Source of the DNA: Paludibacteraceae bacterium
GTDB taxonomy: Bacteria > Bacteroidota > Bacteroidia > Bacteroidales > Paludibacteraceae
Assembly: GCA_023227695.1 (NCBI GenBank)
Contig: JALNVE010000002.1
Coordinates: forward strand, 13,767-77,766
Direction: 5' to 3'
DNA length: 64,000 nucleotides
Position numbers and translations under genes: made by a program. Each line of letters opens with the position of its first letter. Position 1 is the first letter of the stretch. This document shows, piece after piece, positions 1 to 64,000 of this stretch. The notes below the pieces were generated by a model, which was given only the letters and a program-made list of their open reading frames with translations, did not search any database and was not told the origin of the DNA.

Positions 1-436
1 CTTGAAGAATTTCAAGTATTGCCTTATCATCAAGGATTGAACCCTTGTTTTTCTTTCTGAGGATAGAAATTGCGGACTTCATCTCCGGAGATTTGCTCTT
101 TTTAAAGAGATTTACATAAGTCGGTTTTTCCTTCTCTTGAAGTTTAACTTCTTCTGTGGGTTTGACAGGATTAATAATCTTTTTTTCCTGTTTCATTTCT
201 GTAATGTTCCCTTCTCCGTCTGATTTAGACCAACCCTTATCTGTACGCCTATAACCGCTTCCTGGATTTTTCTTATGTTCCGGGTCCCAGATATAGTCCT
301 GATCATTAGACCAACTGGCATTTGTCCATCCCCAGTCTTTTCCTAATGGTTTATTTCCATGATTTGGATCATACTCATATTTTGTATCAGCTTGAATCAA
401 TTTGGCGATAAAAATAAGTTTTTGACAAATATTCAT
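1..436 (-). CDS. hypothetical protein, 3' end cut by window edge
   Basis: ATG at 436-434 (minus) opens a frame with no stop down to base 1 (MNICQKLIFIAKLIQADTKYEYDPNHGNKPLGKDWGWTNASWSNDQDYIWDPEHKK...). It is absent from the ORF track because it is incomplete. No family recognised. Confidence 0.4.
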   Translation of the reverse strand, partial: MNICQKLIFIAKLIQADTKYEYDPNHGNKPLGKDWGWTNASWSNDQDYIWDPEHKKNPGSGYRRTDKGWSKSDGEGNITEMKQEKKIINPVKPTEEVKLQEKEKPTYVNLFKKSKSPEMKSAISILRKKNKGSILDDKAILEILQ

Positions 437-449
437 TTCTTTTCCTTTT

Positions 450-1250
450 TTACTTAATGATAGGGTCATTCTCTCTCAGAAGCATATCTATCGTTTCCAA
501 ACCGCCACTAAGGGGAATATTCATAGTCTTCTGATAGAGGGTTGTTATACTGGATTCTTCTTCCATTTGTTCTTTCATGAACCATTGACAAAGTTCTATG
601 ACTGCCACGTTATTCCCAGTTTCAGCGGACTTTGAAATAATCTGCCAATTTTTTGTCGTTTCTGTTTCTTTCACTAATGTCTGTTTGATGATGGTTTTCA
701 AATCTGTGGCAATCTGCTGGTCATTTATGACAGGGAAAGCGACACGGACGCTTGCTTCAGAAAGGAATGTGTATATCTTCATCGCATGTTCAGCTTCTCC
801 GTCTCCCTGACGAAGGAAATATTTTTCGAAGCCGGGATAACCGTTATTACCGAACCAAGACGCACAGCAACGGTAAAACGCCGAATTGGAAAGTTCCGCT
901 GCAAATTGTTTGTTCAACAGGTCCGCTGTCACCGGGTCAATAAAATCCGTAGTAGAAACGTCACCGACCATTGAAGCCGTAATTTTCTTTATCTTAACGT
1001 CTGCCATCTTATTTTTAACTGATTTTTCCTGAAGCATCGTAATCTGTAGTTCTTCTGGATCATGCTGATGGATGTTTCCGCAACCGCCCCAGTCCACGTA
1101 GATTTTTCTTATCTTTGGGTCTAAATCTACAACTATCCCGATCACCTTATGTCCTGTCGGCGCGTAACTTACCAAATCATTGACTCCGAAACCCAGAGTA
1201 TCTGAAAATTTCTTTAGGAATCTATCAACGGAAGACCTTCTTTCTACCAT
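450..1250 (-). CDS. ferritin-like protein with about 100-aa N-terminal extension
   Basis: The C-terminal ~165 aa follow the bacterial non-heme ferritin four-helix pattern with ferroxidase-type ligands (FAAELSNSAFY, GDGEAEHAMKIY, LCQWFMKEQMEEE). The N-terminal ~100 aa are unrelated to ferritin. Confidence 0.7.
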   Translation of the reverse strand: MVERRSSVDRFLKKFSDTLGFGVNDLVSYAPTGHKVIGIVVDLDPKIRKIYVDWGGCGNIHQHDPEELQITMLQEKSVKNKMADVKIKKITASMVGDVSTTDFIDPVTADLLNKQFAAELSNSAFYRCCASWFGNNGYPGFEKYFLRQGDGEAEHAMKIYTFLSEASVRVAFPVINDQQIATDLKTIIKQTLVKETETTKNWQIISKSAETGNNVAVIELCQWFMKEQMEEESSITTLYQKTMNIPLSGGLETIDMLLRENDPIIK

Positions 1251-1295
1251 ATTACACCTCTTATTTCGACTATACTTTATCTAGATTATCAAAAA

Positions 1296-1748
1296 TTATC
1301 TGATAACCGTTTTTGTTTGTGAAATAAATCTTCCTATCTCTATCGGGAATTTAGGAGAGAATTTCTTTTCCGTAGGTTTTATTTCAGTTATATTAGAAAG
1401 AGAAAATGACTTTATTTTTTTTTCCTTCATATCCCATCCGAAGAGCATTTTTCTAATTCCAACTTTTAACCTTAAATAGCGATAGCTATACGGTTCAATA
1501 ATATACCTTTTTAGTTCCGCCGTTGTGATTTTCCTATATGTTATTTCCACTGCTTTTTTTGAGAGAGCGGCATCCCTGAGAGTAAGCCGAAGTTCAAGAG
1601 AAAACGGAATTTTCTTGCGTCCGTATGCTTGTTGAACAAATTTTTTCAACGGGAGTTTGTTCTTTGTTGTGGAATAAGCTCTTGAAAGACCAAGTTTTCT
1701 CATTTCCTGAAGGAATATATTGTCTTGATACGTTGCTGGCATTGTCAA
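1296..1748 (-). CDS. hypothetical protein (weak WYL/Sm-like resemblance)
   Basis: ORF track. The segment ITYRK...RYIIEPYSYRYL...MLFGWD...KIKSFSLSNITEI resembles the WYL-domain core (IEPY..., ...FRLDRI). This is an eye match only. Confidence 0.35.
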   Translation of the reverse strand: MTMPATYQDNIFLQEMRKLGLSRAYSTTKNKLPLKKFVQQAYGRKKIPFSLELRLTLRDAALSKKAVEITYRKITTAELKRYIIEPYSYRYLRLKVGIRKMLFGWDMKEKKIKSFSLSNITEIKPTEKKFSPKFPIEIGRFISQTKTVIR

Positions 1749-2212
1749 ATCTCCCTTATGGATACGTAAAAGTTTCCTTCACTGAATTTGATAACTTCTA
1801 CATTCTTCTTATTTCCTGCTAAACCTGAAATGAAAGGAGATTCTCCTTCCCAGGCAAGACTCGCTTCATTAATAAAAGATAAGTAAAACCTAGCGATCCA
1901 CTTACTACCTGAAGGTTTTACCAAAGAAAGATTTTCAGTGAGAGTCAAGATGTTTGGAATCGTAATGCTGACTTTATTATCAGATTCAACAGTCGGCACA
2001 TCAAGGATTTCTTCCAACGCGGATATGCGGTTGTCAGATTCTGCGCCTGCCGCCCTTCCAGCCAATGCGGAAATCAATACGAGATATTCTGATAGCGTCT
2101 GTGTTTCCCCTTCCTCTGAAATCACTTTTACGTTGTCAAGAGATCCAAGAGAAAATCCATCTTTGATCAACGGGCTAGTCCCGTCGGTAAGCATATGTTT
2201 GAATCTTCTCAT
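1745..2212 (-). CDS. hypothetical protein
   Basis: ORF track. It has 4-nt overlaps with both neighbours, which suggests operon coupling. No family recognised. Confidence 0.5.
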   Translation of the reverse strand: MRRFKHMLTDGTSPLIKDGFSLGSLDNVKVISEEGETQTLSEYLVLISALAGRAAGAESDNRISALEEILDVPTVESDNKVSITIPNILTLTENLSLVKPSGSKWIARFYLSFINEASLAWEGESPFISGLAGNKKNVEVIKFSEGNFYVSIREI

Positions 2213-2514
2213 ACCCTAGTTTCTCCGTTTTGAGTGGCTTCCTGTGCAATCCCATCCGTATTCATTTTCCAGTTTTGATAGATTTCGCCTTCTCCTTTTG
2301 GATCTCTTTTATCTTCCGGATTTTCGGAGTACGCGGTGCAACTGGTTCCGAAATCCTGTGTAATCGTTTCTATACCCTGAAATCTGACGAGATAATAAAA
2401 TTCAGTACAGTTCTTCCTTCTCATACAATTTAGACATCCTTTACCGCTTGATCGTTTTATCGTTCCTAGTTTTGGATAATAGGAAAGTTCAGGCATATAT
2501 CCGTTTACGTTCAT
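2209..2514 (-). CDS. hypothetical Cys-containing protein
   Basis: ORF track. It overlaps the downstream ORF by 4 nt. No family recognised. Confidence 0.45.
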   Translation of the reverse strand: MNVNGYMPELSYYPKLGTIKRSSGKGCLNCMRRKNCTEFYYLVRFQGIETITQDFGTSCTAYSENPEDKRDPKGEGEIYQNWKMNTDGIAQEATQNGETRV

Positions 2515-2525
2515 TCTTATTTTAC

Positions 2526-2783
2526 CTATGATAAGTTCGTTGTCAGTTCATAGAAATCATCTGTTTTCGTGTCATGAATTTCCAACACGCCGGATTCATT
2601 GTTGACTTGAAAGACATACTTCCCTATTTTTAATGCAGAAAGTTCTGTAATATCTTCTTCTTTTTGGGTTATAACACGATTCTCTCCGATATACGTTCTG
2701 ACTTCGGTCTCATAAACAGTATCTGCGTCCTTTTTTTCAAGGGCATGATATTGGGATTCCGAAAGATATATCTTTGTTTTCAT
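2526..2783 (-). CDS. hypothetical protein
   Basis: ORF track. It ends in TAG, with a back-up TAA two codons later. Confidence 0.45.
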   Translation of the reverse strand: MKTKIYLSESQYHALEKKDADTVYETEVRTYIGENRVITQKEEDITELSALKIGKYVFQVNNESGVLEIHDTKTDDFYELTTNLS

Positions 2784-3691
2784 TCTTTCATCCCCCTGCT
2801 AAAACCGTAGAAGGACCAATTTCCCGCTCCTGATGTAATGATCTGAACCTTATGTCCATATGTAACGATATCGATATCCCGATCAAGCATCTCCGTATCT
2901 ACTGCGTAAATTTCCTCTATAGGATTATTCCCTATTATTTTAGAACCCAATTCTTGGGTGTCCCTTACGCTGAAATATACCTTACCCGATTTAACCTTTC
3001 CGTTATGCCTGACACAATAGGTCCATTCATTTACCGTCAATTCCGTTGCTGACGTATATGCGTCATTCGTCACCGTCATGTTCACGGGTACTGTATTTGA
3101 CCATGAAAAATTAACCATAGTATTCCAATCAAGTCTGTAATTCCCAAGGATTACATTTTCTGCTTTCAGCGTTGAAATGCTTCCGTTCGTAAGACTTGAA
3201 AACATTACGGAATAATCATTGGTATCTATGTTCTGGTTCATTTCCACCCATAGAGTCCCGTTCACGGTGAGATTGGAAATAAATGCTTCTGGTTCGTATT
3301 GTCGGATAAAAGAAGTATCTCCCTGAAGAGTGACTTCTTTCATTCCGTTCGTTGTAACCATATAAGGTCTGGCATTGCTAACCACAAGGAATTCATAACT
3401 TCCATCTATGTTGATAAGCTTTTTAGATAATCCTTCAAATAAATATAAGAAGTTAGATGCGTTTATATATACATTACTGCCGTTATCTAGAAAAGAAATC
3501 GCTTTCAAATTCGTAACGACATTGTAATCCGCATCTAAATCATTTCTTAGTTTTCCGTTTTGAATGGGGAAGGATCTTGTCTGGGATTGACAAAAAAATG
3601 CCGTTAAAACAAAACAAAAAAACCCAAGAACAAGTTTACGGTTCTTCTTCAAAAGCCCATCCGCCTGCTGTTTTGGCAACATCATTGACAT
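2780..3691 (-). CDS. hypothetical protein with N-terminal hydrophobic signal/anchor
   Basis: The N-terminus KLVLGFFCFVLTAFFCQS is signal-like, and the remainder is Asn/Thr/Ser-rich and looks beta-rich. It could be a secreted or virion protein. No family recognised. Confidence 0.45.
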   Translation of the reverse strand: MSMMLPKQQADGLLKKNRKLVLGFFCFVLTAFFCQSQTRSFPIQNGKLRNDLDADYNVVTNLKAISFLDNGSNVYINASNFLYLFEGLSKKLINIDGSYEFLVVSNARPYMVTTNGMKEVTLQGDTSFIRQYEPEAFISNLTVNGTLWVEMNQNIDTNDYSVMFSSLTNGSISTLKAENVILGNYRLDWNTMVNFSWSNTVPVNMTVTNDAYTSATELTVNEWTYCVRHNGKVKSGKVYFSVRDTQELGSKIIGNNPIEEIYAVDTEMLDRDIDIVTYGHKVQIITSGAGNWSFYGFSRGMKE

Positions 3692-4019
3692 TGATTAATT
3701 CCGTTTCTTTAAGAACATGAGTTCCTTGTACCCCGGTTTCTACAATAGTGATAGTGGAAGTTTTCGTGATTACAGGTGCAGGAATGCTTTGGGCTGTTGA
3801 AACTCCTGTTCCATTGTCAATACAGACATGAATATTCCCATATCCGTTCCTTGACAACGTTTCTGCCACCGGGTTCGGACTAGGTATATGGAAATTTCTA
3901 TATATGTTTCCTTCTCTGATATCGGAATCTACATCCCTTTTACCAGGTTCCCAGTACAGACGACTAGGATTTGTAAGTTGACTATGATCTATTTCTCTGG
4001 TCTTGATTATTGTTTGCAT
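3636..4019 (-). CDS. hypothetical protein
   Basis: ORF track. Its 3' end overlaps the 2780-3691 ORF start region in another frame. Confidence 0.4.
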   Translation of the reverse strand: MQTIIKTREIDHSQLTNPSRLYWEPGKRDVDSDIREGNIYRNFHIPSPNPVAETLSRNGYGNIHVCIDNGTGVSTAQSIPAPVITKTSTITIVETGVQGTHVLKETELINVNDVAKTAGGWAFEEEP

Positions 4020-4066
4020 TCCAATATCCTCACTGTTTATCTAAAAACAGACAGGAATATCAAAAA

Positions 4067-4288
4067 CTATTCCGTCCCCTGTTCAAAAACACCAACACAT
4101 TGCGCATATTCTTCAAGGTATGGATACATCGCCTGTGTAAGAATTTCTATCATTCTGTCCTTTGCCGCCTGTTGAGGAACATTGACTGCATTGAAAACAT
4201 CTGCGTCTTTTAGCATTTCAGCGTATGTTTTCCATAAACTCGCGACATTTTCATCTGTTCTTTCAACCACTTCCATATTATCTTCCAT
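4067..4288 (-). CDS. hypothetical small acidic protein
   Basis: ORF track. It ends in TAG. Confidence 0.4.
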   Translation of the reverse strand: MEDNMEVVERTDENVASLWKTYAEMLKDADVFNAVNVPQQAAKDRMIEILTQAMYPYLEEYAQCVGVFEQGTE

Positions 4289-4290
4289 TT

Positions 4291-5001
4291 TTAAACTCCT
4301 TTGAACTTTTCTAAGATAAGATTCATCGCTGTTTCCTTATCAAGGACTTTACCTTTTTCAATCCATTCGTCTCCCTTCTCTTCAAGGAAAGACATTACTT
4401 CTTTGATTTTGGGTCCAGGTTTAATATCCAATATCTTCATAATTTCAAGTCCGTCTAAGATGGAATCGTTCTTCGTGACGGGTTTGATCGCTTTCACTTT
4501 TTCTATCTTTTCACGAATAGAAGGAATATTATTGCCTTTCGGTATCTTACCCTGTTCATCGGCGGCTGCCAAATCAACCACAGCATCTACAAGTTCTTCC
4601 CCTACTTCACGAATAAATTTACGTATTCCGGCTGTTCCTGCGTCATGCAGCGCGTGTGGGCGCATATGGTTTTCTACGATTTTTCTGACATTGCGAATAA
4701 CATCCGTATCAAATTTAAGTCTACGGCAAACGGCTTCTGCTATTTCTCCGCTTACCTTTTCATGGCCGTAACTGTGAATGGCACCGTCAATAAGTTCGGT
4801 TGTAGATGCTTTACCAGCATCGTGAAGAAGCGCAGCCAATTGGTTTTCAATACCAGGCTTTGAATTCTGCAAAACCATCATTGTGTGTTTTAAAGAATCG
4901 CCTTGTTTCAATACAACGACATCTGGATGACACTGTGAAGTATTAAACTTTCGACAATTTTTGCAATAACTATCTCTCAAACAATAATCTGATGGATTCA
5001 T
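4291..5001 (-). CDS. cca: CCA-adding enzyme (tRNA nucleotidyltransferase), detached C-terminal HD-domain piece
   Basis: HD-domain pattern HTMMVL...LAALLHDAGK...GHEKVSGEIA...ENHMRPH. It picks up the class II CCA enzyme sequence just after the point where the 6160-7971 ORF stops (G-x-x-Q...KF / ...HPD). Confidence 0.75.
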   Translation of the reverse strand: MNPSDYCLRDSYCKNCRKFNTSQCHPDVVVLKQGDSLKHTMMVLQNSKPGIENQLAALLHDAGKASTTELIDGAIHSYGHEKVSGEIAEAVCRRLKFDTDVIRNVRKIVENHMRPHALHDAGTAGIRKFIREVGEELVDAVVDLAAADEQGKIPKGNNIPSIREKIEKVKAIKPVTKNDSILDGLEIMKILDIKPGPKIKEVMSFLEEKGDEWIEKGKVLDKETAMNLILEKFKGV

Positions 5002-5004
5002 AAT

Positions 5005-6105
5005 CTATTCTCCAATAAATTCCAAACATCTTTTCAAAACGGTGTCTTTATCTTCCTTATAATCACTTTCCCATATAATCAAAAATTCGTATCCTTTTTC
5101 TTTGGCATTTTTTATTTTATTGCTATCGATGGTTTCGACTTCAGACGCTGTTCTGTTAGTATATACCTGTTTCCATTTCCGTTTCTGGTCTTCGGTTAAG
5201 TTTGGATTGACGTGAAATTTGTCTCCATTAAACTCGATCACCTTCTTTATATCTTCTATAACGAAATCAAAATTTCTATTAGTTCCACAAGAAAATTCAT
5301 GGTTAAGTTCTCCAAAATAAATTCTTTTATACTTGACTGATATGTTTTTATAAATTTCTTGAAAAAGAATTTGAGAAATCTTAGAATATGGAGATAAATT
5401 TCGGTTCAGCCAAATTTTTCTCTTATTTGTTTCTTTTCTGATTTTATCACAACGTTGTTGATATTTCCTTTCTCCGATTTCTTTTCCGTACTTTTTAACA
5501 AACCAATCAAGTTTGTATATTTTCGAGATATTGTTTCTCCAAGATTTATATCTTTCTAATCCCTTTTCTTGTCCTAAAATATATTGAAATCTTTCAAGTG
5601 GGGATAAACCTTTCATCTTCTGAGAAAAGATATAAGCTTTGCCTGAACTTCTATCTAAGTATTCTTTCTTTAAGATAATTTTCCCGAATTCTTTTTCATA
5701 GTCTTCTTTATTAAAGTCTTTATGTCTCCATCTTAAGTGTTGACAGAGATTAATATATGTTTTTCCACAAAGTTCACACCTAATTTTTTCGTGTTCATGA
5801 ACGTGGTGATCAATTGAAAAATTTTCCTTAATATAGTCGTCATACTTAATTTCCTTGTGACAGTTTTTGAGGTGTGTACCAAGTCCAGACATTGACTTCG
5901 TTTGTTTTCCACACAGTCTACATAAATGAAGGAATTCTTTCTTCTCTATATTCTTAATTATTATCCCATAGAATTTTAAGAAATAGTCACAATAATTGAG
6001 ATCATTTTTATGAACAGTTTTGATGTGAGTTCGTAGGACATTAAAAGAAGAATATGTTTTGCCACATAACTTACATTCAGTTGGAAAAGTTAATCCATAA
6101 TTCAT
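5005..6105 (-). CDS. free-standing homing-endonuclease-like protein (3x C2H2 zinc fingers + Vsr/DUF559-like PD-(D/E)XK domain)
   Basis: There are three C-x2-C-x12-H-x3-4-H fingers (CKLCGKTYSSFNVLRTHIKTVH and two more). The C-terminus FDFVIEDIKKVIEFNGDKFH...GYEFLIIWESDY has the Vsr-like nuclease pattern. I moved the start to ATG 6105, which follows the RBS AGAGGTGG; the track start at 6135 is a TTG. It sits between the two halves of the CCA enzyme. Confidence 0.65.
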   Translation of the reverse strand: MNYGLTFPTECKLCGKTYSSFNVLRTHIKTVHKNDLNYCDYFLKFYGIIIKNIEKKEFLHLCRLCGKQTKSMSGLGTHLKNCHKEIKYDDYIKENFSIDHHVHEHEKIRCELCGKTYINLCQHLRWRHKDFNKEDYEKEFGKIILKKEYLDRSSGKAYIFSQKMKGLSPLERFQYILGQEKGLERYKSWRNNISKIYKLDWFVKKYGKEIGERKYQQRCDKIRKETNKRKIWLNRNLSPYSKISQILFQEIYKNISVKYKRIYFGELNHEFSCGTNRNFDFVIEDIKKVIEFNGDKFHVNPNLTEDQKRKWKQVYTNRTASEVETIDSNKIKNAKEKGYEFLIIWESDYKEDKDTVLKRCLEFIGE

Positions 6106-6159
6106 AACCACCTCTGTTATGAACAGACATATCAAAAAGAATGTTAGTAGGCATCTTCC

Positions 6160-7971
6160 TCATTTAGGAACGAAATTCTTACAAACACAATTACATCCTT
6201 CCTGAAACTTTTCATTCTGTTTAACACCCTTCAAAGATTCAATCTCAGGGAAGATGTATTTTAAGAGTCCTGTTGAATCAAAGAATTTGATTGCCTTTTG
6301 AAGTTTTCCTAGCTTCATGATCTTAATAAGTTCATCTCTGATCCTTTCTTCTGAAATCGTCTGAATCCTAGAAGAATTGGCCTTGACCGCTTTCAAAACA
6401 GAAAGAGGTACAGTCCAATTGTATTTACAAATAAAGCGAACAAGACGAATCATACGAAGTGCATCTTGGTTAAGAATCTTGTTGAAATCAACGTCTGGAT
6501 GTCCTCTTAGAATCCCTTTTTGAATATCAGATTTGCTGACGCCTGTAAGGTCTATGAATTCTCCGTTACTCAAATCTTTCATCATCATATTCGTTGTGAA
6601 GTCGCGACGTTTTACATCTTCTCCCAAATCCGCAAATTCCGTACTTCTCTGTCTGCTGTTAGGATCAGGATAGCTTTCCTTCATAGTTTCGGCAAATTCA
6701 ATGACGGCACCTTTTGTCCTATATGTTTCGCCTTCGAAAATAATATCTTCCTTAAAGGTAATCTGCCAAATGGGATAATTTCCCATATTTATAGGGTTTG
6801 TCGTTTCCTTTGAAAACAAGGCATGAAGTTGTTTCGTCAGTTTTTCAGGGCCTCCTTTTATATCTATCACTATGTCTAGGTCTTTGGGAAGATTTTTAAG
6901 AATACTATCCCTAACATATCCTCCGACGGAAAAAGTATGATGCGAAAATTCAGTATAACGTAGAAAGTTTAAAAAGAATTTTTCAACCTCCTTTTCTGGC
7001 GATTTATGATTTTCGTTCATGAGTTCTTTCCCTTCGAAGCTCAGTTCCGTGACAGTTTTCAATTCTTTGCCGAGAAGAATGCGATAATAATATCCATTCT
7101 TCTTACAAAAGTCAATAGCTACTTTCGCTTTTGTTACAACTTCTTCAGACATCCATCCCTTTACTTCTTCAATAATTTTAACTTCATTCCTTATGATAAG
7201 GAAATCTGGAACATAATACGTTTTCAACCCAGAAGAATTAACATATGGGATTCTAATTCCGTGCTTCTTTGTCCACATTATTCCTTCTGATTCGTATTCT
7301 TTCATCTTATTTCTTTCATAAGACGAATCATACCATTCTCTCGTGCCATCTTTTTTGAAGAACCAACCAGTTTCCCAATTGTTTCGGTTGTGGTATTTCC
7401 CTTCTGAAAGATTGCGAGAATATGTTTCTATTCTTCTTTCTAGTCTTGTTTTGTCATCCCACATATGAAGATTAGACATAACTTCTGATCTTCTATGTTT
7501 TTCTTTTTCGGTATTACAAGCTAATTTTTGCTTGGTTCTAAATTCTTCATTTCTCATCGGATTGTTATCAGAAATTTTTTGGCGAACGTCTGGTCTTTTA
7601 GAAACATTATTATCTCCCGTTTGCATTTCTCTTTTTCGACCCTTCCAGAATAAAGAAATTTTTTCTTTGGACGTTTCTCTTTTCATAGGATTGTCAGAAA
7701 TCATTCTTTCCTTCATCCTCTTGATCTCTTCTTTCGATATTTTGTGATGACCAGAACAAAACCTTCTTCCATAAGATGTGATTTGACCACAACCACACTG
7801 ACAAACTTGATCCCATTCTTTGTTTAATCTTTTTCTTTCTTCTTCTTTGAACTTAAGATATTCTGATCGACAAATATTACAATTCTTTAGATGAGAGTTC
7901 CATCTTGAATGCCCGAATTCAATCCCACAAAAGGAAATCGATGGAAGATGGATTTTATAGACAGAAGCCAT
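6160..7971 (-). CDS. cca: in-frame fusion: PD-(D/E)XK (TnsA-like) endonuclease module + CCA-adding enzyme head/neck domain
   Basis: Residues ~1-320 have Cys/His clusters, NUMOD3-like basic repeats and YYVPDFLI...IIEEVKGW, a restriction-fold nuclease motif. Residues ~320-603 carry the Pol-beta nucleotidyltransferase head (FSVGGYVRDSIL...DLDIV) and neck (KRRDFTTNMMM). An internal ATG at 7020 with RBS GAAGGGAAAG could also produce the CCA head alone. Confidence 0.7.
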   Translation of the reverse strand: MASVYKIHLPSISFCGIEFGHSRWNSHLKNCNICRSEYLKFKEEERKRLNKEWDQVCQCGCGQITSYGRRFCSGHHKISKEEIKRMKERMISDNPMKRETSKEKISLFWKGRKREMQTGDNNVSKRPDVRQKISDNNPMRNEEFRTKQKLACNTEKEKHRRSEVMSNLHMWDDKTRLERRIETYSRNLSEGKYHNRNNWETGWFFKKDGTREWYDSSYERNKMKEYESEGIMWTKKHGIRIPYVNSSGLKTYYVPDFLIIRNEVKIIEEVKGWMSEEVVTKAKVAIDFCKKNGYYYRILLGKELKTVTELSFEGKELMNENHKSPEKEVEKFFLNFLRYTEFSHHTFSVGGYVRDSILKNLPKDLDIVIDIKGGPEKLTKQLHALFSKETTNPINMGNYPIWQITFKEDIIFEGETYRTKGAVIEFAETMKESYPDPNSRQRSTEFADLGEDVKRRDFTTNMMMKDLSNGEFIDLTGVSKSDIQKGILRGHPDVDFNKILNQDALRMIRLVRFICKYNWTVPLSVLKAVKANSSRIQTISEERIRDELIKIMKLGKLQKAIKFFDSTGLLKYIFPEIESLKGVKQNEKFQEGCNCVCKNFVPK

Positions 7972-7983
7972 ATTAATTCTCTG

Positions 7984-8009
7984 TTTTTGATAATTTAAAT
8001 ATTATCAAA
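7984..8009 (-). other. AT-rich 10-bp inverted repeat (hairpin)
   Basis: ttttgataat-ttaaat-attatcaaaa. It overlaps the end of the cca stub, just upstream of the 7971 start codon. Confidence 0.4.
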
Positions 8010-8147
8010 AGAAATAACATATCCTCCAACAGCCCATACATGACCATTAAATCTAGTCGATGGTAAAAACTCTTTTAGTAATCTTTCAACTTCCTGTTCG
8101 GCAGTAGAAGATATGATTTTTTTGGCTATTTTGTTTATATCAATCAC
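7995..8147 (-). pseudogene. remnant 5' end of the CCA-adding enzyme gene
   Basis: My translation of the minus strand gives (GTG)IDINKIAKKIISSTAEQEVERLLKEFLPSTRFNGHVWAVGGYVISFDNI*. This aligns with PEKEVEKFFLNFLRYTEFSHHTFSVGGYV in the 6160-7971 ORF, and the similarity stops exactly at GGYV. Confidence 0.6.
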
Positions 8148-9004
8148 AGAAAATACTCCAATCTTTTCTCTATTGTTTTTTTATCTATCGAATAAGCATA
8201 TTCCCTATAAATAAAGTTTGCTATTTTCCCAAAAGATTCTTTTAAAGATATTTTTAGCTTAATTGAACAAAAAACATTTTCAGGCATTTCGGCAAGTCTT
8301 TTTTCAAAAAGCTTGCGTCTTCTTTCTTCACATTGAATTTTAAACTCTATGGATCTTTTCTTCCCGATTAAAGTCTTTGTCCTTCTTTCAACAGCTTCTT
8401 TTGTTTGTTTTTTACCTTTAAGGGACTGGCTTATTTTTTTTCTAAATTCTTTCGTTTGAGTAAAAGCATAGTTCTTGTTGCTTTTAGATAAACCTAAAGA
8501 AATTTTTCTTTTAGTTTCTGTAGAAACAACTCTTCCTCTTTTTAGAGGGGCTATTTTTTGTTGGGCAACTTTCATCTTGGCTCTTGTGGATTCGCTCTTT
8601 TTTACCCCAGACATTGCCCTAGATATTTTCAGTTTAGTGTCTTCTGTCTGGTTAAATCTATGTCCCGAAATGCCTTCTCCTCCTTTAGTCATATTATATC
8701 CTTCGGGGAAAAATGTTTTCAACTCTGAAATATAGTTAATTTCTTTGTCCTGACCCTCTTTTTCAGTGTCAAAATGGTCAATTTCTTCAAATAGAAAATT
8801 TTCGAAACCATATTTCTTAATTGCTTTATGAAAAATACACCTAGAAGGATTTGTGAGATTTGATGCTCTTTTATGCGCGATCCATCTCTTCTCAATCGTT
8901 TTAGATGTTATTCCGACATATTTTTTCCCATTTACAAGATTGGTCGCTAAATAAACAAATCCACTTTTATTTTCGTTCTTCATAGCTATGCGCTCTATGT
9001 CCAT
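8144..9004 (-). CDS. GIY-YIG homing endonuclease with NUMOD3-type repeats
   Basis: GFVYLATNLVNGKKYVGIT...RWIAH...KYGFENF...GYNMTKGGEG is the GIY-YIG module. It is followed by repeated G-x-x-x-S-x-E-T-K-x-K-I-S basic motifs. Confidence 0.8.
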   Translation of the reverse strand: MDIERIAMKNENKSGFVYLATNLVNGKKYVGITSKTIEKRWIAHKRASNLTNPSRCIFHKAIKKYGFENFLFEEIDHFDTEKEGQDKEINYISELKTFFPEGYNMTKGGEGISGHRFNQTEDTKLKISRAMSGVKKSESTRAKMKVAQQKIAPLKRGRVVSTETKRKISLGLSKSNKNYAFTQTKEFRKKISQSLKGKKQTKEAVERRTKTLIGKKRSIEFKIQCEERRRKLFEKRLAEMPENVFCSIKLKISLKESFGKIANFIYREYAYSIDKKTIEKRLEYFL

Positions 9005-9456
9005 TATTGATTCTCTTCTTTCTTGTGTGGTAACGGGCTAATCTTTATTTCTGAAAGGAACAGGCATTCATAATCCCCATCCACATCACAATCTTTCTTA
9101 AGTTTTTTCAGCAAATTATTCACATCGTTCGGCCTTGCGTTCCAGTCCTGTTCTCCGTGTTCTGACTTCAACTTGATAATTCTAACAGGTGGCCTAGGCG
9201 GCATCTTCTTTTCTGTTCTCGCCGCTGGCGTTGCCGGAGGTGGAGGATATGGAATCAGAGTTTCACCGCCAGCCATATTAGCGGGAGCAGGCGGAATCTC
9301 TTTTCTGACAGGCGGCGGCACAAAACCGGCTTCATCACTGCCATCACCCTTAAATAAGTGTTGGCAAAACCCGCAGACATTCAGAAAAGTAACAAAGATA
9401 AAAATATTAAATATCCTGTTTGAGCACATTCTGCGTCTTATTTCTTTTATAGCCAT
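9004..9456 (-). CDS. membrane-anchored proline-rich protein
   Basis: It has an N-terminal hydrophobic segment (IFNIFIFVTFLNVCGF) followed by PPPVRKEIPPAPA...YPPPPATP...PPRPP. Confidence 0.45.
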   Translation of the reverse strand: MAIKEIRRRMCSNRIFNIFIFVTFLNVCGFCQHLFKGDGSDEAGFVPPPVRKEIPPAPANMAGGETLIPYPPPPATPAARTEKKMPPRPPVRIIKLKSEHGEQDWNARPNDVNNLLKKLKKDCDVDGDYECLFLSEIKISPLPHKKEENQ

Positions 9457-10427
9457 TTATGACCTTCCGGTAAGCAGTTAACGCGATAGGCAATACCGTT
9501 TTGTCTCATAGCTCTAGCCACAGGGCCTCCACGTCCCTTTTCCATATCTTCTGGACTTATCACTGTTTGAACAACCACTCCAGACCTACCAAGATCAAAT
9601 TTATCTCCGACTGTAGGCGGTTTTATACCTACTGGAATATCAAGACCATAATATTCTCCTCCTCGTCCTCCCAAGGAATCTGGAAGATATTTCATATATT
9701 GAGCCCAATAATTTAATTCCCCAGCCGCCGTTTTCAGGTCTGGGTCTGAATCGACATCACTGTCTCTATTTTCATCATTCTTCTTATATCTTACGGCATT
9801 CGGGTCTCTGTCATCTAGTCTTGGCGGACGAATTCCTTTTCCTTCACTATATTTGGGTTTGGTTATTCCATCAGCCATCAAATCCTTATCTTTCCTGTTT
9901 AGTTGTTGTCCCTGACTTGCGGTTTTGAATTTGTCCGGACTGAATTCATCTTGATTTAGAAGCCTTTCTGTTAGTTTTTCAATCATCGCTTCTGTCTTCT
10001 CATCTCTTAATTTTGTAACAAAAGGATCTTGACCCGTTGTAATCTCCGGTACTTGTTGCTGTTTGATAGACGCTTTTGTCTCCTGAACCGGCGGTTCTTC
10101 TTGTTTAATTTCTTCATTTGTTTTATCGGTATTCGGGATGTCAGTTGAATCTTCTTCTTTTTCGTCAAGCCCTAATTCTTTCAAGAGACTGTCAATGCTG
10201 TCTTCCGAAGTCGTATTTTCTTCTTCTTCTGAAGGTAATTCATCACTTTTGGTCTGCTCTATGGGTTCTGGTCCCGGCGTTTCTGTTAACGCCTGGTCTC
10301 CTGGTTTCGGCTGACCTTGTAGTTTTTCCTTAACGGAATGATAAAGACTAAGGATTTCTTCATCTGTAAGCTCCTTTGATTTCCTTACTATTGCCGCCAA
10401 AATTATCTTTCTAAAATTCTTTTTCAT
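9447..10427 (-). CDS. hypothetical acidic protein (scaffold-like by position)
   Basis: I moved the start to ATG 10427 (MKKNFRK), 2 nt after the putative portal stop. It has a long acidic low-complexity middle. The scaffold role is inferred only from its position after the portal. Confidence 0.4.
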   Translation of the reverse strand: MKKNFRKIILAAIVRKSKELTDEEILSLYHSVKEKLQGQPKPGDQALTETPGPEPIEQTKSDELPSEEEENTTSEDSIDSLLKELGLDEKEEDSTDIPNTDKTNEEIKQEEPPVQETKASIKQQQVPEITTGQDPFVTKLRDEKTEAMIEKLTERLLNQDEFSPDKFKTASQGQQLNRKDKDLMADGITKPKYSEGKGIRPPRLDDRDPNAVRYKKNDENRDSDVDSDPDLKTAAGELNYWAQYMKYLPDSLGGRGGEYYGLDIPVGIKPPTVGDKFDLGRSGVVVQTVISPEDMEKGRGGPVARAMRQNGIAYRVNCLPEGHKWL

Positions 10428-10431
10428 TTCC

Positions 10432-12588
10432 TTACAATCCTCCAGCTTTAATAATGATCTGTTCGAGAATCTGTTGTGGTGTTGCATCAGAAGGTAAATC
10501 ACGGATACAGTCATCAATAACGACTTCACGCTCGTATTTGGTTAAATCATCCCATTGCTTTTCTTTAGAAATCAGTTTTTGGATAATTTCTTCAGGAGAA
10601 GCATCTGAAGGTAATTCTTCCGCAACGGCATCAGATATGGAATTAATATCTAATTTTTCTTCTTCCGGTTCTTCCTTTGATGGTTCTTGGACCCCTGTTT
10701 CCGTTATGGATTCACCCAGTACAGGGGCTAAAGCCTGTTGAAGGAATTTATTGGACTCATCACTTGTCTGTGGTGCTTCCTGACCACCCGATTCCTGACC
10801 ACCCGCTTGTCCTCCCAAAAGAGAAGAGAAGTCTGGTATTCCACCTTCTCCATTTCCTTCTTGAGGCTGTCCTTGTATCTTAAGGTTAAGATATTTCGCG
10901 ACGATTTCAGAAAAGTTTGATTTTTCTCCGAGATTACTTGCGGCTTCACTAAGAAGATTACGAATAAGTTCATTGAAACTTGCATCCCGTACCGTGAACA
11001 AATCTTTATAAATTTTTTCTTCTATTTCAGAAACATCCAAGTTGAACAATTCATAAATGATTTCAATAGGAAGACTTCCTTTCTGATAGAGTTGAAACAA
11101 ATTTTGGAAAACTTCGTCATTATCTCGAATTGTAAGACGATTAAACCCGACTTTCGGACACCAGTATTTTTTGATCCCGTTTTCGCCGACAGTGTACCAT
11201 CCACGCGCTTCACAAATAGGAATAAACAGCTTATTTTCGAAGAAGTCCACTAGAGTTTCTCTCTCTTGAGTAAACATTGTGTTGAGAATATCCGTGGTTG
11301 TCTTGCTTCCTGCATAACTTCCTTCTCCTGTCAGCATTTCCTTTGTTATTCCCAAACCGACATATATTTCATTGTCAAGACGCTCTATTTCCGAACTGAT
11401 ATCAAGAAGTCTATCCCTGCTGTCTAGTTTTTCGATGGCATATTCATAGTTTCCTGCAATGGAATAATCCGGTTCATTATAGCTGATATCCCATTGCATA
11501 CGCAAATCTTCAAGTTCTTCTGGTGTCGCATTCGGCGCTTTTAAAAGATATTTTGGGGACATATTCCTACTTGCCAGCGCGAGTTGAGTAAACTTATAAA
11601 AATCTTTCAACTGAAGGGGAACAAGAATCCTGTCGATAATTGACGGACTCACATCCATATAAGGACTTTTGCGTCTGGAGATACATTCGCAAAAACTCCC
11701 GTTCATATGATTCCAATCTAAAGCGATATATCCGTCGCTAGTAATCGAATCTACAATTTCTTTCGGAACACTGGAAACTATTTCTTCTTCTAGACCGTTA
11801 TTATTATCACTTATGTTTCCCTGTAACATTTGGATGTAACGTCTAGGGCGGTATTCTATTCTCTTTTCTTCGCTAAAACCGATTTCAAAAACAAATACTT
11901 CTTCTGGTGGAAGCATTTGTATCCTTTTCCACAACCTTCTTTCCACATCCCATTCACAAAACAGATACGTCATTCCTATACAGTTACGTTCGTAAAGGAT
12001 GTCTCCGCTTTTCTGAAAAAGATTAAGAGTCCTTACCTGGTCTTCAAAAAGTTCCTTTACTTCGGACCTTCTTTCTTCCGGAACAAATTTGGGAATTGTC
12101 AAAGTAATTTTGGTTCTCGGCAAATCTGTCAACAGATCCAAGGCCCGCCCGACAAGGGCATCGCTCCTTGCATACCAGCGAAACCATGAAAATTTTTCCT
12201 GAAGACAGGAAGGCCATTGAATTATGCCTCCGTTCTTCGAATTCATCAATGTGATGAATGACGGGATATCATATACCCCTGATTTTATCCCCAAACCAGA
12301 CGCATAACTGTTTCTATAGCTTTCTAATACAAAGCCGGGGGTATAATTGCTAATCGTAGAAGAATACCCGTCTATCATCATTCCTGCGGTTCTTGATCTT
12401 CCTGCCAACACCGTTTTCTTGGAAAGACGATTCTCAATGTCGGAAACGTTTTGTTTTGCCTTTCTAATCATATTGTCTTCTATAATCATTTCTTCCCTTG
12501 GATGGAAATTAATAGAAGATTGGGCTTGTTTTAAACCCGCATTGATTTCAGCCATCATTTTTTTTCGAAGCCGGTTTTTCCTACTCAT
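10432..12588 (-). CDS. putative portal protein
   Basis: The 718-aa size and the gene order (TerL, small ORF, this ORF) fit a portal. I could not confirm any family motif by eye. The C-terminus is acidic and contains a tandem repeated motif. Confidence 0.55.
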   Translation of the reverse strand: MSRKNRLRKKMMAEINAGLKQAQSSINFHPREEMIIEDNMIRKAKQNVSDIENRLSKKTVLAGRSRTAGMMIDGYSSTISNYTPGFVLESYRNSYASGLGIKSGVYDIPSFITLMNSKNGGIIQWPSCLQEKFSWFRWYARSDALVGRALDLLTDLPRTKITLTIPKFVPEERRSEVKELFEDQVRTLNLFQKSGDILYERNCIGMTYLFCEWDVERRLWKRIQMLPPEEVFVFEIGFSEEKRIEYRPRRYIQMLQGNISDNNNGLEEEIVSSVPKEIVDSITSDGYIALDWNHMNGSFCECISRRKSPYMDVSPSIIDRILVPLQLKDFYKFTQLALASRNMSPKYLLKAPNATPEELEDLRMQWDISYNEPDYSIAGNYEYAIEKLDSRDRLLDISSEIERLDNEIYVGLGITKEMLTGEGSYAGSKTTTDILNTMFTQERETLVDFFENKLFIPICEARGWYTVGENGIKKYWCPKVGFNRLTIRDNDEVFQNLFQLYQKGSLPIEIIYELFNLDVSEIEEKIYKDLFTVRDASFNELIRNLLSEAASNLGEKSNFSEIVAKYLNLKIQGQPQEGNGEGGIPDFSSLLGGQAGGQESGGQEAPQTSDESNKFLQQALAPVLGESITETGVQEPSKEEPEEEKLDINSISDAVAEELPSDASPEEIIQKLISKEKQWDDLTKYEREVVIDDCIRDLPSDATPQQILEQIIIKAGGL

Positions 12589-12590
12589 CT

Positions 12591-13094
12591 TTATCTCCCC
12601 AACCTATTCAAAATTGATTTGTTGCTTTTAAGGTACGACCGTATTTTCATAAATTTGTTTCTGAACTCATAATCCGATTGCAAAATGTTTTTTTTATCTT
12701 CAAGGAAATACCAAAGTCTGTCGTTCATTTCTTCCATTTCTTTAAGCGTGTTATCAATATCATTGACAATATCGAGAATTTCTGCGTTCTGGGTTTTCTT
12801 TTCCCCATTATCTTCTCCATATCCTGTGTTTTCAAAATCTGAGACTTCTTCTGTTTCTCCTTTTTGTTTCTCCATATTTTTTTTATTCAGGTTCTTCTTA
12901 AAATTTTCAATATATGCAAATACCGGATGATGTTCTGGTATCGGCTGTCTGAAAGTATTAATATATGATGCCACCTGAGCGGCTAAAGGAATATCTTTAA
13001 TGTATGGACTAATCTTATTTAGTTGTTCTAGAGCGCTCTTTTCTTCTAGCTTTCGTTCAATTTCAGCAACGACCTGCAATGCTTTAATATCCAT
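12591..13094 (-). CDS. hypothetical protein
   Basis: ORF track. It is tightly packed between TerL and the putative portal. Confidence 0.45.
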   Translation of the reverse strand: MDIKALQVVAEIERKLEEKSALEQLNKISPYIKDIPLAAQVASYINTFRQPIPEHHPVFAYIENFKKNLNKKNMEKQKGETEEVSDFENTGYGEDNGEKKTQNAEILDIVNDIDNTLKEMEEMNDRLWYFLEDKKNILQSDYEFRNKFMKIRSYLKSNKSILNRLGR

Positions 13095-14878
13095 TAGAAA
13101 AATCTCCTGACATTTCCTGTCCTTACGTTTCTTCCGTTTCCTTCTTTAATCAGATTATATCGTATCGCTGTCGCCAATCTGTTTTTAGAGAAGGGATTTC
13201 TGACCGTAGGTTTCCTGATAGTCCTCTTTACGTCATTGTAACAGCAATAGACGCTTCGCGCCCATGCCTCACTGATATCATCATGACACCCCGGACGATC
13301 AGGCGCGCAGACATCATATCTTGATTTAGCCCCTTCTGAAAGTATGGCTTCCAACATGAGAACTTCTTTGATCAAGACAGGATCGTCGTACAGTCTTAAT
13401 AGTTTTTCTGTATAGAGACTTTTTACCACCTCATATATTTCCGCGTTAAATGAGAGACTTGTGGATACTGCTTCAAAGTAATTTATACCCTTTGACTGCA
13501 TGATTTCTGACATTCCATATGCTTCTTTGCTATCCATAATTCCTGCGGATATCGGGAATCTTTTATTCACATCTTCGATTTCTTTTGCGATATCTTCCAT
13601 AAGGAGACGACTTAGGTGTTTGTATTTATCGCATTTTTCATAGATGGATTGTTCAGCCTGCCAGACATCAGAACTTGCGCTGAACCACACGTTTGCATAA
13701 TCCAATGTAATAATGCCGTCTTCATCATGACTTACCGCCAATGCGGCTCCGTCATTTTTGAATCCGAGATCCAAACCTGCATAATACCGGACCTCTCCTT
13801 TCCCTCTCGACGGTTTTATATAGAACGGATCTATACAGGAACGAAATTCATCAGGATCATCAACCCATGCCGAAACACTATCACTAAATTCTGCCCCGAA
13901 TTCCGCAAGAAATCCGTTTCTGTTCCTTCTGCGTTCCGTTTTTAGATCTTCACTGGTAATAAGATCGGGATTCATCATCGCCGTGTACATTTGAACGCAA
14001 AGGATGGTGGATTCCTTTTCTTCCATACCCGTGATGAACTGTTTATAAAATTTCCCGTATTTGGCTTTCGGAGAACTTATGCAAATTACTTTTCCGTCCC
14101 CTTTAAATCCCTTCACGCTAGGGGTCAATCCCTTATAAACTTCTTCACCGCTATATTTTGACGCTTCATTGCTGATAAAAAAAGCCGTTTCATCCATACA
14201 TACGACTATTGCGTCATGACCTCGTAATCCGTTCGAACTGCAACCACCGGTGAGAAAAGAAAGACTGGCTTTATTTTTCCCATTGGCGATATCTTCATCC
14301 GTGTAAAGACTAAAATAAGTCTGTGTCCTGTTACAGACCCTGCTCTTCAGGATCGGGCAGTGATCAATTGCCGTGATCGCCACATCAAAAACAACCCCGG
14401 CCTGCTCATCAGTCGGAGCGACATTAAGAACTTTAATGGATGCCTGTGCCTGTTTACCATAATACTTCGCCGGGTCTCCTAAAAGGACAAGCTTATAAAG
14501 TTCGTATCCGATAATGCAAGCCGATATCATTGATTTACCACTACGCCTTCCGGCTACCAAAACAAGTTCTTTAATTTTTCTCTTCGGAGTGTCTTCATAG
14601 TTGCATCTCTTATTTGTGTGCAACCATTTTATGAATGTCTTTTCTGTAAACTTTCCGATGACCTTTTCTTTGACAATATCATAAATGGGAAATTCTTCAT
14701 TTTCATCAAGAGGAAGGCCGTATAGCATTTTAAGGATGACTCTTTGCGCCGGCCTAAGTTTAATTCCGAACCCCCAATTCGATTCAATGAAAGTAATAAT
14801 GTCAGCGCACTTGCTATTCGGATCTCCACCGACTATAAATTCATTTGCGAGTTCATTTATAAGATTATCTTTTGCCAT
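13094..14878 (-). CDS. terL: terminase large subunit
   Basis: Walker A-like VAGRRSGKS, Walker B VVCMDETAF, and RNase H-like nuclease motifs GLDLGFKNDGAAL and HDDISEA. I moved the start to ATG 14878 (MAKDNL). Confidence 0.85.
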   Translation of the reverse strand: MAKDNLINELANEFIVGGDPNSKCADIITFIESNWGFGIKLRPAQRVILKMLYGLPLDENEEFPIYDIVKEKVIGKFTEKTFIKWLHTNKRCNYEDTPKRKIKELVLVAGRRSGKSMISACIIGYELYKLVLLGDPAKYYGKQAQASIKVLNVAPTDEQAGVVFDVAITAIDHCPILKSRVCNRTQTYFSLYTDEDIANGKNKASLSFLTGGCSSNGLRGHDAIVVCMDETAFFISNEASKYSGEEVYKGLTPSVKGFKGDGKVICISSPKAKYGKFYKQFITGMEEKESTILCVQMYTAMMNPDLITSEDLKTERRRNRNGFLAEFGAEFSDSVSAWVDDPDEFRSCIDPFYIKPSRGKGEVRYYAGLDLGFKNDGAALAVSHDEDGIITLDYANVWFSASSDVWQAEQSIYEKCDKYKHLSRLLMEDIAKEIEDVNKRFPISAGIMDSKEAYGMSEIMQSKGINYFEAVSTSLSFNAEIYEVVKSLYTEKLLRLYDDPVLIKEVLMLEAILSEGAKSRYDVCAPDRPGCHDDISEAWARSVYCCYNDVKRTIRKPTVRNPFSKNRLATAIRYNLIKEGNGRNVRTGNVRRFF

Positions 14879-14880
14879 TT

Positions 14881-15732
14881 TTACACACAAAAGTCCTCGA
14901 TGAAATTCTTAAAATTATTTTGAATCATGTGTTTTACATCATTTCCAGAAAGACTTCTCGGGTTCATTAACGTAGTCTCTGATCTAAAGATAAACCTTGG
15001 ATTGCAAAAGCTCGTCATCGGATTTCCTAAATTTTTCCTTGATGAAAAGGTAAAATTAAGATTGTCCGAATACCGAAGCAATGATGGGCATATCAATTGA
15101 AAGACCTTTTTAAAATCAAAACAGGATTCAATTTCATCCATCACCACCATATAGTAGTTTTTACCCCGAACAGAAGCGGGTCCGAAAGAATTGGAATCAA
15201 CGACAACCGTTCCTTTTCGTCCCTTTTCAATATCTTCTTCGGTTAAGAAGACAACACTGTCAAACGTCTTCGACCCTATTCTCGACTCTAAGAACGGATT
15301 TAGTCTCACGAGATTTAAAAATGTATCCAATATGAAACAAGAAGAATTGAGGTTAGGACCAAAGAAACTGAAAAAGAATTTTGAACCAGATACAAAGTGA
15401 TATTCTTTGCAGGGATCTTTACTTTTCCTTAAGAAACTTTCCAATTCGTATGCCATGACAAGAGATCCTAGTAGTGTCTTCCCGGAACGCCTACCGCAAA
15501 CAGCAGAAACTAATCTACTGTTTTTTTCACCGAACAAGATGTTGTTTTCAGACAAATGTTTAAACAGTTGTTTTTCCGTCATCTGACGGGGTTCATAGAC
15601 TTTTAAAGGGTCTTCTACCTCATATAAAACACTGTCGTCAAATTCCATGCCGTAAGCAAGCTTAAGGAACATGCGCTGTCCTATGCCAAGTTCTATTCCA
15701 AGACTTTTCGTGAATTCGATGATATCCGTCAT
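14881..15732 (-). CDS. terminase large-subunit ATPase-domain paralog (no nuclease domain)
   Basis: It aligns by eye over its whole length with the first ~300 aa of the adjacent TerL: IIEFTKSLGIELGIGQRMFLKLAYG vs IITFIESNWGFGIKLRPAQRVILKMLYG, CGRRSGKT vs AGRRSGKS, and MVVMDEIES vs VVCMDETAF. Confidence 0.7.
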   Translation of the reverse strand: MTDIIEFTKSLGIELGIGQRMFLKLAYGMEFDDSVLYEVEDPLKVYEPRQMTEKQLFKHLSENNILFGEKNSRLVSAVCGRRSGKTLLGSLVMAYELESFLRKSKDPCKEYHFVSGSKFFFSFFGPNLNSSCFILDTFLNLVRLNPFLESRIGSKTFDSVVFLTEEDIEKGRKGTVVVDSNSFGPASVRGKNYYMVVMDEIESCFDFKKVFQLICPSLLRYSDNLNFTFSSRKNLGNPMTSFCNPRFIFRSETTLMNPRSLSGNDVKHMIQNNFKNFIEDFCV

Positions 15733-15739
15733 ACATACC

Positions 15740-16267
15740 TCATGTTTTTATTTCGGCTATCTGCCGTTTTAGTTCCTTTCTCCAATCCCCCATGACTTCG
15801 GTTAGATTTTGAAAGAAAATGTTTGAGATTTCGATGCTAAAACCAGACTTGGCAAAGCTTTCCTGACATTTCATCATGAAAAACCTCCAAATTATTTTCA
15901 TTGAAGGAGAATTCACATCGATGCTCGATTGGGCGTCAAATTCTTTCCTTGCCATGAAAGCTTTAAGCATCTTATCTACTATTTCTGCTCTTTTCGTAGA
16001 AATGACTGAAGAACTTTCTATATTCCCAATTTCATCAGCCATCGCAATGTTACCAGCAAGGTTGTCAATTTCCCTTACATATTCAGAAACAAGTGAATCA
16101 AGGATATCTTCAAGAGTCATATCTTTTGATGCAAGTTTTTCTGTAAGAGTCTGCCCGTTGTAAAATTCTCTAATTTTCTTATTTTTATAGGAAAGTTTGT
16201 CTTTTGTCGTTGCGGGTAATTCTGAATTTAAGACCGTGATTTCTTGACGGTCTATATTTTCATCCAT
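15740..16267 (-). CDS. hypothetical protein (upstream of terminase genes)
   Basis: ORF track. The position would suit a small terminase subunit, but I recognised no motif. Confidence 0.4.
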   Translation of the reverse strand: MDENIDRQEITVLNSELPATTKDKLSYKNKKIREFYNGQTLTEKLASKDMTLEDILDSLVSEYVREIDNLAGNIAMADEIGNIESSSVISTKRAEIVDKMLKAFMARKEFDAQSSIDVNSPSMKIIWRFFMMKCQESFAKSGFSIEISNIFFQNLTEVMGDWRKELKRQIAEIKT

Positions 16268-16278
16268 ATTTTTTGTCC

Positions 16279-17493
16279 TTAAAACTGTATTTCAAAATCT
16301 TCTTCTTCTGGAATTTTAATATCTTCAGAAAATCCTTCAGAAAATCCTACTTGGAGGTTTCCTTCCGATTCCGGAATATTTATTTCATCCGGACTAGAAA
16401 ATCCCATGTCAACATCAACATTTCCGATTCCTTCTAGACTAGAATTTTCTTCTGAAACATCGATTTCAATTGAAGTGGCGGCTCCTTCAGAAACAGGAAT
16501 ATTTTCAGCGTCTTCAAATAATTTTATACCCATCTGATTATTTTCCATATCTTCTAATTCCACGGTTTCTAAATCATCACGAAGGCTGATATTGTCTGAC
16601 CTGACAGGAATTTCTATTTCAGGTGTTTTAACTTCAATTTCAGGTATTTCAACATCTTGTGATGTAGTGGTAAATATGTCTTCTGGGTTTGCCTCAAACT
16701 TTTCTTCTACGTTGATTCCGTTTTCAAAAGCCAGGAAGAACTTCTTAAGCCTGTCATAAGGTTTATCACAACTTGCCGTAATTTTCTTTATAACATCTTC
16801 GTTCCCGTCTTTATTGTCAAAACCAGCATTCATGACATCAATCATGGTGTCTCCAGCCCATTTTTCATCAATATCCCCTGCACCGGCAATAAGAACCAAA
16901 GATGTCGGAATACAGGCGAAATATTCTTTCTTCACGTAATCATCATTTAAACAGGAAGCAACCATATCCATAGGACCTTCTTTAATTTTGAAATCTAAGT
17001 TCTCCGTTTTAGGCATTCTGTTTATTTTTGCGTGTTCTTTGCAAGAGCACCCCAATACGTATCCGAAATGCTTACGATATGGATTTTTTACCGCCGATTC
17101 AAATGCTTCTTTGCAAGAATTGTAACCTCTGGCATCTAGTATGAAACGACCTACAGATCCATAAAGTTTTAATTGTTTTTCGATATCCGGTTTAAAAAGC
17201 GCGACAATTTCTTTCTTGTTATTTTGGGAAATCCTTGACTTAATAACGTCGATTTTACATCCTGCATTCATCATGTTTCTTACGGACTGAATGATTTTCT
17301 GTTTAGCATTTCTCATCATTTTCATAGATCCTTCTGGTTCAGAAGAAGGTATAAAATCACCATTCCACTGTTTCTCAAGTTCATCTTTACAGTCAAAAGG
17401 GTTCCTTTCATTCTTTTTTACATCATAGGAATCATTTTCTTCCATCCATGAAAAATCGGGTTTAAGTTCGTTAATCTTCTGTATGAAATTCAT
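16279..17493 (-). CDS. hypothetical protein with acidic repetitive C-terminus
   Basis: ORF track. The C-terminal ~130 aa are rich in E/I/P with short repeats such as EIPEIEVKTPEIEIP. Confidence 0.45.
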   Translation of the reverse strand: MNFIQKINELKPDFSWMEENDSYDVKKNERNPFDCKDELEKQWNGDFIPSSEPEGSMKMMRNAKQKIIQSVRNMMNAGCKIDVIKSRISQNNKKEIVALFKPDIEKQLKLYGSVGRFILDARGYNSCKEAFESAVKNPYRKHFGYVLGCSCKEHAKINRMPKTENLDFKIKEGPMDMVASCLNDDYVKKEYFACIPTSLVLIAGAGDIDEKWAGDTMIDVMNAGFDNKDGNEDVIKKITASCDKPYDRLKKFFLAFENGINVEEKFEANPEDIFTTTSQDVEIPEIEVKTPEIEIPVRSDNISLRDDLETVELEDMENNQMGIKLFEDAENIPVSEGAATSIEIDVSEENSSLEGIGNVDVDMGFSSPDEINIPESEGNLQVGFSEGFSEDIKIPEEEDFEIQF

Positions 17494-17495
17494 GA

Positions 17496-17867
17496 TTATG
17501 CCTCGGTTTCAATTGTTGTAATGTCGTCTTCTAAATCTTGAAGGGTTAATATGTCCGACGCGTGAACCGGCCTGATAAAGGAATTATCGTCACTCATTTC
17601 CCATAGGCAATGACGAAGTTTATGGACCAAAACACTCCCTCCGTCTCTCCTTTTACCAGCAGCGACAAACATTCTTTTTACATATTCCGAATCCTTCGGA
17701 AGTTCTTTGACGAGCCTCTTATTGTTTCCAAGTATACAATCAATTCCGAGACTTGAATGCCAGCGGAAATTTTCACACAATGAATCGTCTTCCGAAACGG
17801 AATTACTGACGCTGACGCTAGCTATGCGCTTCTTGATTTCTGCCAATTCTTTAGAAAGTTTAGACAT
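17496..17867 (-). CDS. hypothetical protein
   Basis: ORF track. Confidence 0.4.
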   Translation of the reverse strand: MSKLSKELAEIKKRIASVSVSNSVSEDDSLCENFRWHSSLGIDCILGNNKRLVKELPKDSEYVKRMFVAAGKRRDGGSVLVHKLRHCLWEMSDDNSFIRPVHASDILTLQDLEDDITTIETEA

Positions 17868-17920
17868 ATTTGACCTCTTCTTTACCTATATCCTTGTTTT
17901 AATATCAAAAAAACTGTCTT

Positions 17921-18496
17921 TTAATCCATGATAGCATCCAAGATTAAACCGTTCCTTCGATAAGTCCTTTTGATTATATTCAAGTTTTTCCCTATCGTGT
18001 AAAAGATTTCATATATCGGCCAAATCTTTTTTTTCAGAAGTCGTTCAAGACATTTTTCAAAAGTTGAAGAGACTTTAACTTGAGACATTTTGAGAACTTC
18101 TGCCGTACAGATGTATGATGTAGAAAAGAATAACATCGTAAGAATCGCCTTTTCCTGTTCATTGAAGTATTTCGAAGCATCCTTTTCCAAAAATTCAACA
18201 AAGATATCAGAAACGGATTTAAGGTATGAAATACATTTCAATCTTTTCCTTATCTGTTTTATATCATAACACAGGCTTGATTGTCCCCTTTCCAAAATAT
18301 CCTGGACTTCGGTTTGTTTTTTTCGAGATAGGAATATCAGGTAAAGTATATCCCTGTCTTTCGGATTCAAAAAAGAAAAAAGAGTCCTAAAGTATTTGAC
18401 ATTTTCAACGGTTAAAAACTGTTCGGCTTCCCCTTCTACGGAAATATCCTTATAGTTTTCAACATCTCCACCGACATAGCTGACCTGAATTGACAT
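17921..18496 (-). CDS. protein with two sigma-70 region-4-like HTH segments (possible transcription regulator)
   Basis: DRDILYLIFLSRKKQTEVQDILERGQSSLCYDIKQIRKRLK and QEKAILTMLFFSTSYICTAEVLKMSQVKVSSTFEKCLERLLK both resemble region 4/LuxR-type HTH. Eye match only. Confidence 0.4.
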   Translation of the reverse strand: MSIQVSYVGGDVENYKDISVEGEAEQFLTVENVKYFRTLFSFLNPKDRDILYLIFLSRKKQTEVQDILERGQSSLCYDIKQIRKRLKCISYLKSVSDIFVEFLEKDASKYFNEQEKAILTMLFFSTSYICTAEVLKMSQVKVSSTFEKCLERLLKKKIWPIYEIFYTIGKNLNIIKRTYRRNGLILDAIMD

Positions 18497-18513
18497 CGTT
18501 TATACCCCCAGAA

Positions 18514-19062
18514 TTACAGAAAACGTTTAAACCATTCCTGATTAGTCATGTTGCATGGCATCTCTTTGAAAATAGATTTTTCAAATCTTAATTCTTTCGG
18601 AGAAAATTCTCTAATGAATGACCTGATATAGAACTTGAAAAGCACCTTTATTTTAGATCCTTCACGGTTTTTGCCGACAACCAATCCATATAGATTTTTA
18701 AGATATCCTTCCCGTACATTTATAACGTCTCCCTTTTTAAACTTAGCATCAGAACCGTTTTTTTCTATAGACTTGGTGAATTTACGGACTTCCGATTCTT
18801 GGAAACGATATGATCTCCCGTTATTCTCGACAATTCTCAAAACAGCAGAAAGTCTAAGAATCTTGTCTTTTAAAGAATTGAAATCCGGAGAACAAATAAA
18901 AACCATGTATTCTCCCGTTTTTTTTATTTCTTTGTCTTCGATGACAATGATTTCAGGTTTCGATTTCGATTTTGAAAAGATTCCTTCAAGTTCTTCCACG
19001 ACGACACCTGATTTTCCGTAATGACTCGTAGAACTAATAATCAGACAATACCAATCTTCCAT
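18514..19062 (-). CDS. NusG-like protein (NGN + KOW)
   Basis: It has a C-terminal KOW-type motif FKKGDVINVREGYLKNLYGLVVGKN...KIKVLF and an N-terminal WYCLII...GEYMVFIC segment that is NGN-like. Confidence 0.55.
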   Translation of the reverse strand: MEDWYCLIISSTSHYGKSGVVVEELEGIFSKSKSKPEIIVIEDKEIKKTGEYMVFICSPDFNSLKDKILRLSAVLRIVENNGRSYRFQESEVRKFTKSIEKNGSDAKFKKGDVINVREGYLKNLYGLVVGKNREGSKIKVLFKFYIRSFIREFSPKELRFEKSIFKEMPCNMTNQEWFKRFL

Positions 19063-19064
19063 TT

Positions 19065-19469
19065 TTATCCCCTAAATAGATTCAAAAATTTACGCAAGAA
19101 GCTGACTTTTTCCAGTCCGCCGTCAATGACCCATTTAAGCATTGCGATCTTAGGATATTCCTTTCCGCAAAGGCTTGGATTTCCTAAGATCGTTTCCAAA
19201 TCATCTTCAATCGATTCTTTCGTGTTCCGGCACTTAAAGTGCTGACATTGTTCACAGATTTCATTACTGTCACAGATAAAAATGTGATCAAATGATGATA
19301 CCATTGTTTGATTTTCACAAATACCTATCTGACCATTATCATGAATCCTTTTTCTTATGTTGTAAACGCAATTCGCTGGAGAACGACGTAAACATTCTTT
19401 TCGTCTCTCTTTCAATGCCTTCTCTATCATCTTCAAAAGTCTGTAGTTTATTTCCTCTTTGGATTTCAT
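19065..19469 (-). CDS. hypothetical Cys-rich protein
   Basis: I moved the start to ATG 19469 behind a strong RBS (GGAGGAGGG). It contains several CxxC-like pairs (CDSNEICEQCQHFKC). Confidence 0.45.
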   Translation of the reverse strand: MKSKEEINYRLLKMIEKALKERRKECLRRSPANCVYNIRKRIHDNGQIGICENQTMVSSFDHIFICDSNEICEQCQHFKCRNTKESIEDDLETILGNPSLCGKEYPKIAMLKWVIDGGLEKVSFLRKFLNLFRG

Positions 19470-20070
19470 AACCCTCCTCCAATAATTTAACACGTTTGTT
19501 AATTTCGCTTATCAACACGAACTTACTAAGCAATAAAACGGTATTTATACCCGCATCTCGGTAATCTTCAATCCTTGGACATCTTTTTATCGCTAGTTTT
19601 ACTTCCAAACACCGCATAAGTTGATTTTTTATATTGAAGTGCTCTGCGGCTTTTAAAAGATTTCCGAAATTCTTAAACAGACGAATCGCCGAACCAATTG
19701 AAGGGAAGATATCGGGCATTTCTTTATGCTTCTTAAGATATTCATTCTGGTTCTTAATTCTGCTTTCGATGATAAGATTGATGAAATAAACTTCATCATA
19801 TCGCGAATCTTTCACTTGTTTTCCGTAAATCATTTCAACTGCGTTGTTGAAGCTTCCGAACCGCTTCCAAAACAGGGTCGTTGAAGGGTCTCCTTCTTTT
19901 TTATCCTTCTTATACTTTGTTTCGCTTATTGGATGACCGTCCCCAACCCTCCTAAGAACATTCAGGAGTTCTAAATCAGAGAAAGGATGATTAAGTTTTA
20001 CGACACGCTTTTTCTTAGCCTTGTCTATTCTTTTTTTTACAAATTTCTTGACTTCTGTTAGTTCTTGCAT
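19339..20070 (-). CDS. hypothetical protein
   Basis: ORF track. Its last ~44 codons overlap the next gene in another frame. Confidence 0.45.
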   Translation of the reverse strand: MQELTEVKKFVKKRIDKAKKKRVVKLNHPFSDLELLNVLRRVGDGHPISETKYKKDKKEGDPSTTLFWKRFGSFNNAVEMIYGKQVKDSRYDEVYFINLIIESRIKNQNEYLKKHKEMPDIFPSIGSAIRLFKNFGNLLKAAEHFNIKNQLMRCLEVKLAIKRCPRIEDYRDAGINTVLLLSKFVLISEINKRVKLLEEGYEIQRGNKLQTFEDDREGIERETKRMFTSFSSELRLQHKKKDS

Positions 20071-20100
20071 CTTTGAGCCTAATATTTATTCCTATATAGA

Positions 20101-20132
20101 AAATAGGTGGACTAAATTTAGTCCACCTATTT
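20101..20132 (-). terminator. rho-independent terminator candidate (32-nt perfect palindrome)
   Basis: aaataggtggactaaa/tttagtccacctattt. On the minus strand it is followed by TTTTCT, and it lies between the stop at 20155 and the start at 20070. Confidence 0.6.
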
Positions 20133-20154
20133 TAGATTTATACGTTTACTATTT

Positions 20155-20589
20155 TCAGTTTTCTCCCCTGAGAGGATCTGCGAAACTTGTATCATGAAGC
20201 CAGTTTGGAACATTTCCTGAAATATCTAAAAGTTCCATATATGAAACGATATCCGGTTTGATGATTTTCCCATATGACTTTCCGTTTTCTAAAAACCCAT
20301 CTTTATGAAGGGAACATAGAGCCTGCGCAACCGCAATATTCTTTTGCTTAGGTTCTAAGGTGTTCCAACAGTCTTCCATCACAATAAAAATGTATACGTT
20401 ATCATTCCACACTGAATGAGGAAATTTAACAGCGGAAATTTTTATAGGCAAATCTGCCTGTTTTCTGAGATGTCTTAGAAAACCAATTTTGTCGATATTG
20501 ATATGCCCGAACTTATCGGGATATTTTTCTATAAGTTTTTTCGTCAGTTCTTTTGCTTCTACTTCAACTTCCCAGTTTATTTTTGACAT
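20155..20589 (-). CDS. hypothetical protein
   Basis: ORF track. It loosely resembles small phage metallopeptidase-like proteins, but there is no HExxH. Confidence 0.4.
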   Translation of the reverse strand: MSKINWEVEVEAKELTKKLIEKYPDKFGHINIDKIGFLRHLRKQADLPIKISAVKFPHSVWNDNVYIFIVMEDCWNTLEPKQKNIAVAQALCSLHKDGFLENGKSYGKIIKPDIVSYMELLDISGNVPNWLHDTSFADPLRGEN

Positions 20590-20592
20590 TTT

Positions 20593-20880
20593 TTATCCTT
20601 CCGTTTGTTTAAAGTCTAAAATCAGATTTATTCCTTCTCCCTCAAGACACAATACAAGGTCTTTAAAAAAATCCAAATAAATCATATTCGATACATCAAC
20701 GAGAATATAGATTTCAGTGTCTACTTCTTTCCAGATGCTTCTTATCATACCCGTAAAAAGATAACGATATTCTTTCAATATTTTGGTGTTGGCAGTCACC
20801 AATACTTCTTTAACATCATCCCATTCTTCTCCTTCGTGGTGATCATAGAGGTCTTCGTCATAGACAAGAATCCTAAACAT
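20593..20880 (-). CDS. hypothetical acidic protein
   Basis: ORF track. Confidence 0.4.
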   Translation of the reverse strand: MFRILVYDEDLYDHHEGEEWDDVKEVLVTANTKILKEYRYLFTGMIRSIWKEVDTEIYILVDVSNMIYLDFFKDLVLCLEGEGINLILDFKQTEG

Positions 20881-22021
20881 CTAATTTCTCCAATATAATA
20901 ATTCTACCTTTTTCACAAGGGAATCTTTTACTATCAATTTTTTGGGTCAAAACCCAAAGGATAGGAGTCCTAAATTTTTCAACAACCTTTCCGGCAACGA
21001 AATCAGTGAAATAAATATGTGCATCAAACCTGTTATCTTCTACGAATCTGATCGCAGGGTTAAAATTTGTACCGCCTCTTCCGTGGATTTTACCAGAGAA
21101 TTTGCCTTTATACGAATAATGATTTCTAACTTCAGTATCTGCTTCTATTATTGTAATATCGGCACCATTTTTGTAGACACAATCTATTTCCTTTATGAAT
21201 CTTAGAATTTGGTCATCACAGATGCTTGATGATATGTCTATCGTGCAGGCAAGATTTAACCGACTTCTGTTAATCAAACCTGGACGTGTTCCGTATCTTT
21301 TAGAAACCCTATTCTTTGTCGTTTCTATATCCGTTTCTGTACTGTTAGCGACGAAATTTCTTAAGAGAAATTTCCACTTGTTCTTGTTGATAGGTTTCTT
21401 AAAGAAACCTTTAAGTTCAGAAATAACTTCGAATCCGATGTTTCCATATCCACCGCCTGATTCTGATTCTTTTATAGCATCCTTCACAATCGTTCTTAAA
21501 ATTTCTTCGGATATTGACAAGTCATCTGTCTTTTTATTTTCCCAAAGGGAATGTTCTGTTTTTTCTTTCCCTTTATCATCTTTGCTTTTAGGAAGATGAT
21601 CGTAATACCATTTCCAAGTTCTTTCTGATGGAAAACCGTAACACTGAATATCATACCAGTTTGTCGGATGATTATGTATATACTGATTACATGAAATATC
21701 CATCGCTATATTGATTTTTTCATTGTCATAGCCTGTAATGTCTACAAAAACATGTTTAAAAATAATGTGAAGAATTTCATGTTCCACTGACTTAGAAACG
21801 ACATCTTCTTTCCCTTCTTTTATCAAGCCGTTAATATAATATTCATTGACATAAAACACAATACGGTTTCCGCTTTCATTCAGGCCAACCGCCATTTTAT
21901 TTATTTTGTGACCTTTTCCCACATACACCTTTTCCATTCTTTGAAAAATGTGCGCATATAGTGGTTTTTCTTTTAGCAAGGAAATGCTTGCCTTGATAAT
22001 TTCTTTTTCTGCCATGTTCAT
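20873..22021 (-). CDS. putative metallopeptidase + vWA-like domain protein (DUF2201-type architecture)
   Basis: It has an HExxH motif (VEHEILHIIFKH) in the N-terminal half and a C-terminal MIDAS-like TIDISSS followed by ITIIEADT. Proteins with this architecture usually partner with MoxR-type AAA+ ATPases. It ends in TAG. Confidence 0.6.
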   Translation of the reverse strand: MNMAEKEIIKASISLLKEKPLYAHIFQRMEKVYVGKGHKINKMAVGLNESGNRIVFYVNEYYINGLIKEGKEDVVSKSVEHEILHIIFKHVFVDITGYDNEKINIAMDISCNQYIHNHPTNWYDIQCYGFPSERTWKWYYDHLPKSKDDKGKEKTEHSLWENKKTDDLSISEEILRTIVKDAIKESESGGGYGNIGFEVISELKGFFKKPINKNKWKFLLRNFVANSTETDIETTKNRVSKRYGTRPGLINRSRLNLACTIDISSSICDDQILRFIKEIDCVYKNGADITIIEADTEVRNHYSYKGKFSGKIHGRGGTNFNPAIRFVEDNRFDAHIYFTDFVAGKVVEKFRTPILWVLTQKIDSKRFPCEKGRIIILEKLDV

Positions 22022-22053
22022 AAAATATGAATAGGCATTTGAAACAGTGATTT

Positions 22054-22722
22054 TTAATCAAACATGAAAGAAAGCTTCTCTGTGCTTTCACAAATAATCT
22101 TAACGATTTTTTCTTCTTCCTTTAAACTGTCTCTCTTGTCTGAAAATTCAACAAGCAACAATCCGAAAATTTTACCTTTCGTGCTGTTTAGTGTGGCCAT
22201 ATAAGCCGTTTCCGTTCCCCTCTTTTGAAGAAACATTTTTGAATATCCTGTCATGTCAGAAACTTTGAATTTAACGGTTCTCGCACTTCTTTCCAAACAA
22301 AGTTTCCTTATGCATTTTTTACATGATTCAGGAATCGACACTCCGTCATAATCGGTTTCTCCAGTGATGACGGGATCTATTATCGCCGGGATTCTTGAAA
22401 CCAAAACATCCTGTATGTCTTCATAGCTAACACCGTCAGCTTTCATTTGGCTACCTGATGTTATTTTCCAAATAGGATTATTCGGAAGGAATTCACTACC
22501 GTTATGAAATCTTATTACCGTTACTCTGTCCGCTCCTGTAAGAACTCTTGTTTCATTTACGACCAAATCAGAACGCTTGTTCGCTACCATCTGTTTCGGT
22601 AGATTGAAATCATGTTTTTGACTTACAATCTTGATCATTTTCTTGAACAAAATGTATGGTGAAACCATTGCGATTGCTATGAGAATAAAGATTGATATCA
22701 GATATACAGATTCTGTTTCCAT
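22054..22722 (-). CDS. membrane-anchored hypothetical protein
   Basis: I moved the start to ATG 22722 (METESVYLISIFILIAIAMVSPYILF), directly after the stop of the previous gene. It has a single N-terminal TM segment. Confidence 0.45.
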   Translation of the reverse strand: METESVYLISIFILIAIAMVSPYILFKKMIKIVSQKHDFNLPKQMVANKRSDLVVNETRVLTGADRVTVIRFHNGSEFLPNNPIWKITSGSQMKADGVSYEDIQDVLVSRIPAIIDPVITGETDYDGVSIPESCKKCIRKLCLERSARTVKFKVSDMTGYSKMFLQKRGTETAYMATLNSTKGKIFGLLLVEFSDKRDSLKEEEKIVKIICESTEKLSFMFD

Positions 22723-22723
22723 T

Positions 22724-23212
22724 TTATTCCTTAACTTCTTTGCTTGAATTTTCTTCCGCAACCAACTTGTTAACTCCGAGGACTCCCAGCATCGCGACAT
22801 CGTCAATCAAGTACCACTGTTTGGCAGGTTTCTTTAATTCAGGGATTGTTAACACATCTCCTGGATTTGGTTTTAGAATTCTTTCACCAATTACAACGTA
22901 CGTCTGGGTTTTACATCCCTGCATCAAAAACACAGTTAATGCAATCACAACAACAAGACCGGCTTTCTTTTGGAGCTTCTTAAGATTCTTTCTGAGCTCA
23001 TTAAGCTTTATTCTTAGATTAGGAACATCCGTAATGCTTGATTCCATCGCGGTCGTTATTTTGATTTCAATATCTTTTATTGAAGCTTCACAATCTTTTA
23101 TGTTTTGCGCTTCTAACTGTTTTTTCACATCAGAATTCTTTTCTGACCGATATTTATAGAACGCGACGATTATAGTCGCGACACTTCCAATAATAGCCGC
23201 TATCCATTCCAT
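22724..23212 (-). CDS. TM + coiled-coil + internal lipobox-like protein (spanin-like candidate)
   Basis: It has an N-terminal TM (WIAAIIGSVATIIVAFY), a ~60-aa heptad-like stretch, and a second hydrophobic stretch ending LMQGC (lipobox-like). Confidence 0.4.
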   Translation of the reverse strand: MEWIAAIIGSVATIIVAFYKYRSEKNSDVKKQLEAQNIKDCEASIKDIEIKITTAMESSITDVPNLRIKLNELRKNLKKLQKKAGLVVVIALTVFLMQGCKTQTYVVIGERILKPNPGDVLTIPELKKPAKQWYLIDDVAMLGVLGVNKLVAEENSSKEVKE

Positions 23213-23224
23213 GACATTCCCTCC

Positions 23225-23650
23225 TTATTTCTTTTCCGAAACCGTCACATCTGCACCAGGCTTTCTCCACAGGAGTTTATAACCGAAGACCCCCGAGATC
23301 ACAGCCAACGCAGCCTGAGACATAGTAACGATATCTGCGTTTGAAATTATGCCATCCTGCCAGACTCCCGTTTCTATCAAAGAATAAAGGATGCCGATTA
23401 TGACTGTCAGAATCTGGGACTTTATCCCATTAATTTCAACGCTAAATTTTTCCATCACTTTTTTTATGATCTGTACAGCCGCTACAAATACGGTAGACAT
23501 AACGAATGTTCCTGAAATGAACTTGTCTACCGTTCCTCCAATCAAATCTGTAACGGCTTCTGGAATTTCAACCTGAATCTGTTCCGCGAAAACGACGAAC
23601 GGAAGTAAAACCATACAAGAGAATATCCAGCCAATTATGTTCTTTTTCAT
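23225..23650 (-). CDS. multi-pass membrane protein (holin-like candidate)
   Basis: Four hydrophobic segments are visible in 141 aa. It lies in a cluster of small membrane proteins near the cell-wall hydrolase. Confidence 0.4.
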   Translation of the reverse strand: MKKNIIGWIFSCMVLLPFVVFAEQIQVEIPEAVTDLIGGTVDKFISGTFVMSTVFVAAVQIIKKVMEKFSVEINGIKSQILTVIIGILYSLIETGVWQDGIISNADIVTMSQAALAVISGVFGYKLLWRKPGADVTVSEKK

Positions 23651-23657
23651 TTTAACC

Positions 23658-23912
23658 TCACTTTTTACAGAACTTCATTTTGAAAAAAATAACTATCCCA
23701 TCTAAATAGAATCCGATTCTAGTAAAGAATCCAGCAGTCTCTGATATAAACCGTTCATATTTTTTAATAGAACATTCTATTTCGATCAATCGTCCTTCAA
23801 CCATCCTTTCAAGGTTGTTGAGGTGGTCTTCTATCCCTTTGTTTTGTTCAAGTTTACGGTTTATGGAATCCATAAATGTAAGACTTTTTTCCTTATATTC
23901 TTTTTCATCCAT
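23658..23912 (-). CDS. small coiled-coil protein with C-terminal TM segment
   Basis: ORF track. The C-terminus FFTRIGFYLDGIVIFF is hydrophobic. Confidence 0.4.
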   Translation of the reverse strand: MDEKEYKEKSLTFMDSINRKLEQNKGIEDHLNNLERMVEGRLIEIECSIKKYERFISETAGFFTRIGFYLDGIVIFFKMKFCKK

Positions 23913-23934
23913 TTGTTAAACCCCTTAAAATAGA

Positions 23935-23962
23935 AAACCCACTCCTTATCAAGAGTGGGTTT
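23935..23962 (-). terminator. rho-independent terminator candidate
   Basis: aaacccactc-cttatcaa-gagtgggttt. The minus-strand reading is followed by TTTTCTATTTT, and it lies after the stop at 23991. Confidence 0.55.
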
Positions 23963-23990
23963 ATCAAAAAATGTCACATGCTGATATCTT

Positions 23991-24791
23991 TTAGTCTAGA
24001 AAATCCCTTATTTTCCCAAAAACCTGTTTCCAGCGGATATGCATTGAAACCGGGCTCAATGGTTTTTTCCCTTCCGCAATCATCAACTGTCTGACAGCAG
24101 GATAAACTTCTGAAGACATTTTGACGATGACAGAAAAATCCTTTTTATCCTCTTTTTTTGAAAACCACACCCGGAAAATCTCTTTCGCTATATTATCCAA
24201 GTCTGTTTGATTAATCACATAATTGTACATTTCATAAATAAGACTATCATAACCTGTCATGTTCTCTAGTTTTAATTCTGTTTCTCTGTCATCTCGAACA
24301 GATTCCACATAAGAAACATCATCATTTCTATCATTTTTCGTTACAAAATCATTGGTTTCATGTTTTTTCCTAGACTCAAATGTTTTTGCTGACGTTTGAA
24401 TGGCACGAAAACAAACATTTAAAAAGGATGTAGAAAAGGATGAACTGTCTGGATTTAAATCAAAGCGCGATTTCCAAAACCCGTGCGTCGATTTCTTAAC
24501 CTTACGATATTCATTTGTCGTATCCTGAATCGTTGCCGAAACTATGTCTGACATCATATCGTCTAGAATGTGTTGAGAATATCCGCAAAACGTTTTGTAG
24601 ATAAATCCACAAGTTTTCGCAGAAATTGAATCAAGAAGTTCTTGATTCAATAGTAAACGACTATAGTATTCCAGAGATTTTTCCTTGTAAACTTCTGTTT
24701 CTGGAAGATTTTGAATTCTCGGGATTAGGATTTCTCTTATAATGTGATGTTCTAGCTCTGAGACAACCGTTGTAACATTTTTTATCGACAT
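23991..24791 (-). CDS. hypothetical protein
   Basis: ORF track. No family recognised. Confidence 0.4.
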   Translation of the reverse strand: MSIKNVTTVVSELEHHIIREILIPRIQNLPETEVYKEKSLEYYSRLLLNQELLDSISAKTCGFIYKTFCGYSQHILDDMMSDIVSATIQDTTNEYRKVKKSTHGFWKSRFDLNPDSSSFSTSFLNVCFRAIQTSAKTFESRKKHETNDFVTKNDRNDDVSYVESVRDDRETELKLENMTGYDSLIYEMYNYVINQTDLDNIAKEIFRVWFSKKEDKKDFSVIVKMSSEVYPAVRQLMIAEGKKPLSPVSMHIRWKQVFGKIRDFLD

Positions 24792-24836
24792 AGTTTCACC
24801 TTCCTTTTCTTGTTTCCTTGTTTAAACCACAAAAAT

Positions 24837-25658
24837 CTACTTGACAGTTTCATACTCAAACCGCATATCTGTTATAATTCCGTCTATGCGAGGAAAATAA
24901 TATTGAGAACCTAAACAGTAGACATTAAGATTTTCATTATGCCATTCGGATCTCGAATGTGTGTGACCGCACAACCAAAGAAATTCATTTCGGGGATTGT
25001 TTTTGGAAAAGTCGGCGATAAATAGACCTGCTTCATGCCAGATATAAAATGGACTAGCATCTGAACCCTTAACAACTTCCATACAGCCGAAAGGTAATGG
25101 ATGACTCGTAATAATGATGTTTTTATATTTCTTCACCGCTTCTGAAAGAATTTCTTTGAGATCTTTCAACGCGTCTGATGCTCTCTTTTGAAAGGATTTA
25201 ATAACTTCCTGACGTGATTTTTTAATCAGGCTCAGATTTTCGATATATCGAAAATCATTCATTAACATGTTTAAATATGTCCCTTCCGGGATGATTTTCG
25301 CGTCATACCAGCTATCCACACCGATTAGACACGTTTCTTCATCAAGACGTATTGGACTAGATTCTGACAAATAAACAAGATTAGGAAAGTTCTTAACAGA
25401 CAGATGAATTATTTCATCTGTCCTTTCAAAACTACTATGATAATAATCATGATTGCCTGTGATGAAATAAACAGGAAACCCATTACAAGCTTCAGAAAGA
25501 TCTTTTAGATTTGATTCTAAACTTCGTCCATCTCCGATATCACCCGTAATAATGATCGGACACTTTGCCTTTCGTATGGAATTAAAAAATTTTCTCCTGA
25601 CCCCATTATTTATGTCGAAATTCAAGTGGATGTCAGACATAGCTAAAATTTTAAACAT
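24837..25658 (-). CDS. calcineurin-like metallophosphoesterase
   Basis: Motifs appear in the canonical order: MSDIHL, ITGDIGD, ITGNHDYY, ITSHP, CGHTHS. I moved the start to ATG 25658 behind RBS GAGGT. It ends in TAG. Confidence 0.75.
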   Translation of the reverse strand: MFKILAMSDIHLNFDINNGVRRKFFNSIRKAKCPIIITGDIGDGRSLESNLKDLSEACNGFPVYFITGNHDYYHSSFERTDEIIHLSVKNFPNLVYLSESSPIRLDEETCLIGVDSWYDAKIIPEGTYLNMLMNDFRYIENLSLIKKSRQEVIKSFQKRASDALKDLKEILSEAVKKYKNIIITSHPLPFGCMEVVKGSDASPFYIWHEAGLFIADFSKNNPRNEFLWLCGHTHSRSEWHNENLNVYCLGSQYYFPRIDGIITDMRFEYETVK

Positions 25659-25818
25659 ATTTACCTCATTTAAAGCGTAGAAAACATTTACATTTAGGGA
25701 CAGAATTTCCATCCCTAAAACGTTCATCCGAATTTCGGCATTAGGAATCAATATTTATCAAGGAATCTGATAATCAGTATAGATAATGAATTGTTTTTTT
25801 TAAAAACAAGATTAATCT

Positions 25819-26241
25819 TTACGGATTTAGAAACGCATGGTTTCCGATAATCATCTTTTTTCTTCCATTTGACCATCTCGGTTTGCATTTTTTGAATGCA
25901 TAGTAGTGGGTATATCCATGTGTTTTATTAAAGCATCCTTCTGACATTTCTTTCGCGACTTTCATACAGATTTCCCATGACTTCCCTTTACCAGTCTTTA
26001 AATCTTTTTTCCCGTTCCAACAACTGAACTGAAATTTTTGTTTAACTACACTTGAAAGAGCATCTGGCGTAATTTTCCCTTTTTGCTCAGCCCTATTGAT
26101 AATAATACTTGCAACGGCACGAATGCCGATTTCTCCCTCTCCACATGCTTCATGGTATAAGGTTTTCGCTAAATCATCAACCGGAGCAGAACAAGCGTTC
26201 GAAAAAGACAAAAGAAGAGCAAACATGATTTTCTTCAACAT
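25819..26241 (-). CDS. SleB/Hydrolase_2-type cell-wall hydrolase with signal peptide (endolysin candidate)
   Basis: LAKTLYHEACGEGEIGIRAVASIIINRA...QFSCWNG matches the SleB-type lytic transglycosylase pattern. I moved the start to ATG 26241, which gives MLKKIMFALLLSFSNACSAP. Confidence 0.7.
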   Translation of the reverse strand: MLKKIMFALLLSFSNACSAPVDDLAKTLYHEACGEGEIGIRAVASIIINRAEQKGKITPDALSSVVKQKFQFSCWNGKKDLKTGKGKSWEICMKVAKEMSEGCFNKTHGYTHYYAFKKCKPRWSNGRKKMIIGNHAFLNP

Positions 26242-26323
26242 GACAAAATCCTTTTTTTCTTTAGTTATGTTGAATACTTTATCATTATTCTTATTCTTTG
26301 TCAACAGAACATCTGTTTTTCTT

Positions 26324-27601
26324 TTAAATTTTAGACTGATAATATTCTGAGAACATCGACGTAATCCTTTCATCTTTTAACCAAGAAAAACAGGTTAAAA
26401 GGTTATTGCTCTTGTTCATTTCCAAAAGTATGGACATAACAATATCTATTGGAATCCCGTAATCAAAAAGAAAAGAATAAAAATTATCCGCCCGTTCTTG
26501 TGTAAATTTAATTTTTTCAGAAATTATAGCAGATAACAATCTGTATGAAATAATACTGATGATATCCAAACGAAGAACTTCTTTAGATATCAGTTTCTTT
26601 ATCTTTTCCTTTGAAAATTCAGGGGCTGTAAGAATATCTTCAGGACTAAGGAAAACGCGTTCCCCTGAAAGCATATATGTCGCGAAAGAATCAGTAAATT
26701 CATTGTCCAAGAGCATATTCATTATGTTTTTGATATTTTTGATGTTTTCTCTCGATTCCATCATAACATTCAGATCAATCCCGCTTGATTGAATCATTCG
26801 GAAAGCTTCTGTGATTGTTCTTGGATTCGTTAGAAGCTTTCCGAACATCATTTCCGGATAATATGCGCAAAATCCCAATACGTTTTTATCCAACCCTTCC
26901 TCATCCGCCCAATTTATCCATTCCTTGATATCAAAACCGAATGTCACATGCCGCATTCTTGTAAGAATGGCAGGATCTAATTCCGTAACCTGATAGTCCT
27001 GTTGTCCTGGATTCGCTGTAAGAACGATATGACAGCCTTTTGGAAGTTTCCATCCTATCGTAGAATAGGTTTGGAAGAGAGGCATGCATGCTTTTAAAAC
27101 GCGTAGATTGGCCCTATTGAAATCATCGACAAGAATAATCGTCGGCTGGCAATATCCTTTTTCATCTGGTTCAGGCACCCATTCCGGTACCGCAGTAAAC
27201 TGTTTTACTCCCCGATCTTGACAAACTGAATATCCGAGTTTTTCCGTATAAAGTCCGATACAGGATTCCGGCACCCACTTTTCTTCTTTTCCTTTCCTAA
27301 CACAGAGATGCCTATCTGGCATGCCGATAATATCACCCACTTCTTCTATATCCGCAAGAGGAATATATATGATTTTAAATCCGGAATAATCTTTTCCCCG
27401 ATACTTTATTCTTTCTGTTTCCAAACATCTGACAAGACTTGTTTTACCGATTCCAGCACGACCCCAAATGACTGTGGAAAATCTTTCTCCAGGTCTTTTT
27501 TCTTCCGCTTCCGTATCTGAAACAAAAGCCTGTAATAGTTTTTCCGTGATTCCCTTAAGAGACAAAACCGGCCCGTAACACCCTTCATAATTTTCTTCCA
27601 T
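26324..27601 (-). CDS. AAA+ ATPase (MoxR/AAA_5-like)
   Basis: Walker A WGRAGIGKTS, Walker B TIILVDDFNRA, then VLTANPG...LDPAILTRM. Confidence 0.7.
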   Translation of the reverse strand: MEENYEGCYGPVLSLKGITEKLLQAFVSDTEAEEKRPGERFSTVIWGRAGIGKTSLVRCLETERIKYRGKDYSGFKIIYIPLADIEEVGDIIGMPDRHLCVRKGKEEKWVPESCIGLYTEKLGYSVCQDRGVKQFTAVPEWVPEPDEKGYCQPTIILVDDFNRANLRVLKACMPLFQTYSTIGWKLPKGCHIVLTANPGQQDYQVTELDPAILTRMRHVTFGFDIKEWINWADEEGLDKNVLGFCAYYPEMMFGKLLTNPRTITEAFRMIQSSGIDLNVMMESRENIKNIKNIMNMLLDNEFTDSFATYMLSGERVFLSPEDILTAPEFSKEKIKKLISKEVLRLDIISIISYRLLSAIISEKIKFTQERADNFYSFLFDYGIPIDIVMSILLEMNKSNNLLTCFSWLKDERITSMFSEYYQSKI

Positions 27602-27614
27602 ATTTCATCCTTTC

Positions 27615-28223
27615 CTATTTCAAATAGACTTTCCCGTTCCTGTTTTCTAGAAAAAATCCTCTTTCCGCCTGCTGTAAAATGCTTTCGTTATGACTAAGCA
27701 TAATAATCTGCATTTCCATTTTTTCACAAAGACCGCGTAAAAACATTCCCACATTCTCCGCAATTTCGGAATCCACATGTTTATAGGCTTCGTCAAGAAA
27801 CAGAATATCCCCGATATCCTGACTTCCTTTTAAAATAAGAGCCCGAAGAGGAATACATATACTGTCCGAAATCCCCCCTCCGTGACCGCTGATATCTCTT
27901 TTTACTTCATAATCCCCGTATGTCTTTTTGACTTCTATCTCTAAACAAGAACGATTATTCTTTTCTCCGTAATTTATCAGAAAAGAATACTGGGTTCCGT
28001 ATAGCGTTCGGAGAACTTCCGTTATAACAGCTTCTATCTTTTCTTTATAGATATGACGCTTTTTTAGACTTAATTCTTCTATAGTATGGAAAAGAGTCTT
28101 CACTACATTCAGCTTTTCGGCATTCTTCGAAATGAGTTCTTCTTTTTCTTTTATCTCTTTTTGATAGATTTTGTTTGATCTTCTTCTTTCTTCAATACTT
28201 TCCACAAGTTCTTCTTTTGTCAT
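27615..28223 (-). CDS. SMC/ABC-ATPase C-terminal-half-like protein lacking a P-loop
   Basis: It has a coiled-coil N-terminus, a signature-like SGHGGGISD, Walker B ILFLDEAYKHVD and IIMLSHN. There is no GxxxxGK[ST] anywhere in the 202 aa. It ends in TAG. Confidence 0.5.
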   Translation of the reverse strand: MTKEELVESIEERRRSNKIYQKEIKEKEELISKNAEKLNVVKTLFHTIEELSLKKRHIYKEKIEAVITEVLRTLYGTQYSFLINYGEKNNRSCLEIEVKKTYGDYEVKRDISGHGGGISDSICIPLRALILKGSQDIGDILFLDEAYKHVDSEIAENVGMFLRGLCEKMEMQIIMLSHNESILQQAERGFFLENRNGKVYLK

Positions 28224-29167
28224 ATTTCACCTTTATTCAAAATTCTATAATGTTTATAGAAAACGGGTTTCCCTTTTCTAATGAAAAGGCTTTAAATACC
28301 ATTACCTAAAAAATATTTTTTATCCTTAAACAGAAACCGTGAATACCCGGCTTTCTGATCCTGATCATTCAAGTTCACTTCGTTTTCTTTCATGAATCAG
28401 GATTCTTTTTATTATTTAAAAACGATTTTGATTAAATCACACAGGGGATCAGGGACCATCAAATCGTACGAAGTACATTTGGGGAAATCCCCGTATGTGT
28501 GATATCGGTCGGTGAGTTTGAGGGAATGAAAGAACAGATTTTCCCCCTTTACAAGGAAGAATAAGTATTATCTGTTTCATTCATTCATTCTATTTACAGG
28601 ATTCTATATTCACAGTGTTAAGTAAATATAGAATCCTGATGTGCTAATCGTATAGGTTGAGAATCGGTATACGCTTTCGCAGACTGAGAATGGAATCTAA
28701 CCATATCTCTGTATGCCCCTCGTGCAGCGGGTGTCCCCCACAAACCTACACTAGTCTATTAGGCAGACTAGGCATACCTTCTCCATATCCACACAGATTT
28801 TGTTAATCACTGTCGCTGGTCAGAATACCGTTACGGGTAAAAGTCCTATAAATTCACGGGTTTGTGTTCCACCATAAATCCATAGATTATAGAGTTCATT
28901 AAGCCAACCGGGTTATCCCTTTTGGCTCCGCTCCTTCACGCGAAGGCCGTGTTCCAAGTATCTTCACCTTATTATAGGGTCTTGTCCGTGTCTTACATCT
29001 TTCTGTTTTCAACAGTGTAGATACGGTCTTGAATTATGATACGGAAATTCTTTAATGCTTCCTTGGCGTTACGCCCCCGAAACTTATTATCAAGGCTGTC
29101 GGGAATCCTTTTCATCACTTTATTTTAAGACCACTTTATTTTACAAGGTTTTATCCGTTACAGAATA
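28224..29167. ncRNA. ORF-free, GC-enriched, hairpin-dense region: candidate large structured RNA (class and strand unassigned)
   Basis: The track shows no ORF of 60 aa or more on either strand across 944 nt, and stops are frequent in all frames I translated. My hand GC counts are 32/60 (28681-28740) and 30/60 (28921-28980), against 22/60 and 24/60 in nearby coding lines. There are many stable hairpins, including a 13-bp perfect stem at 28597-28638 and a nested 11+10-bp hairpin at 28438-28501. Confidence 0.35.
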
Positions 29168-32014
29168 TCACTTGATTGTTTTCCAATAGAAATCGTGTTC
29201 TGTTTTTTTATAGTCATCTGTCAAAAAGCGTATTTTTATCTTTGAGACTAAAGAATCTGAAAGGGAAGGGAAATATGCGAAGAAGACTTTGGTTTTCACG
29301 TTTTCTTCAAGAGAAGTCTTTTCCGAATACAAAATCATTCCTTTCGGAAGTCTGTTTATATCGGTAATAGAAAAGGAAGACATTGTCAAAGGAACAGAAT
29401 CTGATGTCAGGGAAAAAGTAAAAGGTCTTAACATCCTTGTGGAAATGAAATCACCGAGTTTTAATCCGGAAATATTCGTATAGCTGTGAAAGAAAAAGAT
29501 GTTTGTTCCTGAAACCGCTGTAAAAACATATCCGTTGGTAGAAGAAAGACCGGAAATGTCGGTAGTCAATTCAGAATCTTTCTTTATATAGATATTTGAA
29601 ATTGAACAAGACGTAAAAACGTTTGAATTTTCTGAAAACCCCGAAAAGAAATAAGGAGGTTTCATATCTTCTTCCAAATCATATCTTATGGAAAGAGAAG
29701 CATTGGAATTTCCTCTGTTCGAAATCACGATATTGTCGATACCGAAACTTTCAGGAGATTGCATGAAAAGTCTTTTCCCTCCAGAAGAAAATGTCTCTGA
29801 ATATGAATTATAAACCCTGGTTGTAGGAGAAGATTTGTTTCCCGACTTAAAAAAGTAGGAAAAGTTTAGACACGGAGGAATATTCGTAATGACGGCTTCA
29901 TTTTCCGCACTCCAGTGTATGTCATTCAATTTGTGTTCCGTATACATATTCAAATTAGATTCACAGATGAATAAACTAATATCAGACTGTTGGGAAAAGG
30001 GTTCACGATAGAGATAAAGATTATAAGGGGGAGGATGATGCATGTTTGTTCTGCAAAAGGTATAAACATTATCATTGGTTGTGTTGATAACCCATCCATA
30101 AAAATCAGTAGAAACCCCACTGGGGGAGGTCAGCCTTCCTCTATAATGATAATTCCCATTGGTATCAGATGAAGAATATCGATTAGAATCTTTTTCCAAT
30201 TGAATGATGCTTGATTCTTTGAATTTGAATGCTTCTGCTGTTTTGACCAAACCGAGAGGATATGATTTAAAGGAAAGTCCGTTTGAAACACTAATTTCAT
30301 CTGGATAAGGATGAAGGGTTGATTGACCAGGAAACAGAACAGAAGCAGGATCTCCGAAAAGGGCATTGGAATAGAATATAAAATGAAGATATCCAAGTTG
30401 AAGAGAAAAATATCCAACCATCCTCTCTTTTGAATCAGTATATACGTCTCCCAGGAGATGGCTGGTTTCTCTTAGCATATCATCAAAAAACAGGCGCATA
30501 AGGAAAACGCTATAATACGGATTGTTGTTGCTATACCACCCGTCCCTTTGGTTGACGACGGCGGCCCATATTCCGTTGCTAGAAGAAAGCATCGCTTCTG
30601 TCCAGCATTTTAATCCGGTCGTTTCAGCCTTGTCAAAACCACCTATAGAACAGGCAACGCTATAAAAAAGAAAAGTAACGGAATTTGTGATTTCTTCCGG
30701 AATGAAATTATAATTATCTATACCATAACAGGATCTATCAGCACCGTGTCCGATATGAGTTATGAGAGAATATCCTGAATTAAAATGTTTTTTGCCGGTA
30801 TTTTGATCAACGATATTGGTAAAAAATGTGTCATAACTTATTTTATTCCCGAACCTATTGGTAACACCCATCGAATTGAAAGTTAATGTCTGATTAGGAA
30901 ACAGGAAAAGAATATTGTTAGAGCTGCTTATTCCCTTTTGAATTTCTTCCCCGCAAAACATAAATTTCTCATCTTTTAGGCTTTCTTCCCTTTGAATTGT
31001 TTTTCTTATCATATTCTCAGCGTCTTGTTTTTCCCATGCGGGGAGTCTCCCGATTTTAATTTCAGAGTAACAATCTATAAAATTGCCGTTTTCTCCGTCA
31101 TTCTCTTCTCCGTAAATCCCGTTTTGGTTATTGTCAAAATCTCCATCTAGGTTTCCGTAATATCCTTGGTCTTGAGGCATATAAAGCGTTCCTATAAAAC
31201 CGGAATAGAGAAACATCCTGACTGGCACTTGTTTTGTTCCTCCGAGGATAAGAAGATACCGAGTTCCCCAATTTAAATAAGCGTCTTTGCAGAATTCTCG
31301 GATTTTCATTTGACCGTCAGTCCCAATATAATTATTATATATCCAGTCCACAGTAACGAGGTTTGTGGAAAACCCTTTTGAATGGCGATATTCTAATAAA
31401 GATTGAGGGCTGTATTCTGAATCGGCATATACCAGGCTTGATGTCGTTAGGATAACGTATTCATGGTTACCTCTTTCAAGCATCGAAACAGGAGGAGAAA
31501 TTGACTTTGAAACAGGACTAGAAAACGTTTTTATCGTAAACCTAACTGAATCGAAATGAATATATTCAAGTTTTGAACGAGAATAAGAACACGGGGAAAA
31601 CTTAAAAAGGAGATAATTAGTACCGTTTTTCCTTTGTTCTGTCCAGAAAACGGGTTTTTGAACAGGATATTCTGCATCAAAGATACCGTTAGTAAAAGAA
31701 GACGTTCCTGTCCTGAAATCATTATACGGGATTTCAGCCGTTTCTATCAAACCAGAGAGTTTGTATTTATGACTGGTTAAAACTTCAAAATCTATAGAGT
31801 CAACCATTTCTTCTGATTTCAACACCTCTCGGAAAACGATAGTCGGCAAAATCGGCAATCCAGGTTCAGGGATATTGATACAGTTTTTGACATTGACTGA
31901 AACCGTATCCCCGAATGTTTTAAAATCCGGCGGTTGAAATTTTTCTTCCCAATTTTTTTCTAAAGCAGAAGAAAAAAGAGGCAAAAAAAACAGAAGACTA
32001 ATAAGAATATTCAA
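29168..32014 (-). CDS. secreted protein with peptidase C25 (gingipain)-like domain
   Basis: It has a signal peptide (MNILISLLFFLPLFSSA). The C25-like pattern is YVILTTSSL...RYLLILGGTKQVPV...LITHIGHGADRS (candidate catalytic His)...FLFYSVACSIGGFD (candidate catalytic Cys). The ~400-aa C-terminal region is unassigned. Confidence 0.6.
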   Translation of the reverse strand: MNILISLLFFLPLFSSALEKNWEEKFQPPDFKTFGDTVSVNVKNCINIPEPGLPILPTIVFREVLKSEEMVDSIDFEVLTSHKYKLSGLIETAEIPYNDFRTGTSSFTNGIFDAEYPVQKPVFWTEQRKNGTNYLLFKFSPCSYSRSKLEYIHFDSVRFTIKTFSSPVSKSISPPVSMLERGNHEYVILTTSSLVYADSEYSPQSLLEYRHSKGFSTNLVTVDWIYNNYIGTDGQMKIREFCKDAYLNWGTRYLLILGGTKQVPVRMFLYSGFIGTLYMPQDQGYYGNLDGDFDNNQNGIYGEENDGENGNFIDCYSEIKIGRLPAWEKQDAENMIRKTIQREESLKDEKFMFCGEEIQKGISSSNNILFLFPNQTLTFNSMGVTNRFGNKISYDTFFTNIVDQNTGKKHFNSGYSLITHIGHGADRSCYGIDNYNFIPEEITNSVTFLFYSVACSIGGFDKAETTGLKCWTEAMLSSSNGIWAAVVNQRDGWYSNNNPYYSVFLMRLFFDDMLRETSHLLGDVYTDSKERMVGYFSLQLGYLHFIFYSNALFGDPASVLFPGQSTLHPYPDEISVSNGLSFKSYPLGLVKTAEAFKFKESSIIQLEKDSNRYSSSDTNGNYHYRGRLTSPSGVSTDFYGWVINTTNDNVYTFCRTNMHHPPPYNLYLYREPFSQQSDISLFICESNLNMYTEHKLNDIHWSAENEAVITNIPPCLNFSYFFKSGNKSSPTTRVYNSYSETFSSGGKRLFMQSPESFGIDNIVISNRGNSNASLSIRYDLEEDMKPPYFFSGFSENSNVFTSCSISNIYIKKDSELTTDISGLSSTNGYVFTAVSGTNIFFFHSYTNISGLKLGDFISTRMLRPFTFSLTSDSVPLTMSSFSITDINRLPKGMILYSEKTSLEENVKTKVFFAYFPSLSDSLVSKIKIRFLTDDYKKTEHDFYWKTIK

Positions 32015-32765
32015 GCCAACCTCTCCAGTTTTGTCCGTCTAAAGATTCGAATCCCAGAACATAGGTAGTTCCTTGACTGTCTAATTCTGGGATTTCACCA
32101 TATACCCAAGTGATATTCGGAAAAAAGGTGACGGTTCCGCTTCCTTTTATCAGATGGAGATGGAAACTTGAAAATTTCCCTTCAACGGTTTCGGGGATTT
32201 CAAATGAAACATTATGATTCATATTTGAGACGCAATAGACAGCATTGGAAGAAAGGATAATTTTATTCGTGTATAAGACGTTCGGCAAAACATATTGATA
32301 GCTGTTGGTCGTAGAAACGGCTCCGATCAATTCTGAAGTGACGAAATGAGCATTCGTTTCAGAAACGTGACGGGAAAAAGAAGAATTGATTTCAGAAACC
32401 GCTTGTTCAAAAGTTTGATCGTCGATGAATTTACAGATGATGTTCGTCTGTACAATCGGGATTCCTTCTATTATAACCGTTTCTGTTCCGAAAAGAGTCA
32501 AATTGGTTGTAGAAAATCTCGTGTCTATCCTTAAAAAGAGATTAGTCAGATTGTCTGTAAGAACCTGTGAATAACCTCTATCCATATAAGAAACGAACCC
32601 TCCGTTAAGCATTTCTTGTAGGTTTGATCTGCTTTCCAAGCTTAATATTCTAGAATTGAAACTATTAATAGCCAAGACGACATCTAATGTTTCTGATTTT
32701 GAATGGAACGGGGAAAAGGAAAGGATTACGAAAAAGATAAGTGATTTTAGCGTGGATTGATTCAT
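31998..32765 (-). CDS. secreted hypothetical protein
   Basis: I moved the start to ATG 32765 (RBS GAGGT), which gives MNQSTLKSLIFFVILSFSPFHS, a signal-like N-terminus. It ends in TAG and overlaps the start of the C25-like gene. Confidence 0.5.
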   Translation of the reverse strand: MNQSTLKSLIFFVILSFSPFHSKSETLDVVLAINSFNSRILSLESRSNLQEMLNGGFVSYMDRGYSQVLTDNLTNLFLRIDTRFSTTNLTLFGTETVIIEGIPIVQTNIICKFIDDQTFEQAVSEINSSFSRHVSETNAHFVTSELIGAVSTTNSYQYVLPNVLYTNKIILSSNAVYCVSNMNHNVSFEIPETVEGKFSSFHLHLIKGSGTVTFFPNITWVYGEIPELDSQGTTYVLGFESLDGQNWRGWLEYSY

Positions 32766-32817
32766 TTTTTTTACCTCAGATATGTAGATTCTATCAAAAA
32801 AAGACAACTTTACTATA

Positions 32818-32846
32818 TTGACAAATGTGACAAGAAAAGGTATATT
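32818..32846 (+). promoter_or_regulatory. sigma-70-type promoter (TTGACA-17-TATATT)
   Basis: The -35 is at 32818-32823 and the -10 at 32841-32846, with a 17-nt spacer. It lies 31 nt before ATG 32877, at the strand switch. Confidence 0.6.
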
Positions 32847-32876
32847 GTTTATTGATTATTTTGAAAGGGGAAAAAG

Positions 32877-33932
32877 ATGACTTATTATGATGCTCTACTA
32901 AACTGTTTTTTCAAGGGGATTACCGGAAGCCGGGCTTATGGCACGAATTTACCGACCAGTGATACGGACTACCGTGGAGTGTTTATCCTTCCGACATCTG
33001 AGAGGATCGGATTGTTTGATCTCCCGAATGAAACCGTAAATCCAGAAGAGAAAGATGACAAACTGTATGAGTTGAAAAAGTTTTTCGATCTTGCGATTAA
33101 AGCAACTCCGAATATCATCGAACTTCTGTGGTTGCCTCCTGATTGTATTATCAAGACCTCTAATGAATGGGAGAACATCCTAGCCAATCGCAACATGTTT
33201 ATTACAAAGAAGGCGGTGTTCACCCATAGCTGTTATGCCATTTCCCAATTGAAAAAGGCAAGAGGTCAGAATAAACTTATCAACAACCCGATGCCTGTAG
33301 AGAAGCCGTCCCGTTTGGATTTCTGCTGGGTTTCCGTCAAAGAAGGCAGCAAGACAGTTACAATTCCGATTTCTGAAACAGACATTGATCTTTCAACGTG
33401 TAGGGCGACGGCGATTCCACATCTTACTAACTGCTACAACATCTTTCCAAACGGGAAAGGAGTCTTCAAAGGGGATATGTTGGTTTTTGAGAGCGTTCCC
33501 AAGAAAGAAGAGGACACCTGTTTGGGAATGTTGACCTATCAGGAAGACGGGTTTAAGTCAGCTTTGACCAAGTGGAAGGAATATTGGGATTGGATGAAGA
33601 ACAGAAATCCTGATAGGTGGAAAAATCAAGAAAAAGGTCTTGATTTTGACGAAAAGAATATTTTACATTTGATCAGAATCCTGATGTCTGCAAAGAACAT
33701 CGTGGATAACCGTGAACCGATTGTCAGATTTCAAGGCAAGGATTTGGAATTCCTTCGAAAGATAAGAGAGGGATATTTCACTTATGAAGAATTGATGGAT
33801 GTCGCGAATCCTCTTTCTGATTATATCGAAGGGAAGATGAACGGTGTAATTGACCTTCCGGATTCATGCAATATGAAGAAGGTAAACCGTCTTTTCATGG
33901 ACACAATCACTTCGTGGGAAAGGAACAAGTAA
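32877..33932 (+). CDS. Pol-beta-superfamily nucleotidyltransferase, RlaP (RNA-repair-associated) type
   Basis: GSRAYGTNLPTSDTDYRGVFILP...DDKLYELKKFFDLAIKATPNIIELLW matches the PF10127/RlaP-like N-terminal pattern. Confidence 0.65.
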   Translation: MTYYDALLNCFFKGITGSRAYGTNLPTSDTDYRGVFILPTSERIGLFDLPNETVNPEEKDDKLYELKKFFDLAIKATPNIIELLWLPPDCIIKTSNEWENILANRNMFITKKAVFTHSCYAISQLKKARGQNKLINNPMPVEKPSRLDFCWVSVKEGSKTVTIPISETDIDLSTCRATAIPHLTNCYNIFPNGKGVFKGDMLVFESVPKKEEDTCLGMLTYQEDGFKSALTKWKEYWDWMKNRNPDRWKNQEKGLDFDEKNILHLIRILMSAKNIVDNREPIVRFQGKDLEFLRKIREGYFTYEELMDVANPLSDYIEGKMNGVIDLPDSCNMKKVNRLFMDTITSWERNK

Positions 33933-33933
33933 A

Positions 33934-35328
33934 ATGAGCATCGGATTAACAACGGCGATGGCTACGGGAGGCATTGGTGCCGCCTTAGCGACTGCCTTTT
34001 CACAAGTAAGAAATGTCATTAATTCCTTTCGGTCTGTTTTCATATGTGTGACCACCTATGAAGATTTAAGCGATATGGCGTTTTTTGAATGGATCAAAAG
34101 CAAAAGGGTTTACTGTTTCGGAGACAGCACATATTTCTTAGAAGAAAGGCATGAAACATCCAAAATCAGATTCGGCTTGCTAAAATCCCGGTTTAGGAAC
34201 AAAATCTGTATCGGTTTTTTCCCGTTTCCGGTTATCATAAAATATGATAACACATCACGGCAAGCACAGATGATTTATGTCAGGTTCACCCTAAATGCTG
34301 TGGAAATAGGAAAAGAACTTTTTGATATAGACATAAGATGTAATTTGGGACAAATAGAAGAAAATAGAAAAGCAAAAGAAAACATACATAGGAAAGAATA
34401 TTCGAACATCGTTTTTGTCAACGGTTCACTTGGAAATTCTTCATCTAAAAACGAAGGGACTGTAGATCGGCCTAGGACAGATCCATCATCAGATTCTCCT
34501 TCTGGTGAAGGAAAGATTGCAAATGGTGGAAAAGGCGGCGTAAACTTCACGAAGCATACAGACCGTAAGTATTCAGAAACACTCAAAGGCTTTGAATATC
34601 AACTGAAGCAGAAGACTCCTTTTGATATGTTCTATTATGGCGAAGACTTTCTTCCCGTCATTAAAGAAGTTGAAACTTGGATGAATATGCGGAGTTGGTA
34701 TAAGGGTATGGATATCCCTTGGAAAAGGGGAATGTGCCTTTATGGACCCCCAGGCACGGGGAAAACAAGTCTTATCCGTAATATAGCGAAGACGCTCGGA
34801 ATGGACATTTATGTCTTTAACCTTGCTTCTTTTAGGGATTCTGAGTTTTTGGATTCCGTTTTGCGCTATGGGAGAAGCGGAGGAGTGTCTGACTATAATC
34901 CTTCCTTTTTTCTGTTTGAAGATATTGATGTCGTTTTTAACGGACGGGAAACAACAAGTAAAAACACGATGCAGAACCCTTTAACCTTTTCTACTTTCAT
35001 CAACGCGATTGACGGTATCTGTGAAATTAACGGAGTCTTTTTTGCTGTAACGACGAACAACCTTTCCAAAATAGATCCTGCTCTTTTAAGGCCGGGGAGG
35101 ATAGACGGATGTTATGAAGTGAAGCCTTTTGGAAGGGAAGGGCAGACAGTTCTCGCGGAAAAAATCCTTTCCGAATGGCCGGAAGAAATCATAAATGTCG
35201 TTACGGATTCCTTTGTAACGGGGGCTGAATTTAAAAACAAGTGTTTAAAAATCGCCCTAATGAAAAAGTGGAAAACGGAAAACCAGAAGCTATTGAATCA
35301 TAAAAAATCGGTGGATTTGACAACATAA
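33934..35328 (+). CDS. AAA+ ATPase, Bcs1-like
   Basis: WKRGMCLYGPPGTGKTS (Walker A), FFLFEDIDVVF (Walker B) and TTNNLSKIDPALLRPGRID (sensor/Arg finger region). The long N-terminal domain resembles Bcs1-type ATPases. Confidence 0.75.
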   Translation: MSIGLTTAMATGGIGAALATAFSQVRNVINSFRSVFICVTTYEDLSDMAFFEWIKSKRVYCFGDSTYFLEERHETSKIRFGLLKSRFRNKICIGFFPFPVIIKYDNTSRQAQMIYVRFTLNAVEIGKELFDIDIRCNLGQIEENRKAKENIHRKEYSNIVFVNGSLGNSSSKNEGTVDRPRTDPSSDSPSGEGKIANGGKGGVNFTKHTDRKYSETLKGFEYQLKQKTPFDMFYYGEDFLPVIKEVETWMNMRSWYKGMDIPWKRGMCLYGPPGTGKTSLIRNIAKTLGMDIYVFNLASFRDSEFLDSVLRYGRSGGVSDYNPSFFLFEDIDVVFNGRETTSKNTMQNPLTFSTFINAIDGICEINGVFFAVTTNNLSKIDPALLRPGRIDGCYEVKPFGREGQTVLAEKILSEWPEEIINVVTDSFVTGAEFKNKCLKIALMKKWKTENQKLLNHKKSVDLTT

Positions 35329-35345
35329 CATTAATATGGTATCTT
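35317..35345 (+). promoter_or_regulatory. sigma-70-type promoter (TTGACA-17-TATCTT)
   Basis: The -35 is at 35317-35322 and the -10 at 35340-35345. It overlaps the 3' end of the AAA+ gene and lies 32 nt before ATG 35377. Confidence 0.55.
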
Positions 35346-35376
35346 GTCTTTGTCTTTCAGAGAAAAGGAGATAAAG

Positions 35377-36978
35377 ATGAAATCCACATTTTTTAATCAA
35401 ACGATGGAAACGATTGTAAAATCGTTGTTCCTGAACAACCAAATATTTGTTTTTTGGGAAAAAGAAGGTACTGTTCCTTATGCTAATATAGGGAAAAAGG
35501 AAATTCACATTCCTGTCATTTGTTGTTCGGAGGATTTAGATGAAAGTACAAAAGAAGATATTCGGGCCAATTTCTTCCATGAATTGGGTCACATCCTTTA
35601 CAGTTCTGATATAAAGGAAAAAAGTTTTATTTTCAAGATTTGGAATGCAATTGAAGACCTGTGGATTGAAGACAAAATCAGCAAAAAATATATCGGAATC
35701 GGAATCAGTATAAATAATTCAAACAGGAATATCTTCTGTCAAATTTCTGAAAAGAAAAAAGGAAAAGAAAACAGCGGATTTGTTGAAGCTCTTTTATACC
35801 TAATGTTTTCTGAAATCAAATTTGTTCCAAAATGGGATATTGATGAAAATACGATTGATATGATTGAATCCGCCTATCCCATTTTTTCAAAATGGAAAGA
35901 ATCTCTATCTTCCGAAGACAATTTATATCTTGCCAAACAGATTTTTGAACTCTGGAAAGATAAAATCAAAGAAGAAGACGCCAAATCCGGAAATAAAATT
36001 GCTAATGAAGGATTTTCATTCGCATTAACAGAGGATGGAAAGGAAGAAGAATCCCCTATCGGTAAGGAACGAAATTCAAATATTTCAACCAAGATTGCTG
36101 AATTTGCTTCTTCTGGAACAATCTATACTTCTTATAAGACGGAAGATTCTTTCATCAAAATGAAATGTCTGGATTCTTACAAAAGCAAATTTAAAGAATA
36201 CAAGGAAAAACTAGGAAGACCTTTGCTGTCATTGATATGTTCTATCCAAGAAAAGATGGAAGCATTTATTCTTAATGATAGCATTGACGGAATGGAAGAA
36301 GGAAAAATCAACCGTAAAATGCTCCCTCAGATTGCTTTCGGACTCCGTAAAGATGTTTTCACTGTAGATGCCGAAGGAATCGATTTAAATACTGCCGTTT
36401 CTATTTGCGTAGATCAAAGCTATTCAATGAACAGAATTGACACACAGGTAAAGAATACTCTCATCGTTTTGGGAGAAACCCTTAACAAGATTGAAATCCC
36501 GTTTGAAATATTTTCTTCTTCAACGAAGTCTCCGAAGAATAAAAACGATGCCTTTACAAGATGGAGAAGCATGGTGTTCTGTATTTACAAGGATTTTGAT
36601 GATAATTGGAATTCTGTTTGCCATTCTGTCATGGGTTTTAAGGGCCTTGAAAATCATATTGATGGAGAATCGATTTCTTATTCCGTTTCTAATTTGAGGA
36701 AACGCAAAGAAAAACGCAAAATCATCTTTATCATTACCGATGGAGAATCCTTTAGCGGTCAAGACCAAAATTCAAACGCAGAAATAACGAAAAATCTTTC
36801 TACCGTCATTATGAACGCAAGAAAAGAAGGAATTGAAGTCTATGCCATTGCGATTGACTGCGGGGATACTCTGTCAAACCATTATGGAAAAGAGAATGTT
36901 TCAATAATCGATTCCAAAAATTCTCTGAATTTTTCAAAGACTATTCTTACGGATATCTGTAAAATCATAACAAAGTGA
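35377..36978 (+). CDS. vWA-domain protein with N-terminal HExxH motif (CobT-like)
   Basis: FFHELGHILYS is followed by a C-terminal MIDAS motif ICVDQSYSM and IIFIITDGES. I moved the start to ATG 35377 behind RBS AAAAGGAG; the track start is a TTG inside the promoter -10. Confidence 0.65.
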   Translation: MKSTFFNQTMETIVKSLFLNNQIFVFWEKEGTVPYANIGKKEIHIPVICCSEDLDESTKEDIRANFFHELGHILYSSDIKEKSFIFKIWNAIEDLWIEDKISKKYIGIGISINNSNRNIFCQISEKKKGKENSGFVEALLYLMFSEIKFVPKWDIDENTIDMIESAYPIFSKWKESLSSEDNLYLAKQIFELWKDKIKEEDAKSGNKIANEGFSFALTEDGKEEESPIGKERNSNISTKIAEFASSGTIYTSYKTEDSFIKMKCLDSYKSKFKEYKEKLGRPLLSLICSIQEKMEAFILNDSIDGMEEGKINRKMLPQIAFGLRKDVFTVDAEGIDLNTAVSICVDQSYSMNRIDTQVKNTLIVLGETLNKIEIPFEIFSSSTKSPKNKNDAFTRWRSMVFCIYKDFDDNWNSVCHSVMGFKGLENHIDGESISYSVSNLRKRKEKRKIIFIITDGESFSGQDQNSNAEITKNLSTVIMNARKEGIEVYAIAIDCGDTLSNHYGKENVSIIDSKNSLNFSKTILTDICKIITK

Positions 36979-36998
36979 AAAGAACTTTCCCTTCATCG

Positions 36999-37027
36999 TT
37001 GACATTCCAGAAGGTTCGTGATATTCT
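36999..37027 (+). promoter_or_regulatory. sigma-70-type promoter (TTGACA-17-TATTCT)
   Basis: The -35 is at 36999-37004 and the -10 at 37022-37027. It lies 27 nt before ATG 37054. Confidence 0.55.
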
Positions 37028-37053
37028 TACAAAAGAAAAAAGAAAAGGAGTTT

Positions 37054-38268
37054 ATGAAAAAACTTACGAAAATAGACTATGATAGTCTTGAACATTTCTG
37101 GGAAACCTGTGGAAATAAAGAAACTTTAATTCTCCCGTTTGATTCTGCTTCAGCAGAATTTAAAACGATAAAGATTAGCGCCTTTAAAAACGGATATCTT
37201 CTTTCCGTGAAATCTTTATATGAAGTTGAAGCCACTAAAATTTCTCAATATTCTTCCCATAAGGAATCTTCTCGGAAAACTGTTCCTGAATCAGAAGACC
37301 AAAAAGATGAAGTTTTTGAAACAATCCAAGGATTTGAAAAATATCATTCACCTTTATGTATGAAGGAAATCCTTGCTCTTATGTCTTCTGACCGTGCAGT
37401 TAACATATGGTTCAGCGGACCTTCCGGATGCGGGAAAACCACAGCCGCGAGGTACATCGCTGCCACTCTTGAACGGAAACTCTATAAGATTAATGGTGAC
37501 GGTGGAACGACTGCGAATAGTTTTTTCGGTGCGAATACCGTGGTGATCGATAAGGAGACAAAAGAAAATAAGATTGTTTTTTCTGACGGAATCGCCGTTA
37601 AGGCGATGCAAGAAGGTCTTGATGAAAATGGGAATATCTGTGGATCTCCAGGGATTCTTTTTGTTGATGAAGCCGCAAGTCTGTCTCCTGGTGTCGGAAT
37701 CGCTCTTAATTCTATTCTCGAAACGCGTTCACCGGTTCGCGAGATCACCCTTTCAGAAGACAACGGAAGAATTGTCAAAAGTCATCCCGGTTTTGTTATT
37801 ATCCTAGCGGGAAACACGAACGGACTAGGAGCTTCATCTTCTAGTCAGCAACAGTATTCCGCTCAGCGTCGGGCTCTTGACGTTTCCATGATTCAGCGGA
37901 TTACAGCGACCTTTCGCTTTGGATATGATAAAAAGGCAGAAAGTGAAATCATAAACAGCAATATTCTTGACTTTGAAACGGCTTCTAAATTTATGGAATT
38001 CAAAGATTGCATAAGAAAAGCGATGAAGGATGGAGAAATTCTTACGCCGTTTTCCACAACGAAGGTAATTGACATTTGTGATTCATTTAAGATGTTTTGT
38101 TTACAAAATGACAATTTTACGGCATTGGCCAATGCCGTAACGTGTTGCTACCTTGAATCAATCCTTCCAGATGAAGCATCGGTGGCGGATGAACTTTTCC
38201 GCGTCTTCTTCGGTTCAAAAGCGACAGATCTTGTAAAAAAAGATTATGAAAACTATGATTATATTTAA
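37054..38268 (+). CDS. AAA+ ATPase (CobS/MoxR-like)
   Basis: Walker A GPSGCGKTT and Walker B ILFVDEAASL. It is adjacent to the vWA protein, the usual CobS/CobT-like pairing in phages. I moved the start to ATG 37054. Confidence 0.7.
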   Translation: MKKLTKIDYDSLEHFWETCGNKETLILPFDSASAEFKTIKISAFKNGYLLSVKSLYEVEATKISQYSSHKESSRKTVPESEDQKDEVFETIQGFEKYHSPLCMKEILALMSSDRAVNIWFSGPSGCGKTTAARYIAATLERKLYKINGDGGTTANSFFGANTVVIDKETKENKIVFSDGIAVKAMQEGLDENGNICGSPGILFVDEAASLSPGVGIALNSILETRSPVREITLSEDNGRIVKSHPGFVIILAGNTNGLGASSSSQQQYSAQRRALDVSMIQRITATFRFGYDKKAESEIINSNILDFETASKFMEFKDCIRKAMKDGEILTPFSTTKVIDICDSFKMFCLQNDNFTALANAVTCCYLESILPDEASVADELFRVFFGSKATDLVKKDYENYDYI

Positions 38269-38285
38269 GAAGGGGGATATCCTGA

Positions 38286-38636
38286 ATGGAAGACAATAAC
38301 AGATTTTCAATTTATGAAATGATAGGGAAGAAGATTAATTTTACCCGACACGGCAAAACAGTTGGAGGGTTATGTCAACACGTCATCCGCTGGCCGCTAG
38401 ATAACAGCATCCTGATTATAATTAATGGTTTAACGTATCCTTTTCCAGAACCGACCAAGATAAATTCGGAAGAAGGGAAAATTTCTTTTCTCTATGGTTC
38501 TGGATCTTTTGATAATGAAAACGATCTTCTCGAATTTTGCGGTGAAGCTTTAAATATTGAATGGGGAGAAGATATAAGGAAATCAATCGGGAGGGAAAAA
38601 AAATGCTTTGTGATTGATTTTATTATCGAACAATAA
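38286..38636 (+). CDS. hypothetical protein
   Basis: ORF track. Confidence 0.45.
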   Translation: MEDNNRFSIYEMIGKKINFTRHGKTVGGLCQHVIRWPLDNSILIIINGLTYPFPEPTKINSEEGKISFLYGSGSFDNENDLLEFCGEALNIEWGEDIRKSIGREKKCFVIDFIIEQ

Positions 38637-38643
38637 TCCTGAA

Positions 38644-38988
38644 ATGGATAAAGACATGGCTAGCTTGAAAATAACAAACGATCTTCGCAAAGACATTATT
38701 AATCTTATAAATGACAATATTTTATTAATAAACGATATCCGTTTTGAACTGTTCGTTTCTCTTAAAGAAATCAGAAAATCATTAGAAACGGAAGACGAGA
38801 AAGAATCTCTTTTAACTTCTGCGGAAGGACATGAAGAAAGACTATCTAATTTATATTGTTTAACGCAGAATCTATCATACCATAAATATTTCTTGGAAAA
38901 CAGGAAAGAAACTGATGCGGAAGCAGAAAGCGTATTAAAATGGTATGATAGAGTAAAGTCTATATTGAAGGAAGGACAATCCCCATGA
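38644..38988 (+). CDS. hypothetical protein
   Basis: ORF track, with the start moved to the first ATG after the upstream stop. It overlaps the RNA ligase start by 4 nt. Confidence 0.4.
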   Translation: MDKDMASLKITNDLRKDIINLINDNILLINDIRFELFVSLKEIRKSLETEDEKESLLTSAEGHEERLSNLYCLTQNLSYHKYFLENRKETDAEAESVLKWYDRVKSILKEGQSP

Positions 38989-40145
38989 GAAATCTAGCAA
39001 GCATACAAAAGATATCTAGACTCGAAGAAATTCCAGAAGCAAAAAACGTTATCAAGGCTTTTGTTTTGGGATGGGAAATCGTTGTTAAAAAGAATGAATT
39101 TAAGCCTGGTGATTTATGTGTGTTCTTCGAAACAGACTCCTTGTTGCCAAAAGACAATACCGTATTCTCTTTTATGGAAAGTCGCAAGTTCCGGGTGAAA
39201 ACAGTAAAGTTAGCAGGACAAATAAGTCAGGGACTTGCATTGCCGATTTCCATGTTTCCGGAAATCGCTGATTCTGAAATAAAGGAAGGATTGGATCTTA
39301 CAGAAAGACTTAAGATTGAAAAATATGAAAAGGAAGAAGAAACTTTTGTTGAACCTAAAATAAATATCAATTCTCATATACTTAAGTTCGTATTGAAATA
39401 CAAGGTTATGAGGAAATTGATTCTCCCTTTTATTTCTAAATCGAAAAGGACTTTCCCGTCAAGGATTATTTCAGAGTCAGATGAAACCCGCATTCAATGT
39501 ATGCCTGGAATTCTTGAAAAAGAGAAGGATTCCATTTTCATTGCAACTGAAAAGCTAGAAGGTTGTAGCGCAACTTTTACGATCAACAGAACCTGTTTGT
39601 TCTGGACTTCGGTTAGTGTTTGTAGTCGGAAAAGAAACCTGCCAAGAAGTCAAAACATATGGTGGAATATGTATGATGACTATTGCATTCAATCCTATCT
39701 GAAATGGATTATAGCGCTTCTCGGTATGAACGTTAAGTCTGTCGGGATTCAGGGAGAAATCATCGGACCTAAGATTTGTAAAAATATCTATTCCCTAAAG
39801 GGACATGATTTGTATATTTATCGTCTGAAGATCAATTATAGAAACGGGAATGTCAAGTTCCTTAACCATTATGAAATGCAAGACTTGTTTGAATCGATTC
39901 GAAAGGAATTCGGAATCTACGCAAAACTTAAAGTAGTTCCTGTCCTTTGGGAAGGAATTCTTAAAGGATTCAAGGACGTTAATGCCATTTTGGAATTCGC
40001 TAACGGATTTTCGAAACTAAAACAGGATCAGTTGCGTGAGGGACTGGTTTTCTCCAAACTGAGAGACCCGAGCGTAAGTTTTAAAGCTGTAAGCCGAGAA
40101 TATCTTATTTGGAAGAATAAGAAAGAAGATGAATTCAACATCTGA
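38985..40145 (+). CDS. RNA ligase, DRB0094 (Rnl5)-like
   Basis: The N-terminal module is ASIQKISRLEEIPEAKNVIKAFVLGWEIVVKKNEFKPGDLCVFFETDSLLP...VKLAGQISQGLALP. The nucleotidyltransferase motifs are TEKLEGCS (motif I Lys), GIQGEIIGPKICKN, and EGLVFS...SFKAVSREY. Confidence 0.75.
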   Translation: MRNLASIQKISRLEEIPEAKNVIKAFVLGWEIVVKKNEFKPGDLCVFFETDSLLPKDNTVFSFMESRKFRVKTVKLAGQISQGLALPISMFPEIADSEIKEGLDLTERLKIEKYEKEEETFVEPKININSHILKFVLKYKVMRKLILPFISKSKRTFPSRIISESDETRIQCMPGILEKEKDSIFIATEKLEGCSATFTINRTCLFWTSVSVCSRKRNLPRSQNIWWNMYDDYCIQSYLKWIIALLGMNVKSVGIQGEIIGPKICKNIYSLKGHDLYIYRLKINYRNGNVKFLNHYEMQDLFESIRKEFGIYAKLKVVPVLWEGILKGFKDVNAILEFANGFSKLKQDQLREGLVFSKLRDPSVSFKAVSREYLIWKNKKEDEFNI

Positions 40146-40422
40146 CATTGATAAAATCCTTAAAAGGTACAAAATAGTTTTGACGGAAGGGATCGTCAAA
40201 GAAATACCCATAAATGATAAATATTTTCATTTAGACGACACCGGAGGTTTTATATTCTGCCGATGGAGTGACAATATATATATTATCTCACATCCTTCAA
40301 AGGGAAGAGGGTGGTATCCCAAATCGGACTTTGAACACCTCCTTTTAAGTTCTATATGCGATGGATTGATTGAAAAAACAAAAGGAATTTTCGCCTTCGG
40401 GACATATGCGAATTTTATTTAA
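40129..40422 (+). CDS. hypothetical protein
   Basis: ORF track. Confidence 0.4.
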   Translation: MNSTSDIDKILKRYKIVLTEGIVKEIPINDKYFHLDDTGGFIFCRWSDNIYIISHPSKGRGWYPKSDFEHLLLSSICDGLIEKTKGIFAFGTYANFI

Positions 40423-40443
40423 TTCAGATTACCAAATACAAAC

Positions 40444-41322
40444 ATGAAGATTAATATTTATACATCATTGAATGGGGTTGGCCTTGAGAAAGATGCAAGT
40501 TTATTAATCAAGTTATTGTCTGGTTGCGGGTATGAAATCCACGTCTTTGATCGGAAAAGGAGTCAAAGAGGGAATAGGGCTGATATACAGATTCATCTTG
40601 AAATTCCAAGATATGACTGTATTCAGTTGTCTAAAAGGAATATTTTAATCCCAAACCCAGAATGGTTCTATCCTAATTGGAAAGATGGTTTACTGAAGTT
40701 TAAGGAAATCTGGTGCAAGACGCTGGATTCTTTCAAAATCTTTCAGAAACTTCACCAATCTTGTGTTCTAACCGGTTTCATAAGCCAAGACTTTTACTTG
40801 CCTGAAATCAGAAAAGAAAAGAAGCTGATTCATATTTCAGGATATTCAAAAACCAAGGGCACTCTTGAAATAATTAAAGCATACCGGCGCGACAAAAATC
40901 TCCCGAAGTGTCTTTTTGTCGGTACGAGTGAATGGGATGTCTCTGGGTGTAATATAGAACAGTTGGGAAGAGTGTCAGAATCTGATTTAAAACGCTTGAT
41001 GAATGAGAATTTAATACACCTATGTCCTAGCTATTATGAAGGATGGGGACATTATTTACATGAAGCCGCGAGCACAGGTGCTATTGTAATCACAACGGAC
41101 GCGCCGCCGATGTCAGAATTCTTCAAGACGCATCTGGTAAGGGTTTCTCACACGTCGAAAATGAATTCAGCGATAATGTCTTATCCTGATTCAGAATCGA
41201 TTGCATTACTAATACGTGAAGTAATGCAATCAGATTTCCTATTAGAAACAGGAATGTACAACAGGAATCAATTTTTAGAAAGAAACACGGCAAGCGAATC
41301 GGCGATATTATTAGGAATTTGA
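40444..41322 (+). CDS. glycosyltransferase, GT-B (family 1/4-like)
   Basis: The C-terminal pattern PSYYEGWGHYLHEAASTGAIVITTDAPPMSEF is the typical E-x-x-G...EA...G-x-P-V-I signature. Confidence 0.6.
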   Translation: MKINIYTSLNGVGLEKDASLLIKLLSGCGYEIHVFDRKRSQRGNRADIQIHLEIPRYDCIQLSKRNILIPNPEWFYPNWKDGLLKFKEIWCKTLDSFKIFQKLHQSCVLTGFISQDFYLPEIRKEKKLIHISGYSKTKGTLEIIKAYRRDKNLPKCLFVGTSEWDVSGCNIEQLGRVSESDLKRLMNENLIHLCPSYYEGWGHYLHEAASTGAIVITTDAPPMSEFFKTHLVRVSHTSKMNSAIMSYPDSESIALLIREVMQSDFLLETGMYNRNQFLERNTASESAILLGI

Positions 41323-41326
41323 ACAC

Positions 41327-42622
41327 ATGAAAATAATTATTCTATGGGCGACTTGTAGACCAGATATTTTTAAATCGACACATCAGCACTGGATCGAAAA
41401 TTCTTCTGGTTTTTATGAAATCGAGACACGTGTCGCTGTTGATACGCAAGAACAAAAAGAAAAAATTTCCGGATTTGATGTCATTGTAGTTAAAGGGGAA
41501 CAGAAAGGAGTCTGTTTCCCGTCTTATTGTCTTTCCAAAAACCTTGAAGCAGAAGATTCTGATATTGTTATCCTCGCCAGTGATGATTTCTTTCCACCGA
41601 ATAATTGGGATAAAACCATTATCAACCTTATCGGGAAAGACAAGGATTGTGTTCTGTTGGTAAATGATGGAATACAAAAATATCCGGCTAGGGTAATTAC
41701 CTTTCCGATAATGACTTTTTCCGCACTGAAGAAGATGAAGAAGATTATATATAACCCCGTTTACAGTCACATGTCAAGTGATTGTGAACTCTATGTAATC
41801 GCTGAAAGAATGTGTATATTAAAAGACGTAAGAAAATCCTGCAAAGAAATTTTTGAGCACAGGCATTATTGTAATGGGAAAAGAGAAAGAGACGAAGTCG
41901 ATAAGGCTCTAGATTATTCTTATTCTTCAGGAACAGAACTATTCCGTTCCAGAATGAAGAAAAACGTTTGTCGGCTTCTCCAAGTAGATCCTTCTATAGA
42001 AGATAAGGCTTCTCATTATTCTTTGTCTTATAGTAAACAGGGTAAAAACAACGTTCCCGACATTCGACTTTCTATATTGATATGTTCTGTTAAACAAAGA
42101 CAGGACTTACTTAAACGATTATTGGAATCCCTTCAGAAGCAAAAGACACCAGAAATAGAAATTTTGACAGAAGTTGATGACGGTAATATTAAAATCGGGA
42201 AGAAGAGAAATATGCTTCTTGAAAAAGCGAAGGGAGACTATCTCTGCTTCATAGATGATGATGATTTAGTGAGTGAAGATTATGTTAAGAAAATATTGTC
42301 TGCAATTCATAATAATCCTGATTGTTGCTCCTTAGAGGGGATTTACACCGTTGATGGTAAAAACCCGACTAGATTTATTCATTCCGTTGATTATAACAAA
42401 TGGGAAACTGTAACTGAAAACGGTGAAACGGTCTACCTAAGATGTCCAAATCACTTAAACGCAGTAAAAAGGGAACTGGCAGTCATTGTCGGATTTAAAG
42501 ATGAACTTTCACAAGGAGAAGATAGGGATTATTCAGAACGACTTCTTCCTTTATTAAAAACTGAATCTAAAATCAACGGTTCAATATATAAATATTTATT
42601 CATATCAAAAAACAGGAGATAA
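41327..42622 (+). CDS. two-domain protein, C-terminal family 2 glycosyltransferase
   Basis: LSILICSVKQRQDLLKRLLESL...GKKRNMLLEKAKGDYLCFIDDDDLV is the GT2 DxD region. The N-terminal ~230 aa are unassigned. Confidence 0.6.
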   Translation: MKIIILWATCRPDIFKSTHQHWIENSSGFYEIETRVAVDTQEQKEKISGFDVIVVKGEQKGVCFPSYCLSKNLEAEDSDIVILASDDFFPPNNWDKTIINLIGKDKDCVLLVNDGIQKYPARVITFPIMTFSALKKMKKIIYNPVYSHMSSDCELYVIAERMCILKDVRKSCKEIFEHRHYCNGKRERDEVDKALDYSYSSGTELFRSRMKKNVCRLLQVDPSIEDKASHYSLSYSKQGKNNVPDIRLSILICSVKQRQDLLKRLLESLQKQKTPEIEILTEVDDGNIKIGKKRNMLLEKAKGDYLCFIDDDDLVSEDYVKKILSAIHNNPDCCSLEGIYTVDGKNPTRFIHSVDYNKWETVTENGETVYLRCPNHLNAVKRELAVIVGFKDELSQGEDRDYSERLLPLLKTESKINGSIYKYLFISKNRR

Positions 42623-42623
42623 A

Positions 42624-43217
42624 ATGTATTCACAAAACAATGAAGAACAGATAATTCTAAAATGCCTTGAAGATGCAGGTTCTTCAAAATTTATAGAGAT
42701 AGGCGCTTATGATCCCTTTAAATTTTCGAACACAAGGCGGCTGGTTGAACTTGGATGGGAAGGTGTTTATGTTGAACCTTCTACTCCTTGTTACGCAAAA
42801 TTTCAAAAGGAATACCAGAATAATCCTAAAATTATGCTCTATCCGTTTGCTGTCGGGAAAGAAAAGGGGAACGTGTTGTTTTACGAATCTGCGGATGCCA
42901 TAAGTACAACTTCTAAACCCTGGAAAGAATTATGGGAAAATGGTTCTAAAAGTCAGTTTATTGAAAAAAGGGTAGATGTGATAACAGGAGAAGACCTTTA
43001 TTCTCTTTGCGGTCAAGGGTCTGTCTTTTTAAATATAGATACGGAAGACACGAACATAGATGTCCTAAATTCATTCAGGGAAGAAACGATTTCTAAATTT
43101 AGGTTGATATGTATAGAACATCAGGGAAAACTTCGATATTTAAGAACCTATTTCAAAAAGATCGGATTTAGAGAAGTTCTTTTAAATAATGAGAATTTCA
43201 TTTTTCAAAAGGTATAA
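42624..43217 (+). CDS. FkbM-family methyltransferase
   Basis: FIEIGAYDPFKFSNTRRL...GVYVEPSTPCYAKF...LYPFAVGKEKGNVLFY follows the FkbM pattern. Confidence 0.6.
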   Translation: MYSQNNEEQIILKCLEDAGSSKFIEIGAYDPFKFSNTRRLVELGWEGVYVEPSTPCYAKFQKEYQNNPKIMLYPFAVGKEKGNVLFYESADAISTTSKPWKELWENGSKSQFIEKRVDVITGEDLYSLCGQGSVFLNIDTEDTNIDVLNSFREETISKFRLICIEHQGKLRYLRTYFKKIGFREVLLNNENFIFQKV

Positions 43218-43964
43218 ATGGAATATATTTTTGCAAATTGGTGTCTTTCTAGCAATGTCGGAGACCAGCTTACCCCTTATCTTGTGGAAAAAATTTCTGG
43301 TAAGAAATGTGTTTTCTGTGATCAAAACAGCCGGGTTTTGAAATATGTCGTCGTTGGAAGTATTCTAAATTGGGAAATCAAAAACGCTGTTTTTTGGGGT
43401 ACAGGGATTGCAGATTCAAAAGACAACATCGGAATAAAAGACATCCGTTCTGTGCGCGGATATATATCAAAAACAGCCGCAATGAATTTCGGAAATGACT
43501 GTTATACCGCAAGTGTAGGAGATCCTGCTTTAATCCTTCCGAAGATATATTCATCAGATGTCAAGAAAACTAATTCTTTGGCGATTGTCCCTCATTATAT
43601 AGATTTGGAATATTTTGTTTCCAAGTTCGGAAGCCGTATAAGGATAATAAATCCTCTACAGTCTGTTGAAAACTTTATCGATGAAATTTGTTCATGCGAG
43701 TCAATCCTTTCTTCGTCTCTTCATGGTTTGATAATCGCGGAAGCCTATGGCGTAAAAACAAGGTGGGTGAAATTCGGGAATCGTATCGGCGGCGACGGAA
43801 CGAAATTTAGAGACCACTATTCATCGATAAACACAGTACAAGAATGTCTTGATCTATCTGAATTCAACGGGAAATTTGAAGAAATAGAATCGACTAGGAA
43901 GAAGATACCTGATGATTTGGTGTCACGAATGTTGGAAACTTGTCCTTTCAGGGGAAAAATATGA
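43218..43964 (+). CDS. polysaccharide pyruvyl transferase-like protein
   Basis: GDQLTPYLVEKISG...VVGSIL...VRG...GDPALILPKIY...SSSLHGLIIAEAYGV follows the PS_pyruv_trans pattern. Confidence 0.55.
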   Translation: MEYIFANWCLSSNVGDQLTPYLVEKISGKKCVFCDQNSRVLKYVVVGSILNWEIKNAVFWGTGIADSKDNIGIKDIRSVRGYISKTAAMNFGNDCYTASVGDPALILPKIYSSDVKKTNSLAIVPHYIDLEYFVSKFGSRIRIINPLQSVENFIDEICSCESILSSSLHGLIIAEAYGVKTRWVKFGNRIGGDGTKFRDHYSSINTVQECLDLSEFNGKFEEIESTRKKIPDDLVSRMLETCPFRGKI

Positions 43965-44827
43965 ATACTGTTGTAATACCGTGTTTCAATCGTTCGGAAT
44001 ATCTTGAACTCTGCCTTGAATTTATAATGAAAGCTGACGGATGGAATGAATTAAAATATATCTTCGCTACCGACATCGGAGTTACAAGTCAAGTACTTGG
44101 GGTAATAAACAGATTCAAAGGAAGCTGTTACCTTGTTTCCCCGGATTCACATAATTTTAAAATAGGGAAACAGTCAAAGAATGTCATTACAGGTTTGCTT
44201 TCAGAACATTGTAAAGAAGCGGATCACGTTTTTTACATAGAGGATGATGTTTTCATCGGAAAAGACTTTTTCACTTTTGGTGAAGCTATCATCAAGAAAA
44301 CAAATTCCTTCGCCGTTATCCTTTCTAAAAACGCAAACGGAAAAGATTCAGTTTGTGAAGACATCAATTCCTATTATTGTAAGACGGACAATCAGTATCA
44401 GGGAATCGGCGTTTGTTTTAATAACGTATTTTTAAAGAAATACCTATCACCTCATAATGAAGCAAAATATTTTGCAAATCCATTGAAATACATTTTAGGG
44501 GTTTTCCCTAAAAGCAAACTAAACGCGTCTTTCTGTGAACAGGACGGTTTGATACGCCGGATAATTGAAGAAAACAAACTAAAGGTCGCTTTTGCACACG
44601 TTCCTAGATGTTTTCATGCTGGGTTTTACGGATATCATAGAAACCCCAAAGGGATAGATGTTTATAAGATGACATCAGAACAAAGGAAAGCAACCATCTT
44701 GAAAAACGCATTTGACATTGATTCTCTTAGAGAAATAGTAAAGGAAGAAGGGATGATTAATGACAGTCTTCCTGTCGATTTGGAAACAAGTCACAATGAT
44801 TGCTATGAAGTCAGTATTGAACATTAA
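43961..44827 (+). CDS. putative glycosyltransferase (GT-A-like)
   Basis: The N-terminus MNTVVIPCFNRSEYLELCLEFI is GT2-like, with FYIEDDVF as a candidate DxD. I moved the start to ATG 43961, which forms an ATGA overlap with the upstream stop. Confidence 0.45.
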   Translation: MNTVVIPCFNRSEYLELCLEFIMKADGWNELKYIFATDIGVTSQVLGVINRFKGSCYLVSPDSHNFKIGKQSKNVITGLLSEHCKEADHVFYIEDDVFIGKDFFTFGEAIIKKTNSFAVILSKNANGKDSVCEDINSYYCKTDNQYQGIGVCFNNVFLKKYLSPHNEAKYFANPLKYILGVFPKSKLNASFCEQDGLIRRIIEENKLKVAFAHVPRCFHAGFYGYHRNPKGIDVYKMTSEQRKATILKNAFDIDSLREIVKEEGMINDSLPVDLETSHNDCYEVSIEH

Positions 44828-44836
44828 GACAAAGAC

Positions 44837-45376
44837 ATGAGTTGTATACAGCAAATAATGGCAGAACAGGCAATTGAAGAAATTGGATTAAAAAAAGAAG
44901 TAAGGATTAGCCATGCTGAAGATGTAAGGACGTGGATAGGGGAAAAAGAATATAGACTTGTATTTCCTAGACGTTTACTTAATTATGACTGTTCTAAGAA
45001 AGATATCGATATTCTTTTCGTAGGACTGATAACGGATAAGAGAAAAGCCTTCCTTTCTCCTTTCAAAGGGAAAGCGGTGATTAAAGAATCCTTTAATGGA
45101 AGGAATGACAAGGTTAAGGGAAATGACAACGGATATTTTGAACTCATGGCAAGATCAAAATTCGTCCTATGTCCAGACGGAGATTTTACTTGGACATATC
45201 GTTTTTTTGAAGCTGTAATATTTAAGGCAATTCCGATAATTCAAAACGATTCTTGTTTGTACTCTGGTTATCACTTCTTTAAATCAAGTGACAAACTTGA
45301 ATATGACTTGATGAAAACAGAAAGGAATTTAAATAAAATCATTTCTCAGATGTTTCTTCCGGAAATTGATAAATAA
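44837..45376 (+). CDS. exostosin (GT47)-like C-terminal domain protein
   Basis: YFELMARSKFVLCPDGDFTWTYRFFEAVIFKAIPII matches the exostosin C-terminal motif pattern. Confidence 0.5.
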   Translation: MSCIQQIMAEQAIEEIGLKKEVRISHAEDVRTWIGEKEYRLVFPRRLLNYDCSKKDIDILFVGLITDKRKAFLSPFKGKAVIKESFNGRNDKVKGNDNGYFELMARSKFVLCPDGDFTWTYRFFEAVIFKAIPIIQNDSCLYSGYHFFKSSDKLEYDLMKTERNLNKIISQMFLPEIDK

Positions 45377-45929
45377 CCTTAAAGTCCAGACTTTCAAGGA
45401 AAGATTCTGCCAAAAAGGCGGGTTTCCCTTTTAAAATTCCGAATAACAGTTTCGGAATTTTTTTGTCTATATTAAGACCATAGTAACATCTAGCTCCGAA
45501 TTCATGACAATACATTTTATTGTTCCATGTTTCGAAATTGAAGTCATAGGGTGTTCCCAAATACTTGTAAGCGCGTTCTATTGCCTGTTCCTGCCTTCCG
45601 GAAGGCCGAAGGATACAGAATATGTCACAACGCAGGAAGTCTATCACATCGATTTCTGACACCCCTTCCGCGACAGCATGTATCATCTTCCCGTCTCCGA
45701 CGTACAATCCCGTATGGCTATATTTTCCTGGGATGAAAAGAGAGTCAAGATAGTCAGAATATCCTCTTAAAATTATGTCGCCTGGTTCCAGAACGCCTAT
45801 GGCTTCCCTTGTTTGTTTCCCCTTTGCTTTATAAGTCACAGGGCAATAAACCATAAACGGTGGGTATTTATAAACCTTGATATCTCCGAAAATCGTAAGG
45901 AATTTGGCTTTCAAATCGTAAAAATTCAT
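45339..45929 (-). CDS. permuted papain-like amidase (YiiX/C92, NlpC/P60 superfamily)
   Basis: PGDIILRG...YSHTGLYVGDGKMIHAVAEGV...GTPYDFNF...MYCHEFGARC. I moved the start to ATG 45929 behind RBS GGAGG. It is the only convincing minus-strand gene inside the plus-strand arm. Confidence 0.65.
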   Translation of the reverse strand: MNFYDLKAKFLTIFGDIKVYKYPPFMVYCPVTYKAKGKQTREAIGVLEPGDIILRGYSDYLDSLFIPGKYSHTGLYVGDGKMIHAVAEGVSEIDVIDFLRCDIFCILRPSGRQEQAIERAYKYLGTPYDFNFETWNNKMYCHEFGARCYYGLNIDKKIPKLLFGILKGKPAFLAESFLESLDFKVIYQFPEETSEK

Positions 45930-45982
45930 ATCTTGTCCTCCTATGTATTTATATTTTATCAAGAAAAGGTGTCGCCATAGAC

Positions 45983-46011
45983 TTGACAATATTCGTGAAG
46001 CAGGATATAGT
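45983..46011 (+). promoter_or_regulatory. sigma-70-type promoter (TTGACA-17-TATAGT)
   Basis: The -35 is at 45983-45988 and the -10 at 46006-46011. The next ATG (46019) is only 7 nt downstream of the -10. Confidence 0.55.
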
Positions 46012-46018
46012 ATATGGC

Positions 46019-46150
46019 ATGAAAACAAAGACACAAAAGGGTTCTCCCGTAAAACACATTCGGAAGAAATGGGTTGTGAACCCTCGCACCCGCGTAAAGG
46101 AATCTGAAAAGAAGTATAAGAGGGAAAAGAAAGTCGAGGTATATGAGTGA
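46019..46150 (+). CDS. small basic protein (43 aa), possibly leaderless
   Basis: My translation is MKTKTQKGSPVKHIRKKWVVNPRTRVKESEKKYKREKKVEVYE*. Its stop overlaps the GTG start of the next ORF (GTGA). It is below the ORF-track size cut-off. Confidence 0.3.
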   Translation: MKTKTQKGSPVKHIRKKWVVNPRTRVKESEKKYKREKKVEVYE

Positions 46151-46632
46151 AAGAAGTCTATGTTCTTTCTAGAAAAGATTTCGTAGAACACTGTAAAAGG
46201 GTCGGTAAAGAGGCCTTTTCTTACAACGATAATGTTGCTGTAATCAGTATCGAAAATATGGGTGAAGGATGGAAACACGTATTGGGAAACAGTCCTCGTG
46301 TTCTAAATGTCGAATTTGATGACGTTCTTTTCGATGACGGTGGATTCAAGGCTGTTACTCCGGAAACGGCAAAGGAAATTTGGAATTTCCTTTTTAGGAT
46401 CAATAAAGAAGCGGATGAAAAAAGCAAAGACCTTACTCTGATTGTTCATTGTGGGGCAGGAATCAGCAGGAGTGGCGGTGTGGGACTTTTTGCGTCAGAA
46501 CTTTTTGAAATCCCGTATTCCGAATTTAAAAGGCTTAATCCAAAGGTCCAGCACAATGGAACGGTTTATTCAGAGTTGTTAAAGGCTTGTGGACTGCACT
46601 ATTCTAGTCTTGAAACGAATCAACAGGAGTGA
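46147..46632 (+). CDS. Cys-based protein phosphatase (dual-specificity/PTP-like)
   Basis: The active-site loop is VHCGAGISRSG, matching HCxxGxxR[ST]. Confidence 0.65.
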   Translation: MKEVYVLSRKDFVEHCKRVGKEAFSYNDNVAVISIENMGEGWKHVLGNSPRVLNVEFDDVLFDDGGFKAVTPETAKEIWNFLFRINKEADEKSKDLTLIVHCGAGISRSGGVGLFASELFEIPYSEFKRLNPKVQHNGTVYSELLKACGLHYSSLETNQQE

Positions 46633-46638
46633 ACAAAA

Positions 46639-46782
46639 ATGAATGAGTTCTGGAAAACATTAATCGGATTCTTCACAGAAGTCGAAAAAGCGAAAGCTAC
46701 TTTAAAAACCATGAAGAGAAAACAGACATGGGCGAAGCGTTGTTTCGTAATCCCTTCTTCTATTAGGCATCCGGTCGTATGA
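46639..46782 (+). CDS. small hypothetical protein (47 aa)
   Basis: My translation is MNEFWKTLIGFFTEVEKAKATLKTMKRKQTWAKRCFVIPSSIRHPVV*. Its stop overlaps ATG 46779 (ATGA). Confidence 0.25.
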   Translation: MNEFWKTLIGFFTEVEKAKATLKTMKRKQTWAKRCFVIPSSIRHPVV

Positions 46783-47351
46783 AATTCATCAAAGTTAAGA
46801 ATAATAAGACGGGGATATCTTATCCTTGGATGGCAGATGTCACGAACACAGAAACACTTCTTGTTCTTGAAAAATGGTTTTCGTCTCGCAATGCAGGAAT
46901 GATTATGGAGTTTGTATCGTCCAAGGATTTTTCTTGCGAAGGGGAAGATCATTATAAGCCGAGCAATTACATCGCGCCTTTGTTGAAAGCACTGGCAAGT
47001 AATCTTAAAAAGGGCGATATCCCGGCAATAGTCTTCTCCCAAACAATGGATAGGATAGCCGGGATAAGAGAAACTTTTTTAATCAAATATGGAAGAATCC
47101 TGATAAGCGAAAACGGCGGTTATTTTCAGTGGACAAATGATCTTGAAACGATAGAAGAAAAAGAAGCGAATTATTTCCCCCAAAAAATCAATGATATTAA
47201 AGTTTCCCGTTGGCCGGACTGTAAACACTTCTATGTCGTCAAAGGATATGGGACACTTGTTCTCGAAGGTAGGGAAAAATGGAATACGGAAAAAGAAGCT
47301 TGGGAAGCAGTTGAACGTTTTAAAAATGGAGAAAAATGCTTAGGGTATTAA
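46779..47351 (+). CDS. hypothetical protein
   Basis: ORF track. Confidence 0.45.
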   Translation: MKFIKVKNNKTGISYPWMADVTNTETLLVLEKWFSSRNAGMIMEFVSSKDFSCEGEDHYKPSNYIAPLLKALASNLKKGDIPAIVFSQTMDRIAGIRETFLIKYGRILISENGGYFQWTNDLETIEEKEANYFPQKINDIKVSRWPDCKHFYVVKGYGTLVLEGREKWNTEKEAWEAVERFKNGEKCLGY

Positions 47352-47746
47352 AAGAGGTTCTTTGTGTAAAAACAGAAAAGGTTTTTGAAGTTCTTGTAAC
47401 TTTTCAAGGTAAGCTTGGGTACTGTGACAATACCCTTTGTGACGGCATCCTAAAAAGGGTATTCAGTAAACAGATTTGTTTTAGTTATGAAATCTTAGAC
47501 TTTGAAAAGATCGACGGCGCAATCTTGATTGGTTTCCGTTTCGTCTGTTGGAATTTAGAAGGACAAATCCAGAGGTATAAGACCTTCAAGAACATGGATC
47601 AATCGAAGCTTATTGAAAACGTAGACAGGCATAGCAATAAGACGGTTGAAAATTTTGTGGGTGAATTCTTCAAAAGGTTGAAGCGTGGAAACTATACAGT
47701 AGTGATTAACGGCGGCGAAGCCAAGATAGAAGAGGTAAAAGAATGA
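47336..47746 (+). CDS. hypothetical protein
   Basis: ORF track. Confidence 0.45.
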   Translation: MLRVLKEVLCVKTEKVFEVLVTFQGKLGYCDNTLCDGILKRVFSKQICFSYEILDFEKIDGAILIGFRFVCWNLEGQIQRYKTFKNMDQSKLIENVDRHSNKTVENFVGEFFKRLKRGNYTVVINGGEAKIEEVKE

Positions 47747-48051
47747 AGATTAAACCGTTTAAGTATAGCGATTGGGAATCTCCTGAAGGTTATGTCTGTT
47801 CAAAGTGTGGGAAACAGCACGTTAGACTGTATAGGCAATACCAAACCTGTGCTGATGCCGTTGAACTCTTGTGTCGATCATGTGCTCTTAAAGACCAGAA
47901 ACAGAAAGTTCCTGACCACGAAGGCGAACATTCGATTGGTTGGCTGGTTGCGGCTGTCCCGACAAAAGATGGGGAAACGTATTGGGGCTTTACAAGCGTT
48001 CCGCAAGACGGAGTGGATTGGTGGAATAATTTGGCAAAGGAAGGAAAATAG
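47743..48051 (+). CDS. zinc-ribbon-containing hypothetical protein
   Basis: It has CSKCGK...CRSC pairs. It ends in TAG, followed one codon later by TGA. Confidence 0.45.
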   Translation: MKIKPFKYSDWESPEGYVCSKCGKQHVRLYRQYQTCADAVELLCRSCALKDQKQKVPDHEGEHSIGWLVAAVPTKDGETYWGFTSVPQDGVDWWNNLAKEGK

Positions 48052-48087
48052 AAATGACAGGGAATTTAATGGAGAAATGGAAATAAC

Positions 48088-48525
48088 ATGGACGCTATTA
48101 CAAAAATTAAAGGAGTCGTCCTCGAAGGCCTGTGTGAAAAGGCTTTATTGGGCATCCTTGTTGAAAGAAGAAAAGAAGAACTGGAAAAAGTTCTTGAATG
48201 TCAAACAGAATTCAAGGAAGAAATTCAAAGATGGAATCAAAGCATCTGGGTTAGGCTATTCAAAAGAGAAACCAAGAGAGATGTGTATGACATCATGGAT
48301 AACGTCCGTGCCGAAATGGATAGGCGTTTTCAGAATGAAAAGACAGATGAAGACAGATTCATAAGTATAAGATATAGAAAAGAAAGTTATTATGGGGTGT
48401 CTTCGGGATTGGAAAATAGAATAAAACGCTATGTGGCTATGGGGAAAGAGTTGCCAGACACCGAAATTGAAATTGAAACAGATGTGCTTGGCAGCATTTG
48501 CGCAGAAGCGCAGAAAGGTCAGTGA
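48088..48525 (+). CDS. hypothetical protein
   Basis: ORF track. Confidence 0.45.
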   Translation: MDAITKIKGVVLEGLCEKALLGILVERRKEELEKVLECQTEFKEEIQRWNQSIWVRLFKRETKRDVYDIMDNVRAEMDRRFQNEKTDEDRFISIRYRKESYYGVSSGLENRIKRYVAMGKELPDTEIEIETDVLGSICAEAQKGQ

Positions 48526-48575
48526 TGATGAAGGTATTGATTACAAGCGGTGGAACACGAATAGCGATTGATTAA
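48525..48575 (+). pseudogene. 16-codon remnant of the 5' end of coaB
   Basis: ATGATGAAGGTATTGATTACAAGCGGTGGAACACGAATAGCGATTGATTAA encodes MMKVLITSGGTRIAID*. This matches the first 15 aa of the intact gene at 50134 (MRVLISSGGTKIGLD) and overlaps the upstream stop codon. Confidence 0.55.
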
Positions 48576-48601
48576 TGTAAATTAATTTTGATAATGATTT
48601 C

Positions 48602-50026
48602 ATGAGTGGAGGTCTCATGAAGCTTATCATAAAAAAACAGACAATTAATGTTGAAAATTTTCAGATTTTCTTTGAATTGGTTAAAGGACATAAAATAATC
48701 CCCGATCTAAAGATGCCAACAAAGGAGCTTGAATCATTCTGGGAAAACCATCTAAAAGATATTAGAATCACGAAGACTAAGCTCAGAAGATGTCTATGTG
48801 TAAATGTTTATTTTATTAGATCTCACTTGGTGGTTAAGTATTGGATAAATAAAGGATGGACAGAAGAAGAAGCAAAAGAGAAGATATCCCAATTACAAAG
48901 AAACAATTCGGAAGCATCTATTGATCATTGGGTAAAATTAGGACTAAACCGCCAAGATGCGGAAGAAAAGGTTAAGCAATCCCAATCCATAAGGGGTCTC
49001 TTTTTATCAAAAAAATTAAAAGAAAATCATCAGTTTAGAAGAGAGTTTTCTCCATCGAATATTGAATTTTGGCTAAAAAGGGGACAGGGCGAAAATGAAT
49101 CCTGCTTATCGGTGGAAGAGTTTAACAAAAGTAAGTTCAAAAATAACAAGGAAAGCTATATACGGTTATATGGAGAAGAAAAGGGTATGGCTGTTTGGGA
49201 TCGTTTTGTCAATGGCAAGTCAAATGAAAACTTAATCCGAAGGTTCGGGCCTGAAATTGGTGAGCAGAAGATAAAGAGCAGAAATAGCAGGTTGGCCGAT
49301 CATAGGGGGAGAGAAGGTTTTGTTAGACGCTATGGAGAAGAAATAGGAGAGCAGAAATATGAAGAGCTTTTAGAAAAACAAAAGAAAATGGGGGATAAGG
49401 ACTGGTACTTGAAGAAATTCGGGGATGTGGAAGGGTTGAGGTTATATACCGATAAATGTAAGTCTATAAAAGAATCACACTCTCTCGAATATATTAAGAT
49501 GAAATATGGAGAAGAAGATGGGATCAAGCGATTCTATAAATGGAGAGAGGATATGGTCGTAAAGAGGGGGAGGGCGTCTAAAGCCTCTCTTCTCTATTTT
49601 TTAAAGCTATATAAAATTTTGAGAAAGGGATACAAAATAGCCAGAAAAGATATTTTCCTAGGAATATCCGGCTCACATGAATGGTTTATTCTCAGTGATG
49701 GAAGATTCTATTTATTCGATTTTGTTATTCGTAGCAAGAAGATAATAATTGAATTCAACGGAGCACATGTTCATCCCAAGGAGGATAGGAAAGAGGAAAA
49801 TGGGTATTGGGAGAACTGGAGACACCCTTGGTCTAAAGAGGGGGCGGAAGAAGTGTTGATGAAAGAAAAACGTAAAACTAAATTAGCTAAGGATTTAGGA
49901 TACTCTATCTATACCCTGTGGAGCGATCTATCTTTCGAGGAAAATTGGGAAATTATAAACAAAATGATTCTTGAAAATTTTATCCTAAATTTACCCAACC
50001 CTATTGACAATAATCTAATCCTATGA
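48602..50026 (+). CDS. free-standing homing-endonuclease-like protein (Vsr/DUF559-like PD-(D/E)XK), paralog of 5005-6105
   Basis: The C-terminus FDFVIRSKKIIIEFNGAHVH...GYSIYTLWSD parallels FDFVIEDIKKVIEFNGDKFH...GYEFLIIWESD in the other copy. Both share internal YG-E-E-x-G-x-x-K/Y repeats. Confidence 0.6.
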   Translation: MSGGLMKLIIKKQTINVENFQIFFELVKGHKIIPDLKMPTKELESFWENHLKDIRITKTKLRRCLCVNVYFIRSHLVVKYWINKGWTEEEAKEKISQLQRNNSEASIDHWVKLGLNRQDAEEKVKQSQSIRGLFLSKKLKENHQFRREFSPSNIEFWLKRGQGENESCLSVEEFNKSKFKNNKESYIRLYGEEKGMAVWDRFVNGKSNENLIRRFGPEIGEQKIKSRNSRLADHRGREGFVRRYGEEIGEQKYEELLEKQKKMGDKDWYLKKFGDVEGLRLYTDKCKSIKESHSLEYIKMKYGEEDGIKRFYKWREDMVVKRGRASKASLLYFLKLYKILRKGYKIARKDIFLGISGSHEWFILSDGRFYLFDFVIRSKKIIIEFNGAHVHPKEDRKEENGYWENWRHPWSKEGAEEVLMKEKRKTKLAKDLGYSIYTLWSDLSFEENWEIINKMILENFILNLPNPIDNNLIL

Positions 50027-50032
50027 TATCTT
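50004..50032 (+). promoter_or_regulatory. sigma-70-type promoter (TTGACA-17-TATCTT)
   Basis: The -35 is at 50004-50009 and the -10 at 50027-50032. It spans the stop of the endonuclease ORF and lies upstream of coaB. Confidence 0.5.
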
Positions 50033-50133
50033 TTTCGCCAAACAAAGAAGTGAAATGGTTATTACTTCGATAAGGAGTTTTATACAAAGACGGATTCAAG
50101 TTTCGACAATTCATAAGAAAGGTGGTTTCATTT

Positions 50134-50853
50134 ATGAGGGTTTTAATAAGTAGCGGGGGCACGAAGATTGGGTTGGATTTGGTCAGACATATCGGCAACA
50201 TGAGCAATGGAACCCTTGGAAGCCGTCTAGGAAGAGACTTCTTAAAGATTGCCGATGAGGTTATTTTCTTCAGGGCAGAAAAATCAAAGTCTCCGATGAT
50301 CGCTGAAGTGAATTTCGCTAATTCCAACCTTGAAGCCAATACCAAGAATTTTGAACAGGCGAAAGCCAACTGGGAACAAACTGGCTATAAATATCACGAA
50401 CATACTTACAAGTCTTTTGAAGACTATCAGAGTGGTTTGGAAAATCTGATCACGCTCTATAAGCCCGATATCATTATTCTTGCCGCCGCTGTCAGTGATT
50501 ATGCACCTGAAACCGTTGTGCAGGGGAAGATTAGGTCAAAAGGAAATTTGGACATTCATCTGGTACCTCTGCCAAAGGTCATTTCAAAAGTCAGGGATTG
50601 GGCAGGAGATAAAGCTACAATTGTCGGCTTTAAGCTCCTTGTAGATGTTGATAAACAAGAACTGATTGATAGCGCCAAGAAAAGTTTGGTTGAAAATAAA
50701 CTCGATTTGGTATGTGCCAACGACTTGCGGAGCATCCTTAATGGAAACCATCTGATTCATCTTGTCGATTCTTCAGACATTGTTAAGGATATTGATGCCC
50801 ATTCTCTTGCTAGAATAATTGAATCTCATATTTCAACAAAAGGGAAACAATGA
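50134..50853 (+). CDS. coaB: phosphopantothenate-cysteine ligase (CoaB)-like protein
   Basis: VLISSGGTKIGLDLVRHIGNMSNGTLGSRLG matches the CoaB/DFP C-terminal-domain start (ITAGGT-x-E-x-ID-x-VR-x-I-x-N-x-SSG). AAAVSDY and GFKLL follow later. I moved the start to ATG 50134 behind RBS AAAGGTGG. Confidence 0.65.
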   Translation: MRVLISSGGTKIGLDLVRHIGNMSNGTLGSRLGRDFLKIADEVIFFRAEKSKSPMIAEVNFANSNLEANTKNFEQAKANWEQTGYKYHEHTYKSFEDYQSGLENLITLYKPDIIILAAAVSDYAPETVVQGKIRSKGNLDIHLVPLPKVISKVRDWAGDKATIVGFKLLVDVDKQELIDSAKKSLVENKLDLVCANDLRSILNGNHLIHLVDSSDIVKDIDAHSLARIIESHISTKGKQ

Positions 50854-51947
50854 ATAAGAACAAACTTTGTGTTGTTTTTACTGGAACTGTAGCTTCAACG
50901 CTGGCACCTAAAATATGTGAAGCATTCCAAAATGATTTTGAAGTAACAACGGTCTTTACAAAAAAGGCTCTATACTTTTACAACCCATTTAGATCTATGA
51001 ATTCAGAAACTCCTTTTTGTGATTCTTACTTGGATGATGAAACTGAATGGAAAGGTTTGCCAGTAGGCGGGTATGTGAAGCAACAGGAAATTCCCCATGT
51101 TGACCTAGCGACACAGAACGATGTCTTATTGATTATCGCTAGTGCTGATTTTCTTGCTAAGATGACAAACGGAATCTGTGATGACTTGGCATCCAGCCTG
51201 TATCGGGCTTGGAGACGGCATAGACCAGTTATTGTTGCACCGGCGATGAATTCCTATATGTGGAATCATCCCGTTACACAGGAGCATCTGAATACACTTA
51301 AAAGTTGGAATGTAAATATTGTTTATCCTCAAGAAAAAATGCTTGCTTGTGGAGAGGTGGGAATGGGTGCCCTAGCGGAAATCCAGTTCATCAAAGAAAT
51401 TGTAGATAAATCAATAAAACCTATTTTCCCTCTTGATATTAATGATTGCAGTGGAATTCCGGTCGGAAAAGATCATCCCGGTTCATTCCTTGGTAAAAGG
51501 AAGTTTGCTCCACATACAGGAGTTGATTTGTATTGCAATAATTCGACTCCTGTTTTCTGCATGGCTCCTGGTGTCGTTGTCAGTGTCGAAGACTTTACAG
51601 GAACAGGAGATAATTCAACATGGTGGGAAGACACAAAATGCGTCTTGATTCGACATAGTTTCGGGACGGTTTGTTATGGAGAAATAGAACCGGCATTTGG
51701 GATTAAAGAGGGATTAGAAGTTTCTTGTGGTTCTATTATCGGAAATGTTAAGAGAGTTTTGAAACCCGGAAAAGAACGTCCAGATATTCCAGGTCACAAA
51801 ACCTCGATGCTTCACATCGAACTGTATCCTGTGGAACAAAAGACGGCTAGTAAGAGCTATGAACAGGACAAAGAAGTTCTAAGAAATCCGACAGATATGC
51901 TTATTAAGGCATGGGGAGAAAATCCTGTAATCTTAACTAAGGAGTAA
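50850..51947 (+). CDS. coaC: fusion: phosphopantothenoylcysteine decarboxylase-type flavoprotein (CoaC/HFCD) + M23 (LytM) peptidase-like domain
   Basis: The N-terminal ~185 aa read LCVVFTGTVAS...IIASADFLAKMTNGICDDLASS...VIVAPAMNSYMWNHPVTQEHL...CGEVGMGAL, the flavoprotein pattern. The C-terminal ~170 aa read HTGVDLYCNNSTPVFCMAPGVVVSV...LIRHSFGTVCYGEI...VSCGSIIGNV...SMLHIELY, the M23 HxxxD...HxH-like pattern. Confidence 0.65.
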   Translation: MNKNKLCVVFTGTVASTLAPKICEAFQNDFEVTTVFTKKALYFYNPFRSMNSETPFCDSYLDDETEWKGLPVGGYVKQQEIPHVDLATQNDVLLIIASADFLAKMTNGICDDLASSLYRAWRRHRPVIVAPAMNSYMWNHPVTQEHLNTLKSWNVNIVYPQEKMLACGEVGMGALAEIQFIKEIVDKSIKPIFPLDINDCSGIPVGKDHPGSFLGKRKFAPHTGVDLYCNNSTPVFCMAPGVVVSVEDFTGTGDNSTWWEDTKCVLIRHSFGTVCYGEIEPAFGIKEGLEVSCGSIIGNVKRVLKPGKERPDIPGHKTSMLHIELYPVEQKTASKSYEQDKEVLRNPTDMLIKAWGENPVILTKE

Positions 51948-51948
51948 A

Positions 51949-52527
51949 ATGGAAATTCTATACAAGTTAATCAGGCATAAATATGGATGGTTGGTTTGTG
52001 CTGCCGATGGTCAGGATGGTGTACCACCCTCCTCGCTACAAGAATGTTTGCCGTTGTTTGGTAAAAAGTCTGTATTAGATGCAGGGATTGTACATCATTA
52101 CAACGTCTGTGATAACAGCTTTGGACATGTGGTGTTTGCTATTACTTCTGATTCAAAGGCTTGGCGAAAAGAAATTGAAGACAGTCTCAGTGCCTTGCAT
52201 CCCACCACAAGATGGTGGTATGGTACGGATGTCGGTAAAAGTTCTGCCGTTATATTTTCAGTCTTGTCTTTGAAAACCGGTTATTCCGGACAGGCAGAAG
52301 TTGCTAAGGAATTCGGGGAAGGCTGTGTCCCCTTAGATTCAGATGACCTTGGGCGTTGTTTGCGCCTTTTGGAGAGGTTCCCGGATTGGAAAAAAGACCT
52401 GTATAAAGTTTCTGAAGCCTATCCGAATACGGCTTGGCCGAAGATTGTTGAACGCTGGCAGGAGCTAAAAACGGCGGATAGCAATCGTCAAAATGAAATT
52501 CTAATCGAAATCAACGAAAGCAGGTAA
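51949..52527 (+). CDS. hypothetical protein
   Basis: ORF track. Confidence 0.45.
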   Translation: MEILYKLIRHKYGWLVCAADGQDGVPPSSLQECLPLFGKKSVLDAGIVHHYNVCDNSFGHVVFAITSDSKAWRKEIEDSLSALHPTTRWWYGTDVGKSSAVIFSVLSLKTGYSGQAEVAKEFGEGCVPLDSDDLGRCLRLLERFPDWKKDLYKVSEAYPNTAWPKIVERWQELKTADSNRQNEILIEINESR

Positions 52528-52530
52528 GTT

Positions 52531-52779
52531 ATGAATATTTTTGATTGGTTTAAGAATCTGAACAAACCGGAAGAAGTTAAGATTTGTGCAAAATGCAATT
52601 GGTATCGTCTTCAGGGTACCCGACTAAATTGCGGTAATCCCGAATATCTTGAAAGGAATATCATTACCGGGGAGCTTCGCGAAGCTCCTTCTTGTAGTGA
52701 AATGAGGGCTACGGCCCGGCGTTGTGGATATACAGGAAAAGGATTTAGCCCTATTGACAAGACCGAAGAAAAGGAGTAA
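52531..52779 (+). CDS. hypothetical Cys-rich protein
   Basis: ORF track. It has CAKCNWY...CGNPEY...CSEM...CGY cysteines. Confidence 0.45.
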   Translation: MNIFDWFKNLNKPEEVKICAKCNWYRLQGTRLNCGNPEYLERNIITGELREAPSCSEMRATARRCGYTGKGFSPIDKTEEKE

Positions 52780-52782
52780 TAT
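52754..52782 (+). promoter_or_regulatory. sigma-70-type promoter (TTGACA-17-TAATAT)
   Basis: The -35 is at 52754-52759 and the -10 at 52777-52782. It lies 31 nt before ATG 52813. Confidence 0.5.
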
Positions 52783-52812
52783 ACAGACATCAAACAAAGG
52801 AAAGATCTATCT

Positions 52813-52950
52813 ATGAAATGCGAAAGAAGTAGAAAGAGGAATCTTCTGAAAATCTGGGGAATGAAAGCCTTGGGAAACGGAAAATCTTTTGAAGAAGTGG
52901 CAAAGACTATTGGTAAGATGATGAAAAAGACCTTGAAGCCCTTGGACTAA
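52813..52950 (+). CDS. small HTH-like protein (45 aa in the zero frame; possible -1 frameshift extension to 53054)
   Basis: My translation is MKCERSRKRNLLKIWGMKALGNGKSFEEVAKTIGKMMKKTLKPLD*. The -1 frame is open from 52917 to 53054 with no start codon of its own until a late ATG. Confidence 0.35.
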   Translation: MKCERSRKRNLLKIWGMKALGNGKSFEEVAKTIGKMMKKTLKPLD

Positions 52951-53050
52951 GTCTGGCTTCTCCGACAGAATTGTTAGACAAAGAGCTCTTAGACGCTGTC
53001 AATAGTGAAGATATGTCAAAAGCAATAGAAGACTATATTAAAAACCCGAA

Positions 53051-53079
53051 TTGACAGATTTCGATAAAAGTGCTATTAT
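53051..53079 (+). promoter_or_regulatory. sigma-70-type promoter (TTGACA-17-TATTAT)
   Basis: The -35 is at 53051-53056 and the -10 at 53074-53079. It lies 25 nt before ATG 53104. Confidence 0.6.
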
Positions 53080-53103
53080 TGATTGAATAAAAGGAGGAAA
53101 GAC

Positions 53104-53253
53104 ATGAATGGTATGAATAAGATTCAGAAGCAGTTGGAATACGCAGGTTATGACAATGCAGTTGCAATCGCTACCAATGCGGAAATCGCAGCGGGTGCGG
53201 CTTGCGGTCAGCTTGCTATTATCAACAACCGTACAGATGAACGTGGTGCGTAA
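53104..53253 (+). CDS. small protein (49 aa)
   Basis: It has a consensus-like promoter and the RBS AAAGGAGGAAA. My translation is MNGMNKIQKQLEYAGYDNAVAIATNAEIAAGAACGQLAIINNRTDERGA*. It is below the ORF-track size cut-off. Confidence 0.4.
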   Translation: MNGMNKIQKQLEYAGYDNAVAIATNAEIAAGAACGQLAIINNRTDERGA

Positions 53254-53378
53254 GAAACCAAATAAAACGTAAAGGAAAGTGAAGCTATGAAGTAGGTACT
53301 CAAACCGCCTTAAAGTCTCTTTGTTGATGTTGCGATAACGGTAGTCAAAAAACTTAACAACTAAACAAGGAGATTATC

Positions 53379-53678
53379 ATGAAGATTATCACGAGGAAAA
53401 TTGACGAACTGAAACAAAGAAGGAATGAATTGGCTTGTGAAATCAAGTCAATGCGGGCTGGACGTAAAGAATCCCTAAAAAAAGTATCTGGTTTTCAATG
53501 TAAACTAGCTTACAAGAGTATGGAAAGTAGGTTGCTACATATAGCCTATTGTGAGCTAATGGGCCGCACAAGAGACGAGATTGAAAAGCCAAGGCTTGGA
53601 AATGCTCCAAACGAAGCGATGATTGAACAGATTAAGGAGCAGTATGCTTGGGAAACCCAACAGGGGGTTCAGCAATGA
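53379..53678 (+). CDS. hypothetical protein
   Basis: ORF track, with RBS AAGGAG. Its stop overlaps the ATG of the PTH2-like gene (ATGA). Confidence 0.5.
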   Translation: MKIITRKIDELKQRRNELACEIKSMRAGRKESLKKVSGFQCKLAYKSMESRLLHIAYCELMGRTRDEIEKPRLGNAPNEAMIEQIKEQYAWETQQGVQQ

Positions 53679-53971
53679 AAAAACTGTATGTCTTGGTGAG
53701 GAAAGACCTAACGCCGTCATATCAGGCGGTTCAAGCTGGACATACTGTTGCAGAATGGTTGCTTCGGCATTAGGGCCAAACGGAATGGGAAAACGGAACC
53801 CTAATTTATCTTGGTGTCGGAAACCTTGATGAACTTGAAAATTGGGTTAAGAAACTAGACTTCAAGGGAATGGAATGTACTGAATTCATAGAACCGGACA
53901 TCGGGAATCAAAGAACAGCCATTGCCTGTCTAAGTGACGGAAAGGTCTTTTCAAATCTGAAGTTGCTCTAA
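53675..53971 (+). CDS. peptidyl-tRNA hydrolase PTH2-like protein containing one in-frame TAG (53771-53773)
   Basis: My translation is MKKLYVLVRKDLTPSYQAVQAGHTVAEWLLRH-TAG-GQTEWENGTLIYLGVGNLDELENWVKKLDFKGMECTEFIEPDIGNQRTAIACLSDGKVFSNLKLL*. Both sides of the TAG are in one frame ((53771-53675)=96), and together they fit the PTH2 fold pattern. Confidence 0.65.
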
Positions 53972-53998
53972 AACAAGCCCCTGTAAAAAGGGGCGATT

Positions 53999-54075
53999 GC
54001 CTCGGTAGCTTAACGGTCAGAGCGGCGATCCCTAAAATCGCGTCAGTAGGAGTTCGAATCTCCTACGAGGCACCA
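53999..54075 (+). tRNA. tRNA with anticodon CUA (amber suppressor candidate), CCA encoded
   Basis: Hand fold: acceptor GCCUCGG/ACGAGGC (G7-A66 mismatch), U8, D arm GCUU-AACGGUCA-GAGC, anticodon arm GCGAU-CCCUAAA-AUCGC, variable GUCAGU, T arm AGGAG-UUCGAAU-CUCCU, discriminator A, CCA. Oddities are C at position 33 and a 6-nt variable region. A hairpin (gcccct-gtaaaa-aggggc, 53977-53994) immediately precedes it. Confidence 0.7.
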
Positions 54076-54139
54076 GAATAAGATTTCCGATAATCTTGCT
54101 GACTTCGAAAAGTATTTTGAAAAATTCTAAGTCTACCCA

Positions 54140-54168
54140 TTGACAAATCCTAAGAAATTGTGTATAGT
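54140..54168 (+). promoter_or_regulatory. sigma-70-type promoter (TTGACA-17-TATAGT)
   Basis: The -35 is at 54140-54145 and the -10 at 54163-54168. The TTG that the ORF track uses as a start codon is the -35 element. Confidence 0.6.
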
Positions 54169-54217
54169 ACCGGTATCAAAAGAACCAATGGGGTTCTTAA
54201 GAAAGGTCGGTGAGAAT

Positions 54218-54742
54218 ATGGCTAAGAAAATGAAGGTTGTTGAAGTCGTCGTTACGGGCAAGTATGCCAATGCCGTTACTCAGGGCTGTGAAATCAACCG
54301 TAAGCTTGTGAAGCTCACCGAGGAGCAGAAGGAAATGCGCGATACCCTCCTTGACAAGACCGTCAAGATTCCCGAAACCGCCCAGAGCGCCCGCCTTACC
54401 GTTAAGGGTACGGAAGACAGTGTCCTTCTTAGCCTTCGTCGTAAGGTTGCTGTTGAAGTGACGGATGATCTGAAGGCACGGGTTCTCGGCGGCAATTACA
54501 TCGGTCTCTTGGATGTCAAGCGGAATATCGGACTTGAAAATCCTAACGATATCGCCAAGGCGATTGCGGTTCTGACGGCGTCAGGTATCATCTGTAAGGA
54601 AAACTGGGAAGTCAAGACCACCTCTGACAAGCTGGAGAAGTTCCGTGACAACAACGGCGCAGATGAAGTTCTTGATGCCGCAATCAAGATTGAAGAGGAA
54701 GAGGTCGTCAAGTTTGAGGCTGAAGCCGGTACTAAAGCCTAA
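54218..54742 (+). CDS. hypothetical protein, GC-richer than surroundings
   Basis: I moved the start to ATG 54218 (MAKKMKVVEVVV...). It is flanked by a strong promoter and a clean terminator, forming a single-gene unit. No family recognised. Confidence 0.55.
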   Translation: MAKKMKVVEVVVTGKYANAVTQGCEINRKLVKLTEEQKEMRDTLLDKTVKIPETAQSARLTVKGTEDSVLLSLRRKVAVEVTDDLKARVLGGNYIGLLDVKRNIGLENPNDIAKAIAVLTASGIICKENWEVKTTSDKLEKFRDNNGADEVLDAAIKIEEEEVVKFEAEAGTKA

Positions 54743-54780
54743 GTATCAGGGAAAGACGAAAACATCGCAAACAAAGACGA

Positions 54781-54814
54781 GAAAGCGGTCGTGATGTCCG
54801 CTTTCTTCTCTTTT
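54781..54814 (+). terminator. rho-independent terminator
   Basis: The stem gaaagcgg/ccgctttc (loop tcgtgatgt) is followed by TTCTCTTTT. Confidence 0.65.
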
Positions 54815-54843
54815 ATGCACTAAAATATAAATGTGGAGATAGA

Positions 54844-55041
54844 ATGCTGACATTATCAGGCAAGCGTATTATCAATTTAAGGACAGTTGAAGGAGAAACC
54901 GTATATCCATATCGCGGACAGGTTGTTATTAAGGAAGTCCCTAAAATCAGAATTAAAAATCTGATGTGGGATATCAACGGCAGATCTTTCTATAAGATGT
55001 CAAATAATTTGGATTTGTGTCTAGACGATATTGACAAATAG
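54844..55041 (+). CDS. hypothetical small protein
   Basis: ORF track. It ends in TAG inside the next promoter. Confidence 0.35.
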   Translation: MLTLSGKRIINLRTVEGETVYPYRGQVVIKEVPKIRIKNLMWDINGRSFYKMSNNLDLCLDDIDK

Positions 55042-55059
55042 GTAAAAAACATATAAGAT
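55031..55059 (+). promoter_or_regulatory. sigma-70-type promoter (TTGACA-17-TAAGAT)
   Basis: The -35 is at 55031-55036 and the -10 at 55054-55059. It lies 30 nt before the rtcB ATG. Confidence 0.55.
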
Positions 55060-55088
55060 GTCCTGTGTAAATTAAAGGATAAACAGAC

Positions 55089-56516
55089 ATGAAAATAAAT
55101 GGTGGCTTTTTAGTTGAATTGGGCCTGAAACCCTGTAAGACGTTTGGGGAACTTTTGAAACTATTCAATACTAGTGGAGATTATACCGAACAGGGAATCC
55201 GTCACGTTGTAGAAGGATTCATTAATCTTAAACTTCCCAAGAACATCAATACGATTCACGGGGATTCCCCGGCTTGTTTGAATCTGTTGAAAATCTATTT
55301 TGACTACGAAACGGAACACAAGAAGGCCGATATCAAATTGCGAAACGAAAACCTTCCCTTTAACATCTTCGGTGCTGAAAACATTGAACAGGGAGCAGTT
55401 GATCAGATGATTACCGCTATGCGGCTCCCTATCGCCGTTGCGGGGGTTCTAGTTCCTGATTCACATCAGGGTTACAATTTGCCGATTGGAGGAATCTTGG
55501 CGACAGAGAATCAAGTTATTCCTAATGCCGTAGGAGTGGATATTTCCTGTAGTATGAAAATGTCAGTGTTCGAAGAAGTAAGCTTCCCAGAGAAGAACAA
55601 TGCTTTTAGAATGGAACTGAAAGAATCTTTGGTAAAACAGACGTGTTTCGGTGTCGGTCTAAATGAAAAGAAAGGTCTGATCCATTGCGGGTTCGAAAGC
55701 ATCGTGCTTGAAAATAATCTATGGAATGATATCCCGATGTTGAAGAAATACAACATTCGGAAACTTGCAGAGAATCAAATCGGAACATCTGGGAGCGGTA
55801 ATCACTTCGTTTTCTTTGGGAATCTAGATTTCAAAGACGGAACACCAGCAAGACTAGCCTTGCTTAGTCATAGCGGTAGCCGTGGTGTCGGATATAAGAT
55901 CGCCAAACTTTACCATGACCTTGCTTGTAAGAACTTTGACAACAAAGGCTTTCAGGGTTGGGCATGGCTTGATTTGGATACCGACAACGGAAAAGAATAT
56001 TGGGCGGCGATGAATCTCTGTGCTGATTTTGCCCGTATCAGTCACGATATGATTCATTATCGTATCAATAAGTTCTTGGGATTGGAACCTAGCTTTACGG
56101 CCTTTACTAACCACAATATTGCCTATCGCGAAACGCACATTATTAATGGTAAGGAAATGGATTTGGTTGTCCATCGCAAAGGCGCTGTTCGTGCTTTCAA
56201 GGATGAAATCGGAATCATAGCGGGAGACATGGTTCATGATAGTTTTATCGTAAAAGGAAAAGGGAACGAATCTAGTCTTTGTTCTTGTTCTCATGGGGCT
56301 GGAAGAGTTATGAGTCGTCAATCTGCGAAAGAAAAATTTACTCATAAACAAATGGAAAACATATTAAACGAATTCGGTGTGGAATTGTTAGGTGGGGGAA
56401 TTGATGAATCACCAATGGCATACAAAGATGTTTACGGTGTAATAGATAGTCAAAAAGATTTAGTTGAAATTATCGGAACCTTTTCACCTAAAATTGTAAA
56501 AATGGCAGAACAATAA
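55089..56516 (+). CDS. rtcB: RNA 3'-phosphate/2',3'-cyclic phosphate-5'-OH ligase RtcB
   Basis: RtcB motifs appear in order: PDSHQGYNLPIGG, GVDISCSM, TSGSGNHF, HSGSRGVG, CSCSHGAGR, and the C-terminal MAYKDV...P. Confidence 0.9.
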   Translation: MKINGGFLVELGLKPCKTFGELLKLFNTSGDYTEQGIRHVVEGFINLKLPKNINTIHGDSPACLNLLKIYFDYETEHKKADIKLRNENLPFNIFGAENIEQGAVDQMITAMRLPIAVAGVLVPDSHQGYNLPIGGILATENQVIPNAVGVDISCSMKMSVFEEVSFPEKNNAFRMELKESLVKQTCFGVGLNEKKGLIHCGFESIVLENNLWNDIPMLKKYNIRKLAENQIGTSGSGNHFVFFGNLDFKDGTPARLALLSHSGSRGVGYKIAKLYHDLACKNFDNKGFQGWAWLDLDTDNGKEYWAAMNLCADFARISHDMIHYRINKFLGLEPSFTAFTNHNIAYRETHIINGKEMDLVVHRKGAVRAFKDEIGIIAGDMVHDSFIVKGKGNESSLCSCSHGAGRVMSRQSAKEKFTHKQMENILNEFGVELLGGGIDESPMAYKDVYGVIDSQKDLVEIIGTFSPKIVKMAEQ

Positions 56517-56584
56517 CGAATCGTGTTCTTGGGTAAGGTATTTTTTATTAGATATTCCTTTTATAAGATAACAAGAGGTTACTT

Positions 56585-57547
56585 ATGAAATGGATTGTTT
56601 ATGTCGCAACAAACAAAATAAATGGAAAGAAATACGTTGGTCAAACAAAAGTCGGAATTGAAAAAAGGAAAGCCAGTCATCTTGCTGGTTCTCTATATGG
56701 TGATCCCTATGCTTTTGCAAATGCTATAAGAAAATACGGAATAAATTCATTCTTTTGGGAGATTTTAGTTGAAGATATAGGAACTCAAGAAGAACTAGAT
56801 AGAATAGAAATTGAAAAAATAAAAGAATTAAAAACATTAGTCCCTTTTGGTTACAATATATCAATGGGAGGTGGAGGGGGCGATACTTTTGAAAATAATC
56901 CAAGGAAAGAAGAGATAAGAGAGCATCTCCGTATTATTAATACAGGAAAGAAACTTTCACAAGAAACGAAACTTAAAATGAGTATTTCAAGAAAAGGAAA
57001 TAAAAATTCACTAGGAACAAAGCGTTCTGAAGAAACTAAGAGAAAGACATCTGAAACGATGAAGAAAAGATGGGAAGAGGGTTTGCCATCTCTACATGGG
57101 CACCCAATGTCGGAGACTACGAGAAAAAAGTTATCTGATCATTTTAAGGGAAGAATCGTTTCGGATGAAACGAGAAAAAAAATGTCTCTTTCTCAAAAAG
57201 GCAAGAAAGTTTCGGATGAGACAAGAGAGAAAATAAGAAATTCTAAAATTGGGAAAAAGCATTCTAAAGAATTTTGTAAAGCAACATCTGAGAGAACGAA
57301 AGGTGCTAAAAACCCATTTTGGGGAAAGAAACATACACTTGAATCTAAACAAAGGAAATTAACAGTAGAGATGGTTAAGAAGATTAAACACTCATTAATT
57401 AAAAAACCAGATGGAATGACTCTTAAATGGCTGTGTAAAACCCTATCTGAAGAATATGGGGTTGGAACGAGTGCTATTATGAAAATTAAAACGGGGGAAA
57501 CTTGGTCGGACGTTTATATAGAAGAGGAAAATTATGAAAACAAATAA
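56585..57547 (+). CDS. GIY-YIG homing endonuclease with NUMOD3-type repeats
   Basis: WIVYVATNKINGKKYVGQT...KRKASH...KYGINSFFWEIL...GYNISMGGGG is followed by repeated G-K-K-x-S-x-E-T-K/R-x-K-M-S motifs. Confidence 0.8.
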   Translation: MKWIVYVATNKINGKKYVGQTKVGIEKRKASHLAGSLYGDPYAFANAIRKYGINSFFWEILVEDIGTQEELDRIEIEKIKELKTLVPFGYNISMGGGGGDTFENNPRKEEIREHLRIINTGKKLSQETKLKMSISRKGNKNSLGTKRSEETKRKTSETMKKRWEEGLPSLHGHPMSETTRKKLSDHFKGRIVSDETRKKMSLSQKGKKVSDETREKIRNSKIGKKHSKEFCKATSERTKGAKNPFWGKKHTLESKQRKLTVEMVKKIKHSLIKKPDGMTLKWLCKTLSEEYGVGTSAIMKIKTGETWSDVYIEEENYENK

Positions 57548-57854
57548 AAGAAGCATGGCTACGCCTTCCTACTATGTTGGCGGAAAAGGAAACGAAGACA
57601 GCCTTTGTAGTTGCAGTCACGGAAGCGGACGCAAAATGTCAAGAAAACAGGCGAAGGAAACTTTTTCTAAGAAGGAGATGCATGATTTCCTTGAAGCCGC
57701 AGGTGTTGAACTCCTTGCCGGTGGGATAGATGAATGCCCTATGGCCTATAAAGATGTTGCCGGGGTTATGGAAGCACAAAAAGATTTGGTTGGAATTTGT
57801 GGCACTTTTCGTCCTAAAATCGTAATGATGTGTGATGAACCCGATAACGATTGA
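57534..57854 (+). pseudogene. diverged duplicate of the rtcB 3' end (last ~90 codons)
   Basis: YYVGGKGNEDSLCSCSHGSGRKMSRKQAKETF...GVELLAGGIDECPMAYKDVAGVMEAQKDLVGICGTFRPKIV parallels FIVKGKGNESSLCSCSHGAGRVMSRQSAKEKF...GVELLGGGIDESPMAYKDVYGVIDSQKDLVEIIGTFSPKIV at 56244-56513. It is in the same reading frame as rtcB ((57534-55089)=2445). Confidence 0.7.
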
Positions 57855-57881
57855 ATTTAAAACCAAGGAGTATAACTAAAA

Positions 57882-58106
57882 ATGAAATTCAGCAATCTTC
57901 TAAAGTCCCTATCCGATACCGAATATCGTGGAACCTTTGCAATGTCGGTGGCGAATCCCGGATTTGATCAAATGACGGAACCTAATATTCGACAAGTGTG
58001 TGAAACGGTGGATATTTGTATGACAGATTATGCGTGTTTCGGGGATTCTAAAGTTATGGATTTTGAAGGGAAAACAAGTTTCGTCGTAGTCGTAGCCAAG
58101 GCGTAA
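57882..58106 (+). CDS. hypothetical protein
   Basis: ORF track, with RBS AAGGAG. Confidence 0.45.
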   Translation: MKFSNLLKSLSDTEYRGTFAMSVANPGFDQMTEPNIRQVCETVDICMTDYACFGDSKVMDFEGKTSFVVVVAKA

Positions 58107-58138
58107 AAGAATAAAAAAGAAATTAAAGACAAAGACCA

Positions 58139-58167
58139 TCGACATTGTAATTATTTTATGTTAATCT
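58139..58167 (+). promoter_or_regulatory. sigma-70-type promoter, weaker (TCGACA-17-TAATCT)
   Basis: The -35 is at 58139-58144 and the -10 at 58162-58167, upstream of ATG 58216. Confidence 0.4.
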
Positions 58168-58215
58168 GATTTCAATCAAGCGGGGTTAGAAGAAACCACC
58201 AAAAGGAAATAAGAG

Positions 58216-58944
58216 ATGAAAACATTCGTGACGAAAAACGGGACGGAAATTACGATTGACGGAGAAATTGTACGGACTCCTAAAACTTCTTGTCATATCA
58301 GCCACTTCTATCCCTTTGAAGAATCACCTGACAAACTCTCTTGGGAAGCTACTTTCCGTCGCGGTAAAAGAAATATCTCGGAAATCGGATTGGTGGCTAT
58401 GAGAGAAATCTGCATCCCTAAAGACGGGAATACGGAAATCGTTGCTGAAATATCCAAACTGGCAGATGAATTTCGTAAATCCGCCGTTCAGGCAAAACTG
58501 TCTGATGAGAAGGCGAAAGCCGATGAACGTGAAAAAATTCTGGCTTCATGTCCAGAAGGTTATGAAGTCGCAAGGAATAGCGGATGGCTTGATGGAATAT
58601 GTACCTTTAAAGCGTTTGACGGGGCGACCTGCAACGCGTGGGATGACGCCTATTCTGATAAAGGACAGGGTTTGTATTATATCCCTGTTGATCGTTTTGA
58701 CAGTAGCCGTAAACTGATGGCCGACAAGAAAACAAAATTCGAAAAAGAAACTTCCGAAAATGACGCAAAGGAAAAAGCGGCTTTTAAGGAAGCGAAGGAA
58801 ACGGGGAAACCCATAGTTCTACGGAAATGGATTACTGATCGCTGCATGAACGGAAATGAAAAAAATGAATGTTCCTTCGACAGCGCGATCGAATCGGCCA
58901 TGCCTGACGGGTCAAAGAAGACTAAATATGTCTGTTGTTTTTAA
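58216..58944 (+). CDS. hypothetical protein
   Basis: ORF track. Confidence 0.45.
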   Translation: MKTFVTKNGTEITIDGEIVRTPKTSCHISHFYPFEESPDKLSWEATFRRGKRNISEIGLVAMREICIPKDGNTEIVAEISKLADEFRKSAVQAKLSDEKAKADEREKILASCPEGYEVARNSGWLDGICTFKAFDGATCNAWDDAYSDKGQGLYYIPVDRFDSSRKLMADKKTKFEKETSENDAKEKAAFKEAKETGKPIVLRKWITDRCMNGNEKNECSFDSAIESAMPDGSKKTKYVCCF

Positions 58945-58964
58945 ATTTGAAAGGGATTTGACAG

Positions 58965-59852
58965 ATGAAAATTCAAAGTTTAAGCATTTGCGTACCTCTT
59001 CCAGAAGGGGTCAATCGTTGTACTAACGCCTGTAGATTCTGCGTGTCGAAGATGCATCGAGAAGAATATCCCAGCCTTCATTCCGGAACACCTTTTCAAG
59101 ATGAGAAATATAAAGATGAATTCCGCAAGCGCCTTGAATTTTCTAGGGATAACGGTTGTAATACGGTTATGATTACGGGTGAAAATGAACCACAGCAGAA
59201 CATGCCGTTCATCGATATGTTTTCACAAATCAACAAGAAATTACCTTCCAGTTTTAAATGGATTGAGATGCAAACGACAGGCGCGGGATTAGACAGAAAT
59301 CATCTTTTGTTTTTGCAAGATTATGGTGTTGTGACGATTTCTCTTTCCCTTTCGAATCTTTATTCTGAACAGAATGCCGAAATCAATTGTACACCGAAAC
59401 ACTTGAAAGTAAATATTGAAGATTTGATTTCTGAAATCAGGTCTTTGAATTTCAATCTTCGTCTTAGTCTGAATATGAATCAAACCATTCTTAAGGACTT
59501 TCAAGAAGACCACCAAATCATGTTTGAGAGAATCAATTTCTTACAACCGGATCAGGTAACTTTCAGAAAACTCTACGCTCGTCCTGGAACACAGCAAGCA
59601 AAATGGGTAGAAAAAGAAGCGACAAAAGAATCTGAGTTGAAAAGGCTTGAAGATTTTATCAAGGGAAGTGGACGGCTTATTAATATTTTGGAGTATGGAC
59701 AACTTCAATATAGTTTGGACGGAATCAGTTACGTTGTTGATAATGATTGCATGGCGAAAGATCAAAAGTCCGGCGTCTATAAATATTTGATTCTTCGTCC
59801 TAATATGAAACTCTACTCACAATGGGATATACCTTCAAGTCTGGTTTTTTAA
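58965..59852 (+). CDS. radical SAM enzyme
   Basis: It has an N-terminal CTNACRFC (CxxxCxxC) cluster motif followed by TVMITGENEPQQ. The subfamily is not assignable by eye. Confidence 0.6.
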   Translation: MKIQSLSICVPLPEGVNRCTNACRFCVSKMHREEYPSLHSGTPFQDEKYKDEFRKRLEFSRDNGCNTVMITGENEPQQNMPFIDMFSQINKKLPSSFKWIEMQTTGAGLDRNHLLFLQDYGVVTISLSLSNLYSEQNAEINCTPKHLKVNIEDLISEIRSLNFNLRLSLNMNQTILKDFQEDHQIMFERINFLQPDQVTFRKLYARPGTQQAKWVEKEATKESELKRLEDFIKGSGRLINILEYGQLQYSLDGISYVVDNDCMAKDQKSGVYKYLILRPNMKLYSQWDIPSSLVF

Positions 59853-59864
59853 CGGGAACAATTT

Positions 59865-60581
59865 ATGAATGCACATACACAAAAACTAAAAACTATCGAA
59901 GCCTTGGAATTTTTGAAAGAACACCCGGCTTTCGCTTTTGAAAGCGATAATCCCATTTGTTGTGGATTCTGGTTCGGGATGCATGATGTCTGTAAGAGGG
60001 GATATTCTAAATCTGCAATTAACGGGATTACCGTTTTCCCTAGTCAAAAGAAAAATTGGGAAAAGTTCAAACACCTTCTTCCTGAAGATGAAAAGGACGA
60101 TCCTTGTCCAAGTGTGGAAGTCAAGTATGCGGATCTTTTCGGAGAACCTTGGGAAAGCCACCATGTAGAATTCTGGTGGGAAATATCTTTCTTCATTTGG
60201 CAAGGTCCAAAGATTTCTTGCGATAATCATCTTAAAATTTATGATCGGATTAATTGGCAGATGTGTTCGGGTCCAGAAGGTGGAAGCCGAAGTTTTGAAG
60301 ATGCCATTATCAAGGCCGCAGAAACCGTAAAAAAGATTTATGGAGACTTCTGCAATGAAGACTTTCTAACACCAGAAGAAAGATTTAATCACGAAACTGA
60401 AAATCTGTTTCTGTCAGAAAACTTTACTTTAGAACACAATCCTAAATATATACAAATCACGAATGATGTTTTTAATCTTCGCTGGTTGAAGTGGTTTATG
60501 ACTACAGAATACGCAAAAAAGAATTGGGATTTTGATTTTGAGGAATGGAAGAATCTTCTAAAAAGGAATGATATCAAGTGA
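59865..60581 (+). CDS. hypothetical protein
   Basis: ORF track. Confidence 0.45.
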   Translation: MNAHTQKLKTIEALEFLKEHPAFAFESDNPICCGFWFGMHDVCKRGYSKSAINGITVFPSQKKNWEKFKHLLPEDEKDDPCPSVEVKYADLFGEPWESHHVEFWWEISFFIWQGPKISCDNHLKIYDRINWQMCSGPEGGSRSFEDAIIKAAETVKKIYGDFCNEDFLTPEERFNHETENLFLSENFTLEHNPKYIQITNDVFNLRWLKWFMTTEYAKKNWDFDFEEWKNLLKRNDIK

Positions 60582-60627
60582 AATGAATCCGCGTTACTAA
60601 TAATTTTGAGTGGAAAACGGAGGGCAA

Positions 60628-60975
60628 ATGCGCAGAACAATCAAAGAGTGGTGGGACAATCCTGAATACCACAGTATGACCGTGGACGACAAGATCGCCG
60701 CATGGGCAGAACACTGCAAGGAAGTCGAACGTCAGTTACAGGCAACACGGGACGCCTTGTGTGAGGCGAAGCCGGACTTTCTGCCAACGCCGGAGGTCGG
60801 CGCGGTTTCCATGTCTCCGTCTACCTCTTTGTTGGCCGATCTACGAGGGCTCGTTGAGACGTGGCGCACAGAGCGCGACTTCCTTTCTACAGGGGAGGGA
60901 GCAGACAGAACGGCGGCGAACGTCTACGATGAATGCGCCTGGCAAGCAATGGAACTCATTAAGACCAACACCTGA
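60628..60975 (+). CDS. hypothetical protein in GC-rich island
   Basis: I moved the start to ATG 60628 behind RBS ACGGAGGG. My hand count of 60721-60780 gives 34/60 G+C. Long alternative-frame ORFs here are consistent with high GC. Confidence 0.45.
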   Translation: MRRTIKEWWDNPEYHSMTVDDKIAAWAEHCKEVERQLQATRDALCEAKPDFLPTPEVGAVSMSPSTSLLADLRGLVETWRTERDFLSTGEGADRTAANVYDECAWQAMELIKTNT

Positions 60976-61039
60976 CGGACAAGAACTCCGCAACTAGAAA
61001 AGGTAACGAACGAACAATCAGCATGAACAGGACACGGCG

Positions 61040-61246
61040 ATGGATGTCAACGAGAAAATTAAGTGCCTGTGCATTGAGTGGGCAGAAGATCACTCGCACC
61101 TTCAAAAACTATGCCTTGAAGCTGGGTATGATGCGGGTGAAGTCTATGGAGATACATTTGGGGTTCCCGGAATACAAGATTTGGCCGACATGCTGTTTAA
61201 GCGTATTCCGCCGAACATCCATATTGACGGTACGTTGTCAATATGA
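61040..61246 (+). CDS. hypothetical protein in GC-rich island
   Basis: ORF track. A competing frame (61023-61274) looks less protein-like because it is rich in R, C and S. Confidence 0.4.
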   Translation: MDVNEKIKCLCIEWAEDHSHLQKLCLEAGYDAGEVYGDTFGVPGIQDLADMLFKRIPPNIHIDGTLSI

Positions 61247-61277
61247 TATCTTTATGTTGAAAAAAAGGATATAAAAT

Positions 61278-62030
61278 ATGAAATTGATTTCTAAGTTCAA
61301 AGACAGATATGATATCTATGCAAGAAATCCGAATTTCAGCGATCAAAGTTGGAACAGGATTTGGCGTCGTGAAAAACAGAAGATGAACAATCCTTGGGCC
61401 TATCCGCAGAATCAGAATATTGGTTTCTTAAAAACTGTTCTTGAGGTCGAAAGAATTTATACGGTTACGATTTTCTTCTGCGGGAAGGAAATCCCAGTAA
61501 TTGTGCTTGAAAACTATGTTTATCCTTCAAAAAACGATGTCGGAAATTACCAAAGACAATTCTTTTACAATTTTGAAGACTTTGCTCAAACTGACCTTTT
61601 CACATCTAGAAATTTGAAAGAAGACCGAGGAATCAGAGAGTACTTTGACGTACAAAACCGCATTTGGACGAGGACGGGAGACAATGGGAAATCTTTGGTG
61701 CGTTTGTCTCCGAAAGAAATTAATCTTTTCTTCAAAACTCCGGTTGTTGTATTCGGCGGTCTTCCCTATACTCTGTCAGAAGAATTTGATTGGATTGAAA
61801 AGGAACCTGACTGTTTTGGTTCCGTAGCGTACTTGAACCCGTGTCTTAACGACTTCCAATTCTTTTCTAAACATATGGATGCGTTTGCGGCCTTTAAAGA
61901 AATTGAAAGGTTTATTTCCAACGATTTGGTAGTACCCGACATGAAAGATGTAAAGATTAGTGATGTTCTAAAGGCAGAAACTCATGGATTTAATAAATAT
62001 AGTTTCAGAAAAGACAAGTCGTTGACTTGA
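61278..62030 (+). CDS. hypothetical protein
   Basis: ORF track. Confidence 0.45.
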   Translation: MKLISKFKDRYDIYARNPNFSDQSWNRIWRREKQKMNNPWAYPQNQNIGFLKTVLEVERIYTVTIFFCGKEIPVIVLENYVYPSKNDVGNYQRQFFYNFEDFAQTDLFTSRNLKEDRGIREYFDVQNRIWTRTGDNGKSLVRLSPKEINLFFKTPVVVFGGLPYTLSEEFDWIEKEPDCFGSVAYLNPCLNDFQFFSKHMDAFAAFKEIERFISNDLVVPDMKDVKISDVLKAETHGFNKYSFRKDKSLT

Positions 62031-62055
62031 CAAGATGGTGTGTTTGTGATAACCT
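62027..62055 (+). promoter_or_regulatory. sigma-70-type promoter (TTGACA-17-TAACCT)
   Basis: The -35 is at 62027-62032 and the -10 at 62050-62055. It lies 27 nt before ATG 62082. Confidence 0.45.
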
Positions 62056-62081
62056 GTCTTCAAAACAAAGGAGAATAGGTT

Positions 62082-62324
62082 ATGTTTGAAACATCAGCAC
62101 AAAATTTTGTAATAAGAAATCAGAACGCACGTCAGCGCTTCTTAGACTTGGTTCAAGAACAGTTTCATTTCAGTGATGATGAAGCCGTTGTTATTTTTGA
62201 CTACTATCTTCAAAAGAAGATTATCCGTCTGGATAATATCAACGGGACTTTCATTCTGAAACACGGTATTTTCTGGGATCGCCGTTGTATGAATTCTGCT
62301 CTTCAAATTCCAAAAGGATTCTAA
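62082..62324 (+). CDS. hypothetical protein
   Basis: ORF track, with RBS AAAGGAG. Confidence 0.45.
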   Translation: MFETSAQNFVIRNQNARQRFLDLVQEQFHFSDDEAVVIFDYYLQKKIIRLDNINGTFILKHGIFWDRRCMNSALQIPKGF

Positions 62325-62325
62325 T

Positions 62326-62739
62326 ATGTCTGTCAAAAAACTTACACGGGATTGGGGTTGCGGATCTTGTATCAGTGGTGATGAAATCCTGAAAGATCGG
62401 TTTCTTCGTGAAGCAAAGGGATATCTGAAGGATGTAGCTTCACGTCTGATAATTCTCGGTTGGGAAGCCAATTTAAAGTCCAGTGTCTACACCAACAGGG
62501 GAGGAATTGCAGTCAGCGGAGAAGCTACACTTGTGATGAAAAAGGACGGAAGTAATCTGTTTGTACAAATCAGTAGTTCCTGTATCGGCATGGTTAGCGG
62601 AAAACAGCATCCCAACAATGTCTATATCCTGCATCGTAAAAGCACGGCTGAAAAGGATATCTATGCCTGTAGAGGCGATAATAGGTATGCTGATACTCGA
62701 CTTGACAGCAAGGTCTTTGCAGAATTGATTGGGGAATAA
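62326..62739 (+). CDS. hypothetical protein
   Basis: ORF track. Confidence 0.45.
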   Translation: MSVKKLTRDWGCGSCISGDEILKDRFLREAKGYLKDVASRLIILGWEANLKSSVYTNRGGIAVSGEATLVMKKDGSNLFVQISSSCIGMVSGKQHPNNVYILHRKSTAEKDIYACRGDNRYADTRLDSKVFAELIGE

Positions 62740-62776
62740 CGGAAACCCTCTCTAAAAACACAGAAATTATTGAAGT

Positions 62777-62953
62777 ATGAAATACTTTTGGAGTACAGTT
62801 ATAGGAAGCGGATTCTTCGATTTTTGGGAAGCAATAAATGAAGACGATGTGAAGAAAAAGATCGTAAAGAAATATTGCGGCAAGGTTTTTGACTTCGGTG
62901 AAACGACAGAAAGTTCATACCGCCGATTTACAAAGGAAGAAAGAAATGATTAA
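62777..62953 (+). CDS. small hypothetical protein (58 aa)
   Basis: My translation is MKYFWSTVIGSGFFDFWEAINEDDVKKKIVKKYCGKVFDFGETTESSYRRFTKEERND*. It overlaps the next ATG and has a weak RBS. Confidence 0.3.
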   Translation: MKYFWSTVIGSGFFDFWEAINEDDVKKKIVKKYCGKVFDFGETTESSYRRFTKEERND

Positions 62954-63137
62954 GATTTTCGTGTGTATCCCTTTTCTTTTGGTTTTGACGGCAATTATCT
63001 TTTTAAAAGTCTTATCTAAGAGATATGGTTCCGAAAGATGTTCGAAAGAAGTAGAAATCCTATCTATGACTTTCTTACCTCTATCTGTTATGTTCGCCGT
63101 TATATTTTATATAATCATGAAGGAACAGGGACTGTAG
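62946..63137 (+). CDS. small two-TM membrane protein
   Basis: MIKIFVCIPFLLVLTAIIFLKVL...LSMTFLPLSVMFAVIFYIIM. I moved the start to ATG 62946. It ends in TAG. Confidence 0.4.
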   Translation: MIKIFVCIPFLLVLTAIIFLKVLSKRYGSERCSKEVEILSMTFLPLSVMFAVIFYIIMKEQGL

Positions 63138-63144
63138 AAAGGAA

Positions 63145-64000
63145 TTAGTACCCTATCGTCGTGAAACCATTCCAAGGATTTGTCCATCCTGTGGTTCCTA
63201 AACGATAATACAAAGTCGGTGTTGCCGTTCCAAAAACATCCGCAGTTCCTATCGTTGGAGCGTTTCCTTCAAAGAAACAGGCGGTAGGGAATGACAGATA
63301 ACAAGTTGCATCAGGGATATGAGATATTCCGCTTGAGAATCTTATGTTTTTCAATGTGTCTTCTCCCGTGAAGCAAGCTGTTCCGATGGAAGTTATGGAA
63401 TCAGGAATATAAACAGAAACGATATCATCTGTGTTCCCAAAGACATTTTCAGCAATTGCGATGACAGGTTTACTGTTAATAGTCGAAGGAATGATAACGA
63501 ATTCTTTTCCTAAACTATAATTAAATCCCGTAATGGTAATGTCGCTTCCGTTATCTGTATATACGAAATCTGTTGACGGATTGGGATTATCAAGATATCC
63601 CCAATAATATTCATTAGTAACTGTTCCGCCCAAATCATTATCTGCCTGAAGCCAAAAACATTGCGCTGTAGTACAAGTTCCTGTATTTTGAGGATACGTC
63701 CAAGATCCTGATCCTCCACCCGGGTAAAAACTTGCGATATCGCAGGTTCCGGTATTTGAAGAAGTCTCTTGAAAAATTCCGTGGTGACAGGTGCCGGAAT
63801 CCGCGTTTTGTGAAGAATAGTAAAATCTCGCTGTCGCTGAAACTGTACTGTAGTTTATTCCGTTATAGAATGAAGCGTTTTCGCAAGTCGCTGTTTGATC
63901 TTCTGTAATCCCGTTAAATGTTCCGTCATTAAAGACAGCAGAGACACAGGTTCCGAAATTGTAGGACTGTGCGGCATCTGACTGAAAAATCGCGGTTGTA
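63145..64000 (-). CDS. BspA-type leucine-rich-repeat surface-protein-like protein, 5' end beyond window
   Basis: The frame is open from the stop at 63145 to the window edge; the track start at 63633 is an internal TTG. The C-terminal part, IPSTINSKPVIAIAENVFGN...VYIPDSITSIGTACFTGEDTLKNIRFSSGISHIPDATC, is LRR_5/BspA-like. It ends FEGNAPTIG...TLYYRLGTTGWTNPWNGF. The upstream part has ~20-aa repeats built around GTC. Confidence 0.6.
   Translation of the reverse strand, partial: TTAIFQSDAAQSYNFGTCVSAVFNDGTFNGITEDQTATCENASFYNGINYSTVSATARFYYSSQNADSGTCHHGIFQETSSNTGTCDIASFYPGGGSGSWTYPQNTGTCTTAQCFWLQADNDLGGTVTNEYYWGYLDNPNPSTDFVYTDNGSDITITGFNYSLGKEFVIIPSTINSKPVIAIAENVFGNTDDIVSVYIPDSITSIGTACFTGEDTLKNIRFSSGISHIPDATCYLSFPTACFFEGNAPTIGTADVFGTATPTLYYRLGTTGWTNPWNGFTTIGY

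Follow-up and report, generated by a model that had tools for sequence, protein, structure and literature searches.

A domain with the fold of M23/LytM peptidases, here called M, is linked in large (jumbo) phages to the coenzyme A synthesis homologues CoaB and CoaC by fusion, fission and permutation of the gene order. The window (the whole stretch of DNA that was analysed, 64,000 nucleotides) is DNA of such a phage and carries all three modules. With moderate confidence we propose that they form a conserved jumbo-phage cassette, in which M would be an accessory module working with the CoaB/CoaC step and not a peptidoglycan peptidase. CoaB would join 4'-phosphopantothenate and cysteine to 4'-phosphopantothenoylcysteine (PPC), and CoaC would decarboxylate PPC to 4'-phosphopantetheine; the two would be phage auxiliary metabolic genes for the two middle steps of coenzyme A synthesis. 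The domain identities, the conserved residues and the genomic linkage are what the analysis shows, whereas the enzyme activities, the binding of zinc and the role of M are inferred. To our knowledge, a third conserved partner of the well-understood CoaB and CoaC is not known in any organism.

The locus is laid out as follows.

48525..48575, forward strand: stub of 16 codons resembling the N-terminus of CoaB (MMKVLITSGGTRIAID and a stop, against MRVLISSGGTKIGLD in CoaB), upstream of the inserted ORF
48602..50026, forward strand: endonuclease-like ORF of 474 aa, inserted just upstream of coaB, with a faint DUF559/Vsr-like match (0.013) and a match to phrog_22677 (1.5e-15)
50004..50032, forward strand: candidate sigma-70-like promoter from a consensus scan, TTGACA-17-TATCTT with TG, about 100 nt upstream of coaB
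50134..50853, forward strand: coaB, homologue of monofunctional phosphopantothenate-cysteine ligase (PPC synthetase), 239 aa
50850-51947, forward strand: fusion ORF of CoaC and the M23-fold domain, 365 aa
50850..51416, forward strand: CoaC domain of the fusion ORF, residues 1-189, predicted FMN-dependent PPC decarboxylase of the Hal3/PPCDC type
51417..51947, forward strand: M domain of the fusion ORF, residues 190-365, predicted Zn-binding domain of the M23/LytM fold with a remodelled active site

Separate CoaB-like and CoaC-like genes overlapping by 4 nt had been predicted, and both ORFs were confirmed; the overlap reads ATGA. The ATG of coaB at 50134 is preceded by AAAGGTGG, and a GTG further upstream, at 50122, falls within the ribosome-binding site of coaB. 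The promoter candidate is weak evidence since such hits are no more numerous in the region than expected by chance. The 474-aa endonuclease-like ORF is context and stands outside the module. It is missing from the syntenic relative L001, where the counterpart of the gene at 48088-48525 abuts coaB. Judged by its sequence, the stub at 48525..48575 appears to be a remnant left upstream of this inserted ORF. Relatives of the window at the DNA level were not found in the phage collection.

The fusion ORF has 270 homologues, on contigs of up to 622 kb, and most of the 120 that were listed contain both Pfam domains (Flavoprotein and Peptidase_M23). A viral contig of 304 kb, syntenic with the window, encodes a relative with 71% identity. 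Thus a sequencing frameshift that joined two genes, named beforehand as a possible origin of the fusion, is ruled out by the occurrence of the same architecture in many independent, divergent sequences. The original prediction also stated that no such fusion was known. This holds for the literature, in which our search found no published description of a CoaC-M23-like fusion, but not for the architecture itself, which is not rare and is widespread in metagenomic huge phages.

CoaB matches the Pfam family DFP (PF04127) at 2.7e-27 and, among PDB entries, 2gk4 (1.3e-18) and human PPCS (8e-10). The streptococcal and human PPC synthetases are matched across their motifs: SGGT, VRxIxNxSxGxxG, AAAVSDY, KIxS, GFKLL and AN of the phage protein align to 2gk4 and human PPCS. 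The NCBIfam scores were 113.7 bits for PRK06732 (1e-32; cut-off 265) and 103.7 bits for coaB_strep (1e-29; cut-off 217.2). The CoaC domain likewise stays below the equivalog cut-offs, with 97.4 bits against 261.4 for coaC_strep and 93 bits against 219.7 for coaBC_dfp. Since these scores lie so far below the cut-offs, functional orthology of CoaB and CoaC is not certain. In their family and PDB matches, which align down to the motifs, both look canonical.

The CoaC domain matches Pfam Flavoprotein (PF02441) over residues 5-190 at 4.8e-21. Among PDB entries it matches AtHAL3a at 1.6e-28 and human PPCDC at 1.1e-24, compared with 1e-10 for EpiD and 4e-4 for MrsD; Foldseek matched it to 1mvn (E 1.1e-18, TM 0.93 on target). 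Three of its residues correspond to functional positions of AtHAL3a.

51096-51098, forward strand: putative catalytic His83, aligned to His90 of AtHAL3a (1e20, 1mvl)
51249-51251, forward strand: Asn134 (in PAMN), aligned to Asn142 in PXMNXXMW of AtHAL3a
51348-51350, forward strand: clamp Cys167 (in LACG), aligned to Cys175 of AtHAL3a

Across 29 family members H83, N134, M137, C167, G171 and G173 do not vary, and the loop seen in AtHAL3a, KxLACGDxGxGA, is kept. This argues for a PPC decarboxylase of the Hal3/PPCDC type, which would be much further from EpiD and MrsD. The latter belong to the LanD enzymes, which are without the clamp Cys. A peptide-modifying role also finds no partner in the neighbourhood. 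The original prediction had pointed to small Cys-containing ORFs (52531 and 53104) and a radical SAM gene (58965), but their conservation beside the pair reaches at most to the nearest relative, L001, and we discarded a link to them; CoaB is the only neighbour of the pair that is conserved across 67 viral loci, and no small ORF is conserved nearby.

The fold of M is that of the M23 peptidases. Its Pfam Peptidase_M23 match (residues 221-303) reaches 29.1 bits against a cut-off of 28.7, and the AF2 model has a pLDDT of 97.6. Fold comparison of M with VIA-align gave 27 chains at Z >= 8 (9gy1 14.8, 4lxc 14.2), with Z of 14.8 for StM23, 14.3 for EnvC, 14.2 for lysostaphin and 13.7 for LECT2. Five positions define the site.

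51513-51515, forward strand: His222, predicted Zn ligand, in the HxxxD motif
51525-51527, forward strand: Asp226, predicted Zn ligand, in the HxxxD motif
51681-51683, forward strand: Glu278, in place of the His of YxH
51807-51809, forward strand: Met320, in place of the first His of HxH
51813-51815, forward strand: His322, predicted Zn ligand, last His of HxH

In M23 peptidases the water-activating histidines are the first of HxH and one about 30 residues before it (PMC9662197). The predicted Zn ligands of M align to the motifs of LysTt72 and zoocin A, whereas YGE falls on YAH/YGH and sMLH on SHLH when profiles are aligned with zoocin A, StM23 and LysTt72. The motifs HTGVD and MLHIE, from which an M23/LytM pattern had been predicted, are both present. 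The prediction holds for the fold, the profile match and the metal ligands His222, Asp226 and His322, but both water-activating histidines are replaced; MLHIE contains the Zn-ligand His of HxH with Met at the first, water-activating position. A further change is probably the loss of the oxyanion Tyr. A near-invariant Phe stands nine residues before His222 in the M family, where the alignment to LECT2 shows Tyr.

Without the two histidines, ordinary M23 peptidase chemistry is unlikely, and although the zinc site is kept, M is probably not a peptidoglycan peptidase. The Zn triad, Glu278 and Met320 are invariant in fused and free forms of M, in hundreds of divergent sequences. That the replaced positions do not vary speaks for selection on the site and against decay.

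These results bear on the suggestion of the original prediction that a peptide or a cell-wall-linked molecule is the substrate of the pair. The HFCD flavoprotein would then decarboxylate a peptide C-terminal cysteine as EpiD and MrsD do, and M would be an active peptidase on the peptide or the cell wall. HFCD enzymes do include LanD decarboxylases, which are among the Foldseek matches of the CoaC domain, and the M23 Zn ligands are present. However, the LanD matches are at least 18 orders of magnitude weaker than the PPC decarboxylase matches, the clamp Cys and its loop are kept, neither a precursor-like ORF nor a radical SAM gene is conserved beside the pair, and both catalytic histidines of M23 are gone. 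Moreover, no signal peptide was seen by eye, and mass spectrometry of the virion did not detect gp441, the free M protein of phage PA5oct (PMC7318152), which fits an intracellular role. With the CoaC domain of the Hal3/PPCDC type and the small Cys ORFs and radical SAM gene conserved only in the closest relative, we regard this suggestion as unsupported and very improbable.

A different possibility is that M is a non-catalytic pseudo-peptidase, whose groove serves protein contacts in the manner of EnvC, NlpD, DipM and LECT2. It could dock to or regulate phage or host CoaB/CoaC, or assemble the CoaC oligomer with CoaB, and zinc would be structural only. Degenerate M23 folds are known to serve as protein hubs, and in LECT2 zinc is kept although a catalytic His is lacking (PMC9662197). 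The losses seen in M, of both water-activating histidines and probably of the oxyanion Tyr, are shown by these protein-binding folds and by LECT2 as well (PMC9662197), and EnvC, DipM and LECT2 score like active enzymes in the fold comparison (Z 13.7-14.3). The full-length CoaC-M model has a pTM of 0.86, which suggests that the two domains pack in a fixed arrangement. M also occupies the place that CoaB has in bacterial CoaBC, C-terminal to CoaC, and a free M in phages that lack CoaBC could act on the host enzyme. Yet the Zn ligands are gone in EnvC-type factors. Here the triad is invariant together with Glu278 and Met320, as one would sooner expect of a site that is active or binds a ligand. 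We therefore consider a purely non-catalytic M unlikely, but to be kept in mind.

The link of M to CoaB and CoaC is genomic. Among 67 viral loci, the CoaB gene precedes the CoaC-M fusion in 16 and follows it in eight, and the fusion occurs by itself in three. As separate genes the modules are ordered M, CoaB, CoaC in ten loci, CoaC, CoaB, M in two, CoaC, M, CoaB in one and CoaB, CoaC, M in one. In most of the 67 loci coaB directly adjoins the CoaC gene. One protein (P0231) is a single chain of 565 aa in the order M-CoaC-CoaB, and another (P0303) is a reversed fusion, M-CoaC. The association thus holds in five or more gene orders and in three types of fusion, among proteins that are only 30-45% identical. 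Because many giant phages have the three parts together, M probably serves this vitamin-B5 step and not the cutting of cell walls.

M is also found outside the cassette, and it occurs by itself more often than not, at 50 of 80 viral loci. Its subfamily comprises 536 cluster representatives at E <= 1e-30 and, if the nearest ESM Atlas clusters are taken by their automatic taxon labels, is mostly viral. Free M proteins are PA5oct gp441, XacN1 ORF423 and those of the Stenotrophomonas phages RAS14 and CM1 and the Pseudomonas phages Astolliot and Milchi. Other fusion partners are NUDIX domains, an HD-like domain (X2) and a domain X1, so the function of M is not bound up with CoaC only. Among the NUDIX partners, all generic, one has a match to CoA pyrophosphatase that lies far below the cut-off and is too weak to be of use; X2 gave only faint HD_4 matches; X1 had no match in Pfam, NCBIfam, PDB profiles or the Atlas, and in hhalign against the CoaC family only its M part aligned. 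This M subfamily is missing from two complete huge phages (G007 and G008) that do encode CoaB and CoaC, which indicates that M is not obligatory for the phage CoaB/CoaC pathway.

The fusion could then be an accident of neighbouring phage genes and M an autonomous protein that is unrelated to CoA, acting for example in host takeover or counter-defence. Such autonomy would account for the 50 of 80 viral loci, and the cultured jumbo phages, that have M without CoaB/CoaC, for its other fusion partners and for the huge phages that have the pair and lack M. However, CoaB and CoaC are by far the commonest partners. CoaC makes up 24 of the 40 M extensions that fall into recurrent families, and with M alone as the query CoaB was the only frequent neighbour (20 of the 80 loci, against at most five for any other family). 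An accident is also hard to reconcile with an association that persists through such changes of gene order, fusion and sequence, and we judge it quite improbable.

As to other steps of CoA synthesis, contig C38 comes from the same MAG and the same phage lineage as the window and is collinear with the 304-kb relative. One of its proteins is PPAT-like (TIGR01510 78 bits, PDB PPAT 7e-11) and has a P-loop domain fused to it; the Walker A motif reads GRSCCGKS. CTP_transf_like matches are frequent in huge-phage genomes, but only one is CoaD-like. In five huge-phage genomes neither CoaE (PF01121) nor type III pantothenate kinase (PF03309) was found, and we rejected a complete CoA pathway in huge phages for this reason.

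Within the cassette explanation, our preferred mechanism is that the zinc/Glu site of M handles a small thiol-amide compound of the pathway, either by binding or by hydrolysis. Candidate ligands would be a cysteine donor, PPC or 4'-phosphopantetheine. We propose this tentatively, at somewhat less than even confidence. That M uses the M23 fold for a new zinc enzyme, in which Glu would be the general base and 4'-phosphopantetheine or a related thiol-amide the substrate, seems rather doubtful to us. Such an enzyme could cleave the beta-alanyl-cysteamine amide; together with CoaB and CoaC, M would then run a cycle in which cysteine becomes cysteamine and phosphopantothenate is regenerated. Alternatively, it could free cysteine from a host thiol peptide and so feed CoaB. 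In cultured jumbo phages, free M would run the same chemistry with the host CoaBC.

The M subfamily is large and unstudied, and its routine annotation as murein hydrolase is probably wrong. If M is an enzyme or regulator of the pantetheine branch, it would show how giant phages rewire host cofactor supply, and the M23 fold would gain a new chemistry or regulatory use. Since M is present in cultured and genetically tractable jumbo phages (PA5oct, XacN1), its role is directly testable.

Several known systems can be compared with the phage cassette. With AtHAL3a (1e20, 1mvl, 1mvn) and human PPCDC (1qzu) the CoaC domain shares the fold (TM 0.93 on 1mvn), 31-34% identity and the His, Asn and clamp Cys; the phage protein differs in its C-terminal M23-fold domain of 175 residues and in adjoining a separate phage CoaB. 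Bacterial CoaBC (Dfp; M. smegmatis 6tgv, E. coli 1u7u) has the same two enzymatic modules, also genetically coupled. In the phage, however, CoaB is a gene of its own in front of CoaC, the slot C-terminal to CoaC is held by M instead of CoaB, and CoaC is much closer to the eukaryotic type (1.6e-28) than to CoaBC (3.9e-11).

The free M proteins of PA5oct, XacN1, RAS14, CM1, Astolliot and Milchi belong to the same subfamily and have all of the invariant residues. They are mostly about 155-165 aa long (that of Astolliot about 225 aa), are annotated as 'peptidase M23' or hypothetical and correspond to the M part of the fusion only; these phages have no CoaB or CoaC domain, and their M genes sit among small genes of unknown function. 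Lysostaphin, LytM, zoocin A and StM23, as well as EnvC, NlpD and DipM, share with M the fold, HxxxD and the final His. The active peptidases have the histidines of YxH and HxH where phage M has YGE and MLH, whereas the EnvC-type LytM factors have lost the Zn ligands; phage M keeps the triad, and only the two water-activating histidines are replaced. In this it partly resembles mammalian LECT2 (5b0h), which is without peptidase activity, has the M23 fold (Z 13.7), keeps the Zn ligands, has lost a catalytic His and shares the stretch GxFxxxRxxxxHxGVD. Yet LECT2 is a secreted vertebrate cytokine, whereas phage M would be cytoplasmic and has an invariant Glu/Met pair and FTG and WWxDT motifs of its own.

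The window is a fragment of a jumbo phage, since between ~38.9 and 62 kb its genes follow those of a 304-kb IMG/VR viral contig (rated complete by CheckV) one by one in collinear order, mostly at 58-93% protein identity. It lies within an 85-kb contig that was binned to a 3.24-Mb MAG. A 402-aa open frame with the MAG's own CoaBC-like gene is found on another contig of the bin (G000:C29:2631-2948); its identity with the phage CoaC, across residues 82-188, is just 35%. The window features relevant here are:

48525-48575, forward strand: 16-codon stub resembling the CoaB N-terminus, upstream of the 474-aa ORF
48602-50026, forward strand: ORF of 474 aa with a faint Vsr/DUF559-like match, immediately upstream of coaB
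50134-50853, forward strand: coaB (Pfam DFP), ATG start at 50134, ribosome-binding site AAAGGTGG upstream
50850-51947, forward strand: 365-aa fusion of CoaC and the M23-like domain M (Pfam Flavoprotein, residues 5-190; Peptidase_M23, residues 221-303)
55089-57547, forward strand: RtcB RNA ligase homologue (2.7e-69, ~100 extra N-terminal residues), then a GIY-YIG/NUMOD3 homing endonuclease
58965-59852, forward strand: radical SAM protein, resembling MoaA only weakly (35 bits)

The original prediction of separate CoaB-like and CoaC-like genes with a 4-nt overlap (ATGA) is borne out by the DFP and Flavoprotein matches, and the M23-like C-terminal domain that it had seen on CoaC is recognized by Pfam (29.1 bits versus a cut-off of 28.7). 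The segment 48525-50026 suggests that a homing endonuclease inserted at the 5' end of coaB and that the gene start was duplicated; the 474-aa ORF is missing in the closest, syntenic relative.

CoaB and CoaC appear to be CoA enzymes of the ordinary kind. For the CoaC domain, AtHAL3a (1.6e-28) and human PPCDC (1.1e-24) are far closer matches than mycobacterial CoaBC (3.9e-11). The AF2 model of the fusion protein (pLDDT 92.9, pTM 0.86) was superposed on 1mvn with a TM of 0.93 on the target. His83, Asn134 (PAMNxxMW) and Cys167 (LACG), invariant in 29 homologues, align with His90, Asn142 and Cys175 of AtHAL3a. It is the clamp Cys that finishes the reduction step in PPC decarboxylases; LanD enzymes are not known to have one. 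An alignment with the streptococcal monofunctional type (2gk4, 1.3e-18) spans all of CoaB, which also has the conserved motifs of human PPCS. Since the NCBIfam equivalog cut-offs lie well above the scores of both proteins, we infer their activities from homology.

An EpiD-like peptide system, as originally considered, is not supported, the CoaC domain matching EpiD (1e-10) and MrsD (4e-4) much more weakly than AtHAL3a. Nor did the suggested link of the pair to small Cys-containing ORFs and the radical SAM gene hold: these have relatives in the closest genome only, or none, and the only neighbour conserved across loci is CoaB. The radical SAM gene and the next two ORFs are kept in the closest relative and are elsewhere unlinked to CoaB/CoaC.

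The CoaC-M fusion is genuine and occurs often. Among 5.8 billion proteins, 270 homologues were found, and of the 120 that were listed most contain both Pfam domains, at 33-71% identity and on contigs of up to 622 kb. The GenBank phage set contains a single full-length relative, in the uncultured phage LR756501 (735 kb). When the genes of 67 viral loci were sorted by module, CoaB preceded the fusion in 16 and followed it in eight, and the fusion stood without CoaB in three. Three separate genes were found in the orders M, CoaB, CoaC (10 loci), CoaC, CoaB, M (two), CoaC, M, CoaB (one) and CoaB, CoaC, M (one); 12 loci had CoaB and CoaC without M, and 10 CoaC alone. In one three-gene locus (L046) the genes overlap mutually. 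In a representative protein of 565 aa (P0231) M, CoaC and CoaB follow one another in a single chain, and P0303 has the reversed order M-CoaC. Since fusion, fission and permutation recur across proteins with only 30-45% identity, there is strong evidence that CoaB, CoaC and M function together. Our literature searches found no published account of the CoaC-M fusion, nor of M23 in combination with phage CoaBC.

The phage lineage of the window also carries a PPAT (CoaD)-like protein, on MAG contig C38, which is collinear with the 304-kb relative:

L075 (MAG contig C38):1479-2405, reverse strand: PPAT (CoaD)-like protein
L074 (304-kb relative):1527-2492, forward strand: PPAT (CoaD)-like protein
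L074:2968-3888, forward strand: Gad1 (anti-Gabija) homologue (Pfam 1.9e-57)

Both PPAT-like proteins have ~310-320 aa. The N-terminal half contains GSFNPFHNGH, scores 71-78 bits against TIGR01510 (78 for the C38 protein), short of the cut-off, and matches PDB PPAT at 7e-11; the C-terminal extension matches no family and contains a Walker A motif (GRSCCGKS). By analogy with eukaryotic CoA synthase, this may be a fusion of PPAT and a kinase. No profile match to CoaE or type III pantothenate kinase was found in five huge-phage genomes. In the 304-kb relative the CoaD-like gene is flanked by the Gad1 homologue and, on the other side, by a PP-loop ATPase.

The best supported reading is that the cassette would make 4'-phosphopantetheine from phosphopantothenate and cysteine during infection, with M assisting the CoaB/CoaC step.

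M is more often free than fused. With an E-value limit of 1e-10 its subfamily comprises 1367 representatives, and with a limit of 1e-30 it comprises 536. Among the best 150, its fusion partners are CoaC (24), a 155-185-aa domain X1 (nine), an HD-like domain (four) and a generic NUDIX domain (three: P0268, P0297, P0271). X1 precedes M in P0237, P0229, P0233, P0245, P0286, P0295, P0301 and P0325 (alignment A4), has the invariant motifs GG..F...R.SGY, NGG, W.aD..N and SK.N, and gave no match in Pfam, NCBIfam, PDB or Atlas. The HD-like domain (NHIxEG...LHPLxQxD; faint HD_4 matches; alignment A5) is fused on either side of M or encoded adjacent to it (P0223, P0240, P0309; L121, L144, L155, L156). 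When M served as the query, 80 viral loci were recovered, of which 50 had M alone and ~24 had it with CoaB/CoaC; the only frequent neighbour was CoaB (20 loci), the next family reaching only five. This M subfamily is absent from two complete huge phages that do encode CoaB and CoaC. It follows that M is an autonomous module with one preferred partner, the CoaB/CoaC step. An unrelated function of its own, with the fusion an accident, would suit the many free copies and would have to be squared with the recurrent joining to CoaC; we regard it as improbable.

The cultured jumbo phages PA5oct, XacN1, RAS14, CM1, Astolliot and Milchi carry a free M with all invariant residues and provide experimental handles; in these six our searches matched the M part only, and CoaB was not found. 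The M genes of PA5oct, XacN1, RAS14 and Astolliot are set among small genes of unknown function. PA5oct gp441, annotated as a murein hydrolase, was not among the virion proteins detected by mass spectrometry (PMC7318152).

A model of M by itself, built with 42 homologues, has a pLDDT of 97.6 and shows the M23/LytM fold, with Z scores of 14.8 for StM23, 14.3 for EnvC, 14.2 for lysostaphin and 13.7 for LECT2; PTS EIIA, the fold class that comes next, reaches only ~6. The metal ligands expected of such a domain are present: profile alignments with zoocin A, StM23 and LysTt72 place HTGVD on HxxxD and sMLH on SHLH, so the predicted zinc ligands His222, Asp226 and His322 are retained; YGE falls on YAH/YGH. 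Nine residues ahead of His222 the family has a near-invariant Phe, at a position which is a candidate equivalent of the reported oxyanion Tyr of lysostaphin. In M23 enzymes two histidines activate the water (PMC9662197). Glu278 and Met320 stand in place of both, invariantly in fused forms, free forms and the 150 best representatives. That M is an active peptidoglycan or peptide peptidase would fit the fold and the zinc ligands, and given these replacements we hold it to be highly improbable.

If M assists the CoaB/CoaC step, its zinc site and Glu278 could, tentatively, handle a small thiol-amide compound of the pathway, via hydrolysis or Zn-thiolate binding, because the site is under strict selection and because an unbranched glycyl-like chain, of which the beta-alanyl part of pantetheine is an example, suits an M23 groove. 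We consider it rather unlikely that M is a pseudo-peptidase with a docking or regulatory role towards CoaB/CoaC, comparable to that of EnvC towards amidases; the exchanged histidines would agree with it, and the retained zinc site speaks against the analogy. The nearest known state to M is that of LECT2, in which Zn is retained and a catalytic His is lost, whereas EnvC-type factors differ from M because their Zn ligands are lost.

Follow-up and report, generated by a model that had tools for sequence, protein, structure and literature searches.

The window (the whole 64-kb stretch of DNA analysed here) carries on its plus strand two short overlapping genes followed by a tRNA gene. The first ORF (53379..53678, +) encodes a predicted all-helical protein of 99 aa, and its stop codon overlaps the start of the following ORF as ATGA. 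This second ORF (53675..53971, +) has 98 codons and encodes a protein with a PTH2-like fold. It contains one amber codon: translation gives 32 codons, TAG at 53771-53773 (+, codon 33, context CAT TAG GGC), and then 65 further codons before TAA at 53969-53971. In the protein model, the TAG falls in the loop that joins helix 1 to strand 2. An amber suppressor tRNA gene with anticodon CUA and encoded CCA (53999..54075, +) lies downstream, 27 nt after the end of the ORF. The gap holds a stem-loop (GCCCCU/AGGGGC, 53977..53994, +, dG -12.9), which has no U-run on the plus strand. Relatives with a spacer of at least 27 nt (L064, L063, L067, L023, L038, L042) have a hairpin of different sequence in the same place. 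All coordinates that the preliminary description of this DNA gave for the ORF, its TAG and its stop were correct, as was the ATGA overlap of start 53675 with the preceding TGA. The RNA-repair gene set that it placed around the locus is also real within the window (RtcB and a CCA-adding enzyme); for related loci, scoring of conserved neighbours covered the approximately 100-aa partner ORF and the suppressor tRNA.

Two sigma-70-like promoter matches flank the genes. The first (53051..53079, +; TTGACA, 17 nt, TATTAT, with TG; 11/12 matches) is a possible start of the cassette transcript. The second (54140..54168, +; TTGACA, 17 nt, TATAGT; 11/12 matches) lies upstream of the next gene and probably marks the downstream cassette boundary. 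Both are weak evidence, because such sites are as numerous in this region as expected from shuffling.

Protein comparisons place the interrupted gene in the PTH2 group at the level of fold. Against Pfam PF01981, the fused window protein reaches 16.3 bits (E 0.011), below the gathering cut-off of 23, and neither of the separate halves before and after the TAG has a Pfam match. Several homologs have a precomputed PF01981 match, and the family profile matches solved PTH2 structures with E values of 4e-4 to 2e-3. The AlphaFold model of the closest relative (P0001, 80% identical and carrying the same TAG) has a pLDDT of 96. Its top 14 Foldseek matches in the PDB are 13 PTH2 chains (TM 0.72-0.84; structures 2zv3, 1q7s, 3erj, 1wn2, 1xty, and 1rlk) and 2gax. 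The last of these is a protein of unknown function. The PTH2 likeness noticed in the preliminary description is thus real as a modelled fold, and it stays below the Pfam cut-off.

Every family-invariant residue (Q20, H23, W38, and E73-P74-D75) is kept in the window protein, on both sides of the TAG, and Q20 and H23 belong to an AQxxHA motif. The catalytic residues of Sulfolobus Pth2 we take to be Lys18, Asp86, and Thr90. In the HMM alignment, the Lys, which precedes the AAQ motif, aligns with Tyr/Gln. Invariant D75 of the EPD triplet fits the Asp, and hand alignment to the DAGxT motif puts Gln/Glu at the position of the Thr. The protein appears to be without this Lys and probably without this Thr, and its activity may differ. 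Calling it a tRNA-recycling enzyme, as was done earlier, therefore holds as a suggestion from its fold, with two of the three presumed catalytic residues not conserved.

The upstream partner belongs to a family with the motif YRHxHIAYCxLRGRTxxQIE. Its homologs lie immediately upstream of the PTH2-like gene in all 117 loci whose upstream sequence extends to 300 nt or more. The protein has no Pfam or PHROG match. Its AlphaFold model (pLDDT 81.6) is a helical hairpin without a significant PDB match in Foldseek, and no function came from Pfam, PHROGs, or Foldseek. This ORF was absent from the preliminary description.

The suppressor forms a canonical cloverleaf and is the only tRNA in the window (ARAGORN, anticodon CTA), and it scores 49.7 bits against Rfam RF00005 (gathering score 29, E 1.2e-7). 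Its loop, CCCUAAA, and its anticodon, CUA, are those that had been folded by hand before. Position 33 is therefore C. U is nearly universal at this position in tRNAs, and C33 is found in 8 of 97 family tRNAs, including that of the window. One relative (L065) also has a C33 tRNA, and its PTH2-like gene also needs read-through. The window tRNA has discriminator A and one G7-A66 mismatch; this mismatch and C33 could lower its activity. A37 and A38 of its loop are common to 87-93 of the 97 family tRNAs. ARAGORN names the tRNA “Pyl”, which is its default for a CUA anticodon, and this identity was rejected. tRNA-Pyl has a short D loop, a 3-nt variable loop, and a 6-bp anticodon stem, whereas the stems of the window tRNA follow the standard 7/4/5/5 pattern, its D loop has 8 nt, and its variable loop has 5 nt. 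No pyl genes were found among the proteins scanned, in a general rather than pyl-specific scan.

In bacteria, CUA tRNAs usually insert Gln. Gln at the window TAG was also considered from the “Q” in the closest homologs (P0001 and P0004), and the argument was dropped as circular because the gene caller had used code 15 for both. In the comparison of homologs at this position that had been proposed earlier, the database “Q” is this calling artefact, since the DNA reads TAG there. When the tRNA was compared with 180 other phage tRNAs, Trp, Lys, and Phe tRNAs were all among the best non-suppressor matches (58-79% identity). Discriminator bases and acceptor pairs vary widely among the family tRNAs and are not conserved.

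Reassignment of TAG to Gln (code 15) by phage suppressor tRNAs occurs in crAss-like, Lak, and other phages (bioRxiv 10.1101/2021.08.26.457843; PMC9523058). The window tRNA could accordingly be read as part of an early or partial recoding, in which TAG is becoming, or already is, a sense codon in a gene block outside the window and this gene is one of that set. A suppressor tRNA(CUA) is a hallmark of TAG-recoded phages, homologs of the PTH2-fold gene are present in TAG-recoded Lak phages, and gene callers gave code 15 to the contigs of short relatives. The window also covers just 64 kb of a 208-kb contig. Such a recoding is nevertheless very improbable. TAG is the terminator of 10 of the 78 genes called in the window, coding density is 93% with code 11 and 93% with code 15, and the portal, large terminase, and other long genes have no internal TAG. 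No gap in the gene map is filled by a TAG-interrupted ORF. ORF pairs joined by TAG were not in excess over TAA- or TGA-joined pairs across about 1 Mb of related loci; these counts replaced per-locus coding density under codes 11 and 15, which is too noisy because removal of any stop raises coverage. Recoded phages place in-frame stops in late and lysis genes (Borges et al.), not in a translation-related cassette gene.

The window otherwise uses the standard code, and a single gene in its 64 kb contains an in-frame TAG. This agrees with the preliminary description, which had argued against whole-genome code 15 from long genes free of TAG and from at least ten TAG-closed ORFs (2526, 4067, 5005, 20873, 24837, 27615, and 31998 on the minus strand; 48049, 55039, and 63135 on the plus strand). 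It had also seen back-up stops behind these TAGs, and TAA or TGA does follow within 9 codons in 8 of the 10. This is nominally unusual within the window (Fisher p 0.015), but in 128 related loci pooled such back-up stops follow 42% of 193 TAG-terminated ORFs, against 45% for TAA and 47% for TGA, and the pattern is due to chance. A second candidate for read-through, an in-frame fusion across TAG of ORFs 5005-6135 and 4291-5001 (minus strand), was rejected. One of the two is a homing-endonuclease-like gene, the other is a separate HD-domain gene that starts at its own ATG, and they share a frame by chance.

Comparison at the DNA level included 125 distinct genes of the PTH2-fold family, 122 of them complete. 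The whole family comprises about 1,400 clusters (50% identity, E below 1e-10). It had just 5 matches, all in metagenome-assembled genomes, among 185,579 species genomes, and the family is essentially confined to phages. Among GenBank phages, a DNA search gave no match and a protein search gave distant relatives only (31-48% identity). Acinetobacter phage vB_AbaM_ME3 carries both a homolog (ME3_195) and a tRNA(CTA). Of the 113 genes whose downstream sequence is long enough, 94 are followed on the same strand by a tRNA(CUA), which lies within 100 nt of 61 genes and within 1 kb of 30 more. In the first set of loci, the corresponding count was 49/55; 21 of these tRNAs lie no more than 20 nt away, and 6 follow the stop codon without a gap. 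The pair of gene and tRNA is kept in more than 100 divergent phage loci. By these comparisons, an approximately 100-aa helical protein, an approximately 98-aa PTH2-fold protein, and a suppressor tRNA form a conserved phage cassette. The coupling is a property of this three-gene cassette and not a one-off switch, which corrects the preliminary description.

Exactly one in-frame stop was found in 33 of the 122 complete PTH2-like genes: 32 have TAG, one has TAA, and none has TGA. The window gene could in principle be a pseudogene or a sequencing error. The TAG would then be a nonsense mutation of recent date or a fault of assembly, and the tRNA beside it a coincidence. The public annotation calls no gene here, and Pfam recognises neither half. 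This explanation has next to no probability, and the comparative data refute it for practical purposes. The same TAG is present in independent assemblies of two relatives (L064 and L067) that are 70-80% identical, and four more (L063, L065, L066, L052) have TAG at the neighbouring codon. No frameshifts or non-cognate stops occur in the 122 complete genes, and the window gene keeps all family-invariant residues. Downstream of the TAG, comparisons of the window with L064, L065, L063, and L052 gave pS of 0.7-0.9 and pN of 0.17-0.25. These values indicate strong purifying selection on the codons after the TAG with synonymous sites saturated, and each of the five sequences carries TAG at codon 33 or 34.

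The stops also match the neighbouring tRNA in kind. The single gene with TAA (L087, which itself ends in TGA) has a tRNA(UUA) 2 nt later. Two TAG genes (L081 and L109) have no detectable tRNA(CUA) in the 1.9-4 kb downstream; the other in-frame stops are cognate to their neighbouring suppressor. The stops are spread over 10 alignment columns, and on a neighbour-joining tree they require 16-21 changes by parsimony, which shows that the in-frame stop arose independently and repeatedly. Random nonsense would yield TAG just 33% of the time, and the match of stop and anticodon exceeds chance for that reason (p about 2e-8 with 16 independent events). TAG terminates only 3 of 95 CUA-linked genes, whereas it ends 193 of the 1373 remaining ORFs of these loci (p 9e-4). 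Decoding of UAG by the window tRNA is indirectly supported because the adjacent gene has cognate in-frame stops, purifying selection downstream of them, and few TAG terminators, and because TAA is paired with UUA in the counterpart.

A suppressor of this kind may simply make TAG harmless. If it were efficient, TAG could drift into permissive loops of a low-demand gene, and the coupling would serve no regulatory purpose. Tolerance would also give the observed placement of 24 of the 33 stops in the helix 1/strand 2 surface loop, the most variable loop of the protein, and about 73% of the family genes have no stop. Borges et al. (bioRxiv 10.1101/2021.08.26.457843) have proposed detoxification of this type as a stage on the way to recoding. 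Drift should, however, reach other genes as well. An in-frame stop interrupts the co-transcribed partner ORF at 1 of 117 loci, compared to 33 of 125 PTH2-like genes (Fisher p 7e-10), and no other gene in the window has one. A TAG that was a mere sense synonym should have been replaced often, yet the window clade keeps it at codon 33/34 in all members despite saturated synonymous sites. We therefore consider neutral tolerance unlikely. The stops are specific to one gene.

The stop might instead act at the level of RNA, by altering the behaviour of ribosomes just upstream of the co-transcribed tRNA. As a positive latch, premature termination would expose the RNA to Rho and keep tRNA output low until suppressor exists. 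As a negative loop, ribosomes completing the ORF would unfold the adjacent tRNA precursor. The stops are indeed confined to the tRNA-adjoining ORF and spare the one a step further upstream, the tRNA begins 0-12 nt after the stop codon in many loci, and the spacer is structured where the gap is longer. Against these points, TAG genes are also found with the tRNA 444 nt (L010), 531 nt (L093), or 3832 nt (L035) away, two loci (L092 and L098) have a terminator and a promoter between gene and tRNA, and conservation of the protein is left unexplained. RNA-level feedback appears slightly less credible than neutral tolerance.

The reading that we favour, and think likely, is that of a suppressor cassette in which synthesis of the PTH2-fold protein is gated by the neighbouring tRNA through a cognate stop, as a sensor or as feedback. 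The locally coupled pair of suppressor and target that the preliminary description had suggested gains strong comparative support from more than 100 loci and from recurrent cognate stops. In the window phage and about a quarter of its relatives, the gene carries a single stop of the exact kind read by the adjoining tRNA. To get beyond codon 32, ribosomes would need a suppressor that is present in charged form and wins the competition with release factor 1, and output of full-length protein would be proportional to suppressor activity. The stop codon would then be a built-in sensor through which the amount of a tRNA-ester-hydrolase-like protein follows how active its partner tRNA is, while the remainder of the genome would keep the standard code. 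We infer read-through in the cell and selection of the coupling for regulation. The modelled fold suggests that the protein may hydrolyse peptidyl- or aminoacyl-tRNA, either that of the suppressor or that of unwanted read-through products. A governor is favoured, in which more suppression would give more enzyme, and the enzyme would limit suppression or clean up after it. The gate would be optional and not essential to the cassette, because roughly three-quarters of the family genes are without an in-frame stop.

Control of a translation-factor gene through its own in-frame stop has a parallel in prfB (RF2), which is autoregulated via an in-frame UGA. In both genes, synthesis of the product would report on termination or read-through capacity. 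The stop in prfB is passed by +1 frameshift and that in the window gene would be passed by a suppressor tRNA; the factor sensed is the gene's own product in prfB and the neighbouring tRNA in the window. In code 15 phages, as is proposed for the window, a phage tRNA(CUA) reads in-frame TAG within a standard-code host and expression depends on the suppressor. Those phages have many stop-bearing genes, mainly late structural and lysis genes, and have largely dropped TAG as a terminator, whereas in the window the one gene affected is the conserved neighbour of the tRNA itself. In Jade phages, a “code change module” upstream of the lysis cassette groups a suppressor tRNA with TrpRS and RF1 (bioRxiv 10.1101/2021.08.26.457843). 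It resembles the window cassette as a compact set of a suppressor tRNA and translation protein factors. Its proteins are a synthetase and a release factor, unlike the PTH2-fold and helical proteins. The Jade module itself is in standard code and has its targets elsewhere, whereas the window cassette contains its own target.

PTH2 genes of jumbo phages and of cluster C mycobacteriophage tRNA arrays have been regarded as general ribosome-rescue enzymes (PMC7824862; PMC5966550). They share the fold with the cassette protein, probably belong to the same broad family, and likewise occur in large phages near tRNA genes. The word “suppressor” is absent from both papers, and pairing with this tRNA, the partner ORF, and in-frame stops are unnoted there. 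Jumbo phage XacN1 uses the standard code and has an orphan tRNA(CUA); read-through of all 18 amber stops was considered and no target was found (PMC5852040). In the window cassette, a target is identified. A homologous domain in XacN1 is part of a longer protein, away from its suppressors. The phage stop-codon recoding literature examined (including Borges et al. and Peters et al.) makes no mention of a PTH2-like partner. No description of the cassette was found in the literature searched, in line with the earlier remark that no such switch was known.

Suppressor tRNAs of standard-code phages previously had no known target (PMC5852040), and the cassette offers a concrete one. It also ties one particular tRNA to the PTH2 fold, which in phages has so far been seen as that of a general rescue enzyme. 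A broader reading joins these elements: the cassette may be a self-contained, horizontally spreading device of large phages for “controlled amber suppression”, with the PTH2-fold enzyme as dedicated governor of the suppressor or of read-through damage, the stop as a sensor favoured by selection to set how much suppression occurs, and the helical protein as third component. We put this forward tentatively, as a possibility that is more doubtful than not. If it is true, the cassette would be a seed of full TAG (or TAA) recoding in phage genomes, the early steps of which have so far been inferred rather than observed, and “orphan” suppressor tRNAs of standard-code phages would gain their first identified target.

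The pairing of TAG with a CUA tRNA and of TAA with a UUA tRNA is a natural experiment, and the circuit is testable, with a single tRNA, a protein of 98 residues, and a single stop codon as its parts. Together with their partner proteins, the tRNAs could supply parts for genetic-code engineering. The base after the in-frame stop is G in 16 genes, A in 10, T in 7, and C in none, compared to T in 62, A in 61, G in 38, and C in 32 after terminator TAG; this bias is suggestive, and both common descent and the identity of the following amino acid confound it. For annotation, code-15 calls in two short relatives, which translate TAG as Q, hide the in-frame stop.

The ORF at 53675-53971 (plus strand) is a case of gene-specific stop-codon recoding in a phage, built into a conserved suppressor cassette. 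Its ATG overlaps the stop of the ORF before it as ATGA. It carries an in-frame TAG as codon 33 (53771-53773, plus strand) and ends in TAA; translation reproduced each of these features as the preliminary description had given them. Public gene calls leave 53679-54217 empty. The proposed likeness to PTH2 was borne out for the fold, by profile and AlphaFold/Foldseek-type PDB matches, and fell short at the Pfam cut-off. The fused protein gave a weak Pfam match to PTH2 (16.3 bits vs. a cut-off of 23), and a Pfam search of each separate half gave none. A profile built from 90 metagenomic homologs, each about 98 residues long and spanning the stop position, found solved PTH2 structures. The AlphaFold model of the closest homolog (pLDDT 96) had PTH2 proteins as all of its best PDB matches (TM 0.78-0.84), and the TAG position falls in the loop joining helix 1 and strand 2. 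Across the family, the AQxxHA motif keeps its Q and H, an Asp (EPD) is invariant, and every family-invariant residue is intact in the window protein. Of the catalytic residues of archaeal Pth2, the Lys is not kept in the family and, by hand alignment, neither is the Thr. Because profile, model and PDB matches all point to PTH2, the protein has the PTH2 fold, with putative enzyme activity.

ARAGORN called one tRNA in the whole 64-kb window (53999-54075, plus strand). Its anticodon is CTA, in agreement with the earlier reading by hand, and the Rfam tRNA model also accepts it (49.7 bits vs. a gathering score of 29); the ARAGORN label "Pyl" is merely the default name for this anticodon. The tRNA has one G-A mismatch in the acceptor stem and an encoded CCA. 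Its anticodon loop, CCCUAAA (54031-54037), has C instead of U at position 33. Among 97 cassette suppressor tRNAs, 8 have C33, including those of the window and of related locus L065, both beside TAG-bearing genes. A stable stem-loop (53977-53994) separates the stop codon from the tRNA, with equivalents in related loci L064, L063, L067, L023, L038, and L042. Such stem-loops (dG about -12 to -19) were seen in every spacer of 27 nt or more, and their structure is conserved while their sequence is not. In L092 and L098, the spacer looks like a terminator followed by a tRNA promoter.

In each of the nearest relatives (L064, L067, L063, L065, L066, and L052; 66-80% identical to the window protein), codon 33 or 34 is TAG. 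Pairwise comparison of the window with four relatives gave pS of 0.7-0.9, meaning that synonymous sites are saturated, and pN of 0.17-0.25 after the stop. From these comparisons, the TAG is old and the part downstream of it appears to be translated. Sequencing error, recent nonsense mutation, and decay are excluded because relatives share the TAG, pN is below pS as under purifying selection, and invariant residues are kept.

A family-motif scan of IMG/VR, JGI metagenomes, and GTDB genomes, together with individual protein look-ups, yielded 125 distinct genes at the DNA level. Linkage to tRNA was counted in 113 genes, those whose downstream sequence reaches 120 nt or more: a tRNA(CUA) lies on the same strand no more than 100 nt downstream in 61, at up to 1 kb in a further 30, and still farther off in 3. 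In the first set of loci, six tRNAs begin at the base right after the stop codon, and CUA was the anticodon in 50 cases, with each other anticodon found at most 12 times. Directly 5' of the PTH2-like gene, all 117 loci with enough sequence encode a homolog of window ORF 53379-53678, a helical partner of about 100 aa for which family and fold searches found no known match. At E below 1e-10, the family forms about 1,400 clusters, and it hardly occurs outside phages. In two loci (L018, 5995-6303; L129, 65-373), the PTH2-like ORF lacks its own stop and reads 10-11 nt into the tRNA(CUA) gene, where the conserved U8-A9-G10 of the tRNA serves as its "TAG" terminator. An mRNA cut from the tRNA by RNase P would thus have no stop codon. 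In Acinetobacter phage vB_AbaM_ME3 (KU935715.1, 166601-167422), a tRNA with the annotation "anticodon CTA" precedes the homolog ME3_195 by about 450 nt. The gene order of this phage differs from that of the metagenomic cassettes and ME3_195 has no in-frame stop, but as a cultured phage ME3 is a possible experimental system.

Exactly one in-frame stop is present in 33 of 122 complete family genes (32 TAG, one TAA, no TGA), and no frameshifts were found in these 122. All four protein matches noted as shortened are TAG cases; the TAG is shown in the DNA of three, and the fourth, P0086, shares its N-terminal sequence with L015. The stops fall at 10 alignment columns, with 24 of 33 in the loop preceding the invariant Trp. 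Since 10 columns are used and parsimony on a neighbour-joining tree requires 16-21 changes, the stops arose many times. Stop type is non-random: TAG would be expected in 33% of random nonsense events, and 16 events all matching the neighbouring anticodon gives p of about 2e-8. The single TAA (L087, 244-624, codon 39, TGA terminator) is followed 2 nt downstream by tRNA(UUA), an exception that confirms the matching of stop and anticodon. A second ochre version of the cassette (L074, 1455-1842) has its tRNA(UUA) 14 nt downstream of an ORF ending in TAG. CUA-linked genes avoid ending in TAG: 3 of 95 do so, vs. 14% of the remaining ORFs at these loci (p 9e-4). Tolerance of TAG as a neutral trait of suppressor-bearing phages is a serious rival explanation. 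However, a stop interrupts the co-transcribed partner ORF at 1 of 117 loci vs. 33 of 125 PTH2-like genes (p 7e-10), so the effect is specific to the PTH2-like gene, and the nearest relatives all keep TAG at codon 33 or 34 despite saturated synonymous sites. The one broken partner ORF (L003, 1-435; TAG plus a second stop) is in one of the few loci with no detectable tRNA(CUA), and for both reasons this looks like a decaying cassette. Thus the locally coupled suppressor and target first suggested for the window are upheld by tRNA linkage, recurring cognate stops, and the TAA/UUA case: in a conserved three-part cassette, the middle gene repeatedly gains just the kind of stop codon that matches the downstream tRNA.

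Phages with such cassettes otherwise keep the standard code. In the window, whole-genome code 15 had been doubted, and calling genes under both codes supports that doubt: coverage by greedy ORF maps is 93% with code 11 and likewise 93% with code 15, 10 of 78 genes end in TAG, the portal and large terminase genes have no internal TAG, and none of the gaps between mapped genes holds a plausible ORF interrupted by TAG. Back-up TAA or TGA codons, reported within nine codons of the TAG in eight of ten TAG-ended ORFs, are present there, but the effect is absent in the pooled loci (42% for TAG-ended ORFs vs. 45% for TAA and 47% for TGA). The only other sizeable code-11 ORFs in the window that fuse across a TAG are a homing-endonuclease-like gene (5005-6135, minus strand), which ends in TAG, and a separate HD-domain gene that follows it in frame by chance; this candidate was rejected.

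Aligning homologs to read off the residue at the TAG, as had been proposed, was carried out, and the nearest homologs have TAG there as well. The "Q" in the database proteins from L064 (P0001, 244-540) and L065 (P0004, 1891-2187) corresponds to TAG at the DNA level and comes from code-15 gene calling of short contigs. It is therefore uninformative on the inserted residue, and assigning Gln from it would be circular. Code-15 gene calls hide in-frame stops in homolog alignments and invite such reasoning. Comparing the tRNA with other phage tRNAs gave it no amino-acid identity either: the best matches were spread over Trp, Lys, and Phe, and acceptor and discriminator features vary within the family.

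Studies of phage recoding have dealt with suppressor tRNAs, release factors, and synthetases (10.1101/2021.08.26.457843; PMC9523058), and PTH2 in phages has been treated separately, as a rescue enzyme (PMC7824862; PMC5966550). In the XacN1 study, the authors could point to no target of the CUA suppressors in that phage (PMC5852040). Consistent with the first impression of novelty, the open-access and bioRxiv literature on phage recoding and jumbo phages yielded no PTH2-suppressor link or in-frame stops in a PTH2-like gene. The role of the stop is probably regulatory. Full-length PTH2-fold protein would be made only when the suppressor is active, and its dose would therefore track the balance between suppressor and release factor 1. 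Loops at the RNA level are a possible alternative, through Rho polarity on the co-transcribed tRNA or a ribosome clash with the tRNA precursor. They would account for stops being confined to the tRNA-adjoining ORF, but TAG is kept even where the tRNA is 0.4-3.8 kb distant, and in some relatives a terminator and promoter separate gene and tRNA. We favour control of dose by suppression, in which an ester hydrolase would be made in proportion to suppression and would act either on peptidyl- or aminoacyl-tRNA of the suppressor or on products that drop off during unwanted read-through. Such a governor can be likened to prfB, whose feature is an in-frame UGA.

The window exactly matches a stretch of a 208,184-bp contig (ERZ27249489 k141_739816), and its portal and terminase genes identify the source as a large phage or prophage-like element. 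In two regions of about 950 nt (28224-29167 and 9457-10431), neither code 11 nor code 15 yields a convincing ORF, and Rfam gave no match. The RNA-repair neighbourhood described earlier is real for the window, which encodes both RtcB and a CCA-adding enzyme. Downstream of the full-length rtcB (55089-56516) come a GIY-YIG-like homing-endonuclease ORF (56585-57547) and a 106-aa ORF (57534-57854) with 64% identity to residues 381-475 of RtcB. This last ORF repeats the 3' end of rtcB in diverged form, as though an endonuclease invasion had left it behind. The homing-endonuclease-like ORFs at 48602-50026 (plus strand) and 5005-6135 (minus strand) are paralogous (29% identity over 218 aa), sharing repeated Zn-finger-like motifs and a C-terminal nuclease-like domain. 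CoaBC-like functions are split unusually at 50122-51947, between a DFP-domain ORF (50122-50853) and a fusion of a Flavoprotein (PPC decarboxylase) domain with Peptidase_M23 (50850-51947).
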